Shown piece by piece: positions 1-64,000 of a DNA stretch of 64,000 nt. The stretch's first letter is position 1, and every line of letters starts with the position of its first letter. Source of the stretch: Dimorphilus gyrociliatus (Eukaryota; Animalia; Annelida); the NCBI GenBank assembly GCA_904063045.1, contig CAJFCJ010000013.1, positions 726,156 to 790,155 on the forward strand. Reading direction: 5' to 3'. The translations under genes were made by a program, and so were the position numbers. The notes under the pieces were generated by a model. That model ran no database searches. It had not been told where the DNA came from and saw only the letters and a list, made by a program, of their open reading frames with translations.

Positions 1-1547
1 TTTTTCTTTTTATAGAGCAATTTCTGCCTACAACATGCAATGCTGTAGCAATACTTAACCTTCTTAGGATTTTACTTGTACATACTATTGTGTGCTGTTT
101 GAATGTAAATAAGTTTCTAATTAATGTATTAACTGTACTTAGCTGTGTATAACTTTTCTAGAACTTGCGAATTAGATATTTAACGGATTTAAATTTAAAA
201 ACAAATAACAAAAAAAACGAGTGAAAGCTAATAAATTTTACTTATTAGCTTTGACTGTCTGAAGCACACTTCTTAGGTCTTAGCTTCTGCAAATATGCTA
301 AACAGAAAAAGAATTGTACATACATTTGTTAATGTCATATGCACTAAAGTTAGATACCTCATTTTTACCTTATACTTTTAATTAATAATTTGAAATTAAG
401 TAAAGATTAGAGAAAATTAGAATAAGAAATCCATTGTCAAAAAAAAAAAACAAAAACACTAAAAAGATGAAAAGTATAATATTACATATTCATAGAAATC
501 TTGGAAAATAACTTAATTTGTTCTTTTCTTTTTATGTTTTGCTTCATAAAGATATTATTCATTTGTTATGTACCATAGATACTTCAAGTTAAAGAAATTA
601 TTCAGTTTTTAACCAGTATATCTGTGGTATATTTATTTTCAAAGTCTGTGATAGAGCGGTTTATTTTGTTATTAAAGATGTATCAGTTTAATCAAATGTA
701 TTCCAAAACCTGTATACTATTATACAATTTCATGCATACTAAAAACTTTGATCTGTTTTATGATTTCTTTTTGTTTGTTTGTTTGTTTATCAATCTATCA
801 AATCAAAATCTATCTCGTTATGAAGTGTAAAAAGTGAAAAAAGAGTGTTTTTATTTTTTTTCTTTTTTAGTGTCAAAGTATTCTTTTTTAACGATTCTGC
901 TTTGTTTATTCGTTCGCTAGCTAATCTGTTTATTTGTTTGTTTCCTTTTACTCTGCAAAGATGCTTTCAGTTCGGGCAAAAACCTTTGTTTTTTTTTTAT
1001 TTTTTGGATTCCTTTTTACTTCAAACTTATAACCGAAAGAAAATAATGCACACAAAACACAGTAATATATACACATAAAAAGGGAAGAAAAGCTATTTTC
1101 TTCCTTTTTTAAGTCAGAATACATGGTCATAAGCTAAAAATCTCTTATCTATCTTTAATGAAAGGTTTTAGCTATCTGAACTGGTTTATCGTTTCTCCAA
1201 AAAAAAAAAAAATAATGGTCAATAACCGTGTTTATTATCCACGTTTTATTCTTACTATGATTATTATTATTTTTATTATTATCTCTTTTTGTATATTGTG
1301 TGGGGGACAAGTAGAAATTTAGCAGTTCAACGTATTCCCTATGCCTTTAACTTTCAAATAAAGGAAATCTAGAATACGCAGCTTTGAAAAAGAAAATTAC
1401 TAAACGTTTATTATTTTTATTTAGCATTTAATATATTCAATAATACGAAAGTTGAATAGGTGAAACTATATACTATGGAATGTAAATCTCTGTTAATCAT
1501 TACGTGACGGATTGCGAATTGATTATATTTTGACAGCCTATATTTTC

Positions 1548-1556
1548 TGATGCAAT
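1548..1556 (+). promoter_or_regulatory. C/EBP-ATF composite element (CARE/AARE) TGATGCAAT upstream of PPP1R15
   Basis: Exact TGATGCAAT (reverse complement of the CHOP AARE core ATTGCATCA) about 200 bp before the uORFs. TATATAA at 1669-1675 and ETS-type CCGGAAGT at 1732-1739 also present. Confidence 0.6.
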
Positions 1557-1757
1557 TCCTCTGGACGGAACCTTTTTTTATATTATTACGACGAGGAATT
1601 TATTTATCTAATAAATTGACTATAATAACTTAAATAATTTTTTCCCAATTATTATAAATTATTAAATGTATATAATGGTCGAGTTTTCCCCATATTTTGC
1701 TGAATATAAGTTAGAACTATTTTTCGGAATTCCGGAAGTACGTCATAATAACCTTTC

Positions 1758-1778
1758 ATGAGTCATTTTCAAGAATGA
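1758..1778 (+). other. uORF1 (MSHFQE*) in the PPP1R15 leader
   Basis: ATG AGT CAT TTT CAA GAA TGA; its TGA overlaps the uORF2 ATG (ATGA, 1775-1778). TSS inferred near 1700 from the TATA-like element. Confidence 0.6.
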
Positions 1779-1972
1779 ACGTAGAAGGAAAAGGACATGT
1801 TACATTAAAATCATCTGATATGGCTTTGTTTGGTGAAGAAATAGCAAAATATATATTAGTTAATCCTGATTGTACAACAAATAAACCTTATTTTGAAGAA
1901 TTAATCGAAAAATTTGCCGAGGATCCTGATTTCGTCCAAAATCAAATACGTCATCAGCTTGGTTGGTTTTAA
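1775..1972 (+). CDS. uORF2, 65-aa peptide upstream of PPP1R15
   Basis: Uninterrupted ATG..TAA ORF with protein-like composition; stop is followed by one nt and then the PPP1R15 ATG (TAA-T-ATG). Confidence 0.6.
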   Translation: MNVEGKGHVTLKSSDMALFGEEIAKYILVNPDCTTNKPYFEELIEKFAEDPDFVQNQIRHQLGWF

Positions 1973-1973
1973 T

Positions 1974-2825
1974 ATGACTACATTTATAACGACTTTGTTT
2001 TCGAAGATGTCTTTTAATTCTGCCAATTCTTTGTTACCTATGAATTCAAAATCACGAAAGTTTCGGAGCTACGACAGACTCGATAGCTCGGGAATGGAAA
2101 TTGAAAATAAACATAAAAACGTATTGCGAAAAACAACTTCCGATTCAGGTGCCAGCTTTATCTCTTTTCAGCATGGTAATAGCGTTATGGCTAACAAAGC
2201 TCCTGAAAAATTACACAAATCATCCCTTCACCCATCAACATCCTGCCCATCGTTTACGTTGGTTTGTAACGTCAATGTGAACTCTTCTTCGCCCGATAGC
2301 GAAGACCCAGAAGTTGATACCCTGAATCATCAAAATATAACTTTCACCAAGAAAAAACGTAAAAAACGTCCCAGTAAACGAAAGAGATTAAAATTGAGAC
2401 TGACTAAACTGAGAGAAAATAGTATAAAAAAGTGTCCAACGAAAGATAAATTTTGTTCGGAAAGTATGAATAAACTTGTTCATGATTTTTGCGTCAGGGC
2501 TGGGGATGATTGCAACGATGACGAAGACTGGAGTGAATTTGAAGATGGCGAAGCCTTCGATGAATTAAACGATGACGATGACCTAGACAGTTCGGAATTT
2601 AATCAAATTCCAACTAAAACAAGAAGAGTTAGATTCCCCTCCGGTGATAAAATTCATGTTATCCACGAAATTGAAGATTTCAGTGACAAATTTAACTGGC
2701 ACTTTGTGGATAAACAACGTTTCAAAAATAGAATTGAGTCTTGTACTCCTATAATAAGTCCCTGTCTAGCTATTGAGCACAGGAGAAAAATGTATAAAAA
2801 GTTATTTGGTGCAGATTTAAAGTAA
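1974..2825 (+). CDS. PPP1R15: Protein phosphatase 1 regulatory subunit 15 (GADD34/CReP-like), intronless, 283 aa
   Basis: C-terminal RVxF motif (RRVRF) followed by W...DKQRFKNRI...ISPCLAIEHRRKMY, matching the GADD34/ICP34.5 eIF2alpha-PP1 module; acidic patch upstream. AATAAA at 2880-2885. Confidence 0.88.
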   Translation: MTTFITTLFSKMSFNSANSLLPMNSKSRKFRSYDRLDSSGMEIENKHKNVLRKTTSDSGASFISFQHGNSVMANKAPEKLHKSSLHPSTSCPSFTLVCNVNVNSSSPDSEDPEVDTLNHQNITFTKKKRKKRPSKRKRLKLRLTKLRENSIKKCPTKDKFCSESMNKLVHDFCVRAGDDCNDDEDWSEFEDGEAFDELNDDDDLDSSEFNQIPTKTRRVRFPSGDKIHVIHEIEDFSDKFNWHFVDKQRFKNRIESCTPIISPCLAIEHRRKMYKKLFGADLK

Positions 2826-2980
2826 AAGTTTTGTATTGTATTCTAACTTATTACTAATATTATTATTACTGCTATTATTAATAAAATTAATGTAAAAACG
2901 TTAACAGTTTTCTTGTTTCAAGATGAATCTATTATCTATTTTAAAAAAATTTATTGCTCTTTTGTTTTATCAGTGACTGT

Positions 2981-4726
2981 TCACGTTACGACAACGTGAT
3001 GTTCATTGGTGACACTTGGCGACTTAGTTAATTGGCGTTCTATTTTTCGAGCGGCCTCTCTTTTCTTTATCTTTTTCAACGTTGAAACGAGAAGTGGAAC
3101 CGATGCATTCATACTCAGACGACGCCACTTTTCTAAACATTTGACTGTTAGAATCTTGAATCCACCATCTAAACGCCTATTACTTAGGTCAATCACCTCT
3201 AGATCTTGTGATCTTGATCTATAATCTCTAGGCGGTGCGAATGGTAGCTTATGATAAAGCCAAACCCAATCTTTACCAACATCTTCCGATGCCAATTTAA
3301 ATGCCTCTTCCAATTCGTCCTTTTCGTGAGTCAGCATGCCTGGCGTGTATCCATAGTGATAGATCTTTTTTACTGTGTCCGAATGTAATTTTAATTCTCG
3401 AATACGCTTTAGGATGGTTACTCTATTAGAGTGTAATTGAATATCTGCGAGAACCAATTCCATATCCTGATTTTGTCTTTCTAACTGTCCAGCGGCTATT
3501 TCCTGAGATTTAAAAGCGGTATCTAGTTCTGATCTTAATCTTAAAATATCCCTATCAATTCTATCTTGTTCCGCTTGAAGAGTTGTTATTTGAGTATCAA
3601 TAACTTCACCTTTTCCGTCTAATCTTCTGATTTCATCTTTTAAATTTTCCGTTGTAGAAGATAAATAATTAAAAACTGTCGGCGAATTTTCTTTTCTCGT
3701 TTGCATTTTATGGCGACATTTCTCCAAATCTCTCCATTTATTATCCCTGTCGCGAGCCACATTATTCCTGTGTTCTCGAGCATCTAATTCCCTCCTCTTA
3801 AAGTAACGTTTCTCGTCCCTAGCTTCTGTTAGAAATCTCTCAACTTTAGACGCCTGCAGCGACTTCCTTTTCGATTTCAGCTCCAGACGATCTCGTTCAG
3901 CTTCAAGAGCTTTTAGGACATCTCTCAACTCCAATTTCTTTTTATTATACATGTTTATTTCTTGTTGAATTTTCCTCGTATAAGTCGCATCCGAGGTGAC
4001 CCATCTTTTCATTGGTTCGCAAACCCTTCTTAAGCGTTCGACTATTTCCTTCATTAGATCATAAACTCGATCATAGTTATTGATATATTTCGTAATGGGA
4101 CCAGGAGCACCATATGTATCCATCTCATCAAGTGTAGAATCGAGTTCTTGGAATCTTTCTCTTATATCACTATCCCATTGAGAAATTTTTCTTTCTTGTT
4201 CGTCTATAGGCTTTAGGTCATAGCCCTCTGCTTCTTGATAAAAGCTTAAACAGTAAGGTTTCAATTGGTGAGTGTAGGCGTCGTATAAGTCATTTTTCAG
4301 CGAAAAACTAATATATTCATATACCCTCCCCCTCTCGCACATAGTTCGTAATTGACCATACTCTTTTGTTTCAACCCTTGATTTTGATTGTAACGGTTCG
4401 AAGTCTTTATAGTCTTCTAACTCTGATAGTTTCTTTCCTGAATTTGATGCAATCTTCTCCATACTATCCAGCCATTTTTCGGTATCAGGCGGTGGCCCAC
4501 TTAAATATCTTTCCGAAAATATATGGCACTCCTTTTCAACATTATAAATAGCTCTCATTATCCTAGCTCGAACTACCTCCAGGGAAACAGGTATATATTC
4601 GGCCCTCCTCCGTCTACTTGTATTGGGAGAATCCAATGACGATGAGCTCATCTTGAATTTCGATCTGCGAATGAAGCGGCGATGAGTGAAAACAGAATTT
4701 AGTGATCGGCATTGTTTTGAATTCAT
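2981..4726 (-). CDS. Intronless coiled-coil protein with C-terminal death domain (581 aa; start may be 4651)
   Basis: Long ORF rich in E/K/R/L heptads; C-terminus FKLASEDVGKDWVWLYHKL...KCLEKWRR..ASVPLLVSTLKKIK..AARKIE fits the death-domain pattern. AATAAA on the minus strand at 2950-2955. Confidence 0.8.
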   Translation of the reverse strand: MNSKQCRSLNSVFTHRRFIRRSKFKMSSSSLDSPNTSRRRRAEYIPVSLEVVRARIMRAIYNVEKECHIFSERYLSGPPPDTEKWLDSMEKIASNSGKKLSELEDYKDFEPLQSKSRVETKEYGQLRTMCERGRVYEYISFSLKNDLYDAYTHQLKPYCLSFYQEAEGYDLKPIDEQERKISQWDSDIRERFQELDSTLDEMDTYGAPGPITKYINNYDRVYDLMKEIVERLRRVCEPMKRWVTSDATYTRKIQQEINMYNKKKLELRDVLKALEAERDRLELKSKRKSLQASKVERFLTEARDEKRYFKRRELDAREHRNNVARDRDNKWRDLEKCRHKMQTRKENSPTVFNYLSSTTENLKDEIRRLDGKGEVIDTQITTLQAEQDRIDRDILRLRSELDTAFKSQEIAAGQLERQNQDMELVLADIQLHSNRVTILKRIRELKLHSDTVKKIYHYGYTPGMLTHEKDELEEAFKLASEDVGKDWVWLYHKLPFAPPRDYRSRSQDLEVIDLSNRRLDGGFKILTVKCLEKWRRLSMNASVPLLVSTLKKIKKREAARKIERQLTKSPSVTNEHHVVVT

Positions 4727-4878
4727 GCTGTCTCTCTATCTAGATAGCTTAAGTGAGTGACGAAAATTATTGAATAGATCAACAGGGCAACGTGCAATAT
4801 TCGTTTATATTCTAGTCCGTTCAATACCCGAAAGAATGTATTTATTTTCTATTTATTACCATAATTCAACATTATGTT

Positions 4879-6077
4879 CTATAAGGGCGTTTCATCGAAA
4901 CTGAATGAATCTTCATAAATGTTTTCTTCCGATTCAAAGACTTTAAATGGCCTTAAGAAAACGGCAGGTACTAATCCCTTTTGACCGTTGCAACTGACCA
5001 TCCACCACCCGTCGTTGCAAATATAATTGACTTTCACTATTACCCCTTTCTCAAAGCTTAGCTCGTCCTCTCGATTTTTGTTATAGTTTTCGATTGTGAT
5101 ACAAGTCAAATCCGTTATTATTGGATTGCTTTTGGAAGTACTGTCATAAGTCGGTTGTAAATAGGACGCGGGAACCCAAGCTGGTTTGTCGTCACTTTCA
5201 TCGATAATTTGAACAAGCCACCACCCATTACTACTTTTCTGTACCACATCTACTATCTGACCACACTTTAGGGTCTTCTCGTCTTTAGATTCCTTAGTAT
5301 AATCAGCTATTACTTCGTACGACGAACAATGAATTGGCGGCGATACGGACAAGTAAACACCGTCTCTATTATGTTGTCTACCATTTAAAAGCGATAGTAA
5401 ACTAAAAGACTTTTTTTTCTTTTGCAGAACTCTTTCTCCATTGAAAAACTTAAGGTCTTTGGCATTTATTGTGAAAAATTTTGATACTTGGTCGTTAATT
5501 TCTAAGAGTCTTAAATCCATTAGATTTTTAGAATATTTTTCCAACTTTTTACTTCTCTCTTCCGCAAACTTTCTTGTTTCCATTCTTCTAAATAATTTTT
5601 TACCTTTTAAGAAAAAAAAAACTATAAATTTTAAAGCCAGAGTGATTGATGTAAAAACAGTTTTTGTTCCATGAATAATTGAGAACGTTCTTTTTTGTAA
5701 CCTGGTAAGAATGGAAGTGTACGTTGTCCTTTTTTAGGGAAAAGCACTTTCAGATTTAACTGTATTATAGAAGAAAACGTGATTTTAAAAAGTTATTAAC
5801 GAACAGTATTTTTAATTTTATTTGAAGGAAATAAAAAGTTTTTAATAATATTACTTACGTGGAAATTTAAAAAGTCTTTATAAGTTCTGTAAACAACATA
5901 TTTTGTCTTATCCGACCAACCAATAGAGAACAAAAATATCTGTTGTTAATAAAAGAATTAATAAATTTTTACTTTAGCGAATTCATTGATCATAATAGGT
6001 CTTTTTACGTAGTGTTTCTTTGGCTCGTATTCTTTTTCGAATCCAACGGATGTGATATCTTCAATGAATCGACTCAT
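4879..6077 (-). CDS. NADPH oxidase organiser-like PX-SH3-SH3 protein (p47phox/NOXO1/TKS family); exons 6077-6009, 5939-5859, 5759-5702, 5603-4879
   Basis: Spliced frame MSRFIEDITSVGFEKEYEPKKHY/IFLFSIGWSDKTKYVVYRTYKDFLNFH/LNLKVLFPKKGQRTLPFLPG/KKLFRR...AEERSKKLEKY matches the PX domain; two SH3 domains (GWW..AWVPASYL; GWW..GLVPAVFL). All junctions GT-AG with consistent phase. Confidence 0.85.
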
Positions 6078-6670
6078 TTTCGTCAAATGAAAATATCTAT
6101 AATCTTTCTACTGCTTAAAATCTAAATGATTCACATTTGACATTTTCATAAAATGTAGTATAAACAAAGTGTATAAATAAGATATTTAGCTTAATTTATT
6201 ACACGTCAACTTTGGCTTGGTCGACCAATTGACCCTAATGAATGTTTGTACTTGAAAGGATATTCCGTTTTATGATATCTTTCGCTAGATATACTATTTA
6301 CTGTGTTTACATACTCTTTAAATGTGATGGCTAGGGGAATAAATACGGAACAGAATAAAAAGAACAAACTTTAATCAAAAAGAGTAAACAGTTGGAAGAT
6401 ATTTGAAGTAACCGCCTCATTTATTTTACTAAAATTTAGAATTTAGAATCATGGATACGAATTAAAATAATGATGTAAAAATTTAAGGGAAAAAGTTTGG
6501 TTTGTAAAAAAAATAGAAAAAATACGAAAACAAGTGTTATAATTTTACAGGAAGTCAAAACTATACACATCCGGTTCGGCATCAAAACAATTGATATATG
6601 TTGTTTTTTTAATAATAACATTCAATAAAAAGTCAATCTGACACTTTAGAGTAGTCATGAACTAATAATC

Positions 6671-7698
<1,028 letters not shown>

Positions 7699-8372
7699 TC
7701 TATCTGAATGGCTTCCCTTTCCCTCTAACTATATACACACAGCAACAGACGTTGCTCAATACTCCTAGTAAATAGCTACTATGTGATACTCAATTTCAAT
7801 CTCCACTTTCTTTTTTCCTCTCCACTTGCATTAGTGCACCTCTAACTTGTTGCATCTATTTTGTTACCTATATCAACGAAAATTTACAATAAAAGAATAA
7901 ACAAAACTATTTATTTCGTACAAAATTTCAACTTGATTATTTTGAGAATTCCATATGGTATTTCATATGATAAATATATATATATATAAAAAGTAATAAA
8001 AAAAAACTCCCACAGGAATGACAATACGTAAAAAAACATTTTTATACTATCAAACTATATTCCTAACTAGGCAGATTGTATTGCTTATAAAATATTTATA
8101 TTCTTCAAATTGCTAAAAGATGTAAAGGATAAGAAATTTCACTAGAAAACAAACTATAACAAAACAATTAATATATCAAATAAAAATTAATACAGCAGCA
8201 TCTTTCTTTTCATTTCCTAAATATGAAGAAAATAGGCCAAATGAATGCTGTTATTTTCTTCGTTAACTCTTTTATTATTATTATTATTATTTATAACAGT
8301 GTAAATCTATGGGAAAAAAATCCGTTTGAAGTCTATAGAAACCTTAGAACGCTCTTTCTTGTCCTTTCAAGA

Positions 8373-9712
8373 TTAGCGCTTCTTTTTACCGGGTAAGTTA
8401 ACAACATAGCGTTGTCCAACTTGTAATGGAGGAGAGAATCCTTCTGGATAGGAATCGTCTTCAAATTGTAATTGATAATTGTCGGTTGCCTGTAGGTAAG
8501 GAAAGATGATAAAATGATAACCTTTTTAGTTTAGTTGGGAAGAAAAATCGTTTGCTTATACCCTTTCTGGACGTTTATGAACAATAGCGTGGTAGAAGCA
8601 AGTTGTCTGAGGATACAAGGCCAGTACGTCCTAATTGGGAAATAAATATCCAGTTAAAAATAGATACAGTCTGGTTATTTTGTATGAACTACAGACATCT
8701 CCGACTTGAAAGAGTGCATCTGGATCAGTTTCCGGGTTAGCTTTATAGATTGGTAGCGGAAGAACTTTCGAACGGGCTATACGATATTTTTCGTTTCCTT
8801 CATCAACGTCCTCCACTTCGAAACGATTAGTAGAAGGCCAATGATTTGTTATTGTTGCTAGAATCCAATTTTCTTCGCCATCATTGTTCTTTACCCTAGC
8901 AGCTATCTAGAATTTCACAAAAGAGGTAGAAAATCGTTTGAGAATTTAGTCAAATGATATAATTAATAAAAATTACTACAGGTAAATAAAGGTTATCTGA
9001 GGAAACCTTAGAACAACAAGCATTTTCTCTTTTTTTGCGAAAAAGTGGTGTTATAAACTCGCTTGGAAACCAGAATAATCTTTTTACTTACCTTATCTCC
9101 AACCTGTGGAATATAATCCGTCGGAGCCGGTTTTGATCCACTCAATGGAGGGCTTTCCTCGCCCAACTCTCCAACCCACAAAGGCAAACTATTAGCACTT
9201 TGTTGTAGTATTGAGAGTAGAACGCCTCTTCGTAATTTTTCTTTAGGTTGGGATAATTGAACTGCAATAAGGATGGATATAGTTTATTTTACAAAAGACT
9301 GTTAAAGTAGCATTTAGCTAACCTCTTTGAGATAGGAACTGTTTTATATCAGTAATTCTCCTAAGGGCATCCCTAATGGCAGTGGTTTCGGCTTGAGCGT
9401 CTTGCATAGCAGTACAATAGAGTCCTTTCAGCTTTTGTCTTAAATACGATGACACTACAATTGAGAAAAACATTAGCGTATAAGTTGAATAAAATATAAA
9501 ATATACGTACTACTTTTGTTTTCTTGTATAAAGTGTTCGTGTGTTTTTGTAATATTACTTAAAGTATGCTCGCTATGAGATCTTTCTTCTTGAACTTTAA
9601 ATATAGACTTTCTCAGATCGCCTAACATTAAATGCATCTTTTCCACAGCTTCATTTTTCTGATTATGGTGATTATGCTTGTGAATTCCATTCGTTTGCTT
9701 GCTCCTACCCAT
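8373..9712 (-). CDS. SGF29: SAGA-associated factor 29 (tandem Tudor), multi-exon
   Basis: QEERSHSEHTLSNITKTHE, LPLWVG, EENWILA, KANPETDPDALF and terminal FEDDSYPEGFSPPLQVGQRYVV..KKKR*. Start codon position approximate. Confidence 0.93.
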
Positions 9713-9954
9713 TTTCAATTAACAAAGAAGAGTAGATGCTGACCTGTTTCGATAAAAATAATGAAATTAATATATTATAAACTGATAAAACACACTAAAC
9801 TAACGAAAGAAAAGTTACTTTAAGTCAATTTGAACCATTTATTTGTCAGATCGCATTTATAATTATGCCTATATTATTAAAAATCACCGGTTTTTTCTTC
9901 CAAAATAGTGTAAAATATACAAGAAATATCATTAAACTGGTTACCAGTATTTTG

Positions 9955-10019
9955 ACACGTGATCAGTCACGTGTTATGACGTCATTTTTTTGTTGACGTT
10001 CTCATTGATTCGCCATTTT
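9955..10019. promoter_or_regulatory. Bidirectional SGF29/MTMR promoter: two inverted E-boxes, palindromic CRE and YY1-like site
   Basis: ACACGTGA (9955-9962) TCAG TCACGTGT (9967-9974), ATGACGTCAT (9976-9985), CGCCATTTT (10011-10019), between divergent genes. Confidence 0.65.
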
Positions 10020-11048
10020 GGTTTTACGCTCATGGATTAGGTGGTATTGAAATTATTAGAACATCAAATTTTCAGCATACCTAGGTGCCAGAAAGCGCTT
10101 TTGAAATTGTTCACTTTCAGGTAATATATAAATTTTTCTAACATGCAGAAGCATGATCAATTTTGGCAATCTACATCTTATTAAAATGAATCGATTTCAT
10201 CTTGTTTTCGGTTTCCCAACCACCCATTGGTTATTGTGTATTGAACAATTATAGAGAATATTAGATATATAGCGAAATGTAGCATTTGAACAATAAGAAT
10301 AGCAGAGAAAAACTGAAATCTTGAAATGTATTCGATTCTACGCCTTTAGCCTTGACACTCAGCTAGTTTGTTATCAAATAAACGATGTTTTTAAGACTTA
10401 TAGTTTTATGTGTATGGAAAATAATTTGGAAATTTGAGATATACGAATTATACTTTACCATAAAACAGCTTGAATTTTTGTTATTTTGCTATTTCCCATC
10501 GATTATTGTCCAGTAACTAATCAGATCTTATCTTATCGTTAGATTGCATCATTTAATTTTTTCATTAATGTATTTATGTTGAAATTGTCTTTATTTTGAT
10601 AATTTTTTTTAACAGGGAAGCACTGAAATAATTTTCCCTCATCGTCAGTGTATAATTTCAGTAAGTATACATTCTTTTTTTATATATATATATCCGCCGA
10701 TTCTTAAAACAAACTTTGGAATTTGGCTAAATTCTTTTTAAAAAGGCCTTTCCTCTACATGTTTTTGATTCCACGAAAGATTTTTTTTTGTAAAAAAAAT
10801 CAATGAAGCCAGGCTCAATTTTAGTTTATATCAATATGAATCTAGCCTATTACCTATATCACTTTTTTGGTGATGATTAGAATTGATAAAGAAACAATGA
10901 CCTGGTTTTCAGATTCCTTCTTTCAATTTACTTAATCTAAATATATGTTATTATTATTATGTCTACCATTCTCATTCTTTATGTCACCTTGAGAATGTTT
11001 AAACAGACAAAAATAATCGAGTAAAGCGTGATTATTTTTCCTATATAA

Positions 11049-13608
11049 ATGGGACTATTGACTGATTTGTTCAAACAGATCGGGCTCACTATGAACGATG
11101 GTGCTTTGAACGGATGCGAAAAATCAGATACCAACATGTCGCAAACAGGAAATGGTTTGGACGACAAGAGTTACGATCCCTTACTAACCGAATTATCTGG
11201 AGAAGTAATTCGTGAGCGAGATAAATGCTCAAATGGAACTATTGTTCTAACTTCATTTCGCCTATTGGTTCAGCGAAAAAATCTATCTGATATCAATGTT
11301 CCTGTAATGACAATTGATAGTGTTGAATGTAGAGATTTGTTTACGTTAACTTTGCTCTGTAAAAACGCTGGAGTTATCAGGTGACTATCATTATATAATC
11401 GTACGATAAAGTATGGTACGATAGCTATTTTAAGTATATTTTCTTTAGGCTATTTTTACTCTTATATACAATCAATAGTCATTTGATATAGGATTTTTTC
11501 TTCTATAGAATATCGTTCGATACGAACGAAATTTGTACGCGATGGCAAAATTTCATTTCGGATGCTATAAAACCTCCTACAAACACAAGAGATTTGTTTG
11601 CATTTAAATTTAAAGAAGCAGAAGATAGTTCTCTGGCAAACGCGTCAAACGGTTCAGACGAATCGAAAGGCACACAAGCCGAGGAGCTAGACTCTGAACT
11701 AGAATTATACTACGCTGATACAGAACGTTTTAAACACGAAGCCAAACGTCTTGGTTTCATTGGCGATGAAAATACCGATTCACCATGGGCGATAACCGAT
11801 TGCAATAATGAATTTCGAATTTGTGAAAGTTACCCGCCACAGCACATAATACCAAAGGAAATAACCGATGAACAACTCAAGACCGTGGCTAACTTTCGTT
11901 CGTCAAACCGTTTTCCCAGCGTTGTCTGGAGGAATAAGAAGAACGGTGCAGTGATCTTAAGATCGAGTCAACCTCAAGTTGGCCTTTTAGGTTGGAGATG
12001 TGAAGAAGATGAGAATCTGCTTTCGGCTGTGTGTAGAGCGTGCGCACAGTATAATTTCGACGATGAAAATGAGGATGAATGTTCAAAGAGACGACAACCC
12101 AATAAAGATACCAATGGTAGGCATTCATTTAAAAACAAAAAACAATTTTAATTGACAAATATCGTATTGAATATGCTATCAATATTTAAAAAATGTCTAT
12201 TTATCTTTTAAATTTATTCATTCATTATTCAGTTTTATTTATTTAATGTTTATACTATTGATTATCTAGGTAACATGCAGAAGATGCTTATTCTTGATCT
12301 GCGATCGTATGCTTCTGCGATTGCGAATAGAGCAAAGGGTGGAGGAAGCGAATACACGGAGTATTATAATTGCGAAATCCAATACTTGAATCTAGTAAAT
12401 ATCCATGAAATAAGGAAGAGTTTTTGCGCCTTGCGTCAAAATTGCTGCGCTTCCTCTCCGGATAATACTCTCTGGTGGAGTGGCGTCGAAAATTCAAAAT
12501 GGCTTCATTACATTTCAGCTCTATTAAGGAGCGCTATTATCTGTGTGGATGCTGTAAAAGACGGTCGACCAGTGTTAGTACACTGTTCAGATGGTTGGGA
12601 TAGAACACCACAAGTAACTGCTCTCGCAGAATTAATGATGGATTCCCATTATCGTACCATTGATGGTTTTCGTTATTTAGTTGAACGAGAGTGGTTAGAT
12701 TTTGGTCATAAATTTGGTGATAGATGCGGTCACGGCAGTAATGCTATTAACGGTAATGAAAGATCACCAGCTTTTCTACAGTGGCTAGATTGTGTCTTTC
12801 AAATGGTTAACCAGTTCCCAATTGCTTTTGAATTCAACCAGTCATTTCTTTGTAAACTTGTTCAACATACCTATTCCACCCTATTTGGAACGTTTTTATG
12901 TAATAGTGTCAATGAGAGACGATGCGAGAATATAGGCCAGTTTACAGAATCGATATGGCGTAAATTGTTGAACAGTACCAATTATAAAGTGAGAAACTTT
13001 TTGTATAGTCGAACTGATAAAATTCTCAAGCCTTCCTATCATATGAGACGTTTGGAGGTTTGGAAAAGTGTTTATCTAGCATATCAAGACGACGAAGTAA
13101 CCAATGATCATATACAAGATACAGTGGCTACTACCACTGTAAACATAGCATCTGAAAGAGAGGCTCCGGTGAAGATATTAAGAACTAGATCAGTAGACGA
13201 CCTCATTGTTGCTGAAAGTGACCATATACAGTGTTCAAATAATTTGTTGGATGAAAGGAGTAGACGGCTCAGTGATCCCAACTTGCATGAAGCTATAACT
13301 AAACCAACTGTTCATTTCGACATTCTTACTAATTCGACCAGCAGTAATAATAGTGCTCCGGTCGTAAATGTAGTTGAAGATACGAAAATACTGCAGAATT
13401 CTACAGACACGATTAAAGAAGAGAACGGTCATCACTTGAAAGAAAGGACAGTTAGCACATCAACAACTGATTTGGCAAGAACGGATATTGTCAATGCCAT
13501 TAACTCGTTTAAAAGTTTAAAAACTTTGCAGTCCAGTTGCCCTCCAACGCCAGGAGCGGATTCGAAGGTGAATGACAAATTTATATTTTTTATTGAAAAA
13601 TTTATAGT

Positions 13609-13651
<43 letters not shown>

Positions 13652-14414
13652 TATACACTGTTACACTGTAAGCAATTAATAATTCAAAATTCAGTCGCTT
13701 TCTTCGACTTCTTCCGCTTCCTCCACTGGATTCGACTGGGATGGCCTGTCAACATATATGGATCCAGCCACTAGGAGATTAGTAAATCTCTGCCTCGAGC
13801 AGAAACGTCAAGTGGAAGCCTTCAAACAACAAGTCAGCGGGCTTACGGAACAACTTGTAGTAAAAACGTTAGAAATTCAGCGTATAGAATCAATGGTAAC
13901 GGCGGGTGAAGACAGCTCTTCTATTCTTATGGCTGAACCGAATCAGGTAATAAAATTTTATTTTAGCTTTGGTTGATTGAGGGAGATTTTTTTTTCAATC
14001 GCCTTTAACTTACTAAAGCGATCATACCCGATTGACATTTCAAGAAGGACCGAGGAGAGCAGTCCGACGGTGAATGGAAGTTTGGGAAGTACAGCGGGAG
14101 GAGGTTCAATGAGTGGAGCTAGTGACAACAGTTTTGAATATGTCGATGAGAAGGAAATATGCCCTAACGGTCATTGGATCCCTGATCATGCCTCTAATAA
14201 GTGCCATGAATGTCAACAAGAATTCAGTGTGACCATTCGAAGACACCATTGCCGTAATTGCGGTAAAATCTTTTGTAACTCATGTTCCAGTTATAAATCA
14301 AGGGTGCCGAATCAACAATTGCATGATCTTCAAAGAGTATGTGGATATTGTTATGACATAATTAACAATCAATTTAGATTGTCGCCTGTCACACAAGCTA
14401 CAAAGGTTAAGTAA
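11049..14414 (+). CDS. MTMR3: Myotubularin-related PI3P phosphatase MTMR3/4 (PH-GRAM, PTP, FYVE); exons about 11049-11380, 11509-12116, 12270-13567, 13695-13946, 14019-14414
   Basis: Catalytic VHCSDGWDRT intact; RSSQPQVGLLGWR; FYVE WIPD..C..C..F...RRHHCRNCGKIFC..C. Probable 5' non-coding exons end at 10120 and 10661. MTMR3 versus MTMR4 cannot be distinguished. Confidence 0.93.
13613..13646. repeat. (AT)n microsatellite in an MTMR intron
   Basis: Uninterrupted AT dinucleotide run. Confidence 0.95.
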
Positions 14415-17400
14415 ACGATGAACTGTTAATTTTTCGAAAATCTTCCAATCCGATATAGAGAATAACACTTAACGGTTCAGAAGTTGCTTATTGCTCAATT
14501 ATTGGAATAACAATATAAAGCAGCCGCCTCAGCTAAGGGAATTCTCCTCTCGTCATATATTATATACAATTTATTATTATTACAAATGATAATAATAATA
14601 CCTTCTCTTTTCAACTATCCTACTCTCCTCCCGCGGCCCTTTACACCATCTCTCTGTGATAACGTCGGAAAACTTTTAATTGTTCTACGTAGGAGCATCA
14701 ATATACTCCTACAAATGTTCTGTTTTTTTCGACTGCAATATCGAAAGTAGTATTACGTTTTAACTGTAGGTTAATTTCGCTTTAATCGATTCAGTCATTG
14801 CCGAATAGCATGGGATTAGCAACAACAAAATATGATGTGCATTCTTAATTTTTTTTTTTTTTTGAATGAGAATCTGGCTATCAATTCTGTAATGGCTACT
14901 ACTATCCTATAAAAAATAATATATCATGATTTTACATTGCACAAACCTGAATAAATATATCAATAGTTGTAAAAACAAAACGGAAAATTTTGCATGGTTT
15001 GAGTTGATTATTATTTTTCTCTCATTTTCTGGCTTGACTGAATATATATCTTTATATGCATATATTCATCTTTGCAGGATAAAGCAACTATTAGGGAGCA
15101 TTTTATAATTTTTCGCTTTTTTTAACTTGAAAGCTTCAGCTCGGTGATATTGATTTATAATATTATATATATAGTTTATATTTTCATTATATAATCATAA
15201 ATTATTGTAACAATCGAAAGTAGAAAACGTGTTGTGTGTAAATATGTTGACCACATGTAAGCTGATCATGAAATTGTATACTCTTAATGAGGAGACATAT
15301 GAAAGACGGCAGCAATTTGTTTGTCCAGTTAGTTTCTCTCCGGCTAGACTCAAGCAAAATGCCATTTTATGTTCTAGAATATCTTGGTTGTTAACATTCT
15401 CATTCTGATCTAAATAGTATGAATGAAGAACAATCCTAACATAACTAATATCTTAGCACAAAATATTTATTATAAAAGCTTAATTATTAATTTTTTCTTC
15501 ACTGTACAAATGTAAAACTGCAATATAAGTTTAGTTTTATTTTTTTCTATTCTTTTTTTTTTTTTGTAGAAGGATTTAACATTAAAAGTGTTACAATAGA
15601 AAGATTTTCGATAAATGCCTAGTTGAACTGACTAGCTGAAAAAAAGCTCTCTAATAAAAGTAACTAAAAAAAGATTTTAGTACAATTGAAAAGTACAAAT
15701 ATAAAAAGTCACTTGTCCAAATAAACATTTCGAGTTTATAACAGGAAAATGTAACATTTATTTAGGTCTTCTTTAAACATTCTCTTCCTATTCATCTCAT
15801 TAAATCTAATTGTGTCATATATTTTATAATATAAAATTTGCAATATTTAACAAGGAATTGTTTAATTGCTACACTTATTAAGAAAATTACTAGCAAATAA
15901 TGAGTTCAACATGTACTATTCATATTGAATAGGCTATTCTACTTAATGTGCACATGATTGCCAATGATTCGATTATCAATCTTTATACTAAGATTCTAAT
16001 CTGCTAATAGCTTAAAAATCTATTTAAAAGCCAGTAGTTAAACAGAGCTTATGCAAAACAAAAGTACACTGATATAGGAGAATCAAAGGAAGAGACGGTG
16101 TTCTTCGCTCTTTCCTCTTTTTCTTGTTTTGTTTATATCCATCTGATGAAAAATGATTAATAAATATTAATATTTTGAAAGATATTTCTTTTTCTTTACA
16201 CAGTATTAGTCTGATTTTTTTTAAAAAAAAGAGGAGAAAGTGAAAGAGAGAGAGAGATAAAGAGAAATAGATGGAAAAAAGGATTAAGTAAACTTTTTTA
16301 AAAATTCACGAAGCCATTAAAAAAAGGGAATTAAAAGGTTTATTGTAGACTTTTGAAATAAATAGAAATCTCTGTTGCCTTTGTTATTTTCCAGGAAATT
16401 AGGAAAAAGGTTAAAAGTAACTGGATATAAAAATTACGAAGTTGTATAGAACAAAGAAAATTTCGTGGAGATTAATCAATATTTAATCTAGGTTCTTTTA
16501 CAAAATTAAAGAAATCCTTTAAAAATATAAATTACATCTGAGAAAATTGACATTCTCTATCCTTTTCTGTCTGTACTTCTGATCATATCTACTATATTTA
16601 CGTCTTCTTTGTTCACCCCTCCTTCCCTCTCTCTCTCTCTCTTTTCTGTTTTTTTGCACATGTCCATCTTATTTCTTACATTACGAATTGATGCTTTCTT
16701 CCTTTCGCATGCAGCCGTTGAATAGAGCATAAAACGTTAAAAGAAAAATACCTTTGAACTTTGCACTTTTTAGCAAAAAAAAAGTAAACAATTAGTTAAA
16801 AAGACCAAAATAAATGTACATCCTGAAGAGACGACTGATTTTGTCATCTGCATTGTTCTCATAGTTACATTTTCTATTGATGAGTTAAATTAAAATACAA
16901 AAAAGAAACAAAAAGAAACAAAAACCATAAACAAAGTTGTCGATTCTTTGAAAGAGAAGAAACGAAGGATGAGAATTTTTTTTCCTTATGAAAATTAAGA
17001 AGAAAAGGAAGATAATAATAATGATGATGGTGATGATTAAAGAGACTCTTATTTATAATTATTATTAATTTTCTATGTATCTTGACAATTTCATCTTAGT
17101 TTAATAGATTAATAATACAAAATACAAGATGTGCACTTAAATAAAAAGTCCTTTTGTTTTGAAAGAAGTTTAAACGGAAGGGCGGTATGTTCCATCTATC
17201 AATCCTATTTCGTTCCTTTTTCCATAGATTAAATTTCTTAGAACTCCTTAGTATAAATTTACAGAAGTTTAACTATTCACCACATCTAAAAATTTTCTTC
17301 TTCTTAGGATAAAAAGACTTAATTACATGTTCTTTATAAAGGAAATACTGTATATGCAAGAATTACTAACCAATTAAATTAATGATCTCCTAGCTATTGT

Positions 17401-17771
17401 TATTGTGGCTGATCTTACGAAAAAATGATGTATGTAAAGAGGATCTCTATGCCTACTTTATCTTTTTCTATTCAGGATATCTCTCTTTTAGTTAATAATT
17501 TTGAAAGAATAATTACTACGTAAAAGATCTTTACGAACGAGCTTTTCTTCAAGGATTAACAATAAAAAAGGTTAATGATCAGGTCCTTGGAAACCTTGAA
17601 AGAAATCTATAACAGTATGAAGCATGATAGAGTAACAGACACTTGTTACATTTTATACAGAGAAATAGTAAATTGCTTTTCTCATTATCCTTTTTTTGGC
17701 CTAGCCTACTTTTTTTCCTTCTTCTGTATACAATATACAGTATACTGTATAAAAAGGTATTTCCTACCTAC

Positions 17772-17942
17772 CTCTCTCTCTCTCTCTCTCTCCCTCCCTT
17801 TCTTTCCCTTTAAAGAGTAAACAACTTTAGATACTCAATATTGAAAATTAATGATGATAAAATGAATATTTCATATGTTACCTTATCTACTAATATCTAA
17901 TTACTTAAAAGACTTGGAGTTCTCCATCTGTATGTATATATT

Positions 17943-17974
<32 letters not shown>

Positions 17975-18071
17975 TGTATGTATGTGTGTGCATGTGCGTG
18001 CGTGTGTGTGTGTGCGTGTGTATGTGTACATCGTACAGTATGTACAAACCGCCCACTTCCCCCCCCCCCCC
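17772..18071. repeat. Compound simple-repeat cluster: (CT)n, (TATG)n, (TG/CG)n, poly-C
   Basis: (CT)n near 17772-17791, (TATG)n near 17946-17984, TG-rich to about 18027, C13 at 18059-18071. Confidence 0.9.
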
Positions 18072-19772
18072 GTCCCTCCTATTCTTCTCTCCAACATGAA
18101 TATCAAAATAACAGTTTGAAATACAAAAATCAACTTATCTATCTCTTCATCCCATGGCACAACAAATGTTAATGATTTAATGAGTTCAAGCACATCTGTA
18201 AATAAATAAAAAAAATCATTAATTTTCCATTGATAACAAAAACGATAAATTAAAAAAAAAATTAGAAATGAGATAGGATAGAATTGAAAATAAGATGATA
18301 GGATTTTGATAGTTCTCCTATATATTAGTAAATATACTGTATTATATCACTATATTCGTTTATTCTCTTTAATAAATACACACTTACACAAAATACAAGC
18401 AATAAATTTATAGTTTGTCAACATGATTATCTTACAAACAATTGACTTAATGATGTTTATTAGAAAACAACTATTATTTATATTATCCCTATATAGAATT
18501 ATAATTATTGCTTTTCTCCCTTAGTTAACTCTTTTCATAGCTTGTAAAGAAAAACTATATACAAACAAGCTCTAAAATTGTTATTTCTTTTACCTAATAG
18601 GCCTATAATTAATTATTACATATTAAATATGATACAAGACATTTTTTGTTTAATATTTAAATAAATAACTGAGTTGGGTTGACGAGATAAGAAAAAGTTC
18701 AAGGCTTTGAAAATTCCTTGATAATATTATTATTATTATTATTTCTTTACTATAATTGAACTATATACAGAATTGCTCTCATTGATTGTAAAATATCTTC
18801 AAATGTCTTACAATTCAGCTAATTTATAAAGAAAAATCCCTTTAAGAACATTTATTTTCTTTTTCATTCTTTATTAACAGTTCTAGAATATGGCTTTTCT
18901 TCCTTTCGTCATCTCTTTTAGGTAGGAAGATTTGACTTTTGTTGAACTTTTAACCTTTTCTTCTTGTTTTGCTAGTAGCTTTAAAGAAGAAACAGCTAAA
19001 GAAACCCTGAAAGTGATTATAATGATCTTATTTTATAGTTACAAAATTATGATGTATCAAATCAGGATAAACATTTCGTTTGTAATAATAATAATAATAA
19101 TATAACAAAGCTCAAGTTGTTGGTGTTTAGTATTGGCTTGTTTTTCAAAGTGACTTTTTTTATTGCTTTTAAGAAGAATTATTAGTTATTTCTGTTTGAT
19201 AAATTATTAATAGTACGGCATTTAATTTACATTCGCCGCGTAGTATTTGGAACCTTTAATAAAATAGTATTTCCGTTTCCTGTTTCCATTTTCCTGCGGC
19301 AAAATAGTCAGCTTACGGTGTGTAAAAACTATTTCTATTTTACAGCAAACAATTATTTCTTAACTTTAATACCATCAAAAATAAAAAGGTAAGTAGTTTC
19401 ATTTTATTATAAATTTTGATTTGCGATCGCATCATACAAAAACCTCGTTTTGACTGAGCGTCTAACATTTGTTTTTTATTTTCCAATCCTCTCTATGCGT
19501 GACATTTACAACAACCTATTAAGACTGTGGATAAAACGAATAATTATTTATGACTAACGATATCCATTGCAAGTATTGTAATGTCTGTTGGATTGTTTTT
19601 TTTTTTTTAAAAAGATCCTTTTGCGAAACAGAATATAATGTAGGGCATTGGTTTACAAGATTATGTTTAGTTGAGTAAACCTAGTCCATATTATTATGAA
19701 CATTTCATACGAATTCCTTACAAATTTAAATATTTTTAACTGCAAAGTGGATTTACATATTTTTGGCAGGAA

Positions 19773-20916
19773 ATGAATGAAAATAGAAATGGTGAATCCT
19801 CTGAAAGGTTGGTAATTCATCAATTGAAGACATGACCAAGTTTTTTATAATATATATCTTTTCAGAGAGACAGAGGAAAACGAACGTGAGCAGATATCCA
19901 GAGAAAAAATTGCCTGTAGCAAACAAGCTAGAAGTGTTAGCATTCCTGAAAAGTTTATAATCTTTTTTTCAAATAAATATTATTTCCTTCAGGATTCATC
20001 AGACTCCAAGTCTGAACACGAACATGCAAAGTCTCATAGGGAAGGTCGAAGGAATAGGGATGATTCAAAAAAGGAAAAAGATCGTAGACGTCATCATCGC
20101 AGAAGACGATCTCGATCCCACTCTCGGCATCGTCACAAGGTTGTAGTCTAATCGTTTGTAAGCACTTTGTCAAATTATGATCGTCTTTTATTAGAGATCA
20201 AGACATCATGGTTCACATAAATCGAAGTATAGACATCACCGAGAGTCGTCTTCTCGCCACTCAACTTCAAAACACCGACGCCGGAGGTCAAGATCAAAGA
20301 CAAGATCTAGATCTAGATCGAGAACTCCAAGTCCTCCAAGAATGATTGAAAGAAGAGAGGAATCTCCTAGAATAAAACGAGAACCTCTACGGATTAAAGC
20401 TATGGAAGAAAGAATGAAAATGCTGAGAGAGCAGGTAAATCCTTTTTTGTTAATCTGTTATTTTCTTTTCGAGAAAGCCTTATAACCATGTAGAATTAAT
20501 ATCTATTTCAGGCGGAACAAATAACTGGCGTTGAAGTACCAAAGTATTATAATCCAACGGCAGTGAATCCTCTCAAAGTAGCTGAAATTGAAAAAAAGAA
20601 GAAACTTCTATGGGGTAAAAAAGAAAAGGTACCCGAAACAAAGATAGCAGAGCCTGAAGCAATTCAGGCTCATGGAGAATCAGTTTGGGCTTCCGCTCAA
20701 TTCTCTGATAATTCTTGTCAAGAGAAGTTTAGAAAATTAATGGGTATGAAAGGAGAAATGCAAACGCCCAAGAGCGAGACCTCTAATAAACAAACGGAAT
20801 TATTCAATAATTTGGATAAGGAATATGCCTTGGCGAGAATGAGTACTCATACTCATCGTGGAGTTGGTTTAGGATTTGCATCCTATGCATGCGACAGTTC
20901 TAAAAAAGATGACTGA
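19773..20916 (+). CDS. RSRC2: Arginine/serine-rich coiled-coil protein 2 (RS domain plus SMAP domain), about 5 coding exons
   Basis: RS repeats, then AEQITGVEVPKYYNPTAVNPLKVAE.EKKKKLLWG, EKFRKLMG, LDKEY.LAR..THTHRGVGLGF. Start codon approximate; 5' UTR exon ends at 19388. Confidence 0.9.
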
Positions 20917-21997
20917 ATAATTAATTTAAAGAAAAACGATTTTGTTTATTTAATACTAAATTTATACTTTAGTTTTTTTTCGCGTGTTCTCTTAAAATTC
21001 ACGCAGGATTATTCCATTACACGACCTATTCTAAAGAGAAAGCAGTGCGACATCTTACACATTTAAATCATTTATTGTTCTTTTCGTTTACATTTTATAC
21101 TGTTTTTCTTTCATTAAATTTATCAAGTGTTAATACTGTAACATAAGTTGAACGTTTGTTAAATAAACTGAGAATTATGGAAACAATACAAATGCAAGAA
21201 GAGAACTATTACCCAAGTAACAGTAATATATTGAGTAAGATGCTCTTTTTTGTATCCACAAAAAGAGCCTGTTGATTAATGTTTCAAAAAAACCATTCTG
21301 TTTTTCTTCTGTATTTACTGGTGGAAAGAGTAAAAAAAAGTTTTTTTTATACCTTTTCTTGTAGATAATAGACAGAATTAAGTAACCTCTTAGATCAAGC
21401 AGAGACCCAGAGTATACCCTTTTTTTATACTAGTAATAAATAGATTTATATTTCAGGTCAATTGCACAAGCCATCATAAAACCCTTATTCCCGTATCCTC
21501 TTTAAAGTTCTAATTTGAATTCAAGTCTTTCAAGTATCGTCGTAAGGTCACCTCGAGTATAAAAAAATTGCCATTAATTATATTTTCTGTCTATTTTAGT
21601 TACCTTTAAAATTTATGAGTTCAATTTTATACTAATTTCCATTCTAAAAAAGACTATATGCGGTAAAAATCACCATAATTTGTTAAAGGATTCAAGTATA
21701 ACTGAACTGTTAATAGAGCCTGAATAGATAAATAAAAGTAGAATATTTTACTTATTAAAGAGGCTATTTGACTCAACATAAGTATAGGTATATTTGAAAC
21801 TGTTTCTAAGTTTCCTTCAATATCATCTTGTTGCTCTAAAGTGGAAGATTTTTGAATATTTATAGAATATTTTACCTCCTTCTTACATGTTTTCTATTAT
21901 TTTTAATAAATTTAATAAAAGTAAATTCGGGAAAGCTAAGTATAATATTAAGAAACTTTTTTCATAGAGAGTATATATGTATATCGTTATCATGATT

Positions 21998-22028
<31 letters not shown>

Positions 22029-23729
22029 TCCCTTTCTTTTTCTCGCGTTTCCTACAATAAAAACGTTACAAATTTTTCCTTTTTTCCATAATATTTCCCC
22101 TTATTATATATCTGTATTTGTTAATCTCCAACAACAGCAAATAATGATTTTTTTCACAACATCAACTTACAACATTTCAATACAAGTCACATTTCCCTTA
22201 CATAAGAGAGTTATAATACAAAAAATGCATTTTCGAATCCTGCTCTAATTGTAACTATACATTTATTGGCACATAGATGACAGTTAAATAAAATTGTTTA
22301 AAAAACAAAAGTTCACAACACTTACATGCAATGAAAACATTTAGAAAAGTCGTAAAAAGTAACATCTCGATATAAAGATTTATGAAATGTTTCTTTAGGC
22401 TATTTTAAGAATTTAATATAAATGAAATGAAAAGAAAAATAATAAGTCAATAATTGAAGTATAAAAATTAAAAACTTAAATTAATCAAGACAAAATAAAA
22501 ATATAAGTAAGATAGCGCGTAATGTAATTTGAATGAAAATGATTTGAGAGAAATTGTACCGTACCTGCATTCATTTTTGTTATTTTTTATATAATTTCTA
22601 TAACATATCTATACATAAATTTTATACTTTGTTTTTTATATGTATGTATATAAAGAGCAAAGGCAGATAATGGATATTTAAAAGAAGAACAGGATTAGAG
22701 TACGCATCAGGCACAGTTGGCGAATGCTTAAGTCGAAAGACATAAAGTAAAGCAAGTGTAGTATCAAAATAAATTATACAAATAAGTCACAGACAGGCTG
22801 TTCTTAATATACAAGATATATATATATTCGATAATTTGACATTGTTCCTCCGATTGAAAATATACGTAAAGTATACATTAAGTTTAAATATAGTGTTCAT
22901 GCAAGTATCAATATTGTTAACTAAAACAAAACTACTCTTATTAGTTGATAAAATGGTGCAAAAAAACTTAATTAGTGAGTAAATGATCTATTCTAAGTGA
23001 ACCAGTGATGTACTCATCATCATTTTTTCAATTATTTACAGTGTCCAAAGAAGTAATTTCATGATAAAAATACAAAAAGGTGAAGTAAATAAAAAAAAAG
23101 TGCTTAAATAGTCGAAATTTCATTCGAATAAGTGCGATAAGTGCAAGTGTAGCAGTACTAAGGTTTTATCAGTTTTTACTAATAATCTTTAATTATGTCA
23201 AATAATAGAATTTCTAATTCTAATTAATAAAGAAAAATAATCAATTTTCTCTTGGTTTCCTTTATGTGCATTCTTATTTTACCGAAGGCTACTTTCTCAT
23301 AATTAAATTCTTACCGTTCTCTTTTTATAAACAAGACCACAAAAAAAGTGATAAACTAAAAGGAGAGTTTGGAAATAAAATTAGACTATTTTCTTCATTA
23401 TTTCCAGTTATATAATATATATTGTTTAATTCTTACAATAAATAAACCATGTCAAATATTTTTGTTCATTAAATATTCTCATAATATTTTGATTTGGATC
23501 AACAAAAAATGACTTACGGTAATTAAATACCGCTAAATGAACGTAGTATTCAGTTACTATCCATCAGTATACAATAAGTCTATTGCGTCTAAAAGCTTAT
23601 CTCATAGGCGTTAATTACTTTTTACGACTTTCTGAATACGACAAATTTTTATACATTACAACATAATTACATGATTTTTTTTCTTTCACCATCAAAAATA
23701 CAATATAAATTTTAAACTTTATATTTACA

Positions 23730-24990
23730 AAAGCCCCTTCTAATCGTCTACAAAGTTGATAACCAAGAATAGGTTCATTTTCTGTCGGTAAGAAAATTAC
23801 GTCAGAATATTTATTGGTTTCTTTTCTTTCCCGCTCTTTCTATAGTATTATCTTTATTCATTTTAAATACAAATGAAAATGCTTACCGAGAACTATATAC
23901 ATTGATTATATACGAAAAGAAGCTCTTTTCGTTCTCTTCCTCCTCTTTAAAGTCTTCTGTCGGTTCATTGATTGTTGCTACAATTAATTCTGCCATTGAT
24001 CGCTCTCATTCAAACATATCTCTGGACGAAATCTCCTTCCATTCAAAGTATCTGTGGAGGGTAAATTAAATTAAAAAGAGAACTATAAAAAAAATAGAAA
24101 AATAGAACAATAGAATTTTTGAAACTTTCGAACATTCTTTTATTCTATTTTAAAAAATATTTTTTCCAAAAATCGAAACTTACAATGTTTTCAAAGTTTA
24201 TTTTCTGACCAATAAAGAAAGTTTTCGCAGAAGACTGAAAAAGTTTGTCCTGACACCAAGAACTGGCGTTTACGGACTGAGAAACTTTCTGTTCAGCGCC
24301 TGCGTATAAACGTTCTTCTTTTATCGAACGTTGTTCTTAGTGTTTGGAATGTTTAACATTGTCCATAATTTTCCCCGCACATTATATTTTCTAAAGTAAG
24401 AATCATGGAGAATTTTTGAATAAATTAAGGGAACGTTCTCTATTCTATTGATTATCATTCTTTCACTCTGGTATAATATTATTAGAGAAAAAAACCTAGA
24501 ATATTAATTAATTATTACAATAATAATGAATTAGAAAGAAAAAGCGAAAAAAAATTATTTTTAGGCTTACTTTTAAAGGAAAAGAACACTCCAATAGCTT
24601 TTTTTTTCCAAGTGCGTTTCTAACTGAGGGATGCAGTCTTATTTACAATAGGAATCTAATTAATATCTTTTTACCATACAGATAACTCGATTAGATAGCT
24701 TCGAAGAATTTGCAAGTATAAGAGGGAATTTTGAATGGAAGAATTGGCTAAGTACAATTTCTGACTTTGGGAAAAATGATCTATTTTGGCCTATAATTAT
24801 ATTTTTCTATTGAAGTGTATAATCGTAAATGTTTCCTGTACCTTGCGAATGATATCTAAATAATAATCCTTATTTAAGAAGGTTTAATTATTAGCTACTA
24901 AGAGATGATAGGGAAATCCTTCTTTTATCCTATTATCAAATTGACATACTTAGCGCGCCATCTGGCAGTTAAAGTATACTAAAAAGATTT
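23730..24990 (-). other. Exon-like cluster, unidentified transcript (coding status unresolved)
   Basis: Series of good minus-strand donors (GTATGT about 24950, GTACAG about 24841, GTAAGC 24570, GTAAGT 24183, GTAAGC 23886) and acceptors (e.g. CCCTCCACAG 24052). Several short open frames, none recognisable. Confidence 0.35.
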
Positions 24991-25258
24991 TAAAATTAAT
25001 AAAAAAGGATTTAATTTGTTGTAATTTTTCATAAACCGCATAACAAATTCTTATTATTATCAATAAGAAATATACCCTACTTTCACAGATGATATTTTAC
25101 AATAATATATGACGATATTAGCAGCATAAATAAATTGGACGAAATTTTTTAACTACGAAGAATTATCATGTTTTCTAGTAGTTCTTAAGAGACATACTTG
25201 ATCGCCCGAATGATTAATTATCACTCCACACATGGTATTCATTATTAGGTAAATATTA

Positions 25259-27062
25259 TTAAGCAAATAATACTTTTTTCGAAGTTGGTTCAACCATAAG
25301 AAGAGCTGGTTTTTCTATGGCAGTTTGAAAGGCTTGCATGAAACTCTGAGCAATATCGTCGCTAACAGCTCTGTTATCGTATGAGAGTTGACTCATCATT
25401 GAATTAATTGTTGTTTCGTCTTCTTGAAAAACTTTTCTTGATCCCCCTAAGGCTAAAATTCCAACTTGTGGGGGATTAATAACGGCTGAAAAGAAATCAA
25501 TTCCGAACATTCCGAGATTAGAAATGGTAAAGGTGCCCCCTTGAAATTCATGAAGTTGTAGCTTCCCATCTCTCGCTTTATGAGCTAAACTATTTACAGT
25601 TTCTGATACTTGTTTGACGTTTAGTGTCGATGCGTTAAATACAATTGGGGTAATCAAGCCTTCAGCGGTTGATACGGCAACTGAAATATCAATACTCCTA
25701 AAGACTCTAACGCCTTGATCATCACCTAAATAATGGGCATTCAACTCAGGTACAGTTCCAAGAGCGAATGCTGTTGCCTTAATGATAAGATCATTAACTG
25801 ACACTTTAATGCCCTCCGCTTTTAGTTCCTGCCTCAAACGAAGTAGAGAAGTCATATTGCAATCGGCAATAGCATAGCTATGAGGAATAGAACTTTTCGA
25901 TTCTGTAAGACGCTTAGCAATAGTTCTACGCATATTTGTGAGAGGAATATCTACATAGTCTCCCGTCTGAGAAGGTGTTGTAACCGGAGTAGCTATAAAG
26001 AAAAAGAAAAAAACGATTTTTTTTTTTTTAATAAACAAATTTATTCTTGCTTACCCTTTTTCGTAGGCTTTAAATTTTTCTTTTCAGTTTTTGATTGAGG
26101 CTTTAAATTCTTATTATTTATATAATCCAAAACATCTCTGTATGGGCAATAGCAAAAAAAAGATTTATATCTCTTCTTTTTTTTTTTTAATTTAAATATG
26201 TAAATTAACAAATTATTTTTTTAAAAAACTAATAATTACCCTTTCAGAACCATTCCGTTATGTCCGGTACCGGCTATATTATTAGCATCTAGTCCATATG
26301 CTTCTAAAATTAATCGAACAGCCGGACCGATTGGCATACTATAATAATTTTTTATTAGTAAAAATTAATACGGTTTAAATTACAACATACTTTCTATTGT
26401 TCGATTTTTGTGGACCAGTTTGCTCTTTTTTGGATTGATTAGACTCTGCAGTAGGTTTTATCTCTTCTGTTGTGGCATCTTTAGGAATTTCAACATTTTG
26501 CCAATCATCTCCCTCATCTACAACTAGACCGATTAGAGTTCCAACTTTGATATCTTTAGCATTTTCCTCTTTCTACCAATCAAAATTATCATTTTGATTA
26601 ATCAATCCTTCGTTAATTATTCTGTAAATTTAAAAAGAACTTACAATAATCTTTGCTAATATGCCTTCATCCTCTAAATCAAAAGAAACGACTGCTTTAT
26701 CGGTCTGTATTTCGCAAATAGCATCTCCAGCTTGAATAGCGTCTCCTGGAAAAATTTAGAAATGAAAATTCTGCAGCAAACATTTTCCTGCAAACCTTCT
26801 TTCTTTAACCACCTAACAATCGTTCCAGTTTCCATTGTGGGAGACAGAGATGGCATTTTAATTTTCGTTGTTGCTGATCAGTTGGAAAAATGTGTAAAAT
26901 TATGATTTTAATGCATTGATTATAACCTATTTGCAACGCACCATGATTTATATTTTGAGTGTGAATTTTTTTACAATAAAGTGAGGCATTTACTGATGCA
27001 GAAATATTAAAACTCTTAAAAGCTGACAAAGGTCGATGCAATCTCAAACATCGAGCCGCCAT
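25259..27062 (-). CDS. PDHX: Pyruvate dehydrogenase complex component X (E3-binding protein), 7 exons
   Basis: Mitochondrial leader; single lipoyl domain ([20 protein letters not shown]); PSBD ([17 protein letters not shown]); core [31 protein letters not shown]. The catalytic DHR motif reads DNR. Confidence 0.88.
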
Positions 27063-27719
27063 TTTCGCATCGTCTGCTTAAAAGTCGGGCGTGCTTAATA
27101 TAGGATGGGATTGAACATTGGAACTTGGATCTAAATTTAGCAATCACTCATGACAAATAGACAACAACTAATTAAAATTCATCAGCAGACAGGACAAACA
27201 GCTGGAAAATAAATGTATATATATAATTATATATTTAAATATATACGTATAAAATCTAATTAAAAATTCTTCCTTACAAAAATTAATCTATTTTTAAAAT
27301 TTTCGAATAGTTTGTAAGAGTTTATAAACTAAGTTATTTTTCATTAAAAAGATCCTTATCATATAGATCTGTTAGTAGAATGATAAAATAAAACTTATCT
27401 ATTAGTTTCATCTCTTTAAAGAGTAACATTAATCTGACATTAAAAAGTTTACTATTTACTGAATAACTTCTGAACCATTAAAGATATTATTGTTGCTAAA
27501 CAAATATTTAAACTATTTAACTGTTTTATATAAAAATTTATTGGTTTTTGTGTATTAAGTAAAAATAAATATTACTTTTTTCTCTTAAAAAGCATTTGGA
27601 ATAAGTTTTTGAACAAAAAGAGAAATGTAGAAAAAAGAGAGAGAGAGAGAGAGAAATTTTTAAAAAATGTCTATTTATTGTCAATAGTTGCTCTATCTAA
27701 CCATTTGGAAACAGTAACA

Positions 27720-29570
27720 TTTATAAGATGAAGTCGATCTATTGGACCAGGATGGCATTCGATCAAAAGTTTATGATTCATTAAGGCCGCTGTAAAGTTA
27801 ATAAGGTTTTTAAATTATGAAAGAGATTTTTTTCTATTTAAATGGTTTTTGTACTAACGAAATACTCCAAAAAGGAAAAAATGTAGACTTTGTAACCGAA
27901 ATCTCTTTTTATCATCCAAAATACTACAAGTATCACATAACTTTTCATCAAAAACGAAATAACGTGCAACATCGGTTGAAAATAATTTATTCATAACGTT
28001 ATTTATTAAATGGCTACCAGTTTCTCCACTTTTCCTTGAGATAATTTTATGCTTATTAAATAATAATTATCTAATTAAAGCATTTACTTGAATTATATTA
28101 AAAGTATACGAACTAAAACAAATATTGAATCTTGTTGATTGTTATCCAACAATGCGGACGATAGACCATTTAAATCTTTAATTGGATAAACTGAATCAAA
28201 TAATTGTTGTTCTTCATCTTTTATTTCATCTTCCTTCGACATTAAACATATCCCATAAACCCCATTACGATAAGAAGTAACTTTATATAAAGATGAAAAC
28301 TTTGTTGTTAGTTCATCTAAGACAAGCAACAAAAAGTTTTTAATATAATTATCTTCTTTTCAAAGTATCAATTACAAGCAATCTTTCATTGTACATATTG
28401 TTCTCCCCTTAGTTAGTTCCCCCTCCCCTATTGTATTGTAAAAGTTCATAGAGTGCATGGATATTTAGGCAGCTATATGTATATATATACAATTTTCAAA
28501 CTATTATTTTAAGACTTACGACATATTGCTGAAATTTTATCTTCATCGCAGAGAAATTCAACTCTTCTAGTTCTGTTTAAATTAATTATATAGAATATTA
28601 ATTCACCCTTTTGCTTTTTAACTTTCATCCACAAAGTCTTTAACTTCACCTCAAAACTTGGTCGAAAGTTTCTTCCTTGTTCACTACATTTGAAATTATA
28701 TCCTTACAATAATAAGTATTATACTAATTGAAACAAACAAACCTAAGGAGTTTGTCTTATTTATCATTGTCATTTTATCAACTTCGATAAAACAATCGCG
28801 CATAAAAGGGTTCACCATTATGTCGTTAATTTTTATAAGACAAGGTCCAATTAAGCCTAAATTTTTTGGAAAGTTTGAAGTATAAGTCGGACTTTCGAAA
28901 GCGGTCCATCTCTCTGAGGTATTTTCGTCTTTGATGTAAGTGTCTAAATCGTCTAATCTTTCAGACCAATCTGTGAAGATAAGTTTCTTTTAGGATTATC
29001 ACCATTATTAAGCAATACTACAGAGATCGATAGAGAAAGAGAGAGAAAGGGTGAAGGAAGAAAGAAACAGAGAGAAGGGAGGAAGAATAGAGATATAAAA
29101 AGATATAGATAGATAGAGAAGAGAAAGATATTCTTACAATTCTCCGATCTCATTCTCGTTCGGTCATCATCTAGAAATATTTTTACGCTACGCTGTAAAA
29201 GTTTTTGTAAAATGACGTTTATTTTTTGCCATTCTATATCGAATTCTTCCATATCTTCATTGCAATTAGTAATGATACAATCTTCGAGATCATTCGTTAA
29301 AAGAAGTGGAGATTGATCCATTGCAATCGGTATATCTTCGAAAGGAAAGAAGAAATCAACTTCTTTCAGAAAATCATCATTATCATCAACAACTTCATTT
29401 TCATTCAGGATTGATTCTTCTGCAAAAAAAGAAATAATACTGTAATTAACTGACAAACAAACAGTTACAAGTGTTGCACAATGCAAAGAACAATAATAAC
29501 AGACTTCGCAACTTTTAGTTACGATATAGAAAGAATTTCTTCTAATTAACATGAACATTCTTACGTACTC
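27720..29570 (-). CDS. Uncharacterised multi-exon gene or genes (acidic N-terminal exon 29419-29138; further exons to about 27.7 kb)
   Basis: Open exons bounded by GT-AG sites (29419-29138, 28971-28818, about 28704-28607, 28571-28520, 28320-28110). No recognisable domain; exon chain only partly phase-consistent. Confidence 0.5.
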
Positions 29571-31146
29571 ATCATCCTTAAACAATAAAGAATCTTTGCA
29601 TAGATAATTAGCTGATATTCTAGAAGTTTTTTTTCAAAAAAGAAACGAAAGAAATCTATTGTTTGCTCTTATCTCTTACAAACTAAAATAAAACTTTTGT
29701 ACTCGTTTATAACTTACTATACAAACTAGCTAATTTGCATAGCCGGTCGAATAACCAAAAAAAAAAGAAAAAAAACTCTGTACATGCCTTAGGACATTAA
29801 TAACCGATATAGGTTTATAAAGTTCTTAAGTTACGTAAGCTGAGAGATACAAGGTTTTTCGGATGCTCCACTTCTATTACAATAAACAATAAAGGATGAG
29901 AGAGACGGGAGAAAGCAGAAAATGAACAATAAGAATAATAATATAATAATATCAAACTAAACATGACAATTATATTCCTATTCTATATCGTAACCTTTTG
30001 TAAACCTAATAAAAAGTATTTAAACAATTATAAATGATTATCTTATTTAAATATTTATCTTGAATAAATCAACTCCTAATTAACTATGGAATTAGGTCGG
30101 ATTTTATTATATAGTATATTCATAAAGAAAGACTAAAAACTTTCTTCAAAAGGATTAGGTAAACACTTGAAGTTTGATTTTTTTACGCATTTGTTTGTTA
30201 AGAAAACTAACCTTTTTGTGGAGGAAAAATTTGTTAAGTATACTTTAATTTAGGGTTGTTTTTGTCAATTTTCAAAGGGACCATAGATATAAAATGCACT
30301 TGGTAGACCCACATAAAAAAGACACGCATGTGTACTTTTTTTTTTTTTACATAAACTTACAACACGGACATATCAATAAGAAAACAAACGATTTCGTTCT
30401 AAAATGAAGATCTATGAAGAGAGAGAAGAAAGTATAGTATTGAATAAGAATAAATAGCTGAAACTGGCTTGATAGACGGATAGCTTGTTAGTTCGAAAGT
30501 TATTGGATTAAAAGCATCAATGATGAGACATTAATAATAAAGGTAAAATTACCGAACGGAAGTAGGATTATTTATCTTATAATAGTATAAAGGCCTATAT
30601 TTATATATATATATTATTTATTTACTGATTGACTAAGTATACATTAAAAAATATATTAAAATAAAATAACTTTTATAATTAAAGTTCTTCTTTTAAATAA
30701 CTATTCAACATTACTTTAACTTTTTAGGCCTATATCTCATACTTGAATAGCTGAAAGATGTCATTCTACTAAATATCATTTTATCAGCCTATATTCATAA
30801 ATAGATTAATGAATATTTATCAGTGTGATTTGTTTTTAATTAAATAATCATTTTTTTAGTCATTTTTTAATATTTTTATTATAAATATCATTTGAAAAAA
30901 AAAAGAATAAAAGAACATTTTTATTGAAGCAGTCTTTTAATAGTTGAAGGATATAAAATTATTAAGGTCAATATTCTGAAGTCTTCCGCCGACGCTTGAG
31001 ATAAGTATACGTCGGTATTCGATGAATAATATCCTATAAAGAGTTGACATAAAAAAAAGTTCGTTATCTCTTAAAAGCAGAGGACGCTCGCTTCAGTCAT
31101 CTTATCAGTCTCACCTGAACAATAGCAGCGTCCGAAGACTGAAAAA

Positions 31147-34100
31147 ATGAGGAAAACTCTAGGATTATACCTGCTTTCTTTCATATTCTTTACATGTTTT
31201 TCAACATGTTTATCAGGTAAAAGTTATAGAAATCAGTATTCTTGATAGTTTTGTTGAAAACGACAAGCGGAAATTATGAAATGTTTTTAAAACTTCCATA
31301 TTTGCTACAAAACATTTATATTTGCAAGTATTATGCTAGAAAAAATGAATAGTAATCTCTTAAAGATGTACTGGTATGGAGCCTAAAATTACTGTTTTGG
31401 AGTTTTAGCGCCAAAAGTTCTTTATTGAAAATCTACTATATCTCGCCAAAAAAAAATCTTTAATAAATTCTATTTACATTTTCAGTACGATTTCTGTCGT
31501 CTCCACCTAATTTGATAGGAAAAGTTGGAGAAAGTTTAGAAATGGGGTATTCATTTGACGGTAAAATTTTATATTAAACAATTATAATATCGCTCAGTCA
31601 CGCTTTTATATTTAAATCAGAGACTACTAATATGGGTCTTTTTGGAGATAGACCTGTAGTCCCTGACCGAATATATCAAACTCCGACACTCTTCGCTACC
31701 ACTTGGTCAGTAACACCAGCTGGAATATCTGATCGCTATAACTTTACTATTAGAAGCCTAACAAAAGTAAGAAATAGTGAACTGGAAACTAATAGTTTAT
31801 TAATAAATAATTTCAATTTAAGGATGTTCGAAAAAGAATTACCGCTGAACTTTTGACCACCGGTCAACCAATATACCGTAATCACAGCATCACAGTGTAC
31901 GGTAAGTACTGTACACAGTTATATTTATTGAAATTTTCACCAACGATTTTGATCCTCTAACCACAGATTCGAATCCAGTCCTTACTCGAAATCCGCAAAA
32001 TAATCTTAAAGATGGCGATAAATTCGAGCTGACTTGTACATTTGGAAAATGGGGCCACGGAATCTTTACTGGTGACTTCTACGTAGACAACGAAACGATT
32101 TCTGGTGGCAGTGCAGACTTTAAAGTAGAGAGTGATAAGATTATTTTTTCTGCAAATTTTACTGCTGACTATAAGGTTGATAGAAAAGACATCACTTGCA
32201 GAGTATTTTCTAAAGATCAGGGGTTCCCAAATTATATTGCAAGCAACACAATACGATTTGAAGTTGAACGTAATAAATAGAACATAAGTTGTTAAAATAT
32301 TTCTTACAGAATGTATATATTACAGATAAAGTAACACAAATAAAGATTTCACCTGATCCATCTCAATCGGATATTACAGTGAAATCAGGTGATACCATCA
32401 ACTGCACGGCATCTGGAAATCCTCCTCCTGATTTTGAGTGGAGAAGAGTAAGTACTAAGAGTATGAATTTATATCAGTATTCATAAAAAATTATATTTCT
32501 AGAAAGACGAATCCGAAAGTCCTAAACAGGGAAAAACACTTACAGTTGCTAGCAATTGGGAAAATGGTGAACGAACATATATTTGTACCGCCAAAAACGT
32601 AATTAATCAACAGCTTTATACACAAAATGCTTCTATTACTTTTAAAATTGGTAAGCTGTTTAAAATAACTAATATTTAAATATGTATTAAATGATTTAAT
32701 TTAAATTAACAGATAATGCTGGAACATCGTCAGGAAGTAAATCTGGAACCGGTATGTTGAACTTGATGCTTATATCTTTAGCATATTACCTTTATTAACT
32801 TCACCCTGGCTATTTTCATCCGAATAATAATCACCTTGAATTACTTCATGTCTTTAGATAACACACGCTTTTTTAATCAAACATATATATTTACCATTTG
32901 ATCTGGCTTCTTTTTAAAAATAAAACACGCTTTAAACTTATGAGGTGCCCAAAGAAATGTTTCAAAACCCGATGCTTTTTCCTTAGAGAGTCATTTTTTA
33001 GGGCAATCAGCACCCTATTTTTATTAAACAATTTAACTAGATTGTAAGTCTAGTTTTATGTTGTATTCAAAATAAGCTAGACTTTTTAGATAGTCTCTAT
33101 TTTATCTTATAAAATTAAACAGAGGCTTGGAAGATTGCTGTTGCAACTGTTGGTGCTATTTTGGGAGTAGCCCTAATTGTCGGAATAATCGTAATAGTCC
33201 TCGTATTAAGGAAGAGAGGACGTAAGCATATTTCTTCCAATTTATCTCTTTCGAAATCGAAACAAGCATTTTCTCTTACAGAACAACCAAAGCCGCCAAT
33301 ACGGTCTGATGCAAGTAGATCCCAAAATAACGGTAATTATTAGGCCAAAAGTCTTTTTTATACCCACTCAGATGTATCATAAATCTTAACTAATCAATAT
33401 ATTTTTTTCTATACAATTTCTTTTATAACTTTAATCAGCTAATGATAACAACGAACTTCCAACTCAAAGGTAATTTATTCATTTTTTTATTGCATACTTA
33501 AAACTGTTATAAAATAATTCTTCTAAAAGAATCAAATGATCAATATATTGTCTAGTAATTTTTACTTTTTATTCTTTGTGTTAATTTAATCTGCTCTTTT
33601 CCTTTTAAATTAACAAAACAACTAACAATTTCGTTTCTAACCAAAAAAAATAACTGTGAACATGATTGTAATTTTAAAAAAAAGTACAAAAATGGTTGAC
33701 ACATGTCTGGACCTTACAAATATTGGTCATTTGTCTATAGACCTAGTACGCTGCATGAATATTAATTAAATATCATTTGTTAAAGAAAACCTGATAATAG
33801 AGTCCCAGCTGACATACCTCGTAGTGTAGGTCCATCTGTGGGTCCTCCAGACAGCACGCCCTTGTACAGTGAGCTACAAAGGTAGTTTGAGACATTGGCG
33901 TTTAGCATTTTTGTACGAATTGGTATATTAATTTCTAATTATATTTATTCATGAAGACCGAAAAGACCGTCAGCCTACGACAACCTTCCACCATCAGCTT
34001 ATCAAACACATAATGTACCATCCTCCAGAGCTCCTTACATGCAAGGTGATTTCGACGATTCTTTGACTAGCTCTAATGGTCCTCCACCAGAATTATCGCA

Positions 34101-34291
34101 GGCGCCAAGATATGTAAGTTCTCTAGTTTTTAATTTTTAACCTAAATTAGAATGTTATCCCTTTAAAAATTTAGATTATGCCATCTGGGCCACAGCCCAG
34201 ACCCTCTAGACCTTTAAGACCGAATTCAGGCACAGGACCAACAACAATGGCACCAGGCTACAATAATTATTCTCCCGATACCCAAGTTTAG
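31147..34291 (+). CDS. Single-pass Ig-superfamily cell-surface protein (about 3 Ig-like domains, TM, proline/tyrosine-rich tail ending DTQV)
   Basis: Signal peptide exon 31147-31216; Ig motifs FELTC..ITCRV and INCTASGNPPPDFEW..YICTAKN; TM VGAILGVALIVGIIVIVLVL-RKR; about 13 phase-consistent exons to TAG at 34291. Confidence 0.85.
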
Positions 34292-34920
34292 GTGTTTTTT
34301 TTTTTCATTTTTAATTTTTGCAAAACGAATGTTAAACAAAATTTTAATGTAAAAAGGAAAATTGAGTTTTATAGACAAAATGTTTGTTATTTTTAACGTA
34401 AAGTAAATGATTTGTTAATTATATGAAAAAAAAGAAAAAGAAAGAAAGAAGATTGGAAAAGAAAGAGGGAGAACTTTTTTTTTTATCATCTTGCCATTTA
34501 TAATATTTATATATTTTACATTTTTATTTTGTGATCGATATTGAAACTAGCTTATTTTAGACTTAGTTATTCTATATATCATCAGATAATTATCATTTGA
34601 AGAGAGGAAAACAACATTTAAAATGATTTTGTGTATCAGTCTTAAAATATGAAAACCATTTATCTAAAACCATTTTGAATATGAATTGTCTTTTTGCAAA
34701 AGTATTTATATAATGTATACGTAAAATTTTGCCTTTCACATCAGGCCTACCTAACTAGCTAATTGCATTGCCTATCATATTCTTTTTTTGTTGTTATTTT
34801 TATTACATTCATTCAAATAGCTCGTGGTTTCTATATTTTTAATCAATATAGTCGTCAAGAGCGTAGATCGTGTTTAAACAAAGCAAGAGGTGGATAGATA
34901 ACAGATAGAGGTTCATACAC

Positions 34921-34922
<2 letters not shown>

Positions 34923-34948
<26 letters not shown>
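34923..34948. repeat. (AT)n microsatellite
   Basis: AT dinucleotide run downstream of the Ig gene. Confidence 0.9.
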
Positions 34949-34955
<7 letters not shown>

Positions 34956-36550
34956 CATATATCAAAATATCAGCAATATCTCTGATTGTTAATGATAACA
35001 AAAGTTTTATTTCTTCCTTCTTCTTACATTTTCCTAAAAAGTAAAGATAAACTCTTTGACTATGTTTTCTGTTCTTTTATACATTTCTCTTCAAAACTGA
35101 CAAGTAGATATAGCAAAAAAATGTATCCTTATCGTTTTGCTTCTTATCGCATTTCCTCTCCTAAATTAGCTAAATTTTTTATTATCTATCATATGAAACG
35201 ATATAAGCTTTTTTATTTATTGCTCTAACTGTTCGTTAGTTAGACTTCTATAAGTATCGTTTATATCAAAAAGAAAACAAAACTGCAGCTGTATAAAGTT
35301 GGACTTTAATATTTTCTTCTTTACATTTAAAAGCAGTAAAGCTTTCTGATTTTAGTAAACAAAAGATAAGAGAAAGACTACAATAGATTTCAACCTAGAT
35401 CTAGAATAAAACAAATCAATAAGCAACGCTATCTTTTTCTAGAGATTACGGTAAATTGATGAAATACCTTAAGGGAATTTTACCTTCTATTATTCATTTG
35501 TTTTTTTGCTTATTATGTCATATTGTTGCGTTATTAAATAAATTCCACTTTTATCAAAATGGAATAACTTCCTCATCTTTTTTTTGAACTATTAAATTCT
35601 CTTTATAGCATTTTCGCTCTTTTTTATTGATAACGTTTAGTACTGATTAATTTACGTTGTATCTCGAGAAAAATCGTCAATAATCAAAATTACTTTAATA
35701 TATAGTAGTTAAAAGTTTTCAATGGTACTCTCATACTCGGTATTTAGCAACAACCACTTTCTTCTTATAACCTTTCAATATCACTTTAGAACGGCTTGTA
35801 AAATGACGCCATCTATCGAGTAAGTAAGCTTGTCCGTACAACCGTTAAAGAAACGGGAAAAAAAAAAGAAAAATCCAACAAAATAGTCCTTAGTTACGCG
35901 TACAACACCTGGATACTCTACAAATTTAGCTATCTTTGATATTTATTTATATATCTAAAATAGTCAAGTACTAAAATAAAGTTGGAACAAAGACTTAAAA
36001 CGCAGAATATAACAATCCCCTTTTCGCTTTCCCTTTCTAAATTTTTCTTATAACAAATCCATCACATCAAATATAAAAGGGAAAAAGGGAACTATATTCT
36101 TTAATCAAATGAATTTTTCTATACTTAATGTCCTTTCCTGAGTCATTCTTACAGACAGAAAAAGAGAGCTTTTTATACCCCTATTCATAATTCTATTTAT
36201 ATCTTTATATATTTAAAAGGCAAATGTATCGATCGTGTTCGCTAAAAATACAATGGAAATCAAAATGAAAAGATCTTATAGATAATACTAGTCACTGTAA
36301 AAAAAAAGGCACTTTATAGCCTTCATTTGTAAGGATTTATGCTAATCCCTGTCGAATATTTATCCAGCATGAATAAATCGTATAGGACTCACTAAACAAA
36401 CATTTTCTAAAAAATCAACAGGAAAAAATAACACGCTAACGACTTCCGACTTAGATTTAAAAACTTTACTGCTTTTTTATTATTTATACTATCCAACCTT
36501 CCTACCTTTTTTGCTTTTAGAACTTATAAATTAGTAGATAATTTACTATA

Positions 36551-36567
36551 TAGATGGCGCTACTATA
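36551..36567 (+). promoter_or_regulatory. CTCF-like motif (one of six: 24955, 35805, 36551, 38513, 46122, 56853)
   Basis: TAGATGGCGCTACTATA matches the AGATGGCGCTA half of the CTCF consensus; near-identical copy at 38513-38529. Confidence 0.55.
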
Positions 36568-36692
36568 CAAAATAATTTTGGAATTGCAGACGAAGCAGCA
36601 AAGTACCCTGTTCTGTGGTTTTTTTGTTGTTGTAATTGTTGTCTGCAAGAGTCGATTTTTCCTATTTGAAAAGAATAGGTGAAAGTCTTCCT

Positions 36693-37675
36693 ATGAGACT
36701 CTCAAAGAGACGTCATATTACTAACGTACTTTTGACTGTTTTCTGCATCTTTATACTCTATACGCTTATACCAAAGAGGCCGATTAAGAGACTAGTGAGC
36801 TATCTGACCGGCTATCATGCTATAAACAAATGTAACCCCTTAGTAAGCCCCGTGAAGAGCAAACATCCAGTAATCGGTTTGTCTTATAGAGGAAATTAAA
36901 TAATTTTATAGCCAATCTTATTTCAACCCTCAACAGCTCTGCTAGGATCAGATGAGTCTGGTGTAGAAGTCCTCCGTTTCCTTATAGAACAACTAAGCGG
37001 TTTCTATACTGGAAGCGTAAGAGAGGCAAATAGTGATATTTTTGACTTAGACGGCCATACAGGGCCAGAGGTTCGTTAATTATTCATTACTCCCTCATCT
37101 CAAAATTATATCTATATACAATCCAGGTGATTGCCATTCAAGCGGAAGAGCTTTCAGATTTAGGTCATGTAAATGGTTTGGTAGTTGTCTATAGGAAATT
37201 AGAAGATATTGTAAGAGCACAATTCTCGAAGAAGGTTGGGAAAGGAGTTTTCGCAGAAGCGCCTTTAAGAGCTTACTACGGCCCTAATTGGAAGAGTTTT
37301 GCAATTAATCATGGCAATAGATGGGAGACGCTCTACCGAAGTTATTTTGCAGTTAAAAAACTCCCAACATTGATAATACATTACGAAATGCTTTTAAATC
37401 GGGAAGATATGAGATCTGAATTAAATAAAGTAGCCAATTTCTTTCATTTTCCAGTCTGGTCGACAATAGAGGATTGTGTTGTCAGCGGTAATTTAGACGA
37501 AACCCTGAAACTTCTATATCCAAAAAAATTAAAACCAGGATTTAAGCCATTCTCATTTCTACCTAAATATCATATGGATCGTTTTCGAAAGGTACAAAGT
37601 GAAATTGATGATATAGTTAAAATGAAAGAGGAAAAATATGTTCCTTTGACATTAGCTGCTCAAGAGAAGGTTTAA
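36693..37675 (+). CDS. Type II membrane WSCD1/2-like sulfotransferase-fold protein lacking WSC domains; exons 36693-36876, 36937-37070, 37127-37675
   Basis: N-terminal TM anchor; LIEQLSGFYTGS matches WSCD LIE..TGFYTGS; IIHYE matches VVHYE; W.SF...W spacing retained. Confidence 0.72.
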
Positions 37676-37778
37676 CCTTCCCCTTTTTGTTTCTCTATCA
37701 ATGAACAAAGAACGTACAGTCACATCTTCATTTATACTTTGAATATATTCTTCGTATTCCTAAATTTTTTCAATAAAA

Positions 37779-38398
37779 TCAATAATATTTACTTTTAATG
37801 TTCTTGTTCTTCTTTGGCCCTTTTTTAACTATGTTCTTACTTGGAACATTTGAACAAGAAGAACAATCACAAAGCATTCTAACCAATAGCATCATTGGTA
37901 TTATAAAGTAAATGGCATAGATTCCAGTTAAATAGACTAAATCCTCCATGTTCTGAGGAGAATTTGGAACGTTCGTAAAATCGGTTACCCATATATGAAC
38001 AAGTATTGACCAAACGGTTGTAGCAACGTGAGCGGAGTACACGATACTTGGAAGTCTTAGCCAGGGACAATTCATCGATCCTTTATAAAAACCATAACAA
38101 GCAAAGAAGAAGAAAGGTAGCTGAAGGGCAGCTTCACAATAAATGAACGATTGGAACCAACCAGGTGGTTTATCCATAAAGGGATCCTTGAAAGTTTCCA
38201 CATGGTATTTTACAAGATTAAGAGCCTGGAAATTGTGTATTAAATTAGTATTGATGGGATAAAAATGAAAGAGAATGGTTTTTTTACCCATTCTGGATAA
38301 AAATAGGTCGGCAAAATCGCCTGCAAATCTATTATGAGCGTTATTGGAATATGCGTTGAGAAATAGGCGAAAAATAACCAATCTAAACATCTAATCAT
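37779..38398 (-). CDS. TMEM97: Sigma-2 receptor / TMEM97 (EXPERA domain); exons 38398-38288, 38225-37779
   Basis: Spliced MIRCLDWLFFAYFSTHIPITLIIDLQAILP..FKDPF..PPGWFQSFIYCE..QLPFF..WLRLPSIVYSAH.ATT. Confidence 0.92.
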
Positions 38399-39173
38399 CT
38401 TTAAAGTCCCTTAGACGTGGCAATCTGGACAGAAAGTGAACCTTGATACCGGCTTCTTTGCAATCAAATTAGTCAATTATCAATACAGAAAAATTCTTTG
38501 GTTAACATAAAATAGATGGCGTTACTATATTTCTCTATAATTTTATCATTTTTATCTTGCGTTTTATCATTGTTAGTCCACCAATTAAAAAAGAAGATGG
38601 ACTGATAATATTAATATTGATTGATTATAAAAAAAAATGTTCAAATCAGATATAATCAGTTAGAAAGTGAAAGATTATCTTTCTCGCACCTCTTATATAG
38701 TAGTTTACAGATGGTGTTTAAATAGTAATAAAAAAAACAACAAAAAGGATAGAAGTAAGATATTTCTAACCTATCTTTAACACTGTTATTTAGTCTCGAT
38801 AAAGAGTGCAATTATGAAAAGGTAGGCTTTTTAAATGGCGTCAAGTTCTTTTACCTACTTCCTATACTGTATAGGCTGACATAGGTTGATGACGTGCACA
38901 TTAAAAATAATACTCCTCATTAATAGGACAACTATTAAGTTGTTTGGATAATTTATTCCTTTATTCAATCAATTAATTAATAGTTGTTCAATAACTAATA
39001 TTTACTATCATATATATATCATACTATTCGTTATTCTCTAAGGAAGAAATAACAAAAAATGAACTAAAAGCCTTCGAAAGTCTATTATAGTTGCTCTTTA
39101 CCACTTATATTTTATTGTCTCTATTATATTCTAAAAGATATTGAGCAAAAGAAAAATTGGATAAAGAATAATA

Positions 39174-40325
39174 TTAGTAATAAGCGGGCGTCTTCGATTG
39201 TTGACCAATTGACTTATAAATATCCATTTCCGCTTGGTAGTCTTCATCGTCTACTTTAGTAAACTTTCTTATACCATATTCGGCAAACAATTTAGAATAA
39301 TTCGGCAAAGTAGGCAATGATAGGAGAGCATCGGCCAGCTCCTCTTTAATTTCGGTTGGCAAGCTTGATCTAACAACAATTGGTTGAACTGGTAATGGCC
39401 CCAATGAACTAATCGCAATAAAGTCGTCATGAGCATGAGGGTAAGACTTTAGATAAAACTTAAGCGCATTCGAATCGACCGAAGCACATTCCACTCTTTG
39501 TTCACGAACCATTTTAATAGAATTCAAGTGAGAACCTGTTCAAATAAATTTGTCTTTTTTTTATACAAAAGAAAATCATATTCAACGTACATAATTATGC
39601 ATAAATATAATATTGCTTACCACTCTCAAGCATATTGCTGAAGAATGATGAATTATATCCCTTCTTTTTCAACTCGAGAAGAGGAAGGATGTAACCGCTT
39701 ACCGAATCTTGAGTATTATAAGCATATTTACAGCCCTTTAAGTCTTCGAGTTGTTTATACTTTTTTCTGTTAAAACAAGATGGATGTCTTACGATTAAAA
39801 TAATCCTAAAGCTATTGCAATTCTTCTATTGTTTTTATAAAAACAGTACAATACTATACTTACGCTGTACTTTTATGAATAATCAAATCCGAATAGTAGA
39901 TTGGAAGTTCATCAGAATTCAATCGGTGTTCGTGAACGGCTCCAACAGGTAATAGTTCCACATTTGCACCTTTCTCCTTTAATTTTAAATAGGATTTTGT
40001 GCTCATAAAGCCTATTTCGATTTAGAAGGTATCGTTTAAGAATAATTTCTGTTTGCTGCAAACAAACACTTACCGATATCAAAAACGCTAGCTGATATGG
40101 ATTCAGCATCTGACGTGGAAGTCTGTTCACATAATGATCTACTCTCTACAATCAAAATGGAGCCTTTCGATAACTTTTCCTCGATAAATTTTTGATATAC
40201 CTGAAATAAACAAGCAATAATTAATTTGTTATTTTTTTCTAATCTCTTTTAATGAGGTCTACTTGGTATAACTCCAAGCTCATGCTAGGCGTTAAAAATG
40301 TGGCAATTTTCAAATAGCTGTCCAT
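39174..40325 (-). CDS. PhnD/phosphonate ABC-transporter substrate-binding-protein-like, about 281 aa; exons 40325-40263, 40200-40074, 40011-39864, 39766-39621, 39535-39174
   Basis: LKIATFLTPS, DIGFMS, PIYYSDLIIH, DLKGCKYAYNTQDSVSGY, ESGSHLNSIKMV..ASVDS and LGPLPVQPIVVRSSLP..KEELADALL follow the PhnD/SsuA/transferrin-family layout. Four phase-consistent GT-AG introns. Confidence 0.85.
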
Positions 40326-40890
40326 TTTTTAGTGCTCCCTTAAAATATTATGAAATTGATACAGCCTTTCTTCCCAAAGTCAAACAAAGCTGTAGAAGAC
40401 AAAAAGAGAGGCTTATGTAAATCAATCTTTTCAATTTATGGATACTGTAACAATTTTAAGTGAATAAAATTCGACACTGACAAAAAATAGCGGCAAAATT
40501 TGAAAATAACACTTCAAAAACAAAACTTGCTTGTATTTATTGTATTTATTTTTAACAGAAACACAGCCGACATGTTATTATAAGGCTAATAATCGGCAAT
40601 TTAAATACACCAAACAAATCAATTAAATATTATAAACAAGACGTTACTGTTGAAATCCTTCAATATAATTCTTGCCATTTCATTGTATCTGACTCACAAA
40701 AAGGAAAAATTTCTGCATGAATTTTCCTTTCTTAGATTAACAAATAACATTGCAAACACCTTAAAGACTTCTTTTAAAACAGTACAGCGTCATAGTATAG
40801 ATGACTAGTACCGAGATAGAATAAAATAAGCAAAATTGACAAAGAAACTCATGAACAATGAATAGTGCGGAAAAAAATATAATTGATAAA

Positions 40891-42871
40891 TCAAAGATGA
40901 TTGGACGAAGGTGGTCTTTTAACAATTGGTTTGGACGGAAGAGATGGTATATTTGAATTCTGTCTTAGTCTGGAAAGGGTACTTGTTTCCGGACTGGACG
41001 GACTGGTGAATACTGATTTCTTTCCATCTAAAGACGAAGATGTCTGGAGGGGACGCAATCTAAAAAAACAAGTTGATTACGTGATCTGTTTATTATTTTT
41101 GCTAATTTATTCAGACTCACTTAAATTTTCGACGAGACTGTATTGAAAAGGAGATGGAATTATTTTTAGGCGGAGTAACTGGTGGCTTAGGCTCTTCTAT
41201 AGACTCTTCGTCATTAGATTCAACAGTATCGCTTGACAATACTTCTGCTTCTTCATCAAGTCCTCTATCTTCAATGCGAAGTATCTGAGGAGCACTGGCT
41301 TCCTCAATCAATTGCATTCTCCTATAAAACAGTAACAAGTTATTGACAACCATGAGAAATAGCTAAAAGCTATTATTTACTTTTTATGCTCTATTCTCCA
41401 ACTGTCTATCTCTTCAGATAGCTGATCTGCTTCGGCATTCGACTCTGAATTAGGTGTAGATCTTTCGGGGGCACTCTACAAAACAAATTTCATTGAAAGT
41501 GACCATGACTTTTAGTTTAATTACAAAGACAGTAACTCAAGTTCTTACAGAGAAATTTAGAGGCTTCTTCTTCATATCTTGCAAAGCCTTAGATCGACGG
41601 CGAAGTGCAGTAGATAAGTTTCCATAAACTAGAGCTCCCTTTGTTAAATCACTATGATAATCGTCAGCTACTTCTTCTAAATCGAAACGGGAAGCCGTCG
41701 AAGGCCGACTAGCAGTCTTTGGACGGGTTTGAGGAGTGGACGGTTTCAGTGCAGATCCAGGCCTATATGACGTATTTAAACGACCAGAACTTGGTAGAGA
41801 GGAGGAAGGTCTTGAAGTATCTGTTAAATTACTTTCGGATTCTTCGGATGTAAATCCTTCTTCCTTTAATTGATTAATATATTCCCAATCAGCTTCAAAC
41901 ACGTTTGTTGGCACATTTTTACTCGAAGGATAGTCTTTTAAGCTTTTGCCATCTAATACTTTTAATTGAGTTATACATTGGATAATTCTAGCGCGATAAT
42001 CGTAATTGACCTATATAAAATAATTAATCATACAATCATAAATACAATTTTACCAAGCTAATTTATCAAATACAAACTGATTTTTCATTTGGTGCTGGCT
42101 CTTTACAAACCGGGTTGTTATCCAAAGTGAGTGTTTCTAAATTTGGGCATATTCCTAAATGCTCCACTTGATACAAACAATCAACGTTATTGCTATTAGA
42201 AAAATTATTATCTTTTTGTTTACTCTGCAAACTATCATAAATTATCAACATACCCTTCCAAATCTAAAAGGTTGAGATTTTCCAACATACTAAAAGGTCC
42301 TAATTCGCTTATTTCATTATAAGCAAGATACATTTCGGTAATATTTATCATTGTTGAAACGCCGTCGACATCCCAAAGCCAACTTCTATTCATCCATAGC
42401 ACCTTCACATTATTTAATGAGGAGCCTAAATCCCTTCAATAGGAAAAAATAAGAAATACCTATTAGAGAATATCGATAATATATCATAACAATTTACCGA
42501 ATCTGTTCCACATGGCTATCATTCAGGTGTAAATACTGTAAGTTTGGAAGGTGGGCACCGAAATTACCCAGACTCCCCTCTCTGGAATCAACCTTAGCTT
42601 CAAAACTGATTATATCTTCAAGATCGTCCTTTCCAGTAAGATCTCTCTGTTAAATTGAAGGAAAATTGAATCAATTCTGAACATAATTAGACTAATAAAA
42701 CATTTAACGAACCAGTCTCCTTGGAGAAAGATATTGAATCATCATCAATTGATTATCATCAGTAATAATGGGATCAGGATTCAACAAACTTCCCTGATTC
42801 TCAGGATATTCCATTAAATGTACATGGGGTCGTACTTGAAAGTTATTAGCAGTTATCTGAACGGGATTCAT
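40891..42871 (-). CDS. LRRC56: Leucine-rich repeat protein 56 (motile cilia dynein transport factor), about 8 exons
   Basis: YLSPRRL, KVDSREGSLGNFGAHLPNL, DLGSSLNNVKVLW, YLAYNEISEL, LDLEGNNV, LETLTLDNNPVC..PAP. Start may be 42814. Confidence 0.9.
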
Positions 42872-43512
42872 TGTTTTGTTTTGCTATTTTGTTTTCGTTG
42901 TTAGATTCAAGCTTTCAAGCAATTCGTCGAAGAATTGTAATAAGGTCAATCTGAGAGGGCAAAAATTAGAGAAGAATGAGAATGACAAGTGTTAATAACG
43001 GTTAAGTAAGTTTCATAGGAGATAGTATAACATTGCTTATGATATTCTTTAGTTATTGAAAAAAATCTTCTAACTATTTTCTTTGTTAAGTAGGTTACTG
43101 AAATAATTTGAAGTTGAAATCTTACTATAATCAAAATTCAACATTGGAAGGCAGTCTGTAACGGTTTTATGTAGACATTCAATAGGCTAGACTGCCATGA
43201 CTCGAGAGGTTAATAAACAAATATAAACTTACGTATTAGATCCGCTCAGCCAAATTTCCTTGCAATTTCTCATAGATACTTGCAAATCTGTTTAGAAATT
43301 TATCAAAAATTCTTTAAAAATTCTAAAGTTTTTTCGATTTGAAGAAAAATTTATATCAGTGAATAAAGAATATGCTTTTTTAAAAAAATAAAATTATATG
43401 GTGATTTATTATTGCAGTTGAAAGATAAGCTAAAAAATATTGCCATAAATGAATTACAAACCTTCCATTCAGACTTTCTTATTTTAAAATTTACTGTAGC
43501 AACGACACTGTG

Positions 43513-43695
43513 CCGCCATCTTAACATAGGAATACAACTAGTTCCGTCTATTGGTAAAAATTTGATAATCGATCATTACGATAATACAGTATTTTACCGA
43601 TAATTTGTAATGATGTATAATATCCGATATGTATCGTCAAGAATTTAAACGATTAATTACGTCATAAAAGGAATTGCCAGATTGGACATGCGCAA
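43513..43695. promoter_or_regulatory. Probable bidirectional LRRC56/CEPT1 promoter elements
   Basis: YY1-like CCGCCATCTT near 43513, CRE-like TTACGTCA near 43658, TGCGCA near 43689, between divergent genes. Confidence 0.4.
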
Positions 43696-43761
43696 TTAGA
43701 GTAGGAAAACCCCTATTATCGAAGTGTCTAATTCGGCAGTTTGAACATCGGTGACGAAAAC

Positions 43762-45564
43762 ATGCCGCATGTCTTATCCGAATTGCAGTTGAAAAGATTA
43801 ACGGAGCACAAATATAGTGCTACCGGCAGTTCGATTTTAGAGCCTCTTATGCAAAAGTTTTGGCGATGGATTGTTGAGCAAATTCCGTTGTGGTGGGCCC
43901 CGAACGCGATAACACTTACCGGGTTATTCTGCAATGTCGCCACGACGATAATCTTATGCTACTACAGTCCAGATATACAGGGAAAGGTGAGTTTATTATG
44001 AAATAGTTGTCATACTGCCAGCGGTTTGACGGTGTATATATTTACACGTAAAAAATACCGCTATAAATTACTATTGTTTTCTTTATAAATATAGCAAATC
44101 GGTAACAAGTCTATATTCGGTATTCATATAGCCTCCAGCCTGGGCGTTTTTACTATGTGCCAGTGGTTTGTTCATGTACCAAGTCCTTGACGCCATTGAC
44201 GGTAAACAAGCTAGGCGGACAAACTCTTCTTCTCCATTAGGCGAGCTCTTCGACCACGGTTGTGACTCGGTGTCAACAGGTACACTATGCTTTCTTAAAT
44301 TATAAGTTTTCAATAGTTAAGATCTTATCATAATCTTTATCTGATACGTCATTCTGATGGTTAATGAACTTTGACATTGCAGTATTCGTGGTGTTAGGCT
44401 GCTGTATTGCTGTACAATTAGGAAAACATCCGTCTTTCGTGTTTATTGAAGTTTTCACTACCATCTTCCTCTTTTATGCTGCTCATTGGCAAACCTACGT
44501 TACGGGTACAATGAAATTCGGGAAACTAGACGTCACTGAAGCGCAAATTTCCATCATAACTATCCATATATTAACGGCAATATTTGGGATTGAGATATGG
44601 GATACGCCAGTACCGGTTATCGGAGAACTTAGGTTTGCTCCCGTGTACTTTAGCATATTTACTGCCATATTGGCCTCAAGGCTCTACTTTGGTACTATCT
44701 TCATCCAAGGAGGAGCAGGAAAAAATGGATCTACTATAGCAGTTAGTAAATCAATTTTTAAATGTCCTTATTTTTTATTTGTAAACCTTGACCTTTATGT
44801 TATCATATATTTTTCTTAAACTGAAGCTTTTGTTTATTTAATAGAATTATCTCAGAATTTGTACCCTAAAGCAGTGTACGAATTAAGAGGACACTCGTTA
44901 TGTCTTTTTTTAGTGCTTTATTCTGCTTCCTTAAAATTTTGCATCATTTCTTTTTTATTTCTTATCGACGTCGATAATAATATGTGTAATACTATAATTT
45001 TTAGGGAACATCCACTCTATTTCCGGCATTACCTATTGCAACAGTTGTTATTTTGGCCTTAATTATCTCCTATAAATCAGCATCTAACTTGTTCGAAACT
45101 CATACTACTCTATACTGCGTTAGTTTTGGAATTGTAGCTGCAAAGGTAAGAAAAATACAGGATTATATTACGGATTAATGAATTTGATATTTGTTAAAGG
45201 TGATCAACAAACTCGTCGTCGCGCATATGACAAAAAGTGAAATGGATTTACTTGATCCCTGCTTAACCGGGCCATCGTTACTGTTCCTTAATCAGTACTT
45301 TAATATGCTATTTAATGAGCATATTGTTCTCTGGCTAGCCTGTGTAAGTTTTCCCTTTAGAAATATTTTTGTATTATTATTCAGTTTTTAATATCATCAT
45401 AGATAATCGCAATTTTGGATCTATTCACATGGTCTCGAAAAGTTTGTCTAGATATTTGCGAATTTTTGGGTATATACTGCTTCAGTATTAGACCACTGCA
45501 ATCGGGTAATAACGGGTATGAGCCACCAGTAACTCGTTCAAAGACCAAAGAACGCGATCATTGA
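43762..45564 (+). CDS. CEPT1: Choline/ethanolamine phosphotransferase (CDP-alcohol phosphotransferase), about 7 exons
   Basis: [33 protein letters not shown]; signature [26 protein letters not shown]; AHWQTYVTG; [15 protein letters not shown]1 versus CHPT1 not resolvable. Confidence 0.93.
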
Positions 45565-46690
45565 TTTGAACTTGTTTTGAAACGAACAGTACGTGCAACA
45601 TTTTGTACCATTGGAAGATATTTCTGTTAATTTCAATGTAGCACATAGTCTATTTTGTTTAACCAACACTTGCGTTATATCGAACGAACATATGTAGCGG
45701 TACTTTTTTCGTTTAAGCTATCTAAAAATAATTATTTCATATTTTTTGACTCTACTGCATATGTATTCCTATACACAATCTTTTAAACTCTGCCAGCATT
45801 TTTGATTGTGTAATATTCAGAGCATTTCAATGAAATATATGCTACCGTGGAGTAGTAAACTTTAAATGAATTAAAGGTTATCTAATTTATTCGGAAAATA
45901 GCAATTCGTTCTTTTGATACATTTGTTATTTGATTAAGGTGGAAACAACTTTGAAAGTTAAGTAAATAATTTTTGGCTTATTTTCGAGAGCAAAGTACAG
46001 ATCGTGAGCATTGTTTTTTCATTAAATACCGCCTGTTACGTAAAAGCATAAGCTTTTAATCTTATCATTCTGAAAGCGATCTATGATCGGGATATTATTT
46101 CACGAAAGTTATAGATATGGCAGCGCCATCTACGATCTAATTTTACTTATTATTCCATAAGTGAAATATGAAAGGAGCAAAAGAGAAAAGGTGAAGGGGG
46201 GGCAGTGGGGTGCAGGGAGTGAGGAAAGCTAAAGAAAAAGCAATAATCTCCTTGGAATTAGTGATTTTATAACGATTTATGTTTTCAGAAAATCCGTCTT
46301 TGAAATGATATCCGCTAAATATATTGGCGGTAAAACTTTTTGATGTAATCTGACGCATATATAATCCTATAAAAAAAATAATCTGAATAATATTTATTTC
46401 ATTTACGTTTATAAAAACGGCGCCAAAAGATTAATTAATCGGTAAAAAATAACCGGTGACGTCTGAAAAAAAAGAACCGTTTCTAGCATAAAACAAGCGG
46501 ATCGGTGATAATTTTTGTCTTTTTGCATTTTTCGTTTTATAGAGAATATTAAAAAGTACGAAAAAGGCGGAAGTTGAAATTACTCCGCTTGTGGTGCACT
46601 ACTTTTCTCTGCGCTGCGGCCATTTTGCCCTGGTAATTTTTCGGGAATATTATATCCGTCGATATCTTGGATTTCAGGCTGTAGATAAAA

Positions 46691-48325
46691 ATGACCGAAA
46701 GAGACTATAACGTATATCAAGCCAAGCTGGCCGAACAGGCGGAAAGATATGATGGTACGTATAAAAAATACCTATATTTCAGTGGAATGTTCTCGATTGG
46801 TTACCGGTAAGGACAGTTCGGTGGCCCGGCTCAGAAAAATCGCTACAACAAAATTCACTAGCAATCGGGGGTCATCATTAACAAGAAGTAGACTAATTAC
46901 TAAGCTCCATGTAGTAGATCGTTAATGGTGTGGAGAATTTTAATCCCTAGGCCGCCATGTTGAATTCATTGCTGCAATGATAGTGATTTATATCATTCAG
47001 ATTATGAATTTTGTTAATTTTCCAAAAAATGTAACTGCCCTTTACTTAATTTGTCACATATGATATTGTCTTACACAAAATTATTACCGGTAGAGGTTAA
47101 ATTTAATGACAGGTATATGATGACTAATGCTGAGTTGAATTCCGCGGAGGTCTATTGGCGTCGAAAAGACGTCATTTAGAGGGCATTTATTTCAATACTA
47201 TTTAAATAGGTCACTGGGAATATATAAGACATCTAATGATTTTATAATGTATGAATAGAAATGGTCGAGGCAATGAAGGGAGTCGCCAATCTCGATATAG
47301 AATTGACAGTAGAAGAAAGAAATTTATTATCAGTGGCGTATAAAAACGTTATCGGAGCTAGAAGAGCTTCATGGCGGATAATTAGTTCTATCGAAACGAA
47401 GGAAGAGCCAAAATCGACAGAAGAGAAAATGAATATGATACGCGGTTACAGGAAAAGCGTTTGTATTTTTCATCTGTAGAATTCCAATAGTTTACATAAA
47501 GATTATTATAGGTTGAGAAAGAGCTAAGAGATATCTGCCATGATATTCTTAGTGTTCTCGATGACCATCTGATTCCTTCGGCCACAACCGGTGAATCAAA
47601 AGTATTTTACTACAAAATGTGAGTATATTTTCAAAACTCTTTAACCTGATAATTTATTGCAAATGTGATAAAAAGAATGCTTGATACCAATAATTGTAGT
47701 TTAAAGTCTTTTTTGTATAAATTGCGTAGGCAGCGAAAGTGTCAGCTTACCAGTATGAGGCTTGCGGAGTTAAGCTGTCGTCTATTAGTAATTCACAACA
47801 GATTAAATCGAATAGATGCGTTAATGAGAATATTGACCTTCATTTATTTTTCCTTTATGCAGGAAAGGGGACTATCACCGTTATTTGGCGGAATTTGCGA
47901 CGGGAACAGATAGGAAAGAGGCGGCTGAAAATTCTCTTGTAGCTTACAAGGCTGCAACTGATATTGCTATGGCAGAATTGGCCCCAACGCATCCAATCCG
48001 GTTAGGGCTAGCATTGAACTTCTCTGTTTTCTATTACGAGATCCTAAATTCGCCTGATCGCGCCTGTCGTCTAGCAAAGTCAGCTTTTGATGACGCCATC
48101 GCAGAACTGGATACTCTCAGCGAAGAAAGTTACAAAGACTCTACACTGATCATGCAATTATTGCGTGATAATCTGACTCTTTGGACATCCGACATACAGG
48201 CAGAGGGTGAGTGAACTTTTATAATGGCACAAGCTCCAACTTGAATACTAAATTTTTCAGCAGATAATGAGCAGAAGGCGGAAGGCGCAGTACAAGATAT
48301 TGAAAATGAAGAGAATGCAGCATAG
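46691..48325 (+). CDS. YWHAE: 14-3-3 epsilon; exons 46691-46754, 47259-47458, 47512-47618, 47863-48208, 48261/48264-48325
   Basis: [73 protein letters not shown] (epsilon-type), [21 protein letters not shown]. Confidence 0.97.
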
Positions 48326-49707
48326 ACTGAGGCAGCAGGTTTTTTAGTGCTGCTCAACAATATTTTAAAAATGTTTGCCTGAGCGTTTTTGTGAATTTGG
48401 AATGTTTGGTGCGCGTTATAAAGGGTTATGTGTGGTTTGTTGTATTGTCTACATTGTCGTGTCTTCTGATACTTTTCTTATTGCTGTTGTCACTATTTTC
48501 ACCTGCTTCATTCTTTTGAGTTCAAGCATGAGTAATTCACGCTTCGGATTTTGGTCACTTTTTACTAAATCATCTTAATCATTCATTGAACTTTTTATTT
48601 CTAATATCCCATGCTGCATAAAATGGTTTCTTAACAAAGATCGCCAGTCGCAAAGATCAAGTTTTAGAGTACAGTAATGATCATGCAGCAATAAAAAACC
48701 GAGGACATTATTCACTACAGCGCTCATTCATTACTTTTTAGTGATCATCAAGAGTGGATGTTATTTACACTATCTAGCATGATTATCTATAAAAATACGT
48801 ACATATATATATTTATATTTATAAAATTATATATTTGTATGTATTTTATACTCTTTTTTTCGGTATATATATATATATATATATGACTGCGTCTATATGA
48901 AAATATTTATATACATATATATTTACTTTAATGTATATGTATCTATTTATTCATATATTCAGTATTTATATATATATATATATATATGAATATATATATA
49001 TACGTAATCTATTCTACATACATATTAAAACAAAGAATTTTCTACGTGCGTTTAGTTCATACAATTTATAACTTGCGTATTGTTATTCATATCGAATGCA
49101 TGGGAACCTACTACTACTAATTTAGGTGAGCTGTGTCCCATTATTGTAGAAGTTGGTACATGTGCTCAGTTGTTGTTTTTCTATCTGCAAAGGAAACTTC
49201 TAAAGGTATGAACTTAATAAAGACCATTTTCGATTTAGCGTTTCGTTTACGTCTAATTGTATTGAATGATGTCTAAAACCCGCTTTATCGTTTGTATTGT
49301 GATTGATCACAAATCGTTTGTACTTTATATATCTAAACTAATATCAGATTTAATAACCGATGATAGTGTTTAGGCTACATGTTAAAGCGATGTAATGAAA
49401 CAATTAGCCTGTATTCTAATAACCGCCGTCAAACATTCCGCGTGAAGATGATACCAAATTTTTTCCAAGAAATAAATACATTTGGGGGATTTCTTTTTCA
49501 TTTTGTGCTTTTTTTCTGCTCATTCTCTTCATAAATAGTATAATTTATGATGCAGCATGTAACAATATTTCAGTCTTTTTCGTGCTTGTATTTTAAACGG
49601 TCTGATATGAAACAATGGAAACAAATACAGCTTTCTCAATAGTAATAAATATGAGTATCGAAAGAAAAAACAAAATGAAGGAAATTTTAGTTTTCCAGTC
49701 ATCTTAA

Positions 49708-50183
49708 TTACACCTTCGTATCAGAATCACGAGCCAATCTCGTCAGTTCATATTTAATAGACGCTAAAACAGGAGCAGTAGCTCCCCGAGTGACAACTCG
49801 TTGAGCTATATCGATTTCGTCGTCACCTTTTTCGGCTCTTCCAATATTATAGTTCTTTGTAGTGAATGTCGCATCCGGACTCCTTGTCTGTACTATGGGA
49901 GTTTCAATCATTCCAGGTAGGGCTCTCAATGGACGAAAATCAACTTTATCTTCGGGGGCGTGATCTAAATGTCCATTTGGCTTATGAATGTTTTCGTTAT
50001 CAGTAGAACTGGCAAGAAAATAAGAGCATCTAATTAATATTCTCTAGTACTAGAAAAGGTATGCTTAGTTTGATAAACTGTCACCTGTTCAACATATTAT
50101 GTTCCATAGGGCATATCCGTCTTCCGCTAACCGCACAATTATATGTAAATTTTAAGGGATATTTGTCTATACGCAGCATATAC

Positions 50184-50227
<44 letters not shown>

Positions 50228-53200
50228 TTGGGTATAGAGTTCATATATAAAAAAAGATGTGTTTCTTTTTAATTAGCAGATCATATCGAATTTATGATAA
50301 AATAAAAATATTTAGATTTGAGCGAGGACATAAAAATGTGGGAAAATGCAGGTGAAAAGTATTAGAGGGAACGGCCTCTTTAGAATTTAATCTAATTATT
50401 ATAAAAATTACGGCAAGCTCTATGCTTTTCATAATGAAGCTATATCGTAAGAATCATTCCCTCGTCGTTTCTTAAGAAAAAAAAAGCTGAAAAAATGGAA
50501 CACGGCACGTACTTTGTAATAATAGACAAGGCGTTGTCGACCAAACTATGAGCCTTTAGCCAGTCGTTATTCTCCTCGTCCGACTGCAAAAGTTCTTGTT
50601 GCTGCATGCAAAAAAAAATGATCGAAAACAAATGACAAACAATCAAAAAAGAATAAAGATAATTGAAAAATCTTGTGATGCCGCTTCGTTTTTTTTATTT
50701 AAACGATGTGATTTACGGATAAGGCAAACTGTGATGTATTTCCGTTACGACATGGCAAAATAATAACCTGCTATATCGCAATTTATAACGTGATACCACC
50801 ATATACGCTTCATCGACTAAATGATGAAGATCGTAGAGCATGTTACTAATTACTTCTGCACTTTTATGATGCGTTCTAAGCGGCTGTAATATTTATATTT
50901 ACGCTCTTCTTTAAAGAGTTATTTTTAATTTTAAGATTCAAAGGTTAAAAACCTTTCAACTAACCTTGGCCTTTTCGATTGATGGAGCAATAGCTTCAAC
51001 AGCAGGAAAATTCCTCATATCGTACTCTTCCGAAGTTTTATCTACCTTCTTTTTTCTCTTTCTTTTTGCTTTCGGTTTATTAATCGGTGGCAATTTCTCC
51101 TTTGCAAACATCTTTCGCATTCTCTCTTTATTCCTCTCATTCTCCTCTTCAAATCTTTCCTTTAACGACTGGTTAATCTTTTAATTAAAATATTGTAAGG
51201 AAGCAAATTATAATTTAAATAATATAATTTGTTTAAGATAATATTAAAATCTTACACTTTCACTATCATCGTCTGGCACATTGTGTTGTTTGATAGCAGA
51301 TATCTTAATAGGCGTAACGACAGAGTATAATTTAATAGGGCTTAGTCTTTTTTTTTTCTTTTTTCCTCGTTTTTTACTACTTGTATTAGAAATTCCGGCA
51401 GTTTCATTATTTTCATCACTAGTGAATACTCCTTCATTTCTTTTACTGTGCGTATTAACTGGTAAACTAAGATCTAGTAGTTGTCTGTTATCCTTTCCCA
51501 TCGATATCTGATCTTCTTCCGGTGCTTCTTCCGCCTTTTTGTATTGTAAGTGCTTCTTATTCGATTTGTTATCTGTATTGTATATGACATTTGCAAGCTC
51601 CTGTTTATTTTCGTTCTCAATTGGAATAATCTTAGTAGGAAAAATCTGCAACGTGTGTAAATCAGTTAATATGAAAAAAAGTTTTTCTCTTTTAGTACCT
51701 CGAATTTTTCTGGCCTTCGGTAATGAGCAGCTTCGGGGTCGGGCGGTGGGGGATATCTTATCTTTTTTGGTAATGTTTTACAGCGACAATAGATACAAAT
51801 AGTAAGCCATACAATGCCTATAAGCCCGAAGAGACCCCCTATTGCTGCGCCAATTATCCATAATTTTTTATCTTCTTCTTTGGGCTTAGATTCCACATAA
51901 TAGATTCCAGCTTTAACTTCAACTTCATATCCTAACACTAAAGCTATCTCTTGATCTCTTAAATCATGAATTAAGCTGACTGCTAGGGTAGCTTCGACAG
52001 GTCTATGCAATCCCCTTTGCAAATAATAGACAAACGTAGTACTTTCTTCATTAACTCCTCTGGTAATATTCAATATCTAAGATGAGAAAAACTCTTTAAT
52101 TATCCTTTCATTGCATTAAAAAGTGTGCAATATACTTGGAGATTTATAAGTCAATACTTTCATAAATACGACTCGTTAAAAATTTCCTGGCAACAATACT
52201 AATACAATGTCGCTATTATTATAAAACACGTTGGAGTATATAATATACTGTGTGTGTGTATAATATACTCACTGTATATATACATAGATAAATAAATTTA
52301 CGAATGTAAAAAAAGGAGAATTAAGGAAAAGGCATCTATATTTAGGTACATTAGAATTTATCGTCCTATTCGTTGCGCGCGACACTCTTTCACGTGTCAC
52401 AGATTCCTTAGAAAAAGCAATTCTTTATTCTTAATTATTGGATTAAACTGGTCTCGAATTGATTTAAAACGACAGCCAATGTACGCCCTTTTGGAACAAA
52501 TCAATCCAGAATGCTATATTGTTAAACTTGGTATATGCTGTATATACAATGGAAATAAATCTTTTGTCTTTTTTTTTTTAAATTGGCAAAGTGTATATTT
52601 TTTCACTTCCAAGATCTTTGAAACAAGTTATTGTTTAGGTAAAAATAGTAAAGACATTCTGAGGAGAAACCTTGAAATAAACACTAAAAATAATTCAGCA
52701 TATAAAAATTAAAAAGCGTATGTAAAAGAAAGGAGTACATATTTTCTAATAGTTTTTCATTTTGTTTCTTTAGAAAAAAAAGCTTAGTAGTTTTTTTTAG
52801 GTATGAATAAATTTTAATACATTGACCCTAATATAAATATACAGTATAAATGAGGAAGTCTATGAAAGACGGAAAACAAAGATATAATAGGGAGCTATAA
52901 AGGAAAAGATGGATGTAAAGGTCAAAAATTAATTATTTTTCTTTTTACACATTTTTTATCCTTAATTAATAATAAATGACGCTCGTCACGTTTTGGTATG
53001 AAAAGGGTTAGGACATATGATAGTAACCTGAAGCGTAATGTTATTGAAGGTCGCAGCTCTTTTCCTACGTCCGTGGCAACTGGTAGTTAAGCCATGGAAT
53101 CTTCTCTTCCAAGCGCAATCATATAATTTAGCAAACTTTAATTCCATACTAGAGATGAAAGAGCTATTTTCGACATCAACAGTGACAGGTATTTTTAATA

Positions 53201-56200
53201 CTACAAAATAAAAAACCTTTTTAATTTCTATTTTTTTTAATAAAAAAAAAAGAAACAACATGTTTTACCTGTGTAAACCCAGTGATTTTTGAGTGTTTCA
53301 TTAAAGCTTAGCGTAGGATTTGTGCTGGGAAGTGTTGTCGGTTCAAATGTTGTATTAAATTCTGTTAAAGAATCGCTAATTAATAAATTAGGTGTTGACA
53401 TAGTGTTTTCAGGTACAACGGAGGATGGTGTTATTGAAGAAAGAGATTCAGGAACGATATTAGTTGAAAGCATAGGGAAAGTGCTACTTTCAGAATTATT
53501 ATATATTGTGCTTAATATTGTTGTAGTCTCTTCATCGAGTATCGTTGTTACCGTGTAAATTTCAGACATGGTGTCGTTAGCAATAAGCTGCGTACTATTT
53601 GCTTCATGGTCAGTATTCAAACTTTCATTTCCTGCTGTCGATCGAAATAGACTAGTTTGGTTCCGGTCTGTATCTATGCCAAATAAGCTGCTTTCTTCAA
53701 AAAAGGTTGTCTTTAAAGGTACCAATGAGCTTGTTTCCTCTTTTTCAAACGTGGAGGAGACAATTTCATTCATACTTAACGTACCATTTGTAATGAATTC
53801 TGAAGGGTTTGAGTTCTCTTCTATAAAACTTGTTGCATTATTAAAATTGTTTGTGTAAATTGACGTTAAACTCGGACTGTTTCCGGCTAAAATATCTGAA
53901 TAGACAAGAGAAGAGTTAAATGCGAAATCGGATTGGTAAGAGGGAGATAGCCAAGTTTTATTTTCTTGAGTACTTGATAAAATAGTACTATTGATAATAA
54001 TTGAACTCTCATTCGGCATCAAACTGGATAAATTTTCTTCTGCTCCGTTAGTGGAAAATTCTGCAACATAGCTGCTATTTATTTCAGATGGTATAGTACT
54101 TTCTCCATCCGCTTGAGTAGAATATAATGAATAATTAACACTTGGAGGCTTGTCTGTTATTCCCGTACTAAAACTTGGCTCTATGACAGAGGATTCTTCG
54201 AGAATAGAAGTAACGATGTTGTTAGCCGTAGAATTTTGGATGAAAGTGGAATAAATTTCTTTGAGTGTATCAGTATGGGCTGTAGTTATTAGAGTGATAT
54301 TTTCTTCGTTAGAATTTAAACTTGCAGAAGACTCTTCTGAATGAATAGTGGTAAAAGTCTCATTAGTGCCACCGTTACTAACTTTCGATTGAGTTTCATT
54401 TTTTGTCTCTGAATAAGTGGAGATTGAAGTCTCATCTACTTCCAACTTAGTTTCATTGACAGTTAAACTTGAATTAATAGAACTTGGGATAGCGCTACTG
54501 CTATCTATAGTACTGTAAGCTGTTGAATCATTGTTGATTGATGTAAAGATCGTACTATTTTCTTGGAAATATGTCGATAACGTTTTCTCATTAATAGAAG
54601 ATAATGAATTCAGAAAAAATGAAATATTTTCTGAACTTGATTCTGATAATTCATAGTAAGACGCTGTAGCATTAATACCCAAATACGTTGATGAACTGAT
54701 GTTTAATTCGGGTTTGATAGTTTCTGTTAAATTAACATTTGATAGATCTGTCTCTCCGGCAAAAACAGTAGTCGAGAAATAATTGTCCGAATCATTTGTG
54801 GAAGTTTTAAGGTTATCAGTCTGTCCTAAGTATGTCGAATTGAATATAGTATTATTAAAATCAGACATCAGGTTTGTAGGTACTATTGTAATGTCATCCG
54901 ATTTACTTTTCTCATCATGTGAAATAGAGGAAATACCCTCTTCCTTTGTCAATGTCTGAGTAAGTTCCAAAGTTTCATTACTACTAACCTGAGGTATTTG
55001 GGAACTTTCTGCACTATTTGTAAATGTTGATGTTAATGAGACAGTTGTTTCAGTTGACAAAATATTGAGAGTGAAATTTCTATTAGTCTCTGATCTAGGT
55101 ACATCTGAAAATGAATTCTCCAAGGAAGTTGACAGAACAGCGCTGGTCTCTTTGGGACTATCCAAACTCAAATTCTTTTCTTCACTTGACTCTGATGTCA
55201 TAAAAGATGTATGACTATCCAGGGTCTTAAAGCTTTCTAACGTAGTTTCAATTTCCGTAGAGTTAAGGGTCGAATAATTTGCGTCGTCTGTTTCAGCATG
55301 AGTAAAAGTCGGGTTGGACCTTTCGAAATTATTCTCGTCTTGGGATACAGTTGATTTTATATCTTCTTGATTGGAAGAGCTTTCTAAAACCGTTGTTGAT
55401 TCAACAACAGAAAAAGTATTAGTCAAAAAAGAATGGACGGATTTCGAAAGAGATAATGGCTGATCAAGTGATGCTGAAGTAGATGAAAATTCCTTAGAGC
55501 CTTTTCCAAAAGTGACACTGTCAATTTCCGTTGAAGGATTAATTGTATTGTCGAATTGAGATTCGCTTATTAAGTTAGTTGCATTGAATGCTTCTAAAGG
55601 TAAGAAAATAGGGGAAAAGGAAAAACAATAAGAGTCAAATTATTAAAGCTAACACATTCTGAAAGTAAAGAAGGCAAAACAACAAACATGTCTAGAGCTG
55701 CTCGTAAAAGATGTCAGTCTTAATTTAGAAAATGTAAATTGAACATCTGCCGTCCAGTTTATATGCTCTTCTAATGCGAAGAAACTAGTTAACGTATTAC
55801 CATGAGACTAGACCAATGAATCGTTTTGATGATCAATAAAAAAGCTATTGGGCCGCAAATGCTATACTATTATTATTTTAGTGCGGTAAGTAGTGTATAC
55901 CCTAAAAATATGTCATCTTTTTCTTGGGATTTATAATATTTATGCTAGCCATACTTAATGTTTCTATCTTTTCATTAACAATTTTTTATAAAGTGCTCTT
56001 TAAGGAGATTATCACGACAAATATCAACGTTTCCAATTTCTAATCTCCTGTCTAATTAGACAGTGATACACTCACTCATTACGTCAATTTTTTTTACGAC
56101 TCAGCAATGACGGGTACTTAACGCCAGCTGTTGTCGAATTCTTTTTTAATAAAAAAATATTCGATTTGTTCTTTTTCAAAATGGAACAAATACAAAATTG

Positions 56201-56623
56201 CTTATTTTACGTAATAGTATATTTATATATTTGTATTTTTTTCATTATCTTCTTTTAATTATCAGGATTGTTTTAGAATAAAAATGACTTATTTATTTAG
56301 TTTTAGGGACATAATTAATATATCGCGTGCTTTACTCGCGAGCCCAAATATTTTACTAATTAATAGACCCAGAGGAATAGATTCACCTTGATTATTCTCT
56401 ATGGTATAAAGCTCTAATCTAAGTTACGGATAGAATATTAAATGTCAATTGTTTCGTGTTCAAGTTTTTAGAATTATTCCGAGTTTTTTATATAAGCAGC
56501 TCTTTTCGGGGTTAGTAAATTAGCTTGTTCAAAATCTATTGGCAAAGTTTACATACCAACTGTAGTTCCATCATTCGTCGACAACACATATAAAATTGAG
56601 CACCAAAATATTAAGAATTTCAT
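49708..56623 (-). CDS. KIAA1549: KIAA1549/KIAA1549L (UPF0606)-like type I membrane mucin-type protein
   Basis: Signal peptide exon 56623-56557; 2325-nt Ser/Thr-rich exon 55593-53269; SEA-like region with RRKR; TM LWIIGAAIGG; cytoplasmic INQSLKERF..RNK..NFPAVE and terminal APVLASIKYELTRLA resemble KIAA1549/L motifs. Exons 53200-53028, 52076-51699, 51645-51256, 51177-50964, 50601-50513 and two more are phase-consistent. Confidence 0.75.
50188..50223. repeat. (AT)n microsatellite in a KIAA1549-like intron
   Basis: AT dinucleotide run. Confidence 0.9.
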
Positions 56624-58685
56624 ATTTCTGAATAAAGGCACCGAACGAAATTTGGGGCAAATTCATACAAAAACAAACTTATTCTGTAAAAATGACAAAT
56701 TGTTATCAATAAATCAAACATCTTAATCAATTTTACTTCATATCCTCACGAGGACTTATTTTCAGTCGAATAACCTACTCTTCATAACTGACTTGAACTT
56801 TAAGCGTTTCCAAGGCACGTCTGAACAACTTTCGAATTCAAACTATTAAAACCCACCAGATGACGCTACCTACATTCAGTATTCTAATCTGGCATTCTAT
56901 TATTCTACAAATTGTAAAAACTGCTGAATTTTATAATTATAAGCTACTGAAAAATAGTTTGTTAAAGTTAGTTGCTATATTTGTGAGGGAGATGATGATT
57001 CTTTTTAAAATAAATATGTTTTTTAATCAATATCAATATCTTTGTAATTTTTTAAAGCAATATTCTTATAGTTCTTTTTTTAGAACAATTGAAAATTATT
57101 CTTCGAACGAAAATATTCTCTTTTTCATTTAGAATTATTAATGAGAATGTTCGAAAGACGTAAATAACGCTTTACTTAATAAAGAACAATCTGAAATAGA
57201 AATAAAACAAACAATTTAGGCTGGGTAACAAATTATTCTTAATTATATGCTCTATTTGAAAAACAATTATGATTAAATGTCTGTCGCACCGAATAATTTA
57301 GTTTCTCCGTTGTATGAAAAACAAAATGTATGTCGAAGGAAAGATATAAAACTAAGAGGAAAACGTTTTGTATCTATCTATAGTGTAATTAAATATGTTA
57401 GAATACAGTGCAAATAATATTTCTTTGTATTTGAAAAATCAATTATTTTTAATATACACAGACTTAAAAATTTCGATTAAATTACGTCATATTTTTTTGT
57501 GAAAATAAAATAAAATTAAAAAAATATCCTTGGCTTAATAAGAAAATTTTATCTTATCAAAAAAAAAATAAGTGTTTCTTGTCGATTTATCATTCATTAA
57601 CTTCGTTATCTTTAGACCTAGTGTTTTACTCGCATATACACTAAATATAAACTAAATATCTGCTTTAGACATATATTTTATACATATCCATGTTAATTAG
57701 ATAGTTTCAGATAGTTCCATTGAGTAAGATTTAAAGGTTGATTCATTATCATCTCGGCTTGACATGTCCATTTGTTTCCATCACGTAGCTAAGGACTTTA
57801 AACAGGATTGCTATTAATTAGTGGTTTTTAACAGTAGATTCCTATTTCCTGTTTAGAAGATTTTTAATTTTTAACTAGTACCATATATACAGTATTTGTA
57901 TAGAGATGATAGAAAATTTTCAATCTTGCTGAAATTCCCACGAAAGTATTCATTTTTATCGTATAAGTAGTCCCCTTGCAATTCTTTTCCTTACGATTAT
58001 GTAATAAGAGTTAAAGGGTGCCCTCTCAATATGGACTAGAAACCCGACGATGAAAGGTTGACTACCCGATGATTACACCATGGTTAGTCAAGCATAAAAT
58101 TGAAAGAAAAATTTTCAACTACCGCTTTGTTATTCAATTATGTAATTCTAAATATAAAAAGGATAAGAACAGTTAATGAATAAATTAAATTCTTAATTTG
58201 TATATATTGAAAAGCATTGTTCAAATATATTTCGGTATAAATCATAAATGTTGTAAAAATATATTTAATGTACATAAGACATGAAAGGAATGAAAAATTG
58301 TTCGCACAGTATTCCTATTCATTCATAAACAAATTTGATCTCAAACATAAATATTTCTGAAGAAATGTTTGAAAATTCAATACTATAATTTTTGTATTCG
58401 AACTAGCATTATTCATTAGAAACAATAAAATAAAATTGACAATAGCACGTATGGACAAAAAAATTAAGAATAAAGTTCACTCTTCAGGCTACTCAAGACG
58501 GATAGAAGGAAAGGTATAAAGCACATTTGCATAAGATGACTACAAAACAGTAATCAGATCTTGACTATCATAGAAAAAAAGAACAAAAAGTGAAATAGAA
58601 TGGATATGAAGAGAACTTTCAGAAAACAAAAATTGTAATATAAGGAAAGAAAATTTACAATAATTGTCTAGCTCCCAGAAAAAGC

Positions 58686-60940
58686 CTATTTATTTATTTT
58701 TTTTGTAATACCACAGCACGTATTTGGGTGACAATATTGGTCGGGACCACACTCAAGATTACATTGGCGAGAGGTTTCAAAGTCTGCACTAGTTGAAGAA
58801 CTAGCTTTAATTGGCTTTAAGATAAAAAAAAGATCATTATAATTAATTATTTGTGAGTTAGAAATTCGCATACCATATTAAACTCAGGCTGCACAGTTGT
58901 GGAATGAATTCCTTCGTTGTGGAAGAATTTTTTAACTTTTTCAGAAATAATTGCATAATCATTCATGTTCTGGCATCGTATGTGAGCCGTGGCAATAATA
59001 CGACTTCCTGTTAGCTGCCAAACATGAAATTCATGAATGCTTTCAATTCCTTCAACTTCTTCCTTCAACCTCTTTTCTAAATCGTCAATGCATATGTTTG
59101 TTGGAACTGTTTGTAAGAGAATATGACTACTTTCCTTCAATAAAGGCAGAGTTGTAACAAAGAGAATTACAACAAGGAGAATACTGTAACAAAAATAATG
59201 AAAAAGTTTGATGTTAAGATTAAAGAAACATTAACTGACCTCATGGCCGGATCGACTTTGTGCCTCCACTCGCTCTTGACGAACTTCACTATTAAGGCGG
59301 AAATAACAACGATTACTGATCCTAAGGCATCCCCAAGAATATGTAGAAAGACCCCCTTCATGTTTAATTGGGAACTGGATTGTACCTTTTTCTTGGTACA
59401 GTTTTTTCCATTTTCAATTTTGACCTCTATATTTGCATCTCCATTTTGAATACTAGATATAGCTGTTGTGTTATGTTCTTCCGTCTTTTCGTCAATCTCG
59501 TCGTCTAATTTTTTATCGGTTTCATTTATTTCAGTCAATAAAGCAACATTTTCCGCATGTCCTCCATGAGAATGGGCATGACCATGAAATAAAAAAAGGC
59601 CTATGAGATTAACTGCTAAACCTATACTACCAACGATAAGCAAGAGCGTAGGATTCTCAATCTCTTCAGATTTAAATAAACGTTGACAGGCTTCCACTAA
59701 TATTGTAAAGCACAAAGCCAGCAAAAAAACCGAGTTGACGAGGGCACCAAGTACTTCGGCACGAACCCAACCGTAAGTATTCTTCTTAGTTTTCTTCTTC
59801 GATATCTAAAATAATAAAAAAATAACACTACTATTATTACGTTTCCATTGGCTTTATTGATATTTTATAACTTTCAAAAAATATAAATTTTTTACAATAG
59901 TTGACCCATTTTATTGGAATATTTTCTGTTTTCTACTTTCACGTCAAATATGTCCAAATGGACTTTGAAGGGTGAGGAAGTGCTAGCTTCATTAATATTC
60001 ATTACACTAATGTTAATTTTATACACCTTAAGACATTTTTTAACGGCCTTGAAAATTGTGACATTTAAATTAGAAAATACTAAATTATTCTGCAATTCAA
60101 AATTTTATAAGAAAATTAGAGGTTCAAAGGAAAGTTTCCGGTTCCGCCTCCCAAATAAAAACATAAAAAACACGAAAAATGATTAAAAAGATGTTAGTGT
60201 CTTTCAATTTTGAAATCTATTTTCATTTATTTTATCTTAACCTTTGATAACCTAAATACATTTATTTAACTTCTGTTCCACTCTTTAAAATTCTGATATT
60301 GCAACAAACCTTCTCAATGCTTTCCTATATCCCATAAGTAAATAGTTATTTCTTAAATGAAATTATGTAAAAATAGAGTTTAAAAATTAATAATACAAAA
60401 AGTTTAACATAGTGAAAAGTATTGTTAAGAATTCAAGAAAGGTTTCATTCGATAATTCAATACTGAAAGAATTGCTTTACGGAGTCTTTTATTGAATTCG
60501 CTTTGCACAAATTCTATAACATTTTAAAATTGTCCTTTAGTTTCAGTTGAGATAATTTTTATCTAGCGGATTCACATTTTATTCCCCTAATCGCTAAATG
60601 ATAAGAAATCAGTCTGTAATAAATATTTAACAACTCATTTGCAATCCTATATAAGCGTTACGCAGGGATCTAATAGTTTCAGCCTAGAAAATCCTAGTTT
60701 TATTGTGACAATAGTTGTGTATATATTTTTGCATATAAGCTAAAACTTCACAAGTGTGCTAACCTTCACAGCTGCAAATCCAACTAACAATGCCACAATA
60801 TCAGAGAGCATATGATATGCATCGCCGACCAAAGCGAGAGAGTGAGTCAAATAGCCAACAATTATTTCGACGAAGAAGAACGTTGATGTAAGGCACAACA
60901 TACAAAGAAATTTACACGCTTTTCCATTATATCGTCCCAT
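58686..60940 (-). CDS. SLC30A1: Zinc exporter ZnT1/ZnT10 (cation diffusion facilitator); exons 60940-60764, 59805-59240, 59183-58874, 58814-58686
   Basis: FFFVEIIVGY..SLALVGDAYHMLSD, NTYGWVRAEVLGALVN, His loop HGHAHSHGG, LNMKGVFLHILGDALGS, IHEFHVWQL, GIHSTTVQPEF and the C-terminal C..EC....C...TCC cluster. 3' end uncertain. Confidence 0.93.
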
Positions 60941-61298
60941 AGTTGTAGTCTTCTTTAATTTCAAGTTCTCGCTCTAAATTGAATACAGATATATGGTATC
61001 GATAAGATTTTAGATAGTAAATTGATTTTACTAAACCTGATACCAGGTTACGTACCCCTCTAGAAGGAATACTTAAGTTTGATTTTTAATGCTTAAAGCA
61101 GTACGTGAATAAGAATTTTTGGAATTAATAATTAGCACTTGCTATTCTTTAAAACATTGTTTATTGCTTGAATTATATTCTCACCTAGTTCTCCGATGCT
61201 CTAGAATTGATTTACCAATGCCGATTTTGCAAGTTTAGTTTAATTTTAAAAAAATATTATATTTTGAAAGCCATGTTCTTCGCACGACGACTGGCGCC

Positions 61299-61438
61299 GT
61301 GTGCAATACTATTGGCTCAGTATTCCCGCTCGAAAATAACGCACTACATTCCACAACTGGCCACTAGCATTGTTACAAAGAAGTACTCAATAAGGGAGTT
61401 TTCACTAAACAAGTATGCTTGTCTTTTTTAATGCACTC
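61299..61438. promoter_or_regulatory. Two metal response elements (TGCRCNC) upstream of ZnT1
   Basis: Minus-strand TGCACACGGCGCC (core 61299-61305) and plus-strand TGCACTC (61432-61438). Confidence 0.6.
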
Positions 61439-61649
61439 CCTGATGAATTTAAATACCGTTTTTATGAATTTTTTAAATTATATTCTTAACTTAAAACATC
61501 AAAATATTCAATAAATCATTTAAAGAAATATTATAAGCTTTTTTCTTATTGAAATTTTATATCTTTTTAGAGAAAGAAATTATTTATCTTTATTCCTCTT
61601 ATATCTATTATCTCTGATATCCCATAATTCCCAAAACGCAACCTTTCTA

Positions 61650-61668
61650 CTTCCTTTTGCTCTTTTCC
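61650..61668 (+). promoter_or_regulatory. Polypyrimidine TCT initiator / 5'TOP of RPL12
   Basis: CTTCCTTTTGCTCTTTTCC about 40 nt before the RPL12 ATG. Confidence 0.7.
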
Positions 61669-61707
61669 GTTAAGCGTGGTGTTGCTTTTACATAAAATCT
61701 TGCAAAA

Positions 61708-62595
61708 ATGCCGCCCAAATTCGACCCAAACGAAGTAAAGATTGGTAAGTTTCAAATCAAATATATTAAAGATTACCTGTAGAAATTTTCATGGGAATAT
61801 AACGAAAATATGTCCTTAAAAAATAATTTATCCGCTGCCATTTGACTTTCTTCGCTGGTGAAGAAATGGAGATTATAATCAGTGTAACTCTTATAACATC
61901 CTAACATACTTCACAAAAAGTATTTTATTTTTTAAAATCCAGTGATTGTTTACTTCCTAAACGCTTTTAGCAGGAAAATATTCCTCGCTGATCAAATGCA
62001 GTCCAGATTACATAGACTTTATGCAATATTACCTATTAAAAACATATCAGATTAAATATTCCCTTTGTATTTTACAGTTTGTCTTAGAGCTGTTGGTGGC
62101 CAGGTCGGTGCTACTGCCTCTTTGGCCCCTAAAATTGGTCCCTTGGGATTGGTAAGGTCTAGTGAAATTGGCTATTTAAACTGTACTCACTTTTTCTTAT
62201 TAAAATAGTCTCCAAAAAAAGTTGGTGACGATATCGCTAAAGCTACCCAAGATTGGTTAGGATTGAAAATCACCGTTCAACTAACAATCCAGAACAGACA
62301 AGCTAAAGTCAGCGTTGTTCCAACTGCCTCCTCATTGCTCATTAGAGCTTTGAAAGAACCACCAAGAGACAGAAAGAAGGTGAAGAACGTCAAGCACAGC
62401 GGAAACCTTTCCTTTGAGGAGGTTGTTAACGTTGCCCGTACCATGAGACCTAGGTCACTCGCCAGAGACTTGGCTGGAACCTGCAGGGAAATTTTGGGAA
62501 CGGCTCAAAGCGTTGGATGTACGGTTGATGGACAACATCCTCACACCGTGATCGAAAAAATCAAGGCCGGAGAATATGATGTACCAGAAGAGTAA
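61708..62595 (+). CDS. RPL12: 60S ribosomal protein L12 (uL11); exons 61708-61744, 62078-62151, 62209-62595
   Basis: [66 protein letters not shown]. Confidence 0.98.
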
Positions 62596-64000
62596 AGTTA
62601 TTCTATTTGAATACATTCTCTGAAAGCTAAAGAATTTTTGCTTTTTTTCGTTGCTATCAGTTTTCGATACCTAATATGCGCTCTTTGTGGTGACCCTATT
62701 TTAAGAAAGACATTTAGCACTATAGTTAAAAATCTCTTTACTGAGGGTATCTAAAGATTTTTCCATAGCAATTTGTCTATTAGCATTGTATATAGGCTTA
62801 AATGAAAAAAGCACAATGGGAAGTTTTCAATAAAATATTGTTCCCATAAGCTCAGCTTAAACCATCTATGTCTCAAATTTTAAATCCCAAAGTTTAAAAA
62901 CAAATATCAAAACGGCATGTTTATTGGACAAAAGATATAACATAAAAACTATGACCACATTTTCCTGTCAAAACATGAGAATTTAAAGTATTTACGAGTA
63001 TACGACCAAGGAAACAATTAGGTATAATTCAAGACCAAGGCTACCTTAATTTAAAGACTTTTCCAACAGATTTTAATAAAACTAATTTCACTTACTAACA
63101 ACAACTACAAAATCACTGCTATATGGAGACAGTATACTAGACCGGCATTTGCAATAAATTACACAATATAGTTACCGATTCAATTAGGTATTCTCTGAAA
63201 ATGAGAAGAGATACTATTTAAACATTTTCACAACATGCCATATCCAAAATAGCTCAAAAATTCCTCCATTACCAATTAACATGATATTGCAAACAAAAAG
63301 GAATTTCTTCGATACTCTTATTAAAATTGAGACGAACTTCAAAATAGCTGATAACAGTCCTTTTACGAAAATGATGCACAATGCATACAATGAATACAGT
63401 AAATTTCGGTAGAACTTTACGAAGGAACGCTTTAACGCTGTTCATTACCGCAAAAAGCTCTGGCTTTTTTATGCGGCTAAAAAGTAGTTACTGAGTAAAT
63501 TTGCTCCCCACTCGACTAATATCACAATTATGTTTATATACTGACTATGTACTAATTACGCTTTTTGTTTCAAAGTCTACAAATATGAATCCAGCCAAAT
63601 TTGCGTATTCAATATATAAAAAAAGTTATTACTATTCTGTTTGAATAAGCGTAAATTAAGAATATATTGGAAATAAAAGTATGAAGTCATGTAAAAATTG
63701 ATTATTTCTATTTTTACTCTTTATCTCTACAATTTCCTTTCTCTTCTTAAATCTTTATTTCTCCCACATTCTCATCCTTTTGTTCACCTACAACATCTTT
63801 ATATTATTTTCCTTTTCAAATAATATTCCCAAGTCAAAGGTTAATATGAAGAATAACCTTCTTCTTCAGTCAAAGAATAGGAAGATAATTAAATTTTTTC
63901 CATCCATTCTAGATGATTTACAATTTTTTTCTCATCCAAAAGATAAGCAGTACTGGTTAAATAAGACTATATGACATCTTAACAGTTACTCAGCTTCCGG

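Follow-up and report, generated by a model that had tools for sequence, protein, structure and literature searches.

The feedback loop of the integrated stress response is completed by PPP1R15, which directs PP1 to dephosphorylate eIF2α. To our knowledge, its control by upstream open reading frames (uORFs) has been studied in mammals and flies only. The 64,000-nucleotide stretch of Dimorphilus gyrociliatus DNA analysed here (the window; contig CAJFCJ010000013.1, on which window 1758 is record position 727,913, an offset of 726,155) adds a case from a spiralian, where the gene is compact and lacks introns, and in it a long uORF ends directly before the main start codon. The locus raises two questions: whether the peptide encoded by this uORF matters or only the act of translating it, and how ribosomes might reach a start codon that sits immediately behind its stop codon. 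We addressed both by comparing D. gyrociliatus with two relatives, one represented by sequence L003 and the other by L001/L002.

PPP1R15 proteins (GADD34, CReP, dPPP1R15) are recognized by an RVxF PP1-docking motif followed by a C-terminal functional core (Pfam PP1c_bdg). The main ORF encodes an RVRF motif that is invariant in the three taxa and matches PP1c_bdg weakly (E=0.005; its 17 bits fall short of the 26.1 gathering score). Profiles built on it matched named arthropod PPP1R15 or PP1c_bdg proteins (E=1e-6 to 5e-4) and the PPP1R15B structure chain 4v0u_E (E=0.002, over the final 38 residues). An exhaustive profile search of 1.84 billion proteins, for which the main ORF was the only query, returned arthropod PPP1R15 proteins alone beyond the two relatives. 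Although weak individually, these matches are concordant, and the main ORF is best described as a predicted PPP1R15 relative, in line with the earlier note on this DNA, which had named it PPP1R15. Its protein is 53–60% identical in amino acids across taxa, with values of 53–54% for the two relatives, compared with 76–87% for the proteins of neighbouring genes. Its dN/dS is 0.21, 0.13 and 0.10 between species, dS being saturated across the three taxa (1.4–2.3), and 0.18 against a variant that is 97.6% identical.

The geometry of the ORF chain is set out in the table. The earlier note had described two uORFs tiling the leader up to the PPP1R15 start, and its coordinates for both, for the main ORF and for the stop/start junctions proved exact. 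The stop codon of the first uORF (uORF1) overlaps the ATG of the second (uORF2) at 1775 in an ATGA, and the TAA-T-ATG at the other end of uORF2 recurs identically in L003 (617–623), while L001/L002 have TAA-TA-ATG. The uORF2 stop thus lies 1 nt from the first in-frame main ATG in two taxa, D. gyrociliatus and L003, and 2 nt from it in L001/L002; the frame offset between uORF2 and the main ORF changes from +1 to +2, yet the two remain adjacent. Fusion of uORF2 to PPP1R15 by frameshifting or readthrough was ruled out, since two taxa have an offset of +1 and the third one of +2.

Table. Features of the PPP1R15 locus and its upstream region (window coordinates).
Feature	Position	Strand	Details
Conserved upstream block TTACGTGAC	1500..1508	+	Identical in L003 amid diverged intergenic DNA
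TGATGCAAT within conserved block TTTTCTGATGCAAT	1548..1556	+	Conserved in L003 at about 197–205
Conserved block TTCCGGAAGTACGTCAT	1730..1746	+	16/17 nt identical in L003 at 379–395; outside RNA contigs
uORF1 (as first described; doubtful as a uORF)	1758..1778	+	ATG 1758, TGA 1776–1778; peptide MSHFQE
uORF2	1775..1972	+	65 codons (ATG 1775) or 50 (ATG 1820); TAA 1970–1972
Mini-uORF	1797..1808	+	Out of frame, 3 codons (ATG TTA CAT TAA); from ATG census
In-frame ATG, Met16 of uORF2	1820..1822	+	Strong conserved context: purine at −3, G at +4
Stop/start junction TAA-T-ATG	1970..1976	+	Single T at 1973, main ATG at 1974
Main ORF, predicted PPP1R15 homologue	1974..2825	+	283 aa, single exon; RVRF at residues 218–221
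Conserved in-frame ATGs of main ORF	2007, 2040, 2094 (span 2007..2096)	+	Met12, Met23, Met41

Two further start codons lie within uORF2. The out-of-frame mini-uORF has an ATG and a TAA that are invariant in all three species (window 1797, L003 444, L002 12) around inner codons that vary, and its stop codon at 1808 is followed after 11 nt by the in-frame ATG 1820, whose context reads GATATGG, GATATGG and AATATGG in the three species. A gene call in one relative (P0004) begins at the equivalent of ATG 1820. In every transcription-start scenario considered here, the main ATG is directly preceded by a uORF that has 50 codons or more, counted from ATG 1820.

Open frames of this size are not expected at this base composition. 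A 61-codon frame with the composition of uORF2 was open in 0.4% of shuffles, a probability of just 0.004, since at 27% GC stop codons come up very often. The uORF2 sequences of the relatives have the same number of codons, no indels and the same stop position, and all three sequences were open together in 0/20,000 column shuffles. Given the substitutions observed, the frame would survive open in 1.2–2.3% of trials per lineage, and the two alternative frames over the same region each contain 4–10 stop codons. By these comparisons the frame is held open, at fixed length, by selection and its junction with the main ORF exceeds chance; a long uORF ending on the PPP1R15 start is accordingly a conserved and selected feature. 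Short ORFs are common, and the uORF2 peptide evolves neutrally (see below), so that a fortuitous ORF in an AT-rich 5′ region, devoid of any regulatory role, might be considered; given the low probability of an open frame, the equal length and shared end point in three taxa and the depletion of ATGs within uORF2, we attach hardly any credence to it. Selection for an open frame in three fairly close taxa suggests that uORF2 is translated.

The peptide presents a different picture. The earlier note had suggested a folded microprotein, possibly a conserved stalling peptide, and had proposed dN/dS as a check, a lack of purifying selection on the amino acids of uORF2 to count as refutation; such selection turned out to be absent. 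Its dN/dS is 0.98, 1.07 and 1.2 in the three species pairs and 0.97 in the 97.6%-identical variant (4 non-synonymous changes and 1 synonymous), so that neutrality holds at two evolutionary depths. Third codon positions are conserved to the same degree as first positions, and amino-acid identity across taxa is 38–39%. At the level of nucleotides there is constraint on codons 1–22 (dS 0.15–0.18). Homologue searches found little: a single-sequence word-index search of 5.8 billion proteins returned no relatives of uORF2, a profile used in the same search retrieved only the relative's own ORF, comparison with Pfam gave sub-threshold noise, the Atlas yielded no usable match and an exact look-up of the window peptide in gene calls was empty. 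The predicted fold is poor (mean pLDDT 62, pTM 0.38). If uORF2 encoded a working microprotein, or a nascent chain that stalled ribosomes as they terminate, this could account for the maintenance of the ORF, for its predicted helical propensity and for a loosely similar C terminus (…HQ.G/C-W/S-F) in which Gln61 and Phe65 are invariant, the Phe codon having undergone one synonymous change. Set against the neutral dN/dS, the equal conservation of codon positions, the low identity, the empty searches and the poor fold, these points leave such a peptide very improbable.

How much of the chain is present in the mRNA depends on where transcription begins. To call the region a leader presumes transcription from upstream of 1758, and uORF1, and perhaps ATG 1775, are putative parts of the mRNA. 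A metatranscriptome contig covers 1785–2785 with the flanking intergenic bins at zero depth; RNA contigs run continuously from about 1783/1785 through the main ORF, placing uORF2 from codon 3–5 onward on the same molecules as the CDS. RNA depth is zero over 1577–1773, and uORF1 lies outside every RNA contig. The 5′ ends of four RNA contigs, drawn from two taxa, correspond to window positions 1781/1783, 1785, about 1786 and about 1792, whereas the 3′ ends vary. Because these are assembled contigs, their ends are not transcription start sites (TSSs) and cannot fix the 5′ end; moreover, two of the four come from one study, in which a shared polymorphic branch could have ended both. Contigs L005 and L007 of a relative are DNA-like and uninformative on the TSS.

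The DNA around uORF1 resembles a promoter. The first 9 nt of uORF1 read ATGAGTCAT, a perfect AP-1/TRE-type palindrome; in L003 ATGAGTCATT is conserved, and the window has this one copy only. Since the ATG of uORF1 falls within this palindrome just upstream of the RNA contig starts, uORF1 may be promoter DNA, and in L003 its counterpart is a mere 3 codons long, ending 2 nt short of the uORF2 ATG. We therefore regard uORF1 as either a uORF or a promoter element, and as doubtful in the former role: the ORF-tiled leader of the earlier note stands as geometry, its first member less securely as a uORF. Further upstream, TTCCGGAAGTACGTCAT contains an ETS-like CCGGAAGT followed by a CRE half-site and is probably core promoter, and TTACGTGAC has the appearance of a bZIP/ACGT-core-like promoter footprint. 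TGATGCAAT, present in 3 copies in the window against 0.97 expected, matches what we take to be the C/EBP-ATF (CARE, ATF4-type) consensus and is a candidate site. Inr/DPE reasoning for placing the TSS was dropped, the spacing differing by 3 nt between the window and L003. An operon or trans-spliced dicistron was likewise rejected, operons and trans-splicing having been excluded for D. gyrociliatus by published data (PMC7854359).

We consider there to be nearly an even chance that the upstream end of the chain is promoter, with a TSS at about 1765–1785 that would leave uORF1, and possibly ATG 1775, outside the mRNA. The clustering of the four contig starts at 1781–1792 next to a region of zero depth, the position of the palindrome beside the conserved ETS-like and CRE-like motifs, and the invariance of the mini-uORF ATG and TAA and of the ATG 1820 context all argue in this direction. 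Pulling the other way, besides the caveats on contig ends, are the conservation of ATGAACG.AG around ATG 1775, the lack of stops in codons 1–15 in L003 as in the window, and, at about 1706, a conserved TATA-like ATAAG block that would put the TSS near 1738. With a TSS near 1765–1785, ATG 1820 is likely to be the principal uORF2 start, and the chain would read: mini-uORF at 1797, an 11-nt gap, a 50-codon uORF from 1820, a 1-nt gap and PPP1R15. This changes the anatomy of our preferred explanation, given below, and leaves its logic unaltered.

How, then, might ribosomes reach the main ATG? Classical delayed reinitiation there is disfavoured because of the zero gap after the uORF2 stop, and the exclusion of this route in the earlier note was reasonable. 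It had left two alternatives, leaky scanning and termination-reinitiation coupling. Over the 150 nt that separate ATG 1820 from the main start there is 1 ATG in total against 8.7 expected (P=0.003), a depletion that matters only if scanning subunits traverse uORF2 and that hence favours scanning. The depletion is not absolute, since L003 has one extra out-of-frame ATG within uORF2 (at 513) and a close variant has gained an in-frame one (I27M). In termination-reinitiation as the main route, ribosomes finishing uORF2 would remain on the mRNA and restart 1–2 nt downstream, or else at the in-frame ATGs located 33, 66 and 120 nt beyond that, tying PPP1R15 to uORF2 translation. The spacing of 1–2 nt, kept in three taxa despite the 1-nt insertion that shifted the frame offset, is what such a scheme itself predicts; the first four ATGs of the CDS are invariant and in frame in 3/3 species (the earliest out-of-frame ATG lying at CDS nucleotide 127–199); and UAAUAUG and UAAUAAUG resemble the UAAUG and AUGA junctions of viruses (PMC10275272).

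Known cases of termination-reinitiation after a long ORF need a TURBS-type tether (PMC10275272). Of the features that define one, the worm locus has the close stop and restart codons but lacks a UGGGA motif on a conserved stem: motif 1 (UGGGA, searched as TGGGA or GGGA) is absent from all three uORF2 sequences, and the RNA fold is no more stable than in shuffles (z=+0.98). The consensus structure is weak (−5.65 kcal/mol), its junction pairs are all invariant and show no covariation, and no conserved RNA structure or known RNA family was found. The ATG depletion would also be unexpected if elongating ribosomes alone crossed uORF2, and 50–65 codons is long for factor retention. On balance termination-reinitiation is unlikely as the main route, and the ATG depletion and missing TURBS lead us to lean towards scanning or bypass. 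A more specific proposal, that the junction is a cellular TURBS-independent termination-reinitiation site at which falling ternary complex shifts the restart from Met1 to Met12, Met23 and Met41, we rate as improbable. If true, eIF2α phosphorylation would change both the amount and the N-terminal isoform of PPP1R15, the isoforms differing by the presence of the hydrophobic first 11–22 residues. The conserved 1–2-nt spacing also offers a simple handle on the question of tether-free reinitiation after a long cellular uORF.

The explanation that we favour, and consider fairly probable, is that the PPP1R15 mRNA carries a long inhibitory uORF2 whose act of translation matters and whose peptide does not. 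It builds on the conserved geometry, the open frame of constant length free of peptide constraint, the ATG depletion and the continuity of RNA from about 1783 into the CDS. Scanning ribosomes would mostly initiate on uORF2, with ATG 1820 the best candidate, or ATG 1775 if it is transcribed. Having reached the TAA 1 nt before the main ATG, these ribosomes would mostly fail on PPP1R15 because there is no distance over which to regain initiator tRNA, and uORF2 would act in effect as an overlapping uORF. Production of PPP1R15 would then fall mainly to 40S subunits scanning across the uORF2 body, supplied by leaky scanning past the uORF starts or by resumed scanning after the 3-codon mini-uORF, and PPP1R15 output would in this way depend on ribosome load and eIF2 ternary complex. 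The same reasoning has been demonstrated for the 52-codon uORF of human PPP1R15B and modelled as interference between elongating and scanning ribosomes. Both the repression of the main ORF by uORF2 and any response to stress are predictions of this scheme.

On its best reading, uORF2 is thus a length-dependent, sequence-independent inhibitory uORF of the human PPP1R15B kind with an unusual, conserved zero-spacer end. If this ordinary reading holds, a known regulatory theme is extended to annelids, a result of moderate importance. Comparative data alone here separate an open frame, fixed length and few internal ATGs from the sequence of the peptide. Because this pattern of three constraints matches the predictions of length-dependent ribosome interference, the leader offers such models a clean natural test. 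The ICIER model has resistance appearing only above 20–30 codons, rising with length and requiring efficient initiation on the uORF (PMC6033536).

The closest known system is human PPP1R15B, whose leader has uORFs of 8 and 52 codons, the long one sufficing for resistance to eIF2 inhibition; the mechanism proposed is relieved obstruction of scanning ribosomes and not delayed reinitiation (Andreev et al. 2015, PMC4383229). Gene family and the pairing of a short with a long uORF are shared. However, the human uORF2 begins 21 nt after uORF1 and ends 75 nt before the CDS, whereas the worm's long uORF ends 1–2 nt before it and the short ORFs overlap it or lie 11 nt before its inner start. The uORFs of the two show no sequence similarity. 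ATF4 and GCN4 resemble the worm locus in belonging to the integrated stress response and in having a very short 5′ uORF (3 codons in the worm) followed by an inhibitory uORF of about 50–60 codons with no usable distance to the main start. In ATF4, however, the long uORF runs into the CDS, and enough spacer follows uORF1 for a choice dependent on ternary complex; such a timing step cannot work alike in D. gyrociliatus, where the spacer is either the overlap at ATG 1775 or the mere 11 nt before ATG 1820. With the viral TURBS of caliciviruses and influenza B (PMC10275272) the worm shares a stop and restart within a few nucleotides after a long ORF and a likeness of junctions. It differs in having no UGGGA motif 1, conserved stem or excess folding energy, and in being a cellular mRNA whose upstream product is unconserved. 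Drosophila PPP1R15, another invertebrate member with uORFs in its leader, is described as under uORF translational control (Malzer et al. 2013, as cited in PMC10743859 and PMC6070289), and the fly leader reportedly contains 7 uORFs. An unrelated, arthropod-like PPP1R15 RNA contig (L006) also has a 54-codon uORF, which overlaps and extends past the called start. A conserved, selected uORF before the worm gene fits the uORF control of PPP1R15 in mammals and flies to which the earlier note had appealed.

A read-through of window positions 1-4500 with a listing of ORFs showed that the earlier note, which described two chained uORFs leading into a PPP1R15-like gene, had all coordinates exactly right (Table). 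The locus matches GCA_904063045.1, contig CAJFCJ010000013.1, exactly (record position = window position + 726,155), and the deposited gene model is intronless and begins at ATG 1974. An operon or trans-spliced arrangement is excluded by published data on D. gyrociliatus, which has neither operons nor trans-splicing (PMC7854359); the arrangement is therefore a uORF leader.

Table. Features of the PPP1R15 leader and its surroundings (window positions)
Feature	Position	Strand	Description
uORF1	ATG 1758, TGA 1776-1778	+	6 codons, MSHFQE; TGA overlaps ATG 1775
uORF2	ATG 1775 to TAA 1970-1972	+	65 codons
Mini-uORF	1797-1808	+	3 codons, out of frame
Junction	1973	+	single T between uORF2 TAA and ATG 1974
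Main ORF	ATG 1974 to 2825	+	283 codons
Neighbouring gene 1	2981-4726	-	convergent; 581-aa coiled-coil protein, weak C-terminal Death-domain match
Neighbouring gene 2	4879-5583	-	PX/double-SH3

On sequence grounds the main ORF is a PPP1R15 relative, the single lines of evidence being weak yet concordant. Its RVRF motif is invariant in three orthologues, and its last 46 residues gave a sub-threshold match to Pfam PP1c_bdg (E=0.005). A three-orthologue profile matched the PPP1R15B chain of PDB 4v0u (E=0.002) and, among 1.84 billion representatives, 12 further proteins at E≤1e-3; the source-named proteins among the profile matches looked up were all arthropod, mostly labelled PPP1R15, PP1c_bdg domain-containing or DP71L-like. 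Two relatives are 53-54% identical to the main protein: B, on syntenic DNA-like contigs (L003, L005 and L007), and C, on two RNA-like contigs of 1.0-1.1 kb (L001 and L002). Both neighbouring genes are syntenic in B's 16-kb contig L005, their products being 87% and 76% identical to the counterparts there.

Every B and C contig carries an upstream ORF at the same place, which in B has exactly 65 codons and the TAA-T-ATG end of the window, and in C ends TAA-TA-ATG. In all three taxa the uORF2 stop directly precedes the earliest in-frame ATG (M-S/T-T…), the automatic gene calls of the relatives having started at the second or third. At the DNA level uORF2 aligned without any indel, and the upstream intergenic DNA is indel-rich. 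With its 1-nt insertion, C has uORF2 and the CDS offset by +2 instead of +1, which excludes their fusion by frameshifting or readthrough; the conserved property of the junction is proximity, not frame. The first four CDS ATGs (Met1, 12, 23 and 41; 1974-2096) share the reading frame and are invariant across the three taxa, the earliest out-of-frame ATG lying at CDS nucleotide 127-199, and could act as back-up or staged starts yielding N-terminally shortened isoforms.

Selection on uORF2 was assessed across these three fairly close taxa. A frame of its composition was open in 0.4% of shuffles, joint openness of all three sequences arose in 0 of 20,000 column shuffles that preserved relatedness, and scattering the observed substitutions at random left the frame open in 1.2-2.3% of trials, depending on the lineage; each of the two alternative frames is interrupted by 4-10 stops. 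Nei-Gojobori dN/dS for the three pairs was 0.98, 1.07 and 1.2 in uORF2 versus 0.21, 0.13 and 0.10 in the main ORF, and third codon positions of uORF2 are as conserved as first. A 97.6%-identical variant from marine metatranscriptomes differs at five uORF2 sites (I27M, Y39F, I44V, V54A and one synonymous; ratio 0.97), its main ORF showing 8 non-synonymous and 11 synonymous changes (ratio 0.18). Peptide identity among taxa is 38-39%, no homologue was found in word-index searches of 5.8 billion proteins, in Pfam or in the Atlas, and the AlphaFold model is helical and poor (pLDDT 62, pTM 0.38). These results speak against the proposed folded microprotein or conserved stalling peptide, and together with the openness statistics they indicate that selection acts on the frame and not on its product. 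Over codons 1-22, dS is only 0.15-0.18 versus 1.4-2.3 in the CDS, which points to constraint on the 5′ end of uORF2 as nucleic acid. The stretch between ATG 1820, from which uORF2 would have 50 codons, and the start codon of the main ORF is free of ATGs in all frames in the window and in C, and contains a single one in B, a total of 1 against 8.7 expected (P=0.003).

Where the mRNA begins decides which of these elements it contains. Metatranscriptome depth is zero at 1577-1773 and downstream of the gene, which argues that the PPP1R15 contigs come from RNA and not from contaminating DNA. One contig spans 1785-2785, a second 1783-1990 with two 5′ bases unaligned, and C's contigs start at the equivalents of ~1786 and 1792 with 3′ ends 88 nt apart; all are assembled contigs, whose ends are not TSSs. 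Two conserved blocks, both just upstream of these starts, are putative promoter elements. TTCCGGAAGTACGTCAT combines an ETS-like motif with a CRE half-site; ATGAGTCAT, with which 'uORF1' opens, is at the same time a perfect palindrome of AP-1/TRE type. Counting against a downstream TSS are the conservation in B of ATG 1775 and the sequence around it (ATGAACG.AG), and a TATA-like block near 1706, also conserved, with a predicted TSS near 1738. We give a TSS within 1776-1785 nearly even chances, regard one within 1759-1774 as tenable though doubtful, and consider one at or before 1757 unlikely. Of the proposed chain, the uORF2-CDS junction stands, and the presence of uORF1 in the mRNA is doubtful given the contig starts and the palindrome. 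Under either downstream placement the relevant elements would be the mini-uORF, whose ATG and TAA are invariant and inner codons variable in the three taxa, and ATG 1820, which has a strong, conserved context. Wherever among these positions the TSS lies, the PPP1R15 start is directly preceded by the end of a uORF of 50 codons or more. For D. gyrociliatus, CAGE data have been published (PMC7854359).

Further upstream, T-rich low-complexity stretches at 848-868 and 985-1005, where many metatranscriptome contigs join or end with variable inserts, look like repeat or cross-organism matching, not splicing. Two conserved putative promoter footprints, TTACGTGAC and TTTTCTGATGCAAT (1500-1556; L003 ~147-205), precede the uORFs by 220-275 nt. 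TTTTCTGATGCAAT includes TGATGCAAT, the C/EBP-ATF (ATF4-type CARE) consensus and a candidate binding site. GADD34 is a transcriptional ISR target, and the conserved CARE consensus suggests that the annelid gene may be one too.

The closest known case is human PPP1R15B, whose leader pairs an 8-codon with a 52-codon uORF; the latter suffices by itself for resistance to eIF2 inhibition, and this resistance was ascribed to eased obstruction of scanning ribosomes, not delayed reinitiation (PMC4383229). In the ICIER model, resistance sets in only once a uORF exceeds 20-30 codons, strengthens as the uORF lengthens and depends on its efficient initiation (PMC6033536). Because the annelid leader combines what the human account requires (a frame kept open at a fixed length by selection, a peptide free to vary, a predicted efficient start codon and few internal ATGs), we favour scanning obstruction. 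uORF2 is thus probably a capture device: most ribosomes would be captured by it and released at the main ATG without efficient restart, and PPP1R15 would be made by subunits that leaked past its start(s), or resumed after the mini-uORF, and scanned across its body. Stress, by lowering ribosome load, would raise the yield of scanning subunits at the main ATG. Termination-reinitiation, which the conserved 1-2-nt stop-start spacing and the run of invariant in-frame ATGs after the stop would suit, is a live but improbable rival, since in known cases restarting after a long ORF depends on a tether (PMC10275272) and this leader has no counterpart: it gave no Rfam match and lacks the UGGGA motif of the viral-type TURBS tether. 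Its fold is not more stable than shuffles (z=+0.98), and the consensus fold is weak, with invariant pairs at the junction. In all three sequences RNAalifold predicts pairing between CAUGUU around the mini-uORF start (1796-1801) and AAUAUG at the junction (1970-1976), ~175 nt away; the energy is weak and, with every pair invariant, the pairing shows no covariation.

Control of PPP1R15 by uORFs is already known in mammals (PMC4383229) and, as cited in PMC10743859 and PMC6070289, in Drosophila. An unrelated PPP1R15 RNA contig (L006, run SRR2006804), for which the profile search gives arthropod proteins as the nearest named relatives, has a 54-codon out-of-frame uORF (76-240) that runs 50 nt past the start of the called CDS (191-1015). 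New relative to these systems are a spiralian instance of a PPP1R15 uORF leader, a conserved zero-spacer uORF end, and purely comparative evidence for selection on uORF length and openness rather than on its peptide.

Follow-up and report, generated by a model that had tools for sequence, protein, structure and literature searches.

A spliced gene of the annelid Dimorphilus gyrociliatus, located in the stretch of 64,000 nucleotides that was analysed (the window), encodes a member of an unstudied bilaterian family of leaderless PF12974 proteins, which would descend from one ancient bacterial transfer and act as cytosolic clamps for oxyanions; this reading is given a probability of roughly 0.6. 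The gene is genuine; it is spliced, transcribed and kept under strong purifying selection, and it belongs to an orthologue group that extends across the bilaterians and is not peculiar to Dimorphilus. Judged by its sequence, the protein is a member of PF12974 but not an orthologue of PhnD, and the conservation of its pocket indicates no more than a class of anions, not one ligand.

Gene structure and expression

The gene occupies positions 40325-39174 of the window on the minus strand (Table 1), where a coding sequence of 846 nt, distributed over five exons, yields a protein of 281 amino acids; an in-frame stop codon is situated three codons 5' of the ATG, within the transcript. All four introns have GT-AG borders, and the fourth interrupts the codon of G162, immediately 5' of S163-H164. 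Contigs from four sequencing runs support this structure: intron-less contigs of 994-1027 nt from the runs X2 and X3 span positions 39095-40427 and contain all four joints exactly, and metatranscriptome contigs contain three of the joints in run X6 and two in run X7. The description as a five-exon spliced animal gene, made in the earlier note, is thus confirmed by the intron borders and the spliced contigs. A public entry of Dimorphilus gyrociliatus, P0151 (CAD5120881.1, UniProt A0A7I8VXC0), has the identical protein sequence and was used for the full-length analyses; exon 5 alone served as the query of the representative library and returned public entries of 216 and 281 amino acids. In comparison with a relative of 88% identity, pN is 0.064 and pS is 0.725, which corresponds to strong purifying selection.

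The GC content of the gene, about 0.32, is similar to that of its surroundings, and the flanking genes are animal genes. The earlier note had set the introns against contamination, and the spliced contigs, the animal neighbours and the GC content agree that the gene is genuine. A choline/ethanolamine-phosphotransferase gene is located 3.4 kb from the PhnD-like gene, an observation of proximity only.

Table 1. Features of the PhnD-like gene of Dimorphilus gyrociliatus in positions of the 64,000-nt window.
Feature	Position	Strand	Remarks
5' UTR	40326..40427	-	Minimum extent; the X2 contig reaches 40427, the X3 contig 40399
Exon 1, coding part	40263..40325	-	ATG at 40325, 21 codons; beta-1 encoded directly, no signal peptide
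Exon 1/2 joint	40260/40197	-	As placed in contigs of X2 and X3
Intron 1	40201..40262	-	62 nt, phase 0, GT-AG; lineage-specific
Exon 2	40074..40200	-	127 nt; E40, R42 and divergent lid loop (residues 43-61)
Intron 2	40012..40073	-	62 nt, phase 1; position common to amphioxus, starfish and limpet (alignment column 99)
Exon 3	39864..40011	-	148 nt; hinge tyrosine Y102 (PIYYS)
Intron 3	39767..39863	-	97 nt, phase 2; same position in four phyla (column 164)
Exon 4	39621..39766	-	146 nt, equal length in four phyla; S134-V-S136-G, anion-binding helix start
Intron 4	39536..39620	-	85 nt, phase 1; same position in four phyla (column 220)
Exon 5, coding part and stop	39174..39535	-	H164, D182-S183, Q212, C-terminal YY
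3' UTR	39095..39173	-	Extent covered by contigs, which end at 39095 (X2) and 39100 (X3)

Family membership and predicted fold

The Pfam scan assigned the protein to PF12974 (Phosphonate-bd) as the sole family passing, with a score of 110.1 bits (cutoff 27; E 1.5e-31) over profile positions 44-242 of 242; even single exons match the profile (exon 4 with E 8e-7, exon 5 with E 2e-14), and no transferrin family was reported. However, the PhnD equivalog model TIGR03431 gives only 94.1 bits versus a cutoff of 261.1, and the broader model TIGR01098 gives 102 bits versus 112.05. The earlier designation as a bacterial-type PhnD therefore holds for the bacterial type, that is for PF12974, while the name PhnD was too specific. 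The AlphaFold2 model (pLDDT 91.5, pTM 0.88) predicts a two-lobed type II binding-protein fold around a central cleft, which by Foldseek resembles the liganded, closed forms of ArrX, AioX, PtxB and PhnD with TM scores of 0.69-0.78 and a probability of 1.00, and the open apo forms with only 0.51-0.55.

The binding proteins PtxB, HtxB and PhnD are the phosphite, hypophosphite and phosphonate receptors of ABC importers, and ArrX and AioX are the periplasmic arsenate/arsenite sensors of the ArrXSR and AioXSR systems. The sensors ArrX and AioX (PDB 6x6b, 6esk) are the best solved relatives both by structure (Foldseek E 1.9e-22) and by the profile of the animal family, which places ArrX first with E 2.7e-22, AioX alongside and then PtxB. 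Like the animal proteins, they are not components of transport; unlike them, they reach the periplasm by export and relay their signal to a partner histidine kinase, and their identity to the Dimorphilus protein is only about 20%. The importer proteins PtxB, HtxB and PhnD (PDB 5o2j, 5jvb, 5me4, 3p7i) share with it the Pfam family and the fold (TM 0.74-0.78), as well as the S-x-S...H motif with the hinge tyrosine (PMC5700983), but the Dimorphilus protein has no signal peptide and no adjacent ATPase or permease, and it lacks the residues of E. coli PhnD that hold the amine of 2-aminoethylphosphonate (AEP). A more distant member of PF12974, BstB of Methylococcus (PDB 7t1m), with TM 0.63, 12% identity and Foldseek rank 43, binds sterol, so that proteins of this family can take ligands other than phosphorus anions (PMC10942540); however, BstB is periplasmic and has a deep hydrophobic cavity, whereas the polar oxyanion residues are conserved here.

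Absence of a leader and of a transporter

By sequence and model, the strand beta-1 begins at residue 5, with only four residues before it and no hydrophobic stretch at the N-terminus, and all 120 aligned members of the family, animal and bacterial, have just 1-26 hydrophilic residues ahead of this strand. In tblastn searches of the whole 64-kb window with PhnC and with a Rubrobacter ATPase and permease, no significant match to ABC ATPase or permease genes emerged, and no sensor kinase or regulator gene adjoins the gene in the window. Both the missing signal peptide and the missing ABC genes, as read previously from the DNA, are borne out. The accompanying view that the protein was repurposed after its transfer did not stand: neither the loss of the leader nor the independence of a transporter was an animal innovation, the bacterial sister clade being leaderless as well and lying mostly away from transporter genes.

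Pocket residues and candidate ligands

In the structure study of E. coli PhnD (EcPhnD), the residues E177 and D205 reportedly hold the amine of AEP. With the EcPhnD numbering verified against the E. coli sequence, these positions correspond to N184 and Q212 in Dimorphilus and to N/T and Y/Q/H/F in the family as a whole; since the acidic residues are not conserved, phosphonate binding receives no specific support from the pocket. The oxyanion core of the pocket is, on the contrary, well kept: Y102, S134, S136, H164 and D182 occur in 66-72 of the 72 animal and in 46-48 of the 48 bacterial sequences. These are the residues of the motifs pointed out before (PIYYS with Y102, DSVSG with S134 and S136, GSH with H164 and VDS with D182), all of which are present and align with the ligand residues of the solved relatives.

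The published pocket of AioX consists of Y88, C106, Y131, S161, S163, H192 and D210, and the ligand residues of AioX and PhnD correspond to the set Y102/S134/S136/H164/D182; the residue roles of EcPhnD were also taken from this source (PMC5908839). Thus, Y102, S134, S136 and H164 align with Y93, S127, S129 and H157 of EcPhnD, where the equivalence of H157 and H164 relies on HMMER, which pairs H164 with the histidines of ArrX and Te_PtxB, MAFFT having placed H157 at S163, one residue off. In AioX, the counterparts of Y102, S134, S136, H164 and D182 are Y131, S161, S163, H192 and D210, and the last of them is an aspartate that is missing from E. coli PhnD. Of the seven AioX pocket residues, five are kept in Dimorphilus, Y88 and C106 being replaced by S43 and S67, and six in the bacterial sisters, where the cysteine at the C106 position is invariant; among the animals this cysteine is found in 25 of 72 sequences. 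For PtxB, the STS-H motif and the hinge tyrosine have been described (PMC5700983).

Several positions, the AioX C106 position and the lid loop included, count against the oxyanion clamp proposed below. The S-T-S motif has a hydrophobic middle residue, namely V135 in Dimorphilus and leucine in most members (versus threonine or asparagine), and the position of EcPhnD Y47 and AioX Y88, S43 in Dimorphilus, is tryptophan in most animals. The capping tyrosine of PtxB (Te_PtxB Y208) is matched by tyrosine in 50 of the 72 animal sequences; Dimorphilus and amphioxus have glutamine at this position, as do the bacterial sisters. The lid loop ESRxSGPxxxRxDPF after beta-2, near-universal in the other members, is absent from Dimorphilus, which keeps only E40-S-R42; both it and its relative of 88% identity have other residues in place of the SGP and DPF motifs, and the loop has a pLDDT of 62-66 in the AlphaFold2 model. 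The dinophilid lineage would have rebuilt this loop and may thus deviate from other animals in its specificity. The C-terminus reads PAYY in Dimorphilus; the last residue is tyrosine in 69 of the 72 animal sequences, and the bacterial sisters have no YY tail. Judging from these residues, the core of the pocket could accommodate phosphite, phosphonate, phosphate, arsenate or a related anion.

Distribution in animals and bacterial relatives

Full-length orthologues with 31-40% identity, about 280-290 amino acids long, occur in at least seven phyla, including molluscs, annelids, a brachiopod, a nemertean, arthropods (Lepidoptera, aphids, a cockroach, spiders and mites), echinoderms, hemichordates and amphioxus; LOC591494 of S. 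purpuratus and LOC117289930 of A. rubens are examples. Similar uncharacterised proteins of other invertebrates, mentioned in the earlier note, do exist, and the literature search brought up no publication that treats the animal family. Among the named hits of the word-indexed searches, no members were from vertebrates, nematodes, dipterans or non-bilaterian animals. In the phylogeny with bacterial homologues, the animals form one clade (support 100/98) whose branching approximates the species tree, the split of animals versus bacteria is recovered in 100% of the bootstrap trees, and the nearest relatives are bacterial PF12974 proteins. Dimorphilus is placed within the lophotrochozoan set (95/87), beside the other annelids, Helobdella and allies.

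Three of the four introns of Dimorphilus share alignment column and phase with those of amphioxus, starfish and limpet, and intron 1 has no counterpart at its column in amphioxus, Asterias or Lottia. Other phyla have two exons in place of exon 5, an ancestral intron between them having been lost in Dimorphilus; of four ancestral introns, three were therefore kept in Dimorphilus and one was lost, and one intron was gained. The single clade, close to the animal phylogeny, together with the common introns indicates that the gene was a spliced animal gene before the split of protostomes and deuterostomes, and the acquisition is old, as had been supposed.

The sister group of the animals is a leaderless clade of bacterial PF12974 proteins from metagenome-assembled genomes (MAGs) of Rubrobacteraceae, Acidobacteriota/Thermoanaerobaculia, Planctomycetota, Myxococcota and Chloroflexota, as uncharacterised as the animal family. 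Its proteins have up to 47% identity to the amphioxus orthologue and share with the animals a protein start directly at beta-1 (LRxxTYLxPSxP), the pocket core and, with most of them, the ESRxSGP...DPF loop, but they lack the YY tail and their genes lack introns. At 80 genome loci and 8 metagenome loci, no neighbour was conserved beyond single lineages. The most frequent neighbourhood, at 11 of the 80 loci, is an ABC operon of Rubrobacteraceae in which a LysR regulator, a canonical PhnD-type binding protein, an ABC ATPase and a permease are followed directly by the leaderless gene; EgtB/FGE-like genes come next, at 7 of 80. Being restricted to lineages, these neighbourhoods are too weak to name the ligand. 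It is the bacterial outgroups that give the presumed direction of transfer, and since the bacterial clade as a whole is the sister group of the animals, which are not nested inside it, naming a donor lineage was rejected. An AT-rich sequence, P0054, is nearest to the animal clade in the listed part of the careful tree and unresolved in the quick trees; it comes from a compact, intron-less MAG contig that is not an identifiable eukaryote.

Proposed role and alternative explanations

According to the preferred reading, a gene that was already cytoplasmic in bacteria would have passed once into the stem lineage of the bilaterians, been handed down vertically in most invertebrate phyla and later been lost in several lineages. 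Its product would most likely act as a cytosolic two-lobed clamp closing on a small tetrahedral oxyanion. The helix start at S134/S136, H164, the hinge tyrosine Y102 and D182 may hold this anion, and the family-specific R42 would lie nearby. The ligand would not be passed to an ABC transporter; more probably it would be buffered, sensed or handed on inside the cell.

A narrower function, that of an intracellular sensor or carrier specific to phosphonates, chiefly AEP, and tied to the metabolism of phosphonolipids or phosphonoglycans, is considered unlikely. The solved relatives do include phosphonate and phosphite binders, the leaderless gene of Rubrobacteraceae ends a PhnD-type operon, and the choline/ethanolamine-phosphotransferase gene, through its proximity only, would agree with such a link. 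However, the residues for the AEP amine are replaced, the score for the PhnD equivalog is far under its cutoff, the closest solved relatives are sensors of arsenic oxyanions, the operon occurs in one bacterial lineage only, and the family has members in such animals as Lepidoptera, aphids, a cockroach, spiders and mites. Enzymes have been built on the binding-protein fold, namely THI5/NMT1, HisG and MqnA/MqnD, and a cytosolic enzyme acting on an anionic substrate, to which we ascribe an equally low probability, would be consistent with proteins that are leaderless and independent of transporters in bacteria and animals alike, with the invariant polar residues of the cleft, including H164 and D182, and the cysteine invariant in the bacterial clade, and with some bacterial genes that overlap or abut genes for an AMP-dependent ligase, an acyl-CoA dehydrogenase or EgtB/FGE-like proteins. 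But this cysteine is present in only a minority of the animal sequences, being serine in Dimorphilus, no enzyme neighbour is kept across the bacterial clade, no catalytic member of PF12974 was found among the solved relatives or in the literature consulted, and the conserved residues are the ligand set of non-catalytic relatives (PMC5908839, PMC5700983).

Membership in the eukaryotic lineage of transferrins and phytotransferrins is highly improbable, even though transferrin has the same type II binding-protein fold and one UniRef entry was automatically named 'Transferrin-like domain-containing protein': the best transferrin chain has an E of 0.48, which is not significant, the only Pfam family is PF12974, and the nearest relatives in the tree are bacterial, so that the nesting in a transferrin family that the earlier note would have counted against its reading was not observed, and the pocket, whose decay it would have counted likewise, is conserved in its oxyanion core. 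The least credible of all is bacterial contamination or a recent transfer specific to Dimorphilus, as could be supposed from the overwhelmingly bacterial composition of the top-level family; it is ruled out by the four spliced introns, the shared intron positions and the single animal clade, and the GC content, the animal genes on both flanks and the orthologues in seven phyla speak against it as well.

A bolder extension of the preferred reading, that of an oxyanion clamp of ancient bacterial origin, is speculative and judged rather improbable. By this extension, a cytoplasmic receptor similar to ArrX or PtxB would have been taken up before the bilaterians diversified, and most invertebrate phyla would have kept it for more than half a billion years, dedicated to sensing or chaperoning reduced phosphorus (phosphonate or phosphite) or arsenic oxyanions inside the cell; in Dimorphilus it would work alongside a putative C-P bond pathway of the animal itself (PEP mutase, phosphonopyruvate decarboxylase). 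If true, it would be the first cytosolic small-anion receptor of the solute-binding-protein type described in animals.

Significance

The solute-binding proteins of PF12974 are known as extracellular components of bacterial importers and sensors. The family described here has neither leader nor transporter and would have entered the animals once; purifying selection has preserved it in at least seven phyla, and it presents a clean and datable case of an ancient gene transfer from a bacterium to animals. The leaderless bacterial clade is itself an unstudied kind of cytoplasmic protein with the binding fold. As a soluble protein of 32 kDa with a conserved pocket, the animal member offers an entry point to the handling of phosphonates, phosphite and arsenic oxyanions by invertebrates, and it bears on the biology of phosphonolipids and on the accumulation of arsenic in marine animals.

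Gene Model, Transcripts and Genomic Surroundings

The PhnD-like gene of D. gyrociliatus was read on the reverse strand and assembled by script into five exons, separated by four GT-AG introns of 62, 62, 97 and 85 nt, with a coding sequence of 846 nt for 281 aa and an in-frame stop three codons upstream of the ATG. The public sequencing runs X2 and X3 each contain one contig of about 1 kb over 39095-40427 that skips exactly these four introns with zero mismatches, which bears out the spliced animal gene of the earlier note. Runs X2-X5 were treated as RNA-derived because the share of sampled words of the 1,301-base query present in them, 0.69, is about its exonic share, the run kind on record being only a guess; spliced fragments with a few mismatches occur also in a coral (X6) and a marine (X7) metatranscriptome. 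The protein is identical in every letter to CAD5120881.1 (DgyrCDS9432, UniProt A0A7I8VXC0), and its sequence and Pfam assignment are already in public databases. A second public model, CAD5120882.1 (DgyrCDS9433), starts at M66 in exon 3, and its product of 216 aa would be devoid of strands beta-1 and beta-2 and of the lid loop; exons 1 and 2 are present in all transcript contigs seen.

Features of the PhnD-like gene and its neighbours, in window coordinates
Feature	Position	Strand	Remarks
Exon 1 (coding)	40325-40263	-	
Exon 2	40200-40074	-	
Exon 3	40011-39864	-	
Exon 4	39766-39621	-	
Exon 5	39535-39174	-	
EXPERA/EBP single-ORF gene, TMEM97/sigma-2 receptor-like	37779-38390	-	203 aa; PF05241, E 3.9e-25; directly downstream
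Leucine-rich-repeat gene	~41.1-42.4 kb		animal-type neighbour
CHPT1/CEPT1-like gene, first exons	43741-44819	+	E 9e-23 to human CHPT1 (PDB 8ero)

The flanking genes are animal genes, and the GC content is even across the region. Between the 5' end of the PhnD-like contigs (40427) and the near end of the neighbouring transcript contig (40513) lies a very short spacer of about 85 nt (40428-40513). The choline/ethanolamine-phosphotransferase class, which puts phosphoethanolamine-type head groups onto lipids, has this member some 3.4 kb away from the PhnD-like one, an observation of proximity only and no evidence of a link. As had been claimed, no ABC genes are nearby: tblastn of the 64-kb window with E. 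coli PhnC and a Rubrobacter ABC ATPase and permease gave nothing significant, and the window holds no second copy of the PhnD-like gene.

Family, Fold and Ligand Pocket

The protein matches the Pfam family PF12974 with E 1.5e-31 (110 bits, cutoff 27), the sole family to pass in the Pfam scan, while it does not reach the PhnD equivalog TIGR03431 (94 bits vs 261) or TIGR01098 (102 vs 112), so the bacterial-type family assignment of the earlier note holds and the narrower label PhnD does not. Transferrin was rejected as its family (E 0.48, not significant). Among solved structures, a profile built from 18 animal sequences matches ArrX most strongly (E 2.7e-22), then PtxB and AioX (~1e-12) and E. 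coli PhnD (~1e-10). The AlphaFold2 model, built from a 120-sequence alignment, has a pLDDT of 91.5, and the top Foldseek matches of this predicted structure in the PDB all belong to PF12974 (ArrX, AioX, PtxB, HtxB and PhnD), with TM of 0.69-0.78 to liganded closed forms and 0.51-0.55 to open apo forms. In the model strand beta-1 starts at residue 5, whereas E. coli PhnD has 33 residues ahead of the equivalent strand; the N-terminus has no hydrophobic stretch, in agreement with the claimed lack of a signal peptide. All family members, animal and bacterial, begin directly with beta-1.

E. coli PhnD (EcPhnD) was aligned to the family; what we take to be its eight ligand residues all fall on the right letters of the E. 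coli sequence, with a 26-residue leader. The pocket lists used for mapping were those of AioX/PhnD (PMC5908839) and PtxB (PMC5700983).

Pocket positions of the Dimorphilus protein and their conservation in the family
Residue	Equivalent	Family
Y102	EcPhnD Y93, AioX Y131, PtxB hinge Tyr	68/72 animals, 46/48 bacteria
S134	EcPhnD S127, AioX S161	72/72 animals, 48/48 bacteria
V135	middle residue of S-T-S motif	L in most members
S136	EcPhnD S129, AioX S163	71/72 animals, 48/48 bacteria
H164	EcPhnD H157, AioX H192	71/72 animals, 48/48 bacteria
D182	AioX D210; Asn in EcPhnD	66/72 animals, 48/48 bacteria
S43	EcPhnD Y47, AioX Y88	W in most animals
S67	AioX C106	Cys in 25/72 animals, 48/48 bacterial sisters
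N184	EcPhnD E177 (AEP amine ligand)	N or T across family
Q212	EcPhnD D205 (AEP amine ligand), PtxB capping Tyr	Tyr in 50/72 animals; Gln in Dimorphilus, amphioxus, bacteria
R42, E40	family-specific	invariant in animals

The PhnD-like motifs read from the DNA are thus recovered as Y102, S134, S136, H164 and D182, which correspond to ligand residues in solved relatives and are widely conserved. For H164, MAFFT is one position off (H157 opposite S163), and HMMER matches it to the histidine in ArrX and in Te_PtxB (PtxB). Judged from these residues, the pocket core would suit a small tetrahedral oxyanion, and it has no feature that indicates 2-aminoethylphosphonate (AEP) in particular. The lid loop ESRxSGPxxxRxDPF, near-invariant in the other animal and bacterial members, is replaced in Dimorphilus (residues 43-61, 40075-40200) and in L090, an 88%-identical transcript of another run, and is the sole low-confidence internal stretch of the model; the replacement may mark a specificity shift in dinophilids. 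Despite it, dN/dS of the gene is about 0.03. Against L090, pN is 0.064 and pS 0.725, and the fast-evolving dinophilid form is under strong purifying selection.

Distribution and Origin of the Animal Genes

Exon 5, used as the query against 1.84 billion representatives, gave 357 relatives, of which one, its own cluster, is close and the others are below about 45% identity. Orthologues were surveyed by word-indexed searches with the full protein, an animal profile and the amphioxus member, and by cluster look-ups. The earlier note's statement that similar uncharacterised proteins occur in other invertebrates proved right: full-length orthologues of 277-295 aa, which have in common a C-terminal tail ending in YY, extend over molluscs (gastropods, bivalves, one chiton and one cephalopod fragment), annelids (Dimorphilus, Helobdella), the brachiopod Lingula, the nemertean Lineus, arthropods (spider, scorpion, oribatid mite, cockroach, stick insects, Hemiptera including aphid, Lepidoptera), echinoderms, hemichordates and amphioxus. 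Cnidarian, sponge, vertebrate, tunicate, nematode and dipteran names were absent from the animal-range hits of the shared-word index, which is weak evidence of absence. The orthologues bear automatic names only, and literature searches turned up no publication that deals with the animal family, with where it came from or with what it does.

Quick trees and a careful IQ-TREE analysis (LG+C20) agree and, with the bacterial homologues included, place the animal sequences in one clade (support 100/98, in 100% of bootstrap trees), within which amphioxus branches off, then hemichordates with echinoderms, then arthropods, then lophotrochozoans. Dimorphilus, with its long stem (~1.1-1.25 substitutions/site), groups beside Helobdella and further annelid-like sequences. 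The sister group is made up of proteins encoded in bacterial MAGs (Rubrobacteraceae, Acidobacteriota, Planctomycetota, Myxococcota, Chloroflexota), with up to 47% identity to the amphioxus protein, and the outgroups beyond it are likewise bacterial; since the animal sequences branch beside this clade and not from within it, the donor cannot be named. The leaderless PF12974 protein P0054, a very AT-rich sequence of a MAG (GCA_964523585.1, L094:3835-4704), lies nearest to the animals in the opening part of the IQ-TREE result and is without resolution in the quick trees; its compact contig carries tRNA synthetase, NUDIX and NAMPT/NAPRTase genes.

Amphioxus, Asterias and Lottia have four introns that coincide in alignment column and in phase, as exact exon mapping revealed. 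Dimorphilus retains three of them (column 99 phase 1, column 164 phase 2, column 220 phase 1); it has lost one, and its remaining intron is a gain specific to its lineage. The exon of 146 nt has equal length in all four animals. The protostome-deuterostome ancestor therefore carried the gene in spliced, animal form already. Bacterial contamination, against which introns had been invoked at the outset, and a recent transfer into Dimorphilus are both excluded, and the old acquisition is upheld.

The Bacterial Sister Clade and the Possible Function

The leader is absent from the bacterial sister proteins too, and no neighbour is conserved across their clade (eight metagenome loci for five proteins, and 80 genome loci). 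A transporter link was found in Rubrobacteraceae only (11/80 loci), in the order LysR regulator, canonical exported PF12974 protein, ABC ATPase, permease and leaderless gene. One such cassette (L018:2536-7755, Rubrobacteraceae MAG, OZ243953.1) looks mobile, because an ISL3 transposase gene lies upstream and an IS4/5 one downstream. An EgtB/FGE-like gene adjoins the leaderless gene at 7/80 loci; in several Planctomycetota and other MAGs (L004:7001-9695; e.g., L031:1614-2924) a DinB_2 + FGE-sulfatase (EgtB/OvoA-like) gene abuts it, with a further PF12974 gene after it in L004. Because the sisters are leaderless and mostly transporter-free, the cytoplasmic state is older than the transfer, and the proposal that the protein was repurposed in animals through loss of leader and transporter has to be given up.

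A single ancient transfer into the bilaterian stem, followed by vertical descent with losses in some lineages, is well supported, and the gene that moved would have been already cytoplasmic. The conserved pocket, the closed fold of the model and the missing transport partners together suggest, as the likeliest role, a soluble intracellular clamp that would close on a small oxyanion. The intracellular phosphonate sensor or carrier of the earlier note is a possible alternative, favoured by the transporter genes of the Rubrobacter operon; however, the pocket lends it no specific support, and many terrestrial arthropods carry members of the family. An enzyme built on the same fold is the other serious rival to the oxyanion clamp. 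The PhnD-like protein belongs to a leaderless, transporter-independent branch of PF12974 that is fixed in animals, and the family is a clean and testable case, the gene not being confined to the Dimorphilus genome.
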